Shown in pieces: positions 1-64,000 of a stretch of DNA of 64,000 nt (positions within the stretch are counted from its first letter, which is position 1; each line of letters starts with the position of its first letter). The stretch comes from Scyliorhinus canicula (lineage: Eukaryota): positions 122,439,727 through 122,503,726 of the forward strand of contig NC_052162.1 in the NCBI RefSeq assembly GCF_902713615.1, in the 5' to 3' direction. Made by a program: the position numbers and the translations under genes. The notes beneath the pieces were generated by a model. The model did no database searches, was not told the origin of the DNA, and saw only the letters and a program-made list of their open reading frames with translations.

Positions 1-10517: not shown

Positions 10518-11475
10518 ATGTGAACATTAGGAAAGAGACCATTCTTTTAGCCAAATAAATGTGTCAAGCTGAGGGAGCAAAGGATGTCAATGTCTTTAAG
10601 GGAGAGAGAGACCTGGGCCAAGCTTTGCAGAGTCTGCACCCTCCCTGGATTCACTTCCTTTCCCTTCAGTTGCTGTAAGTCCCCAATGTCCCCCCAGAAT
10701 GAGAAAGGAAATGGAAAGGGGGAAACACTGAGCTCCCAGATGAGGAGGAAATTTTGGTCTGAAACTCATTGTCCAAGTTTCGAATTGTGACGTCACAATT
10801 GAGTCCTGCCTGAATCAACCAATAACAAATCACTCTGCTCCACGGTGACGTCTGCGGGTTCCAGTGCGCAGTCCCGTCCTCTTTGTTCCCCCTCCCCCGC
10901 CACCTCCTCCAGACAAGGTTTCCAGGCAACCGGCTGAGGGCTCCCGCCAGAGCGAGAAGCCGCTCAGTGATCTCCCCCCCAGGTCCGGTACTGCGCATGT
11001 TCAAAGGACGGGGTAGGTGCACATGTGCAGGGAGTCCCCGCCCCCTTGACCCACATGTCGAGGTATTGACCAATGGCAAACTGGGAGGACCGGAAGGACT
11101 CTTCTCCGCCAGCCGATCAGAGTTCCATCATTGTCTGCCTGCGGAGTTTGGAAATTGCGCTTGTTGATCTGCTCATTCCTGCCCAGGAAAGCTGCTGCTC
11201 CTCACTCTGAATGAGCTTGAGCATCACACCTCCTGTCTCCAACATCTGTGAGTAAAACGCTTTATTTTCTTCCCCTTTCCATTTATTTTCTCATTTTCAC
11301 CTTCAGTTGATCACTTGCAGCAACTGAAGGGAAAGGAAGTGAATCCAGGGAGGGTGCAGACTCTGCAAACCTTGGCCCAGGTCGCTCTCTCTTAAAGACA
11401 TTGACATCCTTTGCTCCCTCAGCTTGACAATTTCTTGTCTGGCTAAAAGGATGGTCTCTTTCCCAATGCTCACAG
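10518..11475. promoter_or_regulatory. inverted-repeat-flanked CpG-island promoter cassette
   Basis: arms ~10518-10720 and ~11270-11475 are reverse complements; core has an 18-bp palindrome aattgTGACGTCAcaatt (10783-10800), NRF1-like tgcgcatg, CCAAT (11070), CCGGAAG (11090); donor GTGAGT at 11248, acceptor at 11648. Confidence 0.75.
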
Positions 11476-12006
11476 CTCTGATTCTCCGCCCCTCCGAATC
11501 CACTCCCTGAAGACGACATATGGGGTAGTGTTTGGAGACTAGGCATTGGGGAATGAGAGAGGGAAAAATGTTCCATAGAAACGAGAGTTGTCCATTCTGA
11601 AATTCTATCCTGCACTGTTTAAACTCATTTTGTAAACTCTTTTTATAGGATATTAGAAGAGGAGGAATTACAGACCGAAAACTCAAAAGTAATTCTCGAT
11701 GTGACGGAGTCACTCTATTCCTTGGGACCTGAATATCATTGGCCTTTGAATCTAGAAGGAGAAATGTTTATCTGTTCTGTCAGCTTCAAACTATTTGAAT
11801 CATCAGTGTGACTGGAAAAGCACCGAGACACACACACCCGAGTGAGAGTGTTCCAGAACACTGACTGTGCAAAGAGTTTTAACCAGTTACACAGCCTGAA
11901 AAAAAATCACACGATTAACAGCGGAGAGAGACCGTACACGTGTTCTGTGTGTGGACAAGGCTTCAACTGATTGTCCGACCTGGAGAGACAGAAGGAGACC
12001 CAAAAC

Positions 12007-12768
12007 ATGGAGAACCCGTGGAAATGTGGGGACTGTGGGAAGGGATTCAGATCCCCATCTGTGCTGGAAGCTCATCGACGCATTCACACTGGGGAGAGGC
12101 CATTCACCTGCTCTGTGTGTGGGAAGGGATTTGCTGTGTTATCCAACCTGCGGGCACACCAGCGAATTCACACTGGTGAGAAGCCATTCACATGCTCTCA
12201 ATGTGGGAAGGGATTCAGTGATTCATCCAACTTGCGGAATCATCAGCTAATTCACACTGGGGAGCGACTGTTCACCTGCTCTCAGTGTGGGAAGAGATTC
12301 TCTCAGATATCCCAGCTGAAGAGCCACCAACGGGTTCACACTGGCGAGAAGCCATTCACCTGCTCTCAGTGTGGGAAGGGATTCACTGAGTTATCCAGCC
12401 TGAAGAAACATCAGCGAGTTCACACTGGGGAGAGGCCGTTCACCTGCTCTCAGTGTGGGAAGGGATTCCGTGTTTCATCCGTACTAGTGAAACACCACCG
12501 GATTCACAGCGGAGAGAGGCCATTCACCTGCTCTGCTTGTGGGAAGGGATTTACTGAGCTATCCATATTGAAGAAACACCAGCGAGTTCACACTGGGGAG
12601 AGGCCATACACCTGCTCTCAGTGTGAGAAGAGATTCACTCGGTCAGACACCCTGCAGTCACATCAGCGAGTTCACACTGGGGAGAGGTCGTTCACCTGCT
12701 CTCAGTGTGGGAAAGGATTTATTCACTCATCCAGCCTGTGGACACACCAACGACTACACACTGGATAG
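12007..12768 (+). CDS. C2H2 zinc-finger protein, 9 fingers, no KRAB
   Basis: ATG at 12007 ([14 protein letters not shown]); nine CxxC..HxxxH repeats with TGEKP/TGERP linkers; decayed 10th finger after TAG. Confidence 0.9.
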
Positions 12769-13282
12769 AGGCCACTCGTGCTCTCAGCCTGGGAAGGAAA
12801 TATGTGATTCATTGCACCTGCTGAGACACCAACAAGTTCACAATTGATTACAGGAGTTGGATTCTGTTATTGTTTCTGCTCTCAATTACACCCAGGACTG
12901 CATTTTGTTCATTCTGACAGTTGATCAATGGGGACGATCAGACGGTTTCTTTCTACTGGACTGGCTGGTCTCACGACGTTGCCTCCAGTCTCATTGAGAC
13001 TTGTTGCAATTGCCTGGTTCTAAATGTCACGAGAATCACAGAGCGAAAGAGTGTTTGTAAGTTTGAAGATATTTAGTTCCCATTACTATTTGGAACCTCC
13101 AAAGCATGCCACCTTGCCATGGAGATGGGCTGTGGTGGTTATATGTTTTTTTTCTGTTTGATTTATTTGTGTGTTCCTCAGAAGAAAACTATGAGGGTGA
13201 GGGGCAAGTTGTTTGAAGTAGATAGGGACACTGATGGGAAACAGGGAATAGCTAATATTAAAGGAAATATTACATATTTACC

Positions 13283-14770
13283 AGGTGGTCAGTTAGCTCA
13301 GTTGGCTTGAAGTTAAAACTCACCACTATTCTTAGAATTCCCCCTATACCAAAAAAAAGGTTGATATTCTAAATGGTGAACAGGGATTCTCACTCCCTGA
13401 CTCCAATACAGGCTTCTGTGGGTGCTATTCAGGTCAAACTATCTTTTCAAGTTATCCCCCGGTATAACCCATACCTTCACCAAAGAATTTTACCTACTTA
13501 CCCCTTAATAGCATTGATGTCCTGGGTCCTGCGTTATTAAGGAAGTGAAGTAAGCTAATAACCACTTTTTCAGGTTAAGTTATTTTATTATTATAATTTT
13601 TTCTTTTAAAAGCTGCAAACACTTTCTTTACAGAAAGGTAAAAAGATCTTTCTTCTGGATGCTGCTGCTGGATGCTTCAGGCCCACCTTGGCAATCAATC
13701 TTCTTAAAATCTGGTCTTCTTGAGTTGTATTCGCTGGTGAACTCGGTTGCTGTGTCCTGTTCTTCCCATGCACCGAGCTGTGAGAGCTGGCTCTGCTCTA
13801 CCCTTTCTTCCGGTGGTTTATATTCTCTTTCGAAGAGTTATTAAGTTTTAACGACTTTATTGTAAATGGGCTTGTTTCACTTTGATAGTTTAAAAGTATA
13901 TTTGATGTAAACATCTTACTACAACTAATTATTCATTTTGGGCATAACGTCTCTCAGATCTGATTAAAAAATGCTTTGGTTTCAATAGTTAACTTTTATT
14001 TCTGTGATTTCGAATCGTTTAATTTTCCAATTGTCCCCAGCTCATAACTTTGCCTTTGATTTTGACTTAAATGATGTTTCTCGTAGACAGGTCGTCTCCA
14101 ATTTTCTTTTAATTGACTTGATGTTCGTAGAATTTTACACTTTAGAATTGACACCAAATTCGACTGGGCATCTTCCATCCTTTCCAGCTGTTTACTAAGA
14201 GAGTTTATTTCAATTAAGGTGTGAAACTTTGCTTTTAGCTGTATGCTAAAATTTAACTTGGTTATGACTTGAAAGACTTGCCTGTTTTAAACATTCGTCA
14301 CTTAATGCAATTGAAACTCTCATCCATGCTTTTTCAGATGCTTCCTGAGATAGTTACATTCCATGAAGGTGTGAGCCATTGTTTTAGCTTACCACATGAA
14401 ACCTGTGTGTCTGCGAAACCTGCTTGTGAGCAAGAATCTGCATTTTATAACCCTGCTCTTTGCAGCTGCTATTAACCTTTTGTGGGATCTTTCCCTGTAC
14501 CCTCTCAAACCAGATATTGCCAGACTTCCATGTTTCAAATGACACATTTTTATGTATTTTCAAGAACAGGCTGGTTCATGATGCGGAGCGATGCCAACAG
14601 CATAGGTTCGATTCCCATACAGAGAGGTTATCCATGAAGACCCTGCCTTCTCAACATTGCCACTCACCTGAAGTGTGGTGACCCTCAAGTTAAGTCATCA
14701 CCAGTAAGCTCTCTCTCTCTTAAAGGGGAGAGCAGCCTATGGTCCTTTGGGACTTTGGTGACTTTCATTT
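13283..14770 (+). mobile_element. tRNA-derived SINE (family C) split by a solo LTR
   Basis: head ggtcagttagctcagttggct (13283-13307) resumes at 14569; reverse-strand homologues at 23833-24052 and 32806-32998. Confidence 0.75.
13308..14568 (-). mobile_element. solo LTR (ERV/Gypsy type), 1261 bp
   Basis: TG...CA termini, 4-bp TSD ggct (13304-13307, 14569-14572); minus-strand TATAAA (~13820) followed by AATAAA (~13585). Confidence 0.75.
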
Positions 14771-14859
14771 TACAGAATACAACAAAAATAGATTCCTTTA
14801 AGGAACAGAAATCAAAGTTCAAGATCCCATTAGATCAAAGGAAACGGCTCTTGAAGTGA

Positions 14860-17205
14860 CCAAAATAGAAATAAGCCTGAGCATTGGGAACTTGTTTGGA
14901 ATTCAGCAAAGGAGAACCAAGAAACTGATTTTTCAAAAAAGAACACGAGAGCAAACTGACGAGAAACATAAAAAACGACTGGAAAAGCTCTGATAGGAAT
15001 GTGAAAAGGAAAAGATCAGTAAAGACCAATGTGGGTCCATGCCAGACAGAGACAGGAGAGTTTATAATGGGGAATAAGGAAATGACAGAGAAACTAAACA
15101 ATGTGTGTCTGTCTTCACGGAGGAAGATACAGAAATTGTCCTAGAAACGCACAGTAGCATTGTGGATAGGATAATCGCTTCACAGCTCCAGGGTCCCAGG
15201 TTCGATTCCGGCTTGGATCACTGTCTGTGCGGAGTCTGCACATCCTCGCCGTGTGTGCGTGGGTTTCCTCCGGGTGCTCCGGTTTCCTCCCACAGTCCAA
15301 AGATGTGCAGGTTAGGTGGATTGGCCATGATAAATTGCCCTTCGTGCCCAAAATTGCCCTTAGTGTTGGGTGGGGTTGCTGTGTTGTGGGGATATGGTGG
15401 AGGTGTAGGCTTGGGTAGGGTGCTCTTTTCAAGAGCCGGTGCAGACCCGATGGGCCGAATGGCCTCCTTCTGCACTGTAAATTCTATGAAACACCAGAGA
15501 ACCAAGGGACCAGTGAGCACGAGGAACTGAAAGAGATTCGTATTAGTGAAAAAGTAGTACTGGAGAAATTAATGTGGTTGAAAGTTAACAAATCCCTAAA
15601 AGCTGATGCGCTACATCCCAGAGTGTTGAAAGAGGTGGCTGTAGAGATAGTGGATACATTGGTGATCATCTTTCAGTATTCTGTAGATTCTGGAATGGTT
15701 CCTGTAGATTGGAAGGTGGTAAATGTAACCCCACTATTTAAGGAGAGAGAGAAAACAGGGAACCACAGACCCATTAGCCTGATATCAGTCGGAGGAAAAT
15801 TGCTACAATCTATTATAAAGGATGTGATAACATTTGAATTAGGAGCAGGAGTAGGCCACTCGGCCCCTCAAGCCTGCTCCACCATTCAATACGTTCACGG
15901 CTGATCTGATTGTAACCTCAAATCCACATTCCCGCCGACTGCCCAACAACCTTTCATCCCCTTGCTTCCCAAAAATCTATCAGCTCTGCCTTCAAAATAT
16001 TCAAAGACTCTGTTTCCACTGCCCTTTGAGGAATATAGTTCCAAAGACTCCCAACCCTCTGAGAGAAAAAAGTTCTCCTCTGCCTTAAATGGGCAAGTTA
16101 TTATTTTTCAAGTGACTGCAATTTCTAGATTCTCCCACAAGTGGAATCATCCTTTCCACATCCACCCTGTCGAGGCCCCTCAGGATCTTATACGGTTCAA
16201 TCAAGTCACCTAAACTCCATCGGACACAAGCCCAGCCTGTCCAATCATTCCTCATAAGACCAGCTTCCAATTCCAGGTATGAGTCCAGTAAACCTTCTCT
16301 GAACTGCTTGACATCATTCCTTAAATGAGAATAATACTGTACACAGTGCTCCAGATGTGGTCTCACCAATGTCCTGTATAACTGAAGCATAACCTCCCTA
16401 CTTTTGTATTCAATTCCCCTCACAATAAACAATAACATTCTATTAGCTTTCCTAATTACTTGCTGTACCTGTATACTCGCCTTTTGTGATTCATGCTCTT
16501 GGACACCCAGATCCCTCTGAGTCTCAGAGCTCTGCAATCTCTCACCATTTAGATAATCAGCTTTTTTATTCTTCTGGCCAACATGGACAATTTCACATTT
16601 TCCCACATTATTCTCCATTTGGCAGATCTTATTCCTTTCATTTAACATGTAACTTTTCAACCTCCTTATGTCCCCTTCACAATTTACTTCCCTGACTATC
16701 TTTGTATCATTGCAACATTTTTTATTCTTTCCACCCAGATGGCCAATTTCACCTTTTCCCACATGATTCTCCATTTGACAGATTTTTTTCCCACTCACTT
16801 AACCTACCTATGTCACTTTAGTCTCCTTATGTCCTCTTCACAATTTACTTTCCTTCCTATCTTTGTATAATTGGAACATAGGAGCACGACTTAGCCATTC
16901 AGCCCGTCGAGTCTGCTCCACCATTCAATATGATCATGGCTGATCATCCACTTCAATGCCTTTTCCCCCACACTGTCTCCATATCCCTTTGTGTTATTGG
17001 GATTTCGAAATCTGTCAGTCTCTGCATTAAACACACTCAATGACTGAGCTCCCACAGCCCTCTGGGGTAGAGAATTCCAAAGATTCACAACCCTCTGAGT
17101 AAAGAAATGTCTCCTCCGAGACCCGTCCTAAGTGGCTTCCTCCCTTTTTTGAAATTGTGTCCCCTGGTTCCAGACTCCCCAACCAGGGGAAACATCTCAT
17201 CTGCA
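14860..17205. mobile_element. cluster of decayed CR1/HER1 LINE fragments on both strands
   Basis: LHPRVLKEVAVEIVD..DWKVVNVTPLFK..RPISL (+) and RDLGVQ..KANRML..LYRTLVRPHLE (-). Confidence 0.85.
15149..15487 (+). mobile_element. HE1 SINE, near full length, inserted in CR1
   Basis: tRNA head with B box ggttcgattcc, V-domain, ttctatg tail; gaaac TSD. Confidence 0.9.
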
Positions 17206-17547
17206 TCTGTTGCCAGTTACTTTTGGCTGTCCTCAACAGACACAGAATACAAAGCAGCTGAGAAATGTGAAGAACAGATGATGAATGTTGCAGCATCGAT
17301 AGCAACCTGTCTTCCCATCAAGTGAAGAATTCTGCTGTCAGAGCCAGGCAACTACATATCACTGAATTGTTGAAGCTTTTCTTGTGTAATCTTGGAGGCC
17401 GCCCCAGTCTTTGGAAATCTAGGAGTTGGTAAATTTATGCTTGTGACTGTGACTTGTGAGAAGACTAAAATGGACTATACTTACTACACTCACATGTATG
17501 TTTGACTGTTGAAACATGTAAAATTATATTACAGAGTATAAGTTGCA

Positions 17548-18353
17548 TGTAATCATAAGAAATGTTTGAAATGAAATATGTTTTTAGAAAAACAAAGCCA
17601 CCTGCGTAAATAGCTGGTTCATTTTTTTGAAAAGGGCGGGGGGGGGGGGGTGATGATTGGAAGATTTTAGGAAAATTCGATTATAAGTTTATTGGGCAAT
17701 GTAAAGGTTAAAAGTGTGGGGTTAGAGTGTGATTCACTGCAGTGGTCCTTTTTTTATTTTAAAGAAGGATCCTGTTTTGCAGGACCTGGGTGTTTTTAGT
17801 AGCCAGAAGGTGAAATTGTTAAAGGAATGTGTTTTTCAGTCTGGGCTAATGGACTGTGGTTTGACTGGGAAAGTACTTGTGGAATTAATTTTCTTTGCAG
17901 CCGGCAGAGATCATTTGTTTTCCAGCTTGGGGAGATGAGGTCATTGCTGGGTGGAACCAAGGAAGGCAGAAAGACATTTTCAAAATCTTTAGAGAGCAGT
18001 TTTTGGAGAAAGATTTGGAGGGAGGAGTTCAATTATGGGTCCACAATTCTCCCATAGTAAGATAGATTGAGAGCTGTATCTTTCTTTTCCTGTTTAATGG
18101 GAGATTGAGTAGTCGTGTTTCAGTGGGTGACTGTAAGTTGTTTTTGGGTGTGAAGTTAAAATGTTTAATATTGGAGCCATAATAAAGTTTTATTTGAAAA
18201 ATAACCAAGCCCTATTTCTTCATGCGATCACTCCTGGAGTGAATCATTCTTTCTGCACAGTCTGACAAATAAACTGAAATATTGGGATTTTGGTCCAGTA
18301 TCCTAGCCACTGTTGGGGTCTGGTCTGCGATCGGAATAGTGACCGACGTAACA
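17548..18353 (+). mobile_element. possible solo LTR
   Basis: TGTAA..TAACA ends and AATAAA at ~18181; no TSD found. Confidence 0.35.
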
Positions 18354-18689
18354 ATTGGTTGGAGGCCCATTTCCCAGTCAGTCCTCCAGCACCTTTCTGT
18401 CTCTCTATTAGTGCGACGCCCATGGCAGTTTCCCAACTGGGGCACAGGTCCCGTTATTCTCAGCTAAATTCAGCCTCAGCTCTGTCGCTGCTTGTCATTG
18501 ATCATGAGCAATAGAGACAGAAAGGTGCCCAAGGAGCAAGTGGGAAGTTCAAACTTGTGGCTCCAAATCAACACTTCAACATTTGTCAGTTAAACCATGT
18601 TATTTATACTGGGTTTTAGTTATTAGATTTAGGCATCGGAGGCAAAAGGTGGAGGGTTTTAAAGTATAACTTTTCCTTTCTAGCTAGTG

Positions 18690-19137
18690 TCCACTATGGC
18701 TCAGGGGCAATACTGTCACCTCTGAGTCAGAAGGTTAAGACCCAGTCAAGGACCTGTGGACAAAAACCAGTTCCAACATTCCTGGTCCCAGCACTGAGGG
18801 AGTGCTGCAGTCAGAACAGCCTTCTTTCAAATAAGATGTTAGACTGAGGCCCTGTCTGCCCCTCTCAGGTGGGTGTAAAAGTTCCCACAGCCACTATTTT
18901 GAAGAAGAGCAGGGGAGTTATCCCTGGTGTCCTGGTCAATATTTATCCCTCAGTCAACACCACTAAAAACACATCATCTGCTCGTTATCACATTGCTGTG
19001 TGTGGGATCTTGCTGTGTGTAATTGGCTACTGCATTTCCTACCTTACACAATGACTACACTTCAAAAGTACTTCATTGGCTGTAAAGCACTTTGGGGACG
19101 TCCTGTGGTTGTGAAAGGCGCTATAGAAATGCAAGCT
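18690..19137 (+). mobile_element. Deu-domain SINE (SacSINE1-like)
   Basis: cagcactgagggagtgctgca..gaagaagagcaggggagttatccc body with L2-like tail tgtaaagcactttgg..aaggcgctatagaaatgc; second copy at 28250-28680. Confidence 0.75.
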
Positions 19138-19185
19138 TTAAAATTGAAGATTTCTGTTATCTGATCTTGTTATCTGGAACTTAAT

Positions 19186-20630
19186 TGATTTCAGCCACCC
19201 CAACTTACCATTTAATAAATTCAGACAACTTGAACCAATTAACGCAAAGGCAGAACCCTCTGGATACTAAATTTTAAAAGTTTATTAAATGAAAAAGGTT
19301 TACTGAACAACTTTAAGACATTGACTTTTCCAACTTCATGTGGGTGATCAGTCTGTAGCAGTGTAACCGTCTCTGGCTCCTTCTTTGACAGTAATTCTTG
19401 TGGAATTCAGCCTTGGGAGTCTGGCTTCTTCTTTGACAGTAATTTCCTTGGAACTCGGCCTCAGGAATCTTCAGTACTTGGCCAACAAAGAAGACCTTTG
19501 GAACCTCTACCTTTTATTCCCAAAGTATCCATTAACTCAGAGTTAGGCCTGTTGTGACATGATAATTGTCAATTTGGTCACTAGATTAATTGAATTGGAT
19601 CCCCAATTACTGACACCACCTTCTCTCATTATCTCAGACAGGAATACAATAGAACTGTTTCATACTATTCCTTTATCTGATTCTATACAATCCCTTATTC
19701 ATACAGTTTCAAATGTTGAGGCGAATCAGAGCTTGAAGGTCTCTCTTGCCAGTACATTTATCTTAATTTAACATTCTTTACATACACAGCAATTAAGCTT
19801 TTACATTTTTACAGCAAATAAAATTCAGGCTTTCACTAGAACTACTGATTCATGGTGGATTCTATGAAGGCTCATGAGGTATTACTGCTACTGGCTGGTA
19901 GCTAATTAATACAATAATCCAATTCATACATTTAGTTAATGCAAGATACACTAATTTAAAAAGACAATATGTGGAAGGCAATAGCTTTTTTCTTTTCTAA
20001 TTTTTTTTTTAATTAAAATTTTTTAAAATAAATTTAAAGTACCTAATTCATTTTTTCCAATTAAGGGCCAATTTTAGCGTGGACAATCCACTAAGCCTGC
20101 ACATTTTTGGGTTGTGGGGGCGAAACCCACACCAACACGGGGAGAATGTGCAACTGCACATGGACAGTGACCCAGAGCCGGGATCGAACCTGGGACCGCG
20201 GCGCTGTGAGGCAGCAGTGCTAACTACTGCACCGCCGTGCTGCCCTCTTTTTTTTCTAATCTTGATCAGGTTGAATAATAAACTTATTCTTGAGTCAGAC
20301 TTGGATAGAATATGATAGACTGCTATTTATCAGAATACTTTCTTTGTATAAATTATTTCTGCTAGCTCTGCAGTTTCGAAACATTTGGGTTTGTACAATC
20401 TTAATTTATAAAAGAACAATTCAGCCATTACAATTTGTTTCGTGAATTATAACTTAATCAGAGTTCACTGTTGCATAATCAACTGTTTTGTGACTAGCTT
20501 CTAAGATGAAGTCAATATGTGATTAACAAAGAAATGTTCCATAATCTGTGCTAGAAGCTAGATGTTACGAGTTTAAAATTACTTCCTTGACCTTGTTACA
20601 ATATGGTGTAAAAGTGACGGTATTATAAAA
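19186..20630 (-). repeat. unclassified LTR-like repeat
   Basis: homologous to 44314-45700 and partly to 28716-28975; minus-strand TATA-like and AATAAA motifs; carries a SINE at ~20010-20245. Confidence 0.45.
20010..20245 (-). mobile_element. HE1-body SINE with A-rich tail
   Basis: reverse complement of the family at 24281-24504; ttttctaat repeated on both flanks. Confidence 0.8.
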
Positions 20631-20944
20631 TTAATGGATTTCCCAGTCCTACCTACAGTTTTGTACATTACAACAATGACTATACTTAGCACTACACTCA
20701 TTAAGCTTCACCCGATGTCTGTGTATTTACATTGTGTATTATTATATTTCCTATCCTATGTTTTTCATGTATGGAACGATCAGCTTACACTTTATGCAGA
20801 ACAATACTTTTCACTATCTCAGTACACGTAACAATATATTTAAATCTAAGATCTAAATCTTGGGATATATTACAGTTGGTCCCCTCATCAAAAAGATTGA
20901 CAAAGATTGAGCTTTAATTTTGAGTAATATTTTCATTCTCTCTG

Positions 20945-23400
20945 AAATTCTCAATGAGTGGTAACGAGGGTAAAGGGACCTGAGTATAAATGGACCCGGG
21001 CGGCCTGTCAATAAGTCACTGAAGGCTAACATACAGGTGCAGCAAGTTATTAGGGAGGCGAATGGGATGTTGGCCTTTACCACAAGAGGATTTAAGTACA
21101 GGAGTAGTGAAGACTTGCTTCAATAGGTAGAACCTTGGTTAGACCACAGCTGGAGTACTGTGCGCAGTTTTCCTCCCCTTACCTTGGGAAAGGTATTATT
21201 GCCACAGAGGGAGGGTAATGAAGGTTCACCAGACTTGTTCCGGTGATGGGAAGACTGTCTTATGAAGCGAGATTGAGGAAACTGGGTCTCTTTTCTCCAG
21301 AGTTTTGTAGAATGAGAGGTGATCTTACTGAAACTTATAAAATACCTAAAGGAATAGACAGAGTAGGTGTAGGTGAGATATTTCCCCTGGTTGCACAGTC
21401 TGGAATCGAGTACCGGTCTCGGAGGAGACATTTCTTTACTCAGAGGGTTGTGAATCTTTGGAATTCTCTACCAGAGGGCTGTGGGAGCTCAGTCATTGAG
21501 TGTGTTTAAAGCAGAGACTGACAGATTTCTAAATCCCAATAACATAAAGGGATATGGGGATAGTGTAGGGAAAAAGAAATTGAAGTGGATGATGAGCCCT
21601 GATTGTATTGAATGGTGGAACAGGCTCGATGGGCTGAATGGCCAACTCCTGCTCCTATGTTCCAATGATACAAAGATAAGCAGGAAAGTAAATTGTGAAG
21701 AGGACATAAGGAGGTTAAAAAGGTAGATGTTAAATGAGTGGAATAAGATCTGTCAAACGGAGAATAATGTGGGAAAATGTGTGATTGTCCATGTTGGCCA
21801 GAAAAATAAAAAAGCTGATTATCTAAATGGTGAGAGATTGCAGAGCTCTGAGACTCAGAGGGATCTGGGTGTCCAAGAGCATGAATCACAAAAGGCGAGT
21901 ATACAGGTACAGCAAGTAATTAGGAAAGCTAATAGAATGTTATTGTTTATTGTGAGGGGAATTGAATACAAAAGTAGGGAGGTTATGCTTCAGTTATACA
22001 GGACATTGGTGAGACCACATCTGGAGCACTGTGTACAGTATTGCTCTCATTTAAGGAATGATGTCAATGTGTTGGAAGCAGTTCAGAGAAGGTTTACTGG
22101 ACTCATACCTGGAATTGGAGGCTGGTCTTATGAGGAATGATTGGACAGGCTGGGCTTGTGTCCGATGGAGTTTAGGTGACTTGATTGAACCGCATGAGAT
22201 CCTGAGGGGCCTTTACAGGGTGGATGTGGAAAGGATGTTTCCTCTTGTGGGAGAATCTAGAAATTGGAGTCACTTTTAAAATAATATCTTGCACACTTAA
22301 GGCAGAGGAGAACTTTTTTTTCAGAGGGTCGTGAGTCTTTGGGACTCTCTACTTCAAAGGGCAGTGGAAGCAGAGTCTTTGAATGTTTTGAATGCAGAGT
22401 TGGATAGATTCTTGATAGGCAAGGGGGTGAAAGTTTATCAGGGAGGTCGGCGAGAATGTGGAGCTGAGGTTACAATCAGATCAGCCGAAAACTTATTGAA
22501 GGATGGGCCGAGTGGCCTACTCCTGCTCCTAATTCATATGTTGTCACATCCTTTATAATAGATTGTAGCATTTTCCCTCCTACTGATGTGAGGCTTATTT
22601 GTCTGTGGTTCCCTGTTTTCTCTCTCCCTCCTTAAATAGTGGGGTTACATGTACCACCTTCCAATCTGCAGGAACCATTCCAGAATCTATAGAATTTTGA
22701 AAGATGATCACCAATGTATCCACTATCTCTCCAGTCACCTCTTTCAACACTCTGGGATGTAGAGCATCAAGTTTTGGGGGTTTATTAACTTTAAACCACT
22801 GGATTAAGGGGTTAGAGTGGAGATGTGGGCTTAAGTAGGGTGCTCTTTCCAAGGGCTGGTACAGACTAAATCAGCCGAATGGCCTCCTTCTGCACTGTGA
22901 ATTCTATGAGAATTTCTCCAGTGCTATTTTTTCACTAATATTAATCTCTTTCAGGCCCTCGTGCTCACTGGTCCCTTGGTTGTCTTGGGTTTTTGAGAGA
23001 ATTTCTGTATTGTCCTCTGCGAAGATAGACACACATTGTTTAGTTTCTCTGCCATTTCCTTATTCCCCATTATAAACTCTCCTGTCTCTGCCTGGAATGG
23101 ACCCACATTAGTCGTTATTAATCTTTTCCTTTTCACATTCCGATAGGAGCTTTTCCAGTCGGTTTTTATTTTTCTCGCCAGTTTGCTCTCAAATTCTATT
23201 TTCTGTTTATCAGTTTCTTGCTCCTCCTTTGCTGAATTCTAAAACAAGTTTCCAATCCTCAGACTTACAGCCATTTGGGCCACTTTATGAGCCTCTTCCT
23301 TTGATCTAATGGAATCTGTAACTTTTCTTGTTCGCCATGGTTGCATAAATTTTCCTTTTGGAATTTTTGTTCCTTAAAACAATCTATATTTAATGTCAAC
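20945..23400. mobile_element. CR1/HER1 fragments; mirror image of 14860-17130
   Basis: same fragments in the same order, reverse-complemented; includes an HE1 3' part at ~22805-22908. Confidence 0.85.
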
Positions 23401-23832
23401 AAGTAATATAAATGCTGCCGATTTCCTATCCACCATCGTGTCTTTTATTGTAATTTCCCAGTCTCCCACAGACAACTTGCCCTCAGCTTGACAGTTTTCT
23501 TTTTTGAGAAACACTGGGATAAATTAAACAAAGAACTATGTAATCACCATTGTCCATCTCTATGGTACGAGCATAATTTTGGGGGTTCAAAAAAGAAATG
23601 TGAAGTAAATATATTCTTACTTCCAAACACCCGTTCACCGCGTGATCCTTGTGAAATTTGAAAACAAGTTTTCACAACAAGGCTCAAAGAGCATCAGCCC
23701 ACTGACGGTCCGGAATGCACTGCCTCTTCCTTCAATCTAATGGAACCGTTAATTTACCTTGTTCGCCACGGTTCCATCACTTCTTCTGATGGATTTTTGA
23801 TCCTTAAAGAAATCTATATTTGTTGTATATAT

Positions 23833-24052
23833 GTGAAATGAAAGTCTCCAAAATCCCAGAAGACCATAGGTTGCTCTCCCCTTTGACAGAGGGAGCTGAC
23901 TGGTGGTGATTTAACTGTGGGTCAATGCACCTCAGGCGAGGGGCAATGTTGAGAAGCTGGACCCTTCACGGATAACCTCAGCCAGTATTGGAAATGAAAT
24001 TGTGCTGTTGGCCTCTTCGCATCATGAACTAGCCAACTGAGTTAACTGACCC
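23833..24052 (-). mobile_element. SINE family C
   Basis: homologous to the split SINE at 13283-14770, at the equivalent position 3' of a ZNF gene. Confidence 0.7.
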
Positions 24053-24280
24053 ACTGGTAGATATAAATTTCTTTAAATATTAGCTATTGCCTGTGTCCCA
24101 TCACACCATTTAATGTGGTTTCCCAGTCCACCTCAAACAACATATCCCCCATACCCTGATAGTTTTCTTCTGCGAGAAACACCCAGATATATTAAACAAA
24201 AGAACCATATACCACCATAGCCCATCTTCATGACAGTGTGGCATGCTTTCGGAGGTTCCAAACAGAAATGCAAACTAAAA

Positions 24281-24504
24281 GGGCAGCATGGTGGCCTAGT
24301 GGTTAGCACAACCGCCTCACGGTGCTGAGGTCCCAGGTTCGATCCCGACTCTGGGTCACTGTCCGTGTGGAGTTTGCACATTCTCCCCGTGTCTGTGTGG
24401 GTTTCGCCCCCACAACCCAAAAATGTGCAGAGTAGGTGGATTGGCCATGCTAAATTGCCCCTTAATAGAAAAAATAATTGGGTAATCTAAATTTATAAAA
24501 AAAA
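24281..24504 (+). mobile_element. HE1-body SINE with poly(A) tail and long TSD
   Basis: 16-bp TSD agaaatgcaaactaaa at 24264-24279 and 24505-24520. Confidence 0.9.
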
Positions 24505-24752
24505 AGAAATGCAAACTAAATACCTTCTGACTTCCAAACATCCTTTCAATCTGTTCTTTGTGAAATTTGGCCAGGTATTCACAACAAGGCTCAAAGAGAA
24601 TCAGCCCACTGGAAGTAAAGTTATTAGTCCAGACAGTCGAGCAGAAAGAAACCCTCCAACCATCGCTATTGACAATATGCCAGAATTAACAAAATGCCAT
24701 CCTTGATGTAATTGAGAGCAGGATTAACAACAGCAGAATCCAATTTCTGTAA

Positions 24753-25511
24753 TCACTTGTGGACTTGTTGGTGCCTCCGCAGGTGGGATGGATCACTGAA
24801 TGCCTTGTCACAGTGAGAGCAGGTAAATGGCCTCTCCCCGGTGTGAACTCGTAAGTGTGTCTGCAGGGTTGATGAATCACTGAATCCTTTCCCACACTGA
24901 GGGCAGATGAATGGCCTCTCCCCAGTGTGAACTCGCTGATGTGTCCGCAGGGTGGATGAATCAATGAATCTCTTCCCACACTGAGAGCAGGTAAATGGCC
25001 TCTCCACAGTGTGAACTCGCTGGTGTACCCGCCTGTTGGATACGTGAGTGAATCCTTTCCCACACTGAGGGCAGATCAATGGCTTTTCCCCTGTGTGAGC
25101 TCGATGATGTATTCGCAGGGTGGATGAATCACTGAACCCCTTCCCACACTGGGAGCACATGAAAGGCTTCTCACCAGTGTGAATACGTTGATGTACCCGT
25201 AGGTTTGATAAGTGAGAGAATGCCTTTGCACACTGAGAGCAGGTGAATGGCCTCTCCTGTGTGTGTACTCGCTGGTGTGACTGCAGGTGCGAGGACTGAG
25301 TGAATCCCTTCCCACACTGAGAGCAGGTGAATGGCCTCTGCCCAGTGTGAACTCGCTGGTGTGTCTGCAGGTGGGAGAACTGCATGAATCCATTCCCACA
25401 CTGAGGGCAGGTGAACGGCCTCTCCCCAGTGTGAATGCGTCGATGAGCTTCCAACTCTGATGGGGCTTTGTATCCCTTCCCACAGTCTCCACATTTCCAC
25501 GGTTTCTCCAT
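24753..25511 (-). CDS. C2H2 zinc-finger protein, 9 fingers
   Basis: ATG at 25511 ([14 protein letters not shown]), ends HQQVHK*; upstream intron 25833-26895 has GT..AG ends. Confidence 0.9.
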
Positions 25512-26619
25512 GGTTTGTGCCTCGTTCACACAGAGAAAAAGGGTAGGGTCTCTCCCTGCTGTGAATGGTGTGCTATTTATTCAGACTGTGTAACTGGTTA
25601 AAGCTCTTTCCACAGTCAGTGCTCTGGAACGCTCTCACTCGGATGTGTGTGTCTCGGTGCTTTTCAAGTCACATTGAAGTTTAAAATATTTTGAAGCCGA
25701 CAGATCAGGCAAAGATTTCTCCTTCCACATTCAAAGGCTGATAATATTCAGGTCCCAAGGAATTGAGAGACTCTGTCAAATGTAGAGATTTGGTTTGAGA
25801 TTTTTGTGTGTATTTCCTCCCCTTCCAATGTCCTGTAAAAACAAATTACAAAAGACATCTGTCAATACAGGACAGAAACTCTGAACAGACAATTCTACTT
25901 TCACTGGAACATTCTTTCCTCATCCGTTCCCCAAATACCATCTCCATCCCACACACTCTCCCTCCATTCTCACTCTGCTGTATCTAATATTCACCCTCCC
26001 AATTCTCCTGAAGGTTCTGATTCAGGCCATTTGACAGATCCAAGGTTGCCGCTTCCTCTGCAGGACACTGGGACCATAAAAAGTAGCAGCTGCAGCCAGC
26101 CATTTGGCCCATCAAGCTAGCTCAACCATTTGATGAGATCATTGGCCAATCTACCTCAGCACCATTTCCCCCCACTATCCCCCATATTACTTTATATATT
26201 CAACATCTAGAAACCTTTCAATTTCTTGAAAATACTTGACGACTGAGGATCAATAGCTCTCCAGAGAGAGAATTCCAAAGCTTCACCAAATCCTCAAATG
26301 AGGAAATCCCTCACCTCAGCACTCTCTCCATTTTCCTGCCTGTTATCCATAACTCTTGACTGCCTCGTCAATCAGAAATCTGTCAAACACATTGTTGAAA
26401 ATATTCAATGACCTCAGACAACACTGGACCCTTTGGAAGAGAAATCCAGAGACTATCAGCCCTCTGAGGGAAGAGATGACTGCAATATATAATGTAGCTG
26501 CAGTACACCAAAGCAAGATTAGAAGTAATAATATACATATATTATGTATGGTTCTGTAATAAAGTATCTAATTTGTACCATGCAACGACACGAGATATAT
26601 CTCTGTCTGACATTAATTT

Positions 26620-27385
26620 ACTGTCCCCTTAAATGTCAGCCATCTCCTGGGGAAACCTGCCCTTTAATTGTGAACATTAGGATAGAGACCATCCTTTTAG
26701 CCAGACAAATAAATGTGTCAAGCTGAGGGAGCAAAGGATGCCAATGTCTTTAAGAGAGAGACCTGGGCCAAGCTTTCCAGAGTCTGCACCCTCCCTGGAT
26801 TCATTTCCTTTCCCTTCAGTTGCTGCAAGTGACCAATTGAAGGTCAGAATGAGAAAAGAAATGGAAAGGTGGAGAAAAGAAAGTGTTTTACTCACAGATG
26901 TTGAAGACAGGAGGACGTTTCAGTCTGTGTGAAGCTCAATGGACATTCACACAAAGCTCGCACAGGAACAGTGAGCGGCCTCTACCCCGCACATGCGCAA
27001 CTTCCCCTCACACTTGAACATGCGCAGTCCCGGTGAGAGGGGGAGGTCCCGGCTGCTCATCGCTCTGGCCGGAGCAGCCGCTTGCCTGGAAACCGTCTCG
27101 TGGAGTTGCAGGGGAGGGGGAAGAATGGGTGGGGGCGGGGCTCCAGTGTCCACGCGCCGGACCTGCGCACTGGAACCCCGGGACGTCACTGCGGAGCAGA
27201 GTGATTCCTCTTGGCAGCTTCAGGCAGGGTTCCATTTCAACGTCACAATGCAAAAGTTGGACTAAAGCGACCCCATCTGGGCAACATCTGGGAGGAAATC
27301 CATGTTTCCCCCTTTCCATTTCTTTCCTCATTCTGGGGGAACATTGGTGACTTTCAGCAACTGAAGGAAAGGAAGTAAATCCAGT
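26620..27385. promoter_or_regulatory. ZNF promoter cassette (left arm with donor, partial right arm)
   Basis: donor at 26895 (-); catgcgca twice, GC box gggcggg, gacgtcac; right arm ~27305-27385 is a reverse complement of the left arm. Confidence 0.7.
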
Positions 27386-27827
27386 CTGTATGGAAGCAGT
27401 GAGCATGGATCTGTCAATCAGTCTGAATCAGCACCTTCAGGAGAATTGGGAGGGTGAATATTAGATACAGCAGAGTGAGAATGGAGGGAGAATGTGTGGG
27501 ATGGAGATTTACACCTTTTGGGGAGTGAGAGAGGAAAAATGTTCCATAGAAATTAGAATTGTCCCGGTACTGACAGTGATAACTTTTTAAAACTCAGTTC
27601 TATTGTATTTAAAGAGATGGGTTTCTGTTTCGCTCTGAGTGACCAATATAACAATTGGTGGGGGCCCATTGACCAGTCAGTCCTCCAGCACCTTCCTGTC
27701 TCTCTATTAGTGCAAAGCAGTTTCCCAACTGGGGTGCAGGTCCACTTAGTCTCAGCCAAATTCAGGCCTCAGCTCCGTCGCCTGGTTGTCATTGACACGA
27801 GCAATAGAGGCAAAAAGATGCCCGAGA

Positions 27828-28065
27828 GGCGGCACGGTGGTGCAGTGGTTAGCACTGCTTCCTCATGGCACCAAGGCCCCAGGTTCGATCCCGACCCCAA
27901 GTTGCTGCCCGTGTGGAGTTTGCACATTCTCCCCGTATCTGCGTGGGTCTCACCCCCACAATGTGCTGGCTACGTGGATTGACCCTTAATTGAAAAAAAT
28001 TGAAATGCTAAATTGACCCTTAATTGAAAAAAATTATTGGGTCCTCTAAATTTATTTAAAAGAAA
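27828..28065 (+). mobile_element. HE1-body SINE with A-rich tail
   Basis: ggcggcacggtggtgcagtggttagc head and ctaaatttatttaaaa tail. Confidence 0.75.
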
Positions 28066-28249
28066 GAAAAGTGCCCAAGGCTCACATGAGAAGTCGAAAC
28101 TTATGGCTCTAAACCAACACTTCGACATTTGTCAGTCATATCCATGTTATTTATACTGGGGGTTTTATTATTAGATTTAAGCACTGGAGGGAAAGGGTGG
28201 GAGATTTAAAGGGTAACTTTCCCTTTCTAACTTTGTATTATCTATAGTG

Positions 28250-28680
28250 TCAGCCGTGGCTCAGTTGGCAGCTCTCTCACCTGTCAGAAGGTTGTGGGAT
28301 CAAATCCCAGTCTAGAGAACTGAGAGCAATGCTCGTCCCAGCACTGAGGGAGTGCTGCACTGTCAGAACATCCTTCTTTGAAATAAGATGTTAAACTGAG
28401 GCCCTATCTGCCCCTCTCAGGTGAATGTAAAAGTTCCCACCGCCACTATTTTGAAGAAGAGCAGGGGAGTTATCCCCAGTGTCCTGGTCAATATTTATCC
28501 CTCAATCAACATCACTAAAAACAGATCATCTGCTCATTATCACATTGCTGTGTGTGGGATCTTGCTGTGTGTAAATTGGCTGCTGCATTTCCTACATTAC
28601 AACAGTGACTACACTTCATTGGGTTCAAAGCACTTTGGGACATCCTGTGGTTGTGAAAGTTGCTATAGAAATTAAAGCTT
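28250..28680 (+). mobile_element. Deu-domain SINE (SacSINE1-like)
   Basis: paralogue of 18690-19137 within a duplicated block. Confidence 0.75.
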
Positions 28681-28977
28681 TTAAATTGACGATTTGTGTT
28701 ATCTGGAACTTAATTGATTTCAGCCACCCCCAACTTACCATTTAATAAATTCACTCTGTTTCAGACAGACTACCAGCCTCCCCAAACAGGCGCCGGAATG
28801 TGGCAACTTGGGGCTTTTCACAATAACTTCATTTGAAGCCTACTTGTGACAATAAGCGATTTTCATTTCATTTCACTACCAATTAAGACAAAGGCAGAAT
28901 TCACTGGATAATAAATGTAAAAAGAAGTTTATTTAAAAAAAACTGTCAGCTAAACAACTTTAAACATTGACTTTCAC

Positions 28978-31330
28978 TGCTATGTTCTGCACAAAAGAAT
29001 GTGAAGCTGTAGCCTGTGGGGTTGAATGGAAATACATCAGGTTTATTGAAGAGCTGTTAACTCGACAAAGGTTTGATCTAGACGGAGGCAAAGTCTGTGA
29101 AGCAGCCACTGATGTCACAAACTATACCTGTGACTCTTAAAGTGGCCACGTAACAACATAACAACAACCCCAAATATATAGCATCTCTTCCCCCTTTACC
29201 TCTAAGATCCCATAACAACAATCAACCACAGTACCATAGAAAGCATTCCTTCTGGTTGTATCACAGCTTGATATGGATCCTGCTCTGCCCAAGACCGCAG
29301 GAAATTACAAAAGGTTGTGAATGACGCCCAATCCATCACGCACAACAGCCTCTCATCCATTGACTCTGTCTACAATTCCTGCTGTCTCGGAAAGGCAGCC
29401 CGCATAATTAAGGACCAGACACACCGGACATACTCTCTTCCACCTCCTTCCGTCAGGAAAAAGATACCAAAGTTTGAGCTCAAGTACCAACTGACTCAAG
29501 AACAGCTTCTTCCCTACTGCCATCAGACTTTTGAATGGACTTACCTCGTATTAAGTTGATCTTTTCTCTAGATCTTGCTGTAACGTAACATTATATTCTG
29601 CAGTCTCTCCTTCCTTCCCTATTTACGGTATGCATTGTTTGCACAGCATGCAAGAAACAATACTTTTCACTGAATCCTAATACATTTGACAATAATAAAT
29701 CAAATCAAAAAAAGTACATTTACATCATCATCAAAACATATACACAAGGGCGGGCAATGAATTATTACACAGTAATTATACAGTCAATAGGAAAGACAAT
29801 CTGGCGGGTGTCTATTCTGCACTGGTTGCCGGCTCACTTAAGGGATTTGGTTCTTCTTGCCCTTGGATGTCCTCCCGGGTCTTCAGAAGATGTCTCTCCC
29901 CTGGAAGGTGTTATAGTCTCTTTTGCAGACAGAAGATTAGGAGCAGCATGGGGTTCTTCAGAAATCTCAGTTTCTGCGGATTGATCAGAAGTTGCAGACA
30001 CATGATTGGGTAGTATGGATGGCGGTTCATCCTGAGGTAGTTCTAGCACACACGGTACTGGCACATTGATGGGTGTCACTAACAACTGATCTGTGTCGTC
30101 TCCACACTCGCTCATCTTCAGTTTGCACAGTGTAGGAAACAGGGCCAGTTTCAGGCAACACAGTTACAGGGACCCTCTTCTCGCTGGTGGTGCAGCTGCA
30201 TACCAAAACCTGCTCTCCTTGTCCAAAAAAGCATCTTTTGGGATTCCCTTCTCTTCAGGTTTGTGACTGCTGATTGTGGTACACTATCTCAGACGTCTCC
30301 GGGCGAAATGTTGATCAGATGTCGTTCTCAGCTTCCTCTTCAATAGTAGTAAAGCTGGGGAACTCTGTCTGGTCGTGTGTGTGGTGTTGCGAGACGTCGC
30401 CAAGAAACTGTTTAGTCGGCAATTTAATGAACCTTGGTCCTTGAAGGCTTTCCGAGCATCTTCAAGGACTGGACAAACCTTTCAGCTGAACCATTTGTGG
30501 ATGGGTGGTAAGGCGCTGATTTTATGTGTTGGATACCACTCATCTTTAGATAGTTCTCAAACTCCTGAGCTGTGAATTGTGGACCGTTATCACTTACAAT
30601 TTGTTCTGGTTTCCCAAATCTGGCGGCAAAATCACATCGAGATTTTCGATGGTTTGTTCTGCAGTTGTTGATTTCATTAGGACCACCTCAGGCTATTTGG
30701 AGTGTGTATCTGTGACAATCATCAATATGTGCCCCTCATGTGGCCCTGCAAATTCAATGTGTAACACCATGGTTGAAGTCTCCCTGCTGCCAATGAAGGA
30801 AACCTTCTGTGGCCCAAAATAATTAAGGGCCTATGTGCCGTTAGCAATATGAAGTGATGACCACAGAGATATTGGTGAACTCTCGCACCATAAATAATAC
30901 TCAGTGCTCTTTCTCCAACTGGATGTAATCTGATTCAGCATTTGTTAAGGTCTGTGACGAAAGCTATTGGTCTTTCTTCCCCTGAAGGTGGTATGTGTGA
31001 CACCACCATCCCAACACTGTACGGCGAGACATCATTGGTAAGTTGTGATGGTAACTTTGGGTTGAAATGGACCAACACTCCTGAATTCTTCAGTGTTTCT
31101 TTAACTGACTGATGTGCTTTTTCACACTCTGGTGTCAATTGCTCGGCTTGTTTTATGCACAACAAATTAGGTCATGGTTTAAGCAGGGTTTTGAATCAAA
31201 TTTCTCATATTGGTTAATTAACCTGAGGAATGATCTTAACTGTGTTACATTCATTGGTCATGGATCCTCCATGATAGCCTCCATCTTCTTAGCTGCCTTC
31301 TGTTAGAATGGTGAGCAAATGTAGAGATTC
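28978..31330 (-). mobile_element. Gypsy/Ty3 LTR retrotransposon 3' part (RNase H, integrase, PPT, 3' LTR), decayed
   Basis: LVHFNPKLP..DVSPYSVGMVVSH..EERPIAF; integrase IVSDNGPQF..SAPYHPSTNG; polypurine tract next to a 206-bp LTR (28978-29183) with TGCTAT..ATAGCA ends. Confidence 0.85.
29228..29710 (+). mobile_element. Rex1/Babar LINE 3' end, inserted in the Gypsy element
   Basis: TIESI..CITA..RRKLQKVVNDAQSIT..KAARIIKD..LKNSFFPTAIRLLN; tail ttttcactg..tgacaataataaatcaaatcaaa. Confidence 0.8.
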
Positions 31331-31332
31331 AG

Positions 31333-32805
31333 CCCCGTCCGCCTTCAGCCCCTTCAGGTGCGTAAACACCCGGGTCCGTTTGACCGGCCCATTCAGCCCC
31401 CTCACATTCCAAGTTATCAGCCGGATCAGAGGGCTCCCTGCCCCCCTCCCCTGCCGACTAGCTATAACCCGTCCCCTGCCCGCCCCAGGCCAGCGCCCCT
31501 CGCTCGGCCCGTTCCCCACGGGGGCAAACCCCCACCCCGGCCCCCCCTGCAGACTCCAGCACCTTCCTGGCCATTTCAGCAGCAACCCGGTACCCCGCCC
31601 CCCTCGCTCAGCCCGTTCCCCACGACCCCGCCCCCATCCACTCTCAGCGCGGGAAACAGAAGAAAAGCCGGCGCTTTCCCTCTGCCCGACCCCGCAAACA
31701 AAAGACAGCATCCCACCCATCCTAGAAACAACACACAACCAGCTTAAAACAGCATGAAACAGCATAAAACAGAGACCCTTCCCACCAAAAGTTAACACAG
31801 TTATTTACAAACACCCAACCCTCAGTCAGAGTCCAACTTCTCGGCCCACACAAAGGCCCACGCCTCCTCCAGGGACTCAAAATAAAAGTGCCGTCCTTGT
31901 AGGTGATCCACAGATGGCTGTAACATGCCAAACTTCACACTCTTTCTGTGGAGCACCGCCTTTGTCCGGTTGTACCCGGCCCTCCACTTGGCCAACTCCG
32001 CACTCCAGTTCTGGTAGATCCGCACTACCGTGTTCTCCCACTTGCTGCTCCGCTCCTTCTTGGCCCACCTATGCACGCAATCTCGGTCAACGAACCAGTG
32101 GAACCGCACCAGCACCGCCCGTGGCAGCTCATTCGGTTTGGGCCTCCTGGCCAGTATTCTGTGGGCCGCCTCTAGCTCCAGGGACCCCCGGAAGGACCCA
32201 GCTCCCATTAGCGAATTCAACAAAACGACCACATAGGCCCCCAGGTCTGACCCCTCCAGCCCCTCCGTGAGGCCCAGGATCCGCAAATTTTTCCGCCTCG
32301 ACCGGTTCTCCATCTCCTCGAACCACTCCTGCCACTTCTTATGGAGCTTCTCATGCATCTCCACCTTTACCGCGAGAGCCGCGGCCTCATCCTCCCTTTC
32401 GGAGGCTTGTTGTCGGAGCTCCCGGATCTGCACCCCCTGGGCTGTCTGTGTCGCCAGCAGCTTGTCCGTATTCGCCTTCAGCGAGTCCAGCAGCTCCATT
32501 TTTAGCTCCCGAAAACAGCGCTGGAGAGTCTCCTGCTGCACCTGCGCCCACTGCCTCCATTCCTCGAGGCCTCCGCCATCTTGATTTTCTTCCCCCGCTT
32601 TTTCTTAGGCACTGCCACCGCTATTTTGCTGGCCCCACTCCTGGTCCAGACCATAGACCACTGGGGATCTGCTGCAGACACCTTCCCACGTCGGGAACCG
32701 TCGAGCAAGTACCGCTGGGGGCCCTTAAAAGAGCCCAAAAGTCCGCTCCTGGCAGGAGCTGCCGAACGTGCGGCTTAGCTCTGCATAGCCGCAAACGGAA
32801 GTCCG
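31333..32805 (-). mobile_element. L1 LINE 5' portion: 5' UTR, frameshifted ORF1, start of ORF2 endonuclease
   Basis: starts GGACTTCCG; ORF1 MENRSRRKNLRILGLTEG (31822-32541); ORF2 RLITWNVRGLNGPVKR. Confidence 0.9.
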
Positions 32806-32998
32806 GCTGCTCTCCCCTTTGACAGAGAGAGAGCTGACTGGAGGTGATTTAACCCGAGGGTCAGCACTCCTCAACGCAAGGGGTCTGGTTGAAAAGTTTA
32901 TTCATGAATAAAGTCAGCCAGTACGGGAGTTGAATCCTCACTGTTGGCTTTGCTCTGCATCACCAACCAGCCATCCAGCTAACTGAGCTGACCAACCC
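32806..32998 (-). mobile_element. SINE family C, interrupted by L1
   Basis: homologous to 23833-24052. Confidence 0.7.
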
Positions 32999-33465
32999 CT
33001 GATAAATATGTAATAATTCCTTAAATATTAGGTATTCCCTGTACCAATCAGTTTCCCAGTCCACCTCAGACAACTTGTCCCTCATACCCTGATAGTTTTC
33101 TTCTATGAGGAACACCCAGATAAATTATACAAAAGAACCATGTAACCACCAGGGCTCATCTCCATGGCAACATGGCACGCTTTGTGGGGTTCCAAACAGA
33201 AATGAAAACTAAATATCTTCAAACTTCCAAACGCCCTTTCACTCGGAGATCCTTGTGCAATTTGAAGCCAGGTATTAGCAACAAGGCTCAAAGAGCTACA
33301 GCCCACTAGAGGCAAAGTGGTGAGACCGGCCAGTCCAGCAGAAAGAAACCCTCCGACCCTCCCCACTGACCACCTGTCAGAATGAACAAAATGCAGTCCT
33401 GGGTGTAGAGCAGAAACAATAACAGCAGAATCCAACCCCTGTAATCGATTGTAAAATTGTTGGTG

Positions 33466-34200
33466 TCACAGCAGGTGCGATGAAATATGTAATCCTGTCT
33501 CACATGGAGAGGTGGATGGCGTCTCCCTAGTGTGAACTCGCTGGTGTCTCCGCAGGGTGGATAAACGAGTAAATCCTTCCCCACACTGAGAGCAGATCAA
33601 TGGCCTCTCCCCAGTGTGAACGCGCTGGTGTGTCCGCAGGTGAGATAATTGAGTGAATCCCTTCCCACACTGAGGGCAGGTGAATGGTCTCTCCCCAGTG
33701 TGAATTCGCTGGTGTCTTCGCAGGTTGGATACTTCAGCAAATCCTTTCCCACATTGAGAGCAGGTGAACGGCCTCTCCCCAGTGTGAACGCGCTGGTGTG
33801 ACTGCAGGTTGAATACTCGAGTAAATCCTTTCCCACACTGAGAGCAGGTGAATGGCCTCTCTCCAGTGTGAACTCGCAGGTGTCTCTGCAGGTGATATAA
33901 TTGAATAAATCCTTTCTCACACTGGGAGCAGGTGAATGGCTTCTCCCCTGTGTGAACTCGCTGATGTGTCTGCAGGGTGGATAACCGAGCGAATCCCTTC
34001 CCACACTGAGAGCAGGTGAGTGGCCTCTCCCCAGTGTGAACTCGCTGGTGTGTCTGCAGACTGGAGAACTGAGTAAATCCCTTCCCACACTTTGAGCAGG
34101 TGAATGGCCTCTCCCCGGTGTGACTGCGTTGATGAATTTCCAGCTGAGATGGGACTCTGAATCCCTTCCCACAATCCCCACATTTCCACGGTTTCTCCAT
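33466..34200 (-). CDS. C2H2 zinc-finger protein, 8 fingers plus a degenerate 9th
   Basis: [14 protein letters not shown] start; acceptor at ~34782. Confidence 0.9.
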
Positions 34201-34327
34201 GTTTTGGGTCTCCTCACGTCTCTCCAGGTTGGACAGTCAGTTGAAGCCTCATCCACAACACGGGTACGGTCTCTCCTCACTCTGAAGCTTGTTATGTTTT
34301 TCAGGCTGTGTAACTGGTTAAAGCTCT

Positions 34328-34625
34328 TTCCACAGTCAGTGCTCTGGAACACTCTCACTCGGGTGTGTGTGTCTCGGTGCTTTTCCAGTCACACTGATGT
34401 TTCCGCAGTCAGTTCACTTGAACACTCTCACTCGGGTTGTGTTGTGTGGGTCTCGGTGCTTTTCCAGTCACACTGATGTTTCCGCAGTCAGTTCACTTGA
34501 ACACTCTCACTCGGGTTGTGTTGTGTGGGTCTCGGTGCTTTTCCAGTCACACTGATGTTTCCACAGTCAGTTCACTGGAACACTCACTCGGGTTGTGTTG
34601 TGTGGGTCTCGGTGCTTTTCCAGTT
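34328..34625. repeat. ~79-bp minisatellite (about 4 units) in the ZNF 5' leader
   Basis: ttcc(a/g)cagtcag recurs at 34328, 34401, 34480, 34559. Confidence 0.9.
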
Positions 34626-35319
34626 GCACTAATGGTTGAAATGTTTAGCTAACAGTTCGGGTAAATATTTCTCCTTCTAGATTGAAAGCCCGATGGTTTT
34701 CAGGTTCCAAGGAAGGGAGTGGCTGTCAGATCGGGACGTAACGTTTGAGATTTCTGTCCGTAATTCCTCCTTGTCTAATATCCTGGAAGAAACAATTTAC
34801 AAAATTCATCACTGTCAGTGCAGGATTGAAACTCAGAATACACAATGCTAGTTTCTGTGTCACATTTTTTTCCTCTCTCTTATTCCCTGAGAGCTGTAAA
34901 TCTCCATCCCACACACTCTCCACTCTGCTGTATCTAATATTCACCCTCCCAATTCTCCTGTAGCAGAATTCATGTTGATTGACAGATCCAAGCTCACAGC
35001 TTCCTATCCAGGAGATCACAACAAATATGAGTTGCAGTCGGCCATTCGGCCCATCGAACCTGAACCATTCAATGGGATCCTTTGCCGATCTACCTCAGCC
35101 CCGTTTACCCACACTATCACCATGTCCCTCGACATCTTCAATATCCAGAAACCTGTCAATCTGTGTCTTGAACATACTTGACGACTGAAGCTCCAGAATT
35201 CTCGGAGGTGGAGAATTCCAAACCTTCACCACATCCTCGAGTGAAGAAATCCCTCCTCATCTCAGGTTTTTCTCAATTTTCCTGCCGGTTCCCCATAACT
35301 TGGGAGGGGGGGGGGGCAT

Positions 35320-36360
35320 GTGACACCGGGAGTAGCTGGTTTTCCGCAGGTTCTGGTGTCACTCACCTATGATCTGTCAATTGTCCTGATTGCCTGGCAT
35401 TCATCTACCTAATCCTTGAATTAATATTTGTTATCATGTCCCTGGAAGACTTCAGGGTTCGGTCTGGAAGGATTATGCTGTAAAAAGTGAAGAAATGCGC
35501 TGATAAAACAGCGTAGGTGGATTCAGCGGGATTGGAGCCGCCTTTTCAACAATGCGGCCTGACACTCAGGAAGTCTCACGATCCCGCGCTCTCTGGGGCT
35601 CTCTCAAGAGGTGGCGAAAATAATGACTGGCGACATTATCCGTGTTACTGACCAGAGGCTGAGTGTTCTGACTCAATATCTGTGAGCTCATGAGGCCCAG
35701 CTGCAAAACGCCATGAAGAGGCTCGATGATCCGGAGGAGAGAATCCTGAACGTTCAGCAAGATGCCTCCTCCACGGAGGTAAGAATTCAGTCCTTTGAAA
35801 ACCAGCTGAGTGGTTGGTGGAGGTCCTGGAGGATTTGGAGAACCGAGTGTCGGAGAAAAAACATCCGAGTTGACGGCCTGTCAGAATGTGTGGATGGTAA
35901 GGCTCCCGTTAGTTCTTCGAGGACCGGAAGCCACGTTTTCTCAAGCTGGATGTGAAGCCTGGGTGTTTCAAATTAGAAAGGATGTATCGTATCCTGTCTC
36001 TGAGGCTGAGGGATAGTTTTCATCCCAGGCCTGGAATCATTCACTTGCACAACTGGAAAGATCGCCAGAATGTCCTGGAGAGGGAACGGTGAGGTGCCGT
36101 CTGGCTCCAGGAGAGAGGGAGGATTCAGGACTTTCGGCAGCAACACAAACGAAGTGTCGAGGCTTCGAAGAAGTTCAAAGGCAGCTCAAGCCTATGGGTC
36201 GTGAATTACGTCAGGCTTTATCCTGAGACCCAAAAAATGGTATCCAACAACTCCGTCAAGCCTGTCAATAATCTAACTATCGCCTTGGCCTTCATTAAAT
36301 CCATGAAGGGCAAGGATCTGGAGGGATGGTTTGCAGCTCGGACTAACTCAGGTTCTAATC
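35320..36360 (+). mobile_element. decayed L1 5' UTR/ORF1 fragment in a ZNF intron
   Basis: frameshifted LEDLENR..RRKNIRVDGLSE; homologous to 52320-52722 and 55335-55968. Confidence 0.75.
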
Positions 36361-36388
36361 CGAACTCTTTCCCTGTCATGGTATTCTA

Positions 36389-36620
36389 TTTTTTTTTTAA
36401 ATTTAGTGTACCCAATTCATTTTTTTTCCAATTAAGGGGCAATTTAGTGTGGCCAATCCACCTAGCCTGCACATTTTTGGGTTGTGGGGCCGAAACCCAT
36501 GCAAACACAGGGAGAATGTGCAAACTCCACACGGACAGTGACCCTGAGCTGGGATCAAACCTGGGTCCTCGGCGCCGTGAGGCTGCAAGGCTAACCCCAG
36601 TGCGCCACCGTTCTTGCTGC
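36389..36620 (-). mobile_element. HE1-body SINE with A-rich tail
   Basis: reverse complement of the 24281 family; ccctgtcat repeated near both ends. Confidence 0.8.
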
Positions 36621-37154
36621 CCCTGTCATATTATTGTCTGAATTTCAGAATCACAGAAATACACATAGGGACAGGACTAGGCCATTCAGCCCCTCGAGTC
36701 TGTCCTGCCATTTAGTGAGGTCATGGCTGATCTGTGATCTAACTCCATATCCACTAATATCTTTGCTTAACAAACCTCCACCTCAGATTTAAACTTAACA
36801 ACTGATGCAGCTTCACCTGCTGTTTGTGGGAAAGAGTTTCAAACCTCTCCCACTCTGCGTGTGAAGAAGTTCTTCCGAACATCTCTCCTGAACGGTCAAG
36901 CCCTAATTTTTAGACAATGATCCCTACTTTTAGAATCTCCAACCAGTGGAAATTGTTTATCTTTATCGACCTTCTCTTTCCCTGTTAATATCTTAAATAC
37001 TTCAATCAGATCGCACCTTAACCTTCTAAATTCTACAGATCACAGGCCTAATTTGTGGTTAAAACGTTGGGTCAGAGCCACTGCAATCTCTCCCTCACCT
37101 CCCACAGCATCCTGGGACACAATTCATCCAGAATTAGTAATCTAATAATCTTCT

Positions 37155-37433
37155 GGGCGGCACGGTAGCATAGTGGTTAGCACTGTTGCTTCACAGCATC
37201 AGGGACTTGGGTTCGATTCCCGGCTTCGGAGTCTGCACGTTCTCCCCCTGTCTGCGTGGGTTTCCTCCAGGTGCTCCGGTTTCCTCCAACAAGTCCCGAA
37301 AGATGAGCTTGTTAGATGAATTGGACATTCTGAATTCTTCCTGTGCGTACCCGAACAGTGTGGCGAGTGGGGGATTTTCACAGTAACCTCATTGCAGTGT
37401 AAGCCGACTTGTGACAATAATAAAGATTATTAT
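37155..37433 (+). mobile_element. HE1-head SINE with ..cttgtgacaataa..gattattat tail
   Basis: same family at 39540-39827 and 60690-61303. Confidence 0.8.
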
Positions 37434-37789
37434 GAATGGGCCAAAGGGCCTCTATCCGTGCTGTAAAGAGAGGGAATGAATGAGAAGTACTTTACAGAGA
37501 AACTGCCAAAGCCACAATATTCACCAGCTCTAAGGACACACTTTAGCTCCCTTTCCAATCTGAAAGCAGCCGGAGCTGGATTTACATTCCCCTTAATTCA
37601 TCATTGCTGGTTGATAATCCTGTACTTCCTTACCTCACACCACTACGACAGCACCTTCACTACACAGACTGCAGCAACTGACCAAACATCACCTTCCCAG
37701 TTATTCCTGAAGGCACCGCCTTCCCAACCTGGCCCCTTGCCTGAGGTGTGGTGATCCTCAGGTCACATCACCGCTGGTCAACTCTCTCT

Positions 37790-37935
37790 TCCGGGACCAG
37801 GCCCGGCGTGACAACCACCAGCTGGAGAAGCAGAGCGCATGCGCTGGCGTCTTGGTGATGCAACAGCTGGTGGGCGGGACCTGAAGGTTTCTGTTCCCAG
37901 CCGGGTCCTAGTGCCCGGGGCATATTCCGGACAAC
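37790..37935. promoter_or_regulatory. small CpG island with NRF1 palindrome and GC box
   Basis: agcgcatgcgct at ~37835 and gggcggg; lies between divergent ZNF sequences. Confidence 0.45.
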
Positions 37936-38433
37936 AGGTTTTTAAAATCTTTCATCCATTCCCAGGCTGCAGCTGATGTTTGTGGCCTGGAGGTGTCTAT
38001 GGATCACGCATACATTCAGTGTGAGAGGCTGCAGCCTTTGAATAGCTACCTGAAGGGGGTTATACAACGGTTGATTACATTTCGTGGTCCTTTCCCGTCC
38101 ATTATCAGGATGTTTGTGTGATATTTTCTGACCCTCAGTGTGATATTTCTTTATTTAAAATACAGTTCAGCAGCAGACTTACTGGTGATTTTTAAAGGAA
38201 TAAAGGTTATTTATTATCACAACCTTTCCCTGGACGTTTGAGCATCTAAGTCTGTCGGCTCTTTTACTCACTGACACATACAGAGATCAAGTTGAAGCTG
38301 TGATGATGAAAATGGAATGTAGACTGCAATCTTTATATCGCTGCAGGTCTGATGTCTTCTTATTAAGCTGATCCTTTCGTTGGAGTGAAGCGTTTTTAGA
38401 CACAAATAATTCTCATGAGTTTCTGAAGCTCCT

Positions 38434-38950
38434 CATAAGACCATAAGACATAGGAGCAGAATTAGGCCATTTGGCCCATCGAGTCTGCTCCGCCATTCAA
38501 TCATGGTTGATATTTTTTCATCCCCATTCCCCTGCCTTCTCCCCATAACCCGTGATCTCCTTATTAATAAAGAACCTACCTTTCTTTGTCTTAAAGACAC
38601 TCAGTGAATTGGCCTCCACAGCCTTCTGCGGCAAAGAGTTCCATAGATTCACCACCCTCTGGCTGAAGAAATTCCTCCTCATCTGTTTTAAAGGATCGTC
38701 CCTTTAGTCTGAGATGGTGTCTTCTGGTTCTAGTTTTTGCTGCAAGTGGAAACATCCTCTCCATGTCCACTCTATCCAGGTCTCAATAAGTTTCAATAAG
38801 ATCCCCTCTCATCCTAAACCCCAACGAGTACAGACCCAAAGTCCTCAAACGTTCTTAGAACATAGAACATAGAACAGTACAGCACAGAACAGGCCCTTCG
38901 GCCCTCGATGTTGTGCCGAGCAATGATCACCCTACTCAAACCCACGTATT
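38434..38950 (-). mobile_element. CR1 3' end plus HER1/HE1 tail
   Basis: cataaga and catagaa tail repeats; reverse complement of the CR1 RT C-terminus. Confidence 0.75.
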
Positions 38951-39539
38951 CTTGTAGATGAAAATCCAGGAGGTTGGTTCTCAGGTGGACTTGGAAGCTG
39001 GAATAAGTTCAGTCCTGTGGCTGCACTGGGAGACATTCAGCTCTGCTGGTTCAGCTGGTTCCTGGTGCTTCTCACACACACATTTGCTTTGTTCAGGGCT
39101 TATTATACTGCATCCCTGACAATTAACTGCAGGGTTAAAACTCTGGGGCCCAGAACACCCCGATACAATAGCAGTTTACGATGCTCACTTACGCTTATCT
39201 CTGTCCCAATTCAAGCTCATTCTCCTGTGTTCAATTCGGCACTTGGAGACCAACAGTCCTGAGATTTCGTATTCCTCAAATGCTGGTTCATCCTGACACG
39301 ACACATTTAAACTTCACAGGTGGCTGCAAAGTTTCCTTATTCAGGTCCGTGTTTAACTAAATATTGGTCACAGCATCAAATATTGCCCACAGTTTAATGT
39401 CCACAGTAACCTGTTAAATTGCAGCCATCTTGGCAGAGTTTGTGGATCTGACAGTCTATAATATCTAATATTCTTGTGCTGAGCGTGACATCTTGAATCT
39501 ACTTTGAGTCTGGTTAAAACAGTGCATTGTAGCTGGCTG

Positions 39540-39827
39540 GGGTAGGGTAGCACTGTTGCTTCACAGTTTCTGGGTCCCAGATCCGATGCCCAGCTTGGGT
39601 CACTGTCTGTGTGGAGTCTGCACCTTCTCCCCGTGGGTTTCCTCCGGGTGCTCCGGGTTGCTCCCACAAGTCCCGAAAGACGTGCTGGTAGGTGAATTGG
39701 ACATTCTGAATGCTCCCTCTGTGCACCCAACCATGCGGCGGAGTGTGGTGACTAGGGGATTTTCACAGTAACTTCATTGCAGTGTTAATGTAAGCCTACT
39801 TGTGACAATAAAGATTATTATTATTAT
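39540..39827 (+). mobile_element. HE1-head SINE with gacaataaagattatta tail
   Basis: homologous to 37155-37433. Confidence 0.8.
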
Positions 39828-40014
39828 GGAGGGGGTGGGCGGTTACTCTGGCTGCCGACTTCTGTCCGTGGTCTTGTCTATTCCCAGTGGTCTTGCAGAG
39901 GGAGCATGTGGTATCCACCGGAATGCTTGACACCTTCCACGCCCAGTGGATTCCTCAGCGGACAGAGTGTTTCAGAGACACTGGGAACAATATTCTGGTT
40001 CAAAACTTCTTTTT

Positions 40015-40262
40015 CAGGCGGGAGGTTTGGCAGCTGGGCAACTCGAACCAAATATAACATCAAGATCTGACAGTCACTCAATTCATTCGGACCTAAATAT
40101 CACAAACTGTCAATGTGTTTGTCTGTTCTGACTGTGGGAAGAGATTTCAAACATCATTGTGACTGGAAAAGCCCCGAGACACACACGCACCTCAGTGGGA
40201 GTGTTCCAGTGAACTGACTGTGGAAAGAGCTTCAACCAGTTACACAGCCTGAAAAATCATCT
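40015..40262 (+). pseudogene. ZNF leader-exon fragment (fossil fingers only)
   Basis: [37 protein letters not shown], then truncated by CR1 sequence. Confidence 0.7.
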
Positions 40263-40716
40263 TGTTTCCTCTTGTGGGACAGTCTGGGACCAGAGGGCAT
40301 AATCTTAGAGGAACGGGTCTCAGATTTAGGACAGAGTGAGGAGACGTTTCTTCCATCAGAGGGTAGTGAATCTGTGGAATTCTTCAGCTGGCATTCTGTC
40401 TCTGGAGTTTACCATAAAATGTCAGAGGTGAAGGTGTCGTAACCCGGATGGGCCGCTTGGTGGCGCAGTGGCTCTTTCACTGAGGGGCCTTGAGTTCAGA
40501 CACATCCCAGACAGGACTGGTGTGAACTACCTGTCTGGGAAAAGGGAGAACGCTGTATAATCAGGGAAAAGGATCAGTGCCGATGGACCTTAGAGAAAGG
40601 AGTTCAGATTAGTCTTATTTTCTTAATTTTTCATTCAATATTTATTAAAATTTCAGAGAAAATATTACACAAAAGTTTATTTAGATGTTGACAAAACGGA
40701 ACATAACGATTGAGGG

Positions 40717-41278
40717 CAGGGCCGGCCCAAGGCACCGGCAACTCGGGCAGTCGCCCGGGGCGCCATGTGCTCGGGGGCGCCAGAGACTCGGGTCCCGCGC
40801 ATGCGCAGTTGGGCCGGTGCCAAATGCGCATGCGCGGTGGCCGCCCTCCCCCAGGGCGGCCCCCTCCGCCCCGCGCCCGCCCCCCTCGCCTTGGGCCCGC
40901 CCACCCCGTCCACGCCTCAGCCCCCCCCCCCCCCCCGCCTCAGGCCCGCCGGCCCCCCCCGGGCTCGAGCCCGCCGCCCCCCCCCCCGGGCTCGGCACCC
41001 CCCCCTCCCCGGGCTCGGCCTCCCCCCCCCCCCGGGCTCGGCCCCCCGACCCCCCCCTCTGGGCTCGGCCCCCCGACCCCCCCCCCTCTGGGCTTGGCCC
41101 CCCGACCCCGCCCCCCCGCGACCCCGCCCCAGCCCCCCCCCGCGACCCCGCCCCCGCCCACGACCCCCGACCCCGCCCCCCCCTCGGCCCCGCCCCCCCT
41201 ACCTCCCTGGCCCCGCCCCCCCGAAGGGCGCCGAAGTTCAGCTTGCCCGGGGCGCCAGCAACCCTAGGGCCGGCGCTG
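40717..41278. mobile_element. non-autonomous hAT DNA transposon (MITE), GC-rich
   Basis: TIRs CAGGGCCGGCCC / GGGCCGGCGCTG; 8-bp TSD attgaggg at 40709-40716 and 41279-41286. Confidence 0.85.
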
Positions 41279-41924
41279 ATTGAGGGTCACACTGAGAACA
41301 GAACACATGCCCTCTGAGCTGCCAAATGTATGTACAACTGTAACAGACACCAGAGAAAAGGAGCTCAATATAAAGGGAACAAAACAGTTGTGAATAAGGT
41401 TCGAGGTAAGTTACTTATTTAGACATGACATTGAGAGAAATTACTAGCCACAATTACATTACAGCCAAAATTATCTTGTACATTTTAAACTGAAAAGCAG
41501 AAATACTGTCCATGATTGTCTCAGTTACAGATGCAGCATAATAAACTGAGAGAATATTACTGTTAGAGTCACCAAGAGGAGATATTGTATTTCTGTCACA
41601 CACAGATCATAATAAACAGCTGAGGAAAATCTACAGCATCCGAACGTCAACTGATCACTTGATCTGTAAAAGAGAGAGAAAATGGTGAAGCAGATGTTTA
41701 TGATCTGGAACATTGATGTTAGAATTTTTAATCAATCAAACATTTAGGGTTTTTAAACGGCTTCTGTCAGTTTGAAGTGTGAGTGGATTGAATCTTCTCA
41801 CCTTCACCAGAGTGACTGCAGCGCTGTTGGAAATGCTCAGGAAGAACAGGGTGATGAATGTGGAAGCGGTTGTCCAGATGTTCCCGTTATCATCCTCATA
41901 GTCTTCAGTCCAGGTGTGGTCTAC

Positions 41925-43110
41925 ATGGAGCAGGTGAATGGCCCCTCCCCAGTGTGAACTCGCTGGTGTCCGCATGGCCGGTGCATCACTGAATCGATTC
42001 CCACACTCAGAGCAGATGGATGGCCTCCCCCACTGTGTACCTGCTGATGTGTCATCATATTGGAAGAATTCCTGAAACTCATCCCACAACTGGAGCAGGT
42101 GAATGGCCTCTCACCGGTGTGAACTTGCTTGTGTATCTGTAGATAAGTTGACCGAGTGAATTCATTTCCACACTCAAAGCAGGTGAAGAGCCTCTCCCCA
42201 GTATGAACTTGTCAGTGTGTTGGTAAGTTGGATGAATGACTGATCCCTTCCCACATTCAGGACAGGTGAAAGGCCTTTCCCCACTGTGACTGCGGCAAAG
42301 ACTCTCCAGCTTAGATTGGGAACTGAATCCCTTCCCACATAGAGAGCAGGTGAACGGCCTCTCTCCGGTGTGAATGCGACGATGCATTTCCAGCACAGAT
42401 AGAAATCTGAATCCCTTCCCAGCCACCACATTACCGCGGTTTCTTCATAGTTCGGATGCATTTGTGACTCTGCAGGCTGGACAATCAGTTCAAACGTCAT
42501 CCACACACAGAACACATGTACGGTCTCTCCTCGCTGTGAAGGATGTGATAACTTTCATTTGCTTTTTAATTAGTTACAGCTCTTTCCACAGTCAGTGCTC
42601 TGGAACACTCTCACTCGGGTGTGTGTGTCTCAGTGCTTTTCCAGTCACACTGATGATTAAAATCTTTTGAAGCTTCTGGACTTCCTGGCTCAAAGATAGG
42701 TACCTTGGTCAAAAGCAGCAGCACCCCCGGGGGGGGGAGGGGGGGGGGGGGTGTTCCTCATCATAGTTTCTATATTTTTTCGCTACGGTTATGTAACTTA
42801 ACATCGTGTTAATTTAAGTTGTTGTTAATATGTTGGGTTGTTCATTGAGGAGGGGCAAAGGTTCATGATTGGTATCATTACTGTTATCGTTGGTATTTTA
42901 GTATTGTTTGATGTCGTTGTACAAATTCAAAATTTTTCAATAAAAATTATTTAAAAAAAAAAAAAATCTTTTGAAGTGGACAGAACAGAAAACATTTCTC
43001 CTTCCAGCTTCAAAGGCCGATGATATTCCGGTCCCATGGAAACGAGTGAATCTATCAGATCGAGATATGACATTTGAGATTTGTGTGTGTAATTCCTCCT
43101 CTTCTAATAT
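41925..43110 (-). pseudogene. C2H2 zinc-finger pseudogene
   Basis: HTGERPF repeats with frameshifts and lost ligands; acceptor at ~43110; L1 insertion in the leader. Confidence 0.85.
42673..42962 (+). mobile_element. 5'-truncated L1 3' end with poly(A)
   Basis: 14-bp TSD aaaatcttttgaag (42659-42672, 42963-42976), TT|AAAA target, AATAAA plus A-tail. Confidence 0.85.
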
Positions 43111-43417
43111 CCTGGAAAAACAATATACAAAAGTTATCACTTTCAGTACAGGATAGAAATTCAGAACAGACAATTCTAGTTTCTCTCGAACATTCTTTCC
43201 TCTCTCATTCCCCAAAAGCTGTAAATCTCCATCCCACACACTCTCCCTCCATTCACACTTTGCTGTATCTAATATCCACCCTCCCAATTCTCCTGAAGGT
43301 GCTGATTCAGGCTGATTAACAGATCCAAGCTCAATGCTTCCTGTCCTGGACTCAGAAACATCAAAATTTAAATGCAGGCTGCCAGACAGATATATGTCTA
43401 TATTACTGGACTAAAAG

Positions 43418-43757
43418 TCATAGAATCTACCGTGCAGAAGGAGGCCATTCAGCCCATCGGGTCTGCACCAGCCCTTACCAAGAGCACCCTACTTAAGCCC
43501 ATATCTGTACCCTATCCCCGTAACCGATTAACCCCCACTTAAGCTTTTTGGACACTGAGGGTAATTTAGCATGGGCAATCCACCTAACCCACACATCTTT
43601 GGACTGTGGGAGGAAACAGGAGCACCCGGAGGAAACCCACGCAGACATGGGGAGAAAGTGCAGCCTCCGCACAGACAACGACCCAAGCCAGGAATCGAAC
43701 CTTGGACCCTGGAGCTGTGAAGCAACTGTGCTAACCACTATGCTACGGTGCTGCCCC
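43418..43757 (-). mobile_element. HE1 SINE
   Basis: full head, body and tail on the minus strand. Confidence 0.85.
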
Positions 43758-43799
43758 TAAAAAATGTGTTCTGCCCCAAAAACTGTGTTTGATAAAGAC

Positions 43800-44312
43800 T
43801 TGATTCCCTTTCTTTCCCTTCAATTGCTCCAAATCACCAATTGAAGGTCAGAATTAGAAAATAAATGGAAAGGGCGGAAAATAAAGTCTTTTACTCACAG
43901 ATGTTGGAGACAGAATGAGGTTTCAGTCTGTGTGAAAGTCAATCTTCATTCAAACAAAGCCCGAGCTCTGATTGGCTGGAGGACCAGAGTCCTTCCAGTC
44001 CTCCAATAGTTTCCATTGGTTGCCGGCTGCCTGAAAGGGGATGTCACGTGTCGCTGGGAGAACTTTTGACTCGTGGAACGCAGACAATTTGGCCAATGGG
44101 ATTAGCACTATCCTGCACATGCGCTGCTGCCGCTCTCCCTTGGACATGTAGTCCCGGAGCTGCCCGTCCATGCGACGGATAGAGCGGGTTACCCAGAATG
44201 GGGCATTGTGGGAGGCGCGGTTGTCATTGCTCACCCGTGGCCCAGTCTCCTGGGACTGGAATGAGAAGCGTCACTCTGACACAAAGTACATGTGGGTGGT
44301 CACTGTATTTGA
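43800..44312 (-). promoter_or_regulatory. ZNF promoter/exon-1 module
   Basis: donor at 43898 (-), several CCAAT boxes, catgcgc, E-box cacgtg; homologous to 1380-1815. Confidence 0.6.
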
Positions 44313-44804
44313 TTGATTTCAGCCATCCCAACTTACCATTTAATAAATTCACTTTGGTTCAGACAAGACTATAACCAATTAAGACAAAGGCAAAATTCTC
44401 TGGATAGTAAATTTTAAAAGAAGTTTATTAAATCAAAATGGTTTACTGATCAACTTTGACGTTGACTATTTACAGCTTCATGCGGTGAAGCTGATGCGGT
44501 CATGATCAGTCTGTAGCAGCGTAACCCTCTCTGGTTCCTTCTTTGACAGTAATTCTTGTGGAATTCAGCCTTGGGAGTCTGGCTCCTTCTTTGGCAGAAA
44601 TTTCCTTGGAACTCGGCCTCAGGAATCTTCAGTACTTGGCCAGCAAGGAAGACCTTCAGAACCTCTACTTTTATCTCCAAAGTGACCATTACCTCACGTC
44701 AGAGTTGGGCCTGTTGTAACATGACCATTGGTCAATTTGGCCATTAGATTAATTTAATTGGGATCCCCAATTGCTTACACCAGCTTCTTTCAGTATCGTA
44801 GACA

Positions 44805-45092
44805 GGGGCGGCACAGTGGTTAGCACTGCTGCATCACAGCGTCAGGGACCCAAGTTCAATTCCATCCTTGGGTGACTGTGTGGAGTTTGTACTTTCTCCA
44901 CATGTCTGCGTGTGTTTCCTCAGGTGCTCTGGTTTCCTCCCACAGTCCAAATATGAGCAGGTTAAGTGGAGTTAAGGGGTAATGAGGATAGGTTGGGAGA
45001 GTGGGCCAAGGTAGGGTGCTCATTCAGTGGATCGGTGCAGACTCAATGGAATAAATCGCCTCCTTCTGCACTGCAGGAATTATATGATCCTA
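44805..45092 (+). mobile_element. older HE1-type SINE
   Basis: ggggcggcacagtggttagcactgctg head and V-domain. Confidence 0.7.
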
Positions 45093-45701
45093 TGTATACA
45101 TTGGAACTGTTTCATACGATCCCTTTATCTGATTCAAACAATCCCTTATTCATACAGTTTCAAATGTTGCGGCTAATCAGAGCTTGAAGGTCTCTCTTGC
45201 CAGTACATTTATCTTCATTGCACATTCTTTACATACACAGAATTAAGCTTTTATATTTTTACAGCAAATAAAACCCAGTCTTTCACGATAACTACTAATT
45301 CATTATTGATTCATTAATCCTAACTCAATTAGCTCATTTCTTATTCAGTCATTTGTTACTGACTGGTAGCTGATCAATATTGTTGATTAACAAAAGATAC
45401 ATTGGTGCAAAGAGCTTGTTTTGTAGAAGGCTATTCCTTTCTTTCTTATGAACCTTGATTGGATTGAACAATGGGACTTAGACTTGTGCCAGACTTTAAC
45501 AACATATTATGTCCTATAGGTTTACAAAATTCTGGAACAATGTTAGTTTGAACAATTTCTATGAGTTCAATCATTTATGGAAAAATGTTGGTTGAAAAAC
45601 TATTCATTTAAAAAATAATGGTCGTCACATGCTGCAGTTTAACATGGCTTCCTTGACCTTGTTACACATAACAATGATGCAGACGGACGATAATATATTA
45701 A

Positions 45702-45872
45702 CAATAATTGCTTATTCTCAAAAGTAGGCTTCAATTAAGTTACTGTGAAAAGCCCCTAGTTGCCACATTCTGGCGCCTGTTCGGGGAGGCTGGTACGGGA
45801 ATTGAACCCGCACTGCTGGCACTGTTCTGCATTACAAGCCAGCTGTTCAGCCCATTGTGCTAAACCAGCCCC
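45702..45872 (-). mobile_element. SINE family B
   Basis: reverse complement of the 837-1011 family. Confidence 0.7.
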
Positions 45873-46064
45873 TATAGTGATTGATTTGAACGAAATATCA
45901 TTTTTAAAATGTGTTCATGGGTTGTGGGCATTGCAGGTTGTGCCAGGATTTATTGCCCATCCCTAATTGCCCTTGAGGGGGCAGTTAAGAGTCATCCACG
46001 TTGCTATGGGTCTGAAGTCACATGTAGGCCAGACCAGATAAGGATAACAGATGTTATTATGAAA

Positions 46065-48290
46065 TTATGAATGCTAATAGAATAATGTAACTTTTTATTG
46101 CGAGGGGAAATGAATACAAAAGTAGGGAGGTTATGCTTCAGTTATACAGGACATTGGTGAGACCACATCTGGAGCACTGTGTACAGTATTGCTCTCATTT
46201 AAGGAATGATGTCAATGTGTTGGAAGCAGTTCAGAGAAGGTTTACTGGACTCATACCTGGAATTGGAGGCTGGTCTTATGAGGAATGATTGGACAGGCTG
46301 GGCTTGTGTCCGATGGAGTTTAGGTGACTTGATTGAACCGTATAAGGTCCTGAGAGGCCTTGACAGGGTGGATGTAGAAAGGATATTTCCTCTTGTGGGA
46401 GAATCTGGAAAATAGAGTCACTTTAAAAGTAATGTTACTCATTTAAGGCAGAGGAAAACTTTTTTCTCTCAGAGGGTTGTGAATCTTTGGAACTCCCTTC
46501 CTCAAAGGGCAGTGGAAACAGAGTCTTTGAATATTTTGAAGGCAGAGCTGGATAGATTCCTGTTCATCAAGGGGGTGAAGGTTATCGGGGGGTGGGGGGG
46601 GGGGGGGGGGGGGCAGGAATACCACAAGAAATAGGAACAGTAGTAAACCATTCGGCCCTTCCCCGCCATTCAATTATGGCTGATCCAGCATTTCTCTTGG
46701 CCACTTTCCTGCCCTTTCCCTGTAATGCTTGATTCTCTCGCTGATCAAGAATCTATCTCAGTCTTAAATATAGGCAAGGGCTCTGTCCCCACAGCTCTCA
46801 GTTCCAAAGACTCACAACCCTCAGTGAAGACATTTCTCCGTATCTCAGTCTTAATTGGCACCTCTTTATTCTGAGACGGGTCCCTCTGGTCCACAGCTGC
46901 AGCAAGACTTCCCGACTCTTATACTCCAACCCCCTTGGAATCAGGGCCAACATTCCATTAGCTTCCTGATTACCTGCTGTACCTGTCTGCTAGCTTCCTG
47001 TGTTTCCTGCACAAGTTCCCCCGAGTCCCTTTGTGTTGCAGCTTTCTGCAGTTTTTCTTCATTTAAATAATACTGTTTCCCTTCCAAAATGAAATTCACA
47101 TTTTCCCACATTATGTTCCATTTACCAACTTTTTACCCACTTAGATAACCTATCTCATTGCAAATTGTTTGTACCCCCCTCCTCGCAACTTGTCTTTGCT
47201 CGTTCTCCCCGTGTCCGTGTGGGTTTCCTCCGATTTCCTCCCACAGTCCAAAGACGTGCAGGTTAGGTGGACTGGCTATGCTAAATTGCCCTTAGTGTTC
47301 AAAATGGTTAGGAGGGGTTACGGGGACAGGGTGGAGGTGAGGGCTTTAGTGGCTCGGTGCAGACTCGATAAGCCGAATGGCCTCCTTCTGCACTGTATGT
47401 TCTATTGCACCTAGTACATTCGCTTCGACCTCCAAGTCATTATGAGATATTATAAACAGTTGTGGTCCCAGAACTGATCCTTGTGTAAACCCACTGGTTA
47501 CAGTTCGCTGTTTCCTGTCCATCAGCCAATTCTCTTCCATCCCAATATTCGAGCTCCATAATCATGAGCTCTTATCTTATAACTTAACCCTTTTGTGAAG
47601 TACCTTGTCGAACGCCTTCCAAAAGTCCAAACACATCACATCTACTGGTTCCCCTCTATCTGGTTGTGATAAATTAACCAGACACCGTTTCCCTTTCATG
47701 AAGCTATGCTGACTCTGCTTATTGTGATTTTCCAAATTTGTTGGTATTACTTCCTTAATAATTGATTCCAGAATGTTTCCAACAATAAAGTTAGACAAAT
47801 TGGTCTACATTTACCAGCTTTTTGCTTCACTCCCTTTTTGTATAGGGATGTCACATTTGCAGTTCTCCAATCCTCCGGTACATCTCCAGAATCCAAGGAT
47901 TTTTGGAAAATTATAACCAATGCTTCCATTGTCTCTGTAGCCATTTCTTTAGGATCCTAAGATGCAAGCATCAGGGCCAGGGAACTTACCTGCCTTGAGC
48001 TCCATTAGTTTGTCTAACGTGATTTGTCCAGTGATTTAATTCCTCCCCCTATTCTTTAGCATTAATGGGATGTTCAAATTCTCTTCAACCATAAAGACTG
48101 CTGCAAAATATCTGTTTAACTCCTCTGCCATTTCCTTGTTCCCCATAACTATCTCCCAGATTTATTTTCTAAGGGGCCTGTGTGGAGTTGAGGTTACAAT
48201 CAGTTCAGCCGGGAACTTACTGAATGGTGGAGTAGGCTCGAGGGCCTATTCCTGCTCCTAATTCATATGTTATCACATCCATTATAATAG
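46065..48290. mobile_element. nested decayed CR1 fragments, with an HE1 at ~47195-47405
   Basis: 46110-46410 nearly identical to 21960-22260; DFWKAFDKV and DWRTANVTSLYKK on the minus strand. Confidence 0.8.
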
Positions 48291-48293
48291 ATT

Positions 48294-49268
48294 ACATAGA
48301 ACATAGAACATAGAACACTACAGCGCAGTACGGGCCCTTCGGCCCTCGATGTTGCGCCGACCTGTGAAACCATCTGAAGCCTATCTGACCTACACTATTC
48401 CATTTTCATCCATATGTCTATCCAGTGACCACTTAAATGCCCTTAAAGTTGGTGAGTCTACTACTGTTGCAGGCAGGGCGTTCCACACCCCTACTACTCT
48501 CTGAGTAAAGAAACTGCCTCTGACATCTGTCCTATATCTCTCACCCCTCAATTTAAAGCTATGTCCCCTCGTGTTGGTCATCACCATCCGAGGAAAAAGA
48601 CTCTCACTGTCCACCCTATCTAACCCTCTGACTATCTTATATGTCTCTATTAAGTCACCTCTCAGCCTTCTCCTCTCTAACGAAAACAACCTCAATTCCC
48701 TGAGCCTTTCCTCGTAAGACCTTCCATCCATACCAGGCAACATCCTAGTAAATCTCCTCTGAACCCTTTCCAAAGCTTCCACATCCTTCCTATAATGTGG
48801 TGACCAGAACTGCACGCAGTACTCCAGGTGTGGCCGCACCAGAGTTATGTACAGCTGCAGCATGACCCTGTGGTTCCGAAACTCAATCCCCCTGCTTATA
48901 AAGGCTAGCACACCATATGCCTTCTTAACAGCCCTATTAACCTGGGTGGCAACTTTCAAGGATTTATGTACCTGGATGCCGAGATCTCTCTGTTCATCTA
49001 CACTACCAAGAATCTTGCCATTAGCCCAGTACTCTGCATTCCTGTTACTCCTTCCAAAGTGAACCACCTCACACTTTTCCGCATTAAACTCCATCTGCCA
49101 CCTCTCAGCCCAGCTCTGCAGCTTATCTATGTCCCTCTGTATCCTATAACATCCTTCAGCACTATCCACAACTCCACCGACCTTCGTGTCATCTGCAAAT
49201 TTACTAACCCATCCTTCTACACCCTCTTCCAGGTCATTTATAAAAATGACAAACAGCAGTGGCCCAAC
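48294..49268 (-). mobile_element. young 5'-truncated HER1/CR1 LINE (open RT C-terminal frame)
   Basis: GPLLFVIFINDL..KFADDTK..LVRPHLEYCVQFWSP uninterrupted; (ttctatg)n tail; agatt duplicated; empty site at paralogue ~22560. Confidence 0.9.
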
Positions 49269-49269
49269 A

Positions 49270-49960
49270 GATTGTAGCAATTTCCCTCCTACTGATGTCA
49301 GGCTAATGGGTCTGTGGTTCCCCATTTTCTCTCTCCCTCCTTAAATAGTGGGGTTACATTTACCACCTTCCAATTCGCAGGAACCATTCCAGAATCTATA
49401 GAATTTTGAAAGATGATCACCAATGTATCCATTATCTCTACAGCCGCCTCTTTCAACACTCTGGGATGTAGAGCATCAGCTTTTGGGGATTTATTAATTT
49501 TTCATCCAAAAAATTCTCCGGTGCTACTTTTTCACTCATGCTCACAATTGTGAGAACCCCTTGGTTCTCTCGTGTTTTGGGACGATTTCTGTATCTTCCT
49601 CTGTGAAGACAGACACACATTGTTTAGTTTCTCTGTCATTTCCTTATTCCCCATTATAAACTCTCCTGTCTCTGCCTGGAATGGACCCACATTGGTCTTT
49701 GCTAATCTTTTCCTTTTCACATTCCTGTTGGAGCTTTTCCAGTCAGTTTTTATGTTTCTCGCCAGTTTGCTCTCATATTCTATTTTCTCTTCATCAGTTT
49801 CTTGGTCCTCCTTTCCTGAATTCTAAAACAAGTTCCCAATCCTCAGGCTTACTACTATTTTTGCCACTTTATGAGCCGCTTCCTTGGATCTAATGGAATC
49901 TGTAACTTTTCTTGTTAGCTACGGTTGCATCACCTTTCCTGTTGGATTTTTGATTCTTAA
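49270..49960 (-). mobile_element. decayed CR1 fragment
   Basis: paralogue of 22560-23350. Confidence 0.75.
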
Positions 49961-50731
49961 AGGACTTTATATCTGAGCAGCTGTGAAAATGAACGAAATG
50001 CAGCGCTGGATATAACCGAGAGCAGAAACAATAACACAAGCCAACTCCTGCCATCAATTGTGAACCTTTTGGTGTCTCAGTAGGTGGGAAGAATTACTGC
50101 ATCATTTTTCCTGTGGAGTTTTGTTCCTGAAAGGAATGTGTATTTGTTGCAAATATGTAATAAATCCTTAAATGCTCACAGATGTCTGTTTATTGACTAA
50201 TCTTTTCTTGCAATTTCCCAATCTCCCACACACAACCTGTCTCTCATACCTCGACAGTTTCCTTCTTTGAGAAACACCCAGAAAAATTAAACAAAGAACC
50301 ATGTAACCACTGTAGCCCATTTCATGGCAACGTGGCATGCTTTAGGGGGTTCCAAACAGAAATGGGAACTAAATATCTTCCAACTTCCAACATACTTCCA
50401 TTCTGTGACCCTTGTGAAATTGGAAACCATGTATTCGCAACAAAGCTGAAAGAGCATCAACCCACTGGAGGAAACGCTGCGAGGCCAGTCGTTCCAGCAG
50501 AAAGAAACCCCGACCATCCATATTGACCAATTGACAGAATGAATAAATTGAAGTTCCGAATGTAATTGAGAGCAGAAACAACAACAGCAGAATCCAATCC
50601 CGGCAATCATTTGTGAACTTGTTGGTGTCTCAGTAGTTGCGATGAAACACAAAATGTGTTCCCACATTGAGAGCAGATGAACGGCCTCTCCCTGTGGGAA
50701 CTCGTCGGTGTCTCCGCAGGTAGATGGATCA

Positions 50732-50998
<267 letters not shown>

Positions 50999-51697
50999 CT
51001 AAGAACAGATGAACGGCCTCTCCCCTGTGTGAACGCGCTGGTGTATCTTCAGGCTGGATAACTGAGCGAATCCCTTCCCACACTGAGAGCAGGTGAACGG
51101 CCTCTCCCCAGTGTGAATTCGCTGGTGTGTCCGCAGGGTGGATAAATCTCTGAATTCCTTCCCACACTGAGAGCAGGTGAACGGTCTCTCCCCAGTGTGA
51201 ACTCGCTGGTGTGCCTGCAGGTGGGGTGACTGAGTAAATTCTTTCCCGCACTGAAAGCAGGTGAATGGCTTCTCCCCAGTGTAAATTTGCTGATGTGACT
51301 TCAGGCTAAATAACGCAGTGAATTCCTTCCCACACTGAGAGCAGGTGAATGGCTTTTTCCCCGTGTGAACCCGTTGGTGTGACTTCAAGGTAGATAACAC
51401 AGTGAATCCCTTCTCACACTGAGAGCAGGTGAACGGTTTCTCCCCAGTATGAATTCGCTGATGTGACTTCAGGGTGGATGAATGTCTGAATCCCTTCTTA
51501 CACTGAGAGCAGGTAAACGGCTTCTCCACAGTGTGAACTCTTTCATGTGACTTCAGGCTGGATAATTCAGTGAATCCCTTCCCACACACAGAGCAGGTAA
51601 ATGGCCTCTCCCCAGTGTGACTGCGTCGATGAATCTCCAGCTTAGATCGGACTCTGAATCTCTTCCCACAGACTTCACATTTCCACGGTTTCTCCAT
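50999..51697 (-). CDS. C2H2 zinc-finger protein, ~8 fingers, ended by a premature TAG
   Basis: ATG at 51697 ([14 protein letters not shown]); 5th finger lacks its last His; further fingers continue past the stop to ~50610. Confidence 0.8.
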
Positions 51698-52319
51698 GTT
51701 TTGGGTCTCGTCGTAACTCTCCAGATCTGACAACCAGTTGAAGCCTTGTCCACACACAGAACACGTGTACGGTCTCTCCCCGCTGTGAATGGTGTGATGT
51801 TTTTTCAGGCTGTGTAACTGGTTAAAGCTCTTTCCACAGTCAGTGCTCTGGAACACTCTCACTCGGGTGTGTCTGTCTCGGTGCTTTTTCAGTCACACTG
51901 ATGTTTAAAATCGTCTGAAGCGAACGGAACAGACAAACATTTCTCCTCCCTTCTCGATTCAAAGGCCGATAATATTCAGGCCCCGATGAACCGAGCGACT
52001 CTGGCAGATCGAGATGTGACTTTTGAGATTTCTGTCTGTAATTCCTCCTCTTCTAATATCTTGTAAAAACAATTTACAAAAGACATCATTGTCAGTAAAG
52101 GATAGAAACTCAGAACAGACAATTTTAATTCCTCTGGAACATTTTATCCTTTCTCACTCCGCAAAAGCTGTAAATCTCCATCCCACACACTCCCTCCATT
52201 CTCACCCTGCTCCACAACGAGTGAAGAACTCCCTCCTCATCTCAGCTTTGTCTCCATTTTCCTGCCTGTTTTCCATAACCCTGGACTCCCTGGTCATCAG
52301 AAATCGGTCTGGATGGGAA

Positions 52320-54355
52320 CCATGTGATGCGGCGCAGGAGTAGCTGCTTTCCCGCAGGTTCTGATGCCACTCACCTAGAATCCGTCATTTATCCTGATTG
52401 CTCGGCACTCATCTACCTGATCCTTGAATTAATATTTGTTGTCATGTCTCTGGAAGACATCGGGTTTAGGAAAGGTAAGATTAAGAAATCCGTTGATAAA
52501 AGAGTGGAGGCGGATTCAGTGGGGGTGCAGCCGCCTTTTCAACATGGAGGCCTGACCCTTGGGAGGTCTCTCGACGCCGCGCTCTCCGGGACTCTCTCGG
52601 AGGTGGCGAACATGATGATTGCCGACCTTCTCTGTGTTATTGACCAGAGGCTGAGTGAGCTGACTCAATATCTCTGAGCTCATGAGGCCGAGCTGTAAAA
52701 CACCATGAAGAGGCTTGTTGATCACGAGGCTGCGAGGGAGACCGGGAAAGTGAAGGACAGGGGAGGGAATATGGTCTTGGACCCGACGGGTGAGAATGGG
52801 GTGTTTCGGGACTTCTATGGCAAGCTGTATGGGTCGGAACCCCCAGCCGGGGCGGAGGCGATGAGGCGGATTTTAGAGGGGTTGGAGATCCCGAAGGTGG
52901 AAGAGGAGCTGGTGGAGGCCCTGGGGACCCAATTGGGTGGTAGAAGCATCCTTCACTTTCCCGGTCTCCCTCGCAGTCTCCTGCTTCCTCAACTGGTGCA
53001 CTAGCATCCTGCTCGCCTTCTCCCTGTATTCATACACTGTCCCCCTTACCCTTCTCAACTGCCCCACTGCCTTTCCTGTAGATAGACCCCTGATGGATCT
53101 CTGTGTCTATTCGGAACCCTGGATATCCGTTATCCCTTCTTAGTTCCCAAATACCAGAGGTCAAGTCTGTGCTTTTTGGCAAAGTTCAGTTGAACTGTAT
53201 TTGTCAGCTTGTGTCACTGGTAAACTTTATTTGTCAACATAAGATTAGGTCAGATTGATTGTCTTTAGTGAACACAGGAGTTGAGTTTAGAACATACAGG
53301 GCAGAAGGAGCCCATTTAAGCCCTCACTTCCACCCTATCCCCGTAACCCAATAACCTCTCCTAACCTTTTTTTGGTCACGAAGGGCAATTTATCATGGCC
53401 AATCCACTGAACCTGCACATCTTTGGACTGTGGGAGGAAACCGGACCACCCGGTGGGAACCCATGCACACATGGGGAGAATGTGCAGACTCCGAACAGAC
53501 AGTGACCCAGCAGGGAATCGAACCTGGAACTCTGGTGCTGTGAAGCCACACTACTAATCACTTGTGCTACCATGCTGCCCAATTTCATTCAATTACAAAT
53601 TGTAATACACAGAATAAAATGACTGAGTGATTTAAAAAAAAGAAAGATGGTGATTTAGCAAAAACAAGTAAAGGAAATAGGTTTCAGAAAGAGATAGATA
53701 GAGATACTGAAGGTGATGCTATCGGGCAAGGCCCCTGGCCTGGAGGGGTAGCGGTGAAATTTTATAAGAAATTCTCAGGGGTAATGGGGCCGGTGCTGCT
53801 AAGGGATTTTAACAAGGCAAGGAAGCTGGGAGTGCTCCTCCAACGTTGTCACAGGCTTCGATATCCCTCACTTTGAAGCAGGAAAAGGACCCAGAACAAT
53901 GTGAGTCATGGAGACCGATCTCCCTGCTAAATGTAGATGCTATTGGCTAAGATCTTGGCCTCGAGAATAGAGGATTGTGTCCCAGGGGTGATAGGGGATG
54001 ACTAGAGGGGTTTGTGAAGGGGAGGCATCTGGCAGCCAACATCAGGAGGCTACTCAATGTGATCATGATACCTCCAGAGGGACGAGAGGTAGAGGTGGTA
54101 GTCGCCATGGATGCAGAAAAGGCCTTTGATCGAGTGGAGTGGGACTATTTGTGGGAGGTTCTGGGGCGGTTTGGATTTGGACAATGTTTTGTGGACTGGG
54201 TCCGGTTGTTATACCAGGCACTGGTGTCCTGTGTACAGACAAACCTGTTGCGTTCACATTATTTCAGGCTGCACTGGGGGACAAGGCCCACTCTCGCTAC
54301 TGCTCTTTGCCATGGCTATAGAACCAGTGGCAATGGCACTGAGAACATCAGGGGA
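52320..54355. mobile_element. rearranged L1 fragments (ORF1, ORF2 linker, RT) in a ZNF intron, with an HE1 at ~53288-53580
   Basis: YEYREKASRMLVHQL (-); FRDFYGKLY (+); WRPISLLNVD..AMDAEKAFDRVEWDYL (+). Confidence 0.8.
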
Positions 54356-54374
54356 TTTTGGGATGGTGGACATT

Positions 54375-55335
54375 ATGAAAGAGACCATCCTTTAACCAGA
54401 CAAATAAATGTGTCAAGGTGAGGGAGCAAAGGATGTCAATGTCTTTGAGAGAGAGAGACCTGGGCCAAGCTTTCCAGAGGGTGCCTCCCTGCAATGACTT
54501 CCTTTCCCTTCAGTTGCTGCAAGTGACCAATTGAACGTGAGAATGAGAAAAGAAATGAAAAGGGGGAGAAATGAAAGTGTTTTACTCACAGATGTTGGAG
54601 AGAGGAGGAGGTTTCAGTCTGTGTGAAGCTCAATCTTCATCCACAGATAGCCCGCGCTGCTTGGTTGGAGGAGAAGAGTCCTTCCGGTCCCAACTCTTCC
54701 CATTGGCCAATACTTCAGCAGGCATGTCAGGGGAAGGGCGTTCCCTCGCACACGCGCAGCCTCTCCTCCCTCTTGGACATGCGCAGTCCCGGGCCGGGGG
54801 GAGGGGAGATCACCGAGCGGCTTCTCGCTCTGGCCGGAGCTGTCAGCCGGTTGCCTGGAAACCTTGTCTGGAGGAGGGGAAACAATGAGTGGGGCAGAGC
54901 TGCTGTGTCCGCGCGCCGGGCCTGCGCACTGGAATCCTGAGACGTCACCGCGGATTCCTCTGCGTGCGCAGGAAAGTTGTTGACCAATGGGAAGAGTTGG
55001 TGAACCGGAAGGATTCTCTTCCGCCATCCAATCAGCTCCCCCCGTTGTCTGAATGCGGAAGCTGTACAATGAGGAAACCTGGGACCTCACACAGACTGAA
55101 AACTCTTCCTGTCTCCAACATCAGTGAGTAAAACAATTTATTTTCTCATTCTCACCTTCAATTAGTGACTTGCAGCAACTGAAGGGAAAGGAAGTGAATC
55201 CAGGGAGGGTGTAGACTCTGGAAAGCTTGGCTCGGGTCTCTCTCTTCTTAAAGACATTGACATCCTTTGCTCCCTCAGCTTGACACATTTATTTGTCTGG
55301 CTAAAAGGATGGTCTCTTTCCTAATGTTCACAATT
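54375..55335. promoter_or_regulatory. complete bidirectional ZNF promoter cassette
   Basis: ~340-bp inverted arms, each with CCAAT, CCGGAAG and an outward-facing GTGAGT donor (54589 -, 55124 +), serving the ZNFs at 51697(-) and 56658(+). Confidence 0.8.
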
Positions 55336-55968
55336 AGAGGGTTGCTTTCAAACCATCCCTCCAAATCCTTGTCCTTCAAGGATTTAGCGAAGACCAAGGA
55401 AGTAGTCAGATTATTGAAAGAATTGACAGAGTTGTCTGATGCAATTTTCAGGGTCACAGGATAAAGCAACATAATTCACTGTAAGGTGAGGTGGGAGCCA
55501 GGTCCCACCTCACCATATCCGTCTCCAGGACCCTCTGGTGATCTTTCAAGTTGTAGAAGTGAATGATTACAGGCCTGGGATGAAAACTATCCCTCGGCGT
55601 CAAAGACAGGATCCGATGCCCTTTCTAATTTGAATCAGCCAGGCTTCACATCCAGATGGAGAAAACGTGGCAGCCAATCCTCGAAGAACCTAACGGGAGC
55701 CTTACCCTCCACACCTTCCGGCAGGCCGACGACTAGGATGTTCTTTCTCTGACCCTCGGTTCTCCAGGAGTCCACCACACCACTCAGCTGGTTTTCCAAG
55801 GATTAAATTCTTGCCTCTGCCGAGGAGGCATCTTGCTCAACATTCAGGATTCTCTCCTCGGGATCATCAAATCTTTTCATGGCATTTTACAGCTCGGCTT
55901 CATGAGCTCACAGATATTGAGTCAACTCACTCAGCCTCTGGTCACTAACACGGAGAATGTCGCTGACA
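55335..55968 (-). mobile_element. decayed L1 ORF1 fragment in a ZNF intron
   Basis: LENR..RKNILVVGLPEG; homologue of 35600-36330. Confidence 0.75.
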
Positions 55969-56657
55969 TCGATCGGCCAATGATCCCACAGAATAAACGA
56001 GCAGGGTCGATGAGCTGAATGGCCGTCTGCAGCTCCTATTTGTTATGATCTGTGTGTCCAGGACACGAAGCTGTGAGCATAGATCTGTCAATCAGCCTGT
56101 ATCAACACCTTCAGGAGAATTGGGAGGGGGAATATTAGATACAGCAGAGTGAGAATGGAGGGAGGGTGTGTGGGATGGAGATTTACAGCTTTTGTGGAAC
56201 AAGAGAGGAAAGAATGTTCTCTAGGAACTAGAATTGTCTGTTATGAATTTCTAACCTGTACTGACAGTGATGTCTTTTGTAAATTGTCTTTACAGGATAT
56301 TAGAAGAGGAGGAATTACAGACAGAAATCTCGACCACCAGCTCTCAATCTGACTGAGTCTCTCAATTCCTTGGAACTGAATATCACCGGACATTGAATCT
56401 GGAAGGAGTAATGTTTGTCTTTTCTGTCGGCTTCAAAAAATGTTAGCCATCAGTGTGACTGGAAAAGCACCGACACACACACACACTACTGAGTGAGAGT
56501 GTTCCAGAGCACTGACTGTGGAAAGAGATTTAACTAGTTACACAGCCTGAAAAAACATCACACCATTCACAGTGGGGGGAGGCTGTACACGTGTTCTGTG
56601 TGTGGACGAGGTTTCAACTGATCGACAAACCTGGAGAGACACGAGGACACCCCCACC

Positions 56658-57428
56658 CTGGAGAAACGGTGGAAATGTCGGGAATGTGGGAAGGGATTCA
56701 GGGCTCCATCTCAGCTGGAAGCTCATCGACGCATTCACACTGGGGAGAGGCCGTTCACCTGCTCTGTGTGCGGGAAGGGATTCATTCAGTTATCCGCCCT
56801 GCAGACACACCAGCAAGTTCACACCGGGGAGAGGCCGTTCATCTGCTCTCAGTGTGGGAAGGGATTCACTCGGTTCGGTAACCTGAAGATGCATCAGCGA
56901 GTTCACACTGGGGAAAGGCCGTTCATCTGCTCTCAGTGTGGGAAGGGATTCACTCGGTTCGACAACCTGCGGATACATCAGCGAGTTCACACTGGGGTGA
57001 GGCCGTTCACCTGCTCTCAGTGTGAGAAGGGATTCACTACTTCATCAAGCCTGCTGAAACACCAGCAAGTTCACAGTGGGGAGAGGCCGTTCACCTGCTC
57101 TCAGTGTGAGAAGGGATTCACTACTTCATCGAGCTTGCTGTCACACCAGCGTGTTCACACTGGGGAGAAGCCGTTCACCTGCTCTCAGTGTGGGAACAGA
57201 TTCACTCAATCGTCCGACCTGCAGAAACACCAGCGAATTCACACTGGGGAGAAACCGTTCACCTGCTTTCAGTGTGAAAAGGGATTCGCTCGGTTATCCA
57301 ACCTGCGGATACATCAGCGAGTTCACACTGGGGAGAAGCCGTTCACTTGCTCTCGGTGTGGGAAGGGATTCACTCAATCATCCCACCTGCAGACGCACCA
57401 ACGAGTTCACACAGGGGAGAAGCCGTAA
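56658..57428 (+). CDS. C2H2 zinc-finger ORF, 9 fingers; start codon is CTG where paralogues have ATG
   Basis: CCACC-CTG-GAG-AAA-CGG-TGG-AAA-TGT, in frame with ORF 56766-57428; intron 55124-56295. Confidence 0.7.
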
Positions 57429-58257
57429 CCTGTTCTTAGTGAGAGAAGGGATTCAGATATCCATACACCCTGCGGGAACACTAGCGAGTTCACACCTGGA
57501 AGAAGCCATTCACCTACTCTGAGCAGGGGAGACATTCAATGATCCGGAGACACTAGCAAGTTAATTCTGGGGAGAGGCCATTCATCTGCTCTCAATGTGG
57601 GGAGACCTATCACTGATAAGTCTATTTTCTTCCAGATGTGAATAGATCCTATCCCTCAGTATCTTCTCCAACAGTTTGCCTACCACTGACATCAAGCTCA
57701 CAGGTCTATAATTCCCTGGATTATCCCTGCTACCCTTCTTAAACAAAGGGACAACATTATCAGTTCATCTGCTCTCAACGTGGGGAGGGGTTTTGTGATT
57801 CATCACAGCTGTTCTGACTGCAACAAGTTCACAATAAATTCCAGATGTTGGCTCCGTTGTTATTGTTTCTGCTCTCACTGACATCCAAGATTGCATTTTG
57901 TTCATTCTGACATCTGGTGAATGGTGATGATTGGAGGGTTTCTTTCTGCTGGACTGGCCGGTCTAACACCTCTGCCTCTGGTGGGCTGACCATTTTTGAG
58001 CCTTGTTGCGATTACCTGGTTCCAAGTTTGACGAGGAGCACAGAATGAAAAGGTGTTTGCATGTTGGAAGATATTTAGTTCCCAAAGCAGCCACATTGCC
58101 ATGAAGATGGGCTATGGTGGTTACAGGGTTCTTTTGCCTAATTTATCTGGGTGTTTCTTGCAGAAGGAAACTGTCATGGTATGAGGGGCAAGTTGTCTGT
58201 GGTAGATTGGGAAATTACAATAAACATATCACTGAAAGTGGCAACGCAGGACGATAA

Positions 58258-58438
58258 ACAAAATGAAATGAAAATAGCTTACTGTCACAAGTAGGCTTCA
58301 AATGAAGTTACTGTGAAAAGCCCATGGTCGCCACATTCCGGCGCCTGTTCGGGGAAGCTATTACGGGAATCGAACCATGCTGCTGGCCTGCTTGGTCTGC
58401 TTTCAAAGCCAACGATTTAGCCCTGTGCTAAACAGCCT
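58258..58438 (-). mobile_element. SINE family B inserted in CR1
   Basis: reverse complement of 837-1011. Confidence 0.75.
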
Positions 58439-58439
58439 C

Positions 58440-58837
58440 TCAGGTCACTAAGAAGGCAGACGGCATGCTTGTCGTCATTGGTCGGGGCATTGAGTATAAA
58501 AATTGGCAAGTCATGCTGCAGCTGTACAGAACCTTAGTTAGGCCACGTGGAATATTGCCTACAATTCTGGTCACCACATTCCCAAAAGGATGTGGAGGCT
58601 TTGGAGAGAGTACAGAGGAGGTTTACCAGGATGTTGCCTGGCCTGGAGGGTATTAGCTGTCAGGAGAGGTTGGATAAACTCGGATTGTTTTCACTCGAGC
58701 GACGGAGGTTGAGGGACAACCTGATAAAAGTTTACAAAGTTATGAGTGGCATGGACAGAGTGGATAGTCAGAAGCTTTTTCCCAGGTTGGAAAAGTCAAT
58801 TACCAGGTGCCACAGGTTTAAGGTGCGAGGGGCAAAG
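58440..58837 (+). mobile_element. CR1/HER1 RT C-terminal fragment
   Basis: EYCLQFWSPH..LERVQRRFTRMLPGL. Confidence 0.85.
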
Positions 58838-59942
58838 TTTTTTAAAACATTTTATTGAGGCATTTATGCTTTTATAACAATAAGCGATACAAATATAAAC
58901 ATAGTTTAGTGCGTAAACATCCCTCCATCTCCCACTGCTCCCGCTTACTCTGGACACAAAATAGCTGAACTCCCCCCCATCTCATCACCCCCCTCCCCTT
59001 TATTGCCTCTGCTGACAGTTTAGTTTTATCTGAAGAAGTCAATAAACGGCTAGAGAGAAGAGGGAGAGAGAGACAGCCCCCCCCCCCCCCCCCCCCCCCC
59101 CAACCACACTCAGGGGATCCCGGATATGGTGGTGTCGAGAGTAGGAGTAAGGGAGGGAAGGTTTCCGAGATCTACAAGGAACTGATGAAGTGGGAGGGAG
59201 CCCCGAGGGAGGTGAAGCAAAAGTGGGATGAAGAGCTGGGTGGGGAGTTGGAGGCCGGATTATGGGAGGAGGCCCTGAGGCGAGTCAATGCGTCCTCGTC
59301 CTGTGCCAGGCTCAGCCTAATACAATTCAAGGTGGTCCATAGAGCGCACAGGGCGGGGGTGCAGATCAGCAGATTCTTTGAGGGGCTGGAAGACAGTTGT
59401 GGGCGCTGTGTGGGGGGACCTGTGAACCATGTTTATTTGTTCTGGGCATGTCCGAGGCTGAGAGGTTTCTGGCAGGGGTTTGCTGACCTCCTGTCAGAAG
59501 TATTAAAGGCGAAGGTGGTACCGAGTCCAGAGGTGGCGATCTTTGATGTGTGGGAAGATCCAGGAGCCCATGGGGTGGAGAGGCCGATGTTCTGGCCTTT
59601 GCCTCTCTGGTGGCCCAGAGACGGATCCTACTGGGATGGAGGGACTCGGAACCCCCGAAGTTTGGAAAATCAAGTTCACCTTGAGGGGATCGTTACAGGG
59701 GTTTGCCGCTCATTGACGTCTTCAAGAAAAAGTAAGCTGTGAGCAGGGGTGGGGCATGGGGGTTTGAGTAAGGTTAGGAACACCAGTGGAAAGGGAGGCT
59801 GGGGAAGGAGGTCCTGTTTGTGTAAGCCATGTTGGCTGGGGTTTGTTACTGGATGGGTGTGCTGTTTTGTTCCTTTTGATACCTGATGGTTAAAATTGTT
59901 ACAATTATAAATGCTTTAATAAAATATTTTCTTAAAAAAAGT
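58838..59942. mobile_element. two divergent L1 3' ends separated by a C-run
   Basis: minus-strand 3' UTR and A-tail at 58838-59052; plus-strand ORF2 C-terminus (KWDEELGG..CARLSLIQFKVVHR..CGRC..FWAC) ending in AATAAA and an A-tail. Confidence 0.8.
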
Positions 59943-60030
59943 TTCTTCTTTCTACTGATTCCAGCTCCGACAACAGGTCACAGCATCTTCAGCCCTCAGC
60001 TCTGTTACTGGGCTGTCATTGACATGAGCC

Positions 60031-60225
60031 ATGATGTGGAGATGCCGGCGTTGGACTGGGGTGAGCACAACTGGGGTTACAACACCAGGTTAAAGTCCAA
60101 CAGGTTTGTTTCAAACACGAGCTTTTGGAGCACAGATTCACCTGAGGAAGGAGCTGCGCTCCGAAAGCTCGTGTTTGAAACAAACCTGTTGGATTTAACC
60201 TGGTGTCGTAAGACTTCTTACTGTG
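60031..60225. mobile_element. fold-back Penelope-like fragment
   Basis: same family as 1056-1254; attgacatgagc duplicated at 60018-60029 and 60226-60237. Confidence 0.8.
60139..60173 (+). ncRNA. minimal hammerhead ribozyme motif
   Basis: CAC-CUGAGGA-A-GGAGC-UGC-GCUCC-GAAA-GCUC-GUG. Confidence 0.75.
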
Positions 60226-60689
60226 ATTGACATGAGCAACAGAGAGACAGCAAGTTGCCTGAGGATTAAATGGGAAGTTGAAACTTGTGGCTCTAAACCA
60301 ACTGTGCAAGATCTGTCAAGATCAGTAATTTAAAAAAATAAATTGTAAACCCAGTGAACAAATTAATGAGTCATAAGACAAAAACTTCAAGTTTTATGAC
60401 TTTTCCTGCAACATACAAACTAGAAACAACACTGCCTAAACACTATTTTTATAAAGAATGCATTCATTAAACTATAAATAGGATGTTGCCCTTTTACTTT
60501 GAACACAATCAAAAATCGCACTCCATGGTAACGTCGCTGAAGTGGTCACTCAATTCCCTTGGAACCAGTCCAATGTGACTCTTCGTTCCTGTGTTTACTT
60601 CCATTCTATTCCTTTGCCTGACTGGCAACCCTTAATCCCAGAAGTGTCTTGCAGTGATGGTTCTCCTGATGATATTCAGGTCCTGATAT

Positions 60690-61303
60690 AATAATAATCT
60701 TAATTGTCACAAGTAGGCTTACATTAACACTTTAGAATTAGAACAGTACAGCACAGAACAGGCCCTTCGGCCCTCGATGTTGTGCCGAGCAATGATCACC
60801 CTACTCAAGCCCACGTATACCTATCCCAGTAACCCAACAACCCCCATTAACCTTATTTTTTAGGACACTAAGGGCAATTTAGCCTGGCCAATCCACCTAA
60901 CCCGCACATCTTTGGACTGTGGGAGGAAACCGGAGCACCCGGAGGAAACCCACGCACACACGGGGAGGATGTGCAGACTCCGCACAGACAGTGACCCAGC
61001 CGGGAATCGAACCTGGGACCCTGGAGCTGTGAAGCATTTATGCTAACCACCATGCTACCGTGTTGCCCAACACTGCAATGAAGTTGCCAGGAAAAGCCCA
61101 AAGTCGCCACATTCCGGCGCCTGTTTGGGTAGAGGGAGAATTCAGAATGTCCAAATTACCTAACAGCACATCTTTCGGGACTTGTGGGAGGAAACCCACA
61201 CACATGTGGAGAACGTGCAGACTCCGCACAGACAGTGACCCAAGCCGGGAATCGAACCTGGCACCCTGGTGCTGTAAAGCAACAGTGCTAACCACCATGC
61301 CGC
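60690..61303 (-). mobile_element. SINE (gacaata tail type) with a nested HE1 at ~60733-61068
   Basis: host tail split by a full HE1; aacact repeated at both junctions. Confidence 0.8.
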
Positions 61304-61970
61304 TCATAACCAAGTGACTCTTCCAAATCCTGAAGTCTTTTTTTCTGCAAATCATCATCTAATATCGTGTAAAAGGTATTCACAAATGGAAATTAAGAAC
61401 AGACAGTTCTAGTTCCTGTGAAACATTCTTTCCTCAAAAGCTGTAAATCGCCATCCAACACTCTCCCCCTCCATCTCACTCTGCTGTATCTAATATTCAC
61501 CCTCCCAATTCTCTGAAGGTGCTGATTCAGGCTGATTGACAGATCCCTGCTCACTGCTTCCTATACTGGACAGAGGCCTGAAATTCTCCATGCAGACTGC
61601 CAGACAGAAATATGTCTATATTACTGAACTAAAAATGTGTGCAACATACAGATTGGATTCACTTCCTTTCTCTTCAGTTGCTGCAAGTCACCAATGTCCC
61701 CTCAGAATGAGAAAATAAATGGAAAGATAAAGTAGACTTGGAGCAGCTGCTGCCTCTTGCGGGGCATTCCAGAATGAGAGGTAACAGTCTTACGATAAGC
61801 GGTAGCAAATTCAAAACAGTTATAATTTTAAAATAAATTCAGTGTACCCAACTATTTTTTTTACAATTAAGGTGCAATTTAGTGTGGCCAATCCACCTAC
61901 TCTGCACATCTTTGGGTTGTGGGGGTGAAACCTACACAGACACGGGGAGAAAGTGCAAATTCCAGACAGT

Positions 61971-62124
61971 ATGTGGAGATGTCGGCGTTGGACTGGGGTG
62001 AGCACAGTAAGAAGTCTTACAACACCAGGATTCACCTGAGGAAGGAGCAGTGCTCCGAAAGCTCGTGTTTGAAACAAATCTGTTGGACTTTAACCTGGTG
62101 TTGTAAGACTTCTTACTGTGCACA
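61971..62124. mobile_element. fold-back Penelope-like fragment
   Basis: third copy, shorter inverted arm; cagacagta on both flanks. Confidence 0.75.
62033..62067 (+). ncRNA. minimal hammerhead ribozyme motif
   Basis: CAC-CUGAGGA-A-GGAGC-AGU-GCUCC-GAAA-GCUC-GUG. Confidence 0.75.
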
Positions 62125-62404
62125 CAGACAGTAACCCAGGGCCGGGATTGAACCCAGGTCCTCAGTGCCGTAGACAGCAGTGCTAACCACTGGCCAACGT
62201 GCTGCCCTATTCAAAACAGAGTTGAGGAGAAACTGCTTCTCCCAAGGGCTGTGAATCTGTGGAATTCACGACCCCAGAGTGAGGTGGAGCTGGGACAGTG
62301 AGTAAGTTTAGGGAGGAGTTAGACAGGTTTTTAATCGGTTTGAAGGATTATACTTGATGGGTGAAATGGCCTAATTCTGCTCCTATATCTTATGACCTTC
62401 TGAA

Positions 62405-63238
62405 AGGGGGAGACATTGATTTGCTCCCAGATGTTGCCCAGAGGAGGAAGTTTTAGTCTGAAACTCATTGTCCAACCTCCACATTGTGACATCACAAAGG
62501 AGCTCGTCCTCTGAATCAACCAATAGGAATAAATCCGTTCCGCAGTGACGTTATGCATTTGAGCCCACCGGCGCGGTGCGCGGACACGGGAGCTCCGCCC
62601 CCGCCCTTTATTCCCCTCCCCCAGCACATTGTCAAGTCGGTTTCCATGCAACCGGCTGACAGTTCCGGCCGTTGTTGCCCCCCCCCCCCCCCAGACCCGG
62701 GACTGCGCATGTCCAAGGGGAGGAGAAGTTGCGCATGTGCCGGGGAGCTCACTTCTGCTGACCTTACTGCTGAGGATTGACCAATGGGAAGATAGGAAAA
62801 CCGGAAGGACTCTGTTCCTCCGCCAATCAGAGCTCCCCCATTTTCTCAATGCGGAAGCTGGACATGGAGGTTTGTGCCGAGCAAAGCTGTTGTTCCCCCA
62901 ACCCTGAGTGAGCTTGAGCTGCACACAGACTTAAACCTCCTCCTGTCTCCAACATCTGTGAGTAAAACACTTTCTTTCCTCGCCCTTTCCATTTCTTTTC
63001 TAATTCTCACCTTCAATTGGTCACTTCCAGCAACTGAAGAGAAAGGAAGTGAATTCAGGGAGGGTGCAAACTCTGCAAAGCTTGGCCCAGGTCTCTCTCT
63101 CTTAAAGACATTAACATCCTTTGCTCCCTCAGTTTGACACATTTATTTGTCAGGCTAAAAGGATGGTCTCTTTCCTAATGTTAACAATTACAGGGCTGGT
63201 TTCCCCAGGAGATGGCTGACATTTAAGGAGACAGTAAA
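62405..63238 (+). promoter_or_regulatory. ZNF promoter/exon-1 module for a plus-strand gene beyond the right edge
   Basis: tgcgcatg twice, CCAAT x3, GC box, CCGGAAG; donor GTGAGT at 62958; homologous to 10730-11475. Confidence 0.7.
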
Positions 63239-63505
63239 CAGGACAAATGCAACCCAGCCAATTTGTCGCCCTTTCAGTCTACTCTCTATCATCAGCAAAG
63301 TGTTGGAAGGAGTCGTGAATAGTGCCATCAAGTGGCACTTACTCAGCAATAACCTGCTCACGGATGCTCAGTTTGGGTTCTGCCAGGGTCACTCAGCTCC
63401 TGACCTCGTTGCAGTCTGGGTTGAAACATGGACATGAATGCCAGAGGTGAGGTGAGAGTGACTGCCCTTGACGTCAAGGCAGCATTTGACCGAGTATGGA
63501 AACCA
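63239..63505 (+). mobile_element. CR1/L2-group RT fragment
   Basis: SLLSIISKVLE..QFGF..ALDVKAAFDRVW. Confidence 0.7.
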
Positions 63506-64000
63506 CGAGCCTCAGCCACACTGTAATCGGACAGTTATGTCCACTGTTGTTATATGGAATATATTAGATATATTATTGATGGTTTTGTAATAAAATACAT
63601 ATATATTTCTAGTTTAGTCATATAGTACTGTACCTACATTATATATTTCCAGTCGTACAATCATTGCAGCACTGACAGAATCCATTTGTTAACTCGAGTC
63701 AATGCTGACTCTCTGTACAGCAATCCAGTCAGTCCTATTCCCCCTCAATATCCCGGTTCCCCTGCAAGTTTATTTTCTTCAATTTCATTTTGAATTATTG
63801 GTCATCTCGACTTCCACAACTCCACAACCATTGTGGGCAGTGAGTTCCTCAAAATGATCACTCTGTGACGAAATAAAATTCTTCCTCAGAATCTCCCCAT
63901 CTCTAATCAGTAAATATACTACAATGGAGATTCTCTACTGTACAGGTTGTAATGAGTTTAGATTTGTTGATCAGCATCAATCAGCACCTTCATAAGAATT

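Follow-up and report, generated by a model that had tools for sequence, protein, structure and literature searches.

A repeated head-to-head zinc-finger gene unit in a shark: predicted two-way promoter and probable ectopic recombination between its intron blocks

Several described systems share parts of the architecture reported here. The chorion A and B genes of the silkmoth comprise dozens of divergent gene pairs that have a short common promoter and have been amplified as pairs; a short exon 1 and a large exon 2, gene conversion, pseudogenes and pairs in both orientations are described for them in the available part of that source (PMC4639761). The same text places chorion A and chorion B in two distinct branches, whereas the left- and right-side genes of the shark locus are mixed. 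The promoter cassettes of the shark, referred to as hubs, also differ from chorion in having near-identical inverted arms on both sides and, in one case, a promoter inverted between its genes.

A second related system is the BGW element of the BEX/WEX/GASP genes, a 5' non-coding segment in which conversion preserves a higher similarity than in the coding region and gives rise to chimaeric genes. As far as the available text goes, BGW concerns about 20 mammalian genes, an exonic motif and raised G+C (PMC1274310). The shark segment, in contrast, is mostly intronic and is present in hundreds of copies and as an inverted pair; the words 'inverted' and 'bidirectional' are absent from the main text of the BGW paper in its available form.

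Large lineage-specific clusters that grow by segmental duplication and non-allelic recombination and contain many dead copies have been described, in the available parts of the respective papers, for the KRAB-ZFPs of mouse (PMC11952569) and the FiNZ-ZNFs of cyprinids (PMC10547256). The proteins of these families carry an N-terminal KRAB or FiNZ exon, whereas most of the shark frames start 6 residues before finger 1. The recombination in mouse is ascribed there to ERVs (PMC11952569), whereas the visible crossover site in the shark is the shared intron block. Amplified divergent pairs with conversion, conversion of 5' non-coding segments and recombining ZNF clusters are all known already from the available parts of these sources.

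Bidirectional CpG-island promoters of vertebrates are CpG-rich and TATA-less and have a motif set of NF-Y, GABPA and NRF1. They usually join unrelated genes, lack mirror homology and are single-copy, whereas the shark hubs are mirrored and repeated. Pack-type non-autonomous DNA transposons capture pieces of host genes. A dispersed element of the shark genome is similar to them in its terminal inverted repeats, 8-bp target duplications and captured gene pieces including an intron, and differs in carrying the promoter of a vertebrate ZNF gene together with exon 1 and donor. No description of the shark architecture has been found in the open literature, including the available parts of PMC8455134 and PMC10208646; the supplement of PMC10547256 gives ZNF counts per species, which may include sharks. 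What appears to be new here is the inversion of a promoter through its arms together with gene swaps between hubs.

The cassette at 54.4 kb, its genes and the other hubs of the window

The window, i.e. the whole stretch of DNA analysed, comprises 64,000 nucleotides of the 4.22-Gb genome of Scyliorhinus canicula (C17:122,439,727-122,503,726, where C17 denotes NC_052162.1). The initial annotation had described at 54.4 kb a palindromic cassette with inverted arms, a CpG core, promoter motifs and outward-facing donors, and all of these are present according to alignment, motif scan and CpG count (Table 1). The inverted alignment of the arms 54363-54710 and 54980-55334 shows 76% identity over 376 columns (E 2e-77), with ungapped pieces that are 82-95% complementary; the arm-versus-arm local score is 415, and 20 shuffles reach at most 40. 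The spacer between the arms is 269 bp long and has a CpG o/e of 0.73 vs 0.43 window-wide. ETS and CCAAT motifs face outward in both arms, the second CCAAT box of the left arm being degenerate, and no TATA match is found within 54560-55150. The core contains what we take to be NRF1-like motifs at 54748, 54778, 54923 and 54965 and a CRE-like motif at 54940. GTGAGT donors begin at 54589 (-) and 55124 (+), 535 bp apart. The cassette thus has the layout of a bidirectional promoter (head-to-head, first exons less than 1 kb apart), with a CpG island, no TATA and CCAAT/ETS/NRF1-like motifs. Its core is predicted from the sequence to be a two-way promoter, from which NF-Y, ETS and NRF1-type factors may drive divergent transcription.

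Table 1. Coordinates in the window of the features of the 54.4-kb cassette, its two genes and the other five hubs
Feature	Position	Strand	Remarks
Left arm	54363..54710	-	promoter motifs, end of non-coding exon 1, donor, intron-1 block
Left 'a-type' promoter module	54654..54715	-	CCAAT 54702-54706, ETS 54681-54687; predicted from motifs
Left GTGAGT splice donor	54584..54589	-	splice of the family backed by spliced genomic copies
Left intron-1 block (putative exchanged segment)	54366..54589	-	
CpG core	54711..54979	.	non-palindromic
Right 'a-type' promoter module	54975..55039	+	CCAAT 54984, ETS 55005, CCAAT 55028; predicted
Right arm	54980..55334	+	
Right GTGAGT splice donor	55124..55129	+	
Right intron-1 block	55124..55334	+	no RNA family match or excess folding
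Left gene, exon 2	50613..52060	-	acceptor CAA, ATG 51697, 11 fingers, in-frame stop after finger 7
Right gene, exon 2	56296..57425	+	CAG acceptor at 56295, CTG at 56658, 9 fingers, single open frame
One-armed hub, C-type core	788..1899	-	arm interrupted by repeat inserts; closely related to the transposon cargo
Asymmetric a/b hub	10519..11474	.	live 9-finger gene 12025-12759 (+); decayed gene 9330-10201 (-) on dead-donor side
Asymmetric hub	26669..27384	.	9-finger gene 24759-25493 (-); pre-exon-2 remnant on dead-donor side
One-armed C-type hub	43799..44349	-	leads to decayed gene 41928-43324
Asymmetric a/b hub	62402..63185	.	9-finger gene just past the window end; dead side in pieces 61308-61732

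C2H2 arrays are located on both sides of the cassette (50613-51679, minus strand, and 56676-57410, plus strand). The proposal that the cassette feeds ZNF genes in both directions holds for the presence of the arrays, but both genes are damaged, the left one by its CAA acceptor and the stop, the right one by its CTG. The CAA is private to the 54.4-kb copy, its three sister hubs having CAG; the CTG, which sits in an ACC-CTG-G context, replaces the ATG of the family in all four sister hubs. A CUG start of the right gene is possible. The exon-2 leader of this gene has stops in all frames. An upstream ATG in right exon 1 (55053-55123) would, after splicing, read in frame into an acidic segment, ILEEEELQTEIS (56296-56355), followed by a stop; the segment recurs in paralogues, and its frame is possibly an upstream frame or the relic of an N-terminus.

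A motif spanning the junction of exon 1 and exon 2 (one mismatch allowed) has 7 matches, all of them outside the C17 cluster described below, and its control has 0. Six of the matches continue into the sequence of either exon and represent pieces of spliced mRNA; the seventh is a chance match. These spliced genomic copies support the intron of the ZNF family, not that of the 54.4-kb copy itself. Two other off-cluster loci (L067 and L068) are copies of b-side genes with the arm joined straight to exon 2, and L068 extends from the far end of the core to the vicinity of an A-rich run. Were L068 a retrocopy, the right-side start would have to be adjacent to the left promoter; neither a target duplication nor a canonical junction is seen in L067 or L068, and they have not been used to place the start. 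In L069 and L070, a short spliced piece of a ZNF 5' region is joined to other sequence, which in L070 is presumably the 5' end of a LINE.

The genes had been described as KRAB-less, and their proteins do consist of fingers only. KRAB is not among the best 25 Pfam families for each of four frames (29-40 families matched); a genome search for KRAB gave none among 74 candidates, its control likewise being without any match. As many as 62 of 81 Met frames begin 6 residues ahead of finger 1, and most frames leave no room there for a 28-residue N-terminal FiNZ on its own exon. The best identities of the finger proteins are 64-70% with ray proteins, among 120 matches listed that are mostly generic finger arrays, and the leader region shows 51% identity with a basking shark protein. 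These identities point to a cartilaginous fish but do not suffice to date the family.

The cassette had also been reported to recur six times in the window. Six hubs are indeed found, but two of them (0.7 and 43.8 kb) lack a second arm and are built around another core. The hubs take three forms, namely symmetric a/a (54 kb), asymmetric (10, 26 and 62 kb), in which a different right promoter is accompanied by a dead donor, and one-armed (0.7 and 43.8 kb). Pseudogenes are not confined to the donor-less side as had been stated, since in both one-armed hubs of the window it is the side retaining its donor that leads to a decayed gene, with 2 fingers in each case. The window also contains an 8-finger gene at 33532-34987, separated from the decayed gene at 42-43 kb by sequence in which it has no hub of its own, and a tandem array at 4068-9262 made up of ~1.26-kb units that are 92% alike.

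The C17 cluster and the zinc-finger family beyond it

The best 40 matches to the right arm lie at 111-127 Mb of C17, bar one on a small contig. A 21-mer of the intron block has 347 exact matches, and 97 of the 100 listed fall in this cluster; a 17-mer of the dead donor has 99 matches, 95 of them in the cluster. Hubs were surveyed in seven gap-free blocks of C17 111-127 Mb (1.57 Mb in total), which were hand-picked, four of them around known matches, so that the symmetric form is likely to be overstated in the counts that follow. The blocks encode 79 hubs, of which 63 have the main core and 16 are one-armed. The main-core hubs comprise 16 a/a, 38 a/b, 6 a/none and 3 none/b forms; 41 of the 63 have a different right promoter, and 26 have GT donors on both arms when scored by alignment. 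Fully symmetric hubs number 12, and 9 of these have arrays on both sides.

The association of hubs with finger arrays is close, 93 of 110 arrays of at least 4 fingers in the seven blocks being located within 11 kb outward of a hub. Arrays are present on both sides of 26 of 62 main hubs. Met-started frames of at least 4 fingers occur on both sides of 19 of the 62, on one side of 33 and on neither side of 10, which agrees with the suggestion of gene death on either side. A right-side GT donor leads to such a frame in 22 of 28 hubs and GG in 4 of 18, the copies not being independent. Extrapolation from this sample, rather than counting, gives an estimate of ~800 hubs and ~1,100 arrays for the whole 16 Mb.

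Two suggestions of the initial annotation are not upheld by the survey. There is no support for the symmetric form as the amplified unit, since it accounts for only 12 of the 63 hubs, mostly from one shallow clade, nor for a loss of donors copy by copy, the dead donor being shared as one 17-mer. In an unrooted tree of the cores, from which 9 of the 63, being short, were left out, 11 of the 16 a/a cores group in one shallow clade (94/97), which is nested in a star of a/b lineages. The right arm of a/a hubs has the a-type promoter joined to sequence that is common to the b arms on both sides. The symmetric form is therefore rather likely to be derived and not ancestral, a later subfamily in which the a-type promoter would have replaced the b-type one; it could be ancestral, because the core tree is unrooted and a single clade of all 16 a/a hubs is not rejected (p 0.126).

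The family extends well beyond the cluster. Its start motif has 922 matches genome-wide, and at a density of 20-28 per Mb the cluster would hold roughly 320-450 of them; half or more of the ZNF family lies outside the C17 cluster, head-to-head but without this cassette. A variant of the motif, chosen for its rarity in the cluster, has 17 of its 97 matches there and 69 on small scaffolds. Six off-cluster regions (200 kb, three picked as visible pairs) contain head-to-head genes around CpG promoters, without the core and without the paired block, from which the head-to-head layout appears to be family-wide and the mirrored arm particular to the C17 cluster. The view of the cassette as the hub of the whole ZNF expansion is thus not supported. 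Another head-to-head ZNF hub, at C17:130,588,400-130,589,900 (L208), has an older inverted symmetry of its own (score 121 vs at most 39 in shuffled sequence) and a likeness to the 54.4-kb cassette that is marginal at most. Near-parallel head-to-head ZNF pairs with a first intron of 6-8 kb on one side are found on three small scaffolds, C306, C102 and C37 (L199-L204).

A dispersed hAT-type element with related promoter cargo

An 18-mer of the donor has 558 matches, and 98 of the 100 listed are outside the cluster. Among 15 off-cluster matches sampled, 13 (L049-L055, L057-L059 and L061-L063) are copies of one element of 1.5-2.2 kb, 96-97% alike, and the other 2 are chance matches. The element has 16-bp terminal inverted repeats, with both ends found in 10 of the 13 copies, and an 8-bp target duplication that is perfect in 9 copies and has one mismatch in 1. 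Short terminal inverted repeats and an 8-bp duplication are the features of non-autonomous hAT-type elements, and we take hAT to be its superfamily. The cargo includes a one-armed promoter, exon 1, the donor, the start of the intron and a broken four-finger piece that is 92% like the decayed gene just left of the window. Some copies have a tandemly duplicated promoter module.

The cargo junction has 103 matches, with none of the 100 listed in the cluster, and the right end of the transposon family has 1,072. Transposon ends are absent from the hub borders in the seven blocks, save for one copy inserted into an arm. A 3.7-kb family member without the cargo junction, flanked by an 8-bp duplication, is present inside an arm block at C17:120,081,656-120,085,371 and shows how the transposon family reaches the cluster. 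The tie of the cassette to ZNF genes is loosened by the 103 transposon-borne one-armed copies off the cluster, but these carry the broken finger piece. A literature search for an element with ZNF promoter cargo gave no matching description.

Divergence of the arms, gene swaps and inversion of a promoter

The tree of arms is based on 81 arms, those with fewer than 200 aligned positions being excluded. The arms are ~91% alike overall, regardless of side. The identity of left and right arms within one hub is 0.904 (13 hubs) and that to other hubs is 0.911, and in each of the 13 the left arm of the same hub comes no higher than 18th, and as low as 80th, among 80. Since own arms are no closer than foreign ones, the exchange is not within the palindrome; homogenisation from arm to arm inside one cassette, which would make own arms most alike, is ruled out by the same comparison. 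The genes of the right side are not a clade (AU p 0.007), left- and right-side genes being mixed in the tree.

No part of the unit is better conserved than the 230-bp intron block, which surpasses the fourfold sites of the fingers. Its identity among 20 live genes is 93.5% (91.8% for the first 70 columns), compared with 86% for the exon-1 end, 82% for the fourfold finger sites and 74% for the exon-2 UTR; cores are 76% identical. The block is thus a non-coding segment that is more alike than its flanks and has a separate history, as in concerted evolution. For 601 distant pairs the divergence of the block relative to its flanks is 0.40; for 15 disjoint recent pairs it is 1.27 (58 of 885 pairs having been dropped for short overlap), the latter value being inflated because the recent pairs were chosen for low flank divergence. 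Several recent pairs differ by 7-12% in the block vs 4-10% in the flanks. A rate set by constraint only is rejected at p<0.001 by 6 of the 15 recent pairs, and 9 are compatible with it. Near sites are more strongly linked (r2 0.049) than far ones (r2 0.024; permutation p 0.004), and the overall correlation of r2 with distance is near zero (rho -0.015). Constraint alone does not seem to fit this pattern of divergence, and conversion in trans among many arms would be the best reading of the homogeneity of the block.

The proposal of a head-to-head unit with homologous inverted arms that was amplified as a block agrees with the 27 of 37 nearest-gene pairs that keep both side and core. The hub of the window is 97.9% identical over 11.3 kb to that at C17:114,041,990, 8 Mb apart, although such near-identical sister hubs could include assembly duplicates. 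The remaining 10 of the 37 pairs do not keep side and core. The core of the hub at C17:117,598,703 differs by 2.9% from that of the window hub, but its left gene differs by 1.2% from the left gene of a hub whose core is 17.6% away; this sister of the window hub has taken its left gene from an unrelated hub. In another pair, the two genes stand on opposite sides of hubs that are unrelated.

That the arms could promote inversions is supported by a single case. At C17:124,246,820 the central 800 bp are collinear with three sisters, and both flanks match the opposite sides for kilobases, the side-specific intron sequence being exchanged just after the block. The flanks are 85-93% alike, and the homology used is 230 bp. 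This hub is best described as a promoter inversion with crossover in the block, one old, fixed event that shows no sign of a programmed switch; a recombinase switch is marked by a dedicated recombinase, short sites and both orientations within one individual. Among 52 hub pairs, orientation is flipped in 4, the same in 13 and unclear in 35, and all 4 flipped pairs involve C17:124,246,820.

These observations make it probable that the cassette is one copy of a head-to-head unit repeated over ~16 Mb, with a predicted two-way promoter, in which ectopic recombination likely homogenises the blocks, swaps genes and can invert the promoter. The unit may have originated by an old inverted duplication, and its promoter has the same exon-1 end and the same 230-bp intron block on either side. 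Gene conversion, with some purifying selection, would keep the blocks alike, and recombination between them would re-pair genes with promoters and could turn a promoter round between its two genes. Such events would be germline events on an evolutionary time scale and not a regulated switch.

A different role for the block, as a functional element (an enhancer of splicing or of transcription, or a small RNA) under purifying selection with the swaps and the inversion as side effects, appears unlikely. Arms ahead of live genes diverge from the majority by 4.3% (n=45) vs 5.6% (n=33) for those ahead of dead genes (p 0.008); given the smaller distance of the former, selection accounts for some of the arm conservation. 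Several dead arms are also on long branches, and gene survival tracks donor state. Yet the block is evenly conserved over its length (0.94-0.97 per 20 columns), dead arms retain 94% identity to the majority, and in some recent pairs the block differs more than both flanks. A small RNA is rejected for the block, the best Rfam score being 24 bits against gathering scores of 34-80 and the fold z being -0.16.

It is improbable that one inverted duplication gave a symmetric two-gene unit that was amplified as such, with independent loss on each side. Whole units do duplicate with both genes, as seen with C17:114,041,990, and the 12 fully symmetric hubs include 9 with both arrays, but the different right promoter in 41 of 63 main hubs, the 16 one-armed hubs among 79, the shared dead donor and the failure of left and right arms and genes to fall into two clades speak against it. 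The long inverted arms, and the dispersal of a related one-armed promoter in 103 transposon copies, could also suggest that the cassette itself is a mobile element with terminal inverted repeats inserted between genes. This is very improbable and the cassette is rejected as a transposon: its arms are parts of genes (exon end, donor, intron) continuous with the flanking introns, its two-armed form is confined to the cluster (97 of 100 block matches listed, 95 of 99 b-arm matches), and the mobile ends belong to a separate family, absent from hub borders save for the one insertion.

Beyond recombination as the probable origin of the swaps, a bolder and rather doubtful extension is that the intron-1 block is a selected recombination socket, placed ahead of each gene on either side of each promoter, through which about a thousand effector-less ZNF genes would be re-paired with promoters, flipped and revived. 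It would then serve germline shuffling in a transposon-facing gene family, while a DNA transposon spreads the promoter to a hundred loci elsewhere. The turnover of ZNF repertoires outside tetrapods and cyprinids is little described, and here one chromosome arm presents the amplification unit, the crossover site and the likely products, namely gene swaps and a promoter inversion. The young transposon, with copies 96-97% identical, is a source of CpG promoters with a splice donor at ~100 loci. Should exchange be what the block is maintained for, this family would reassort its regulation and its DNA-binding specificity as modules.
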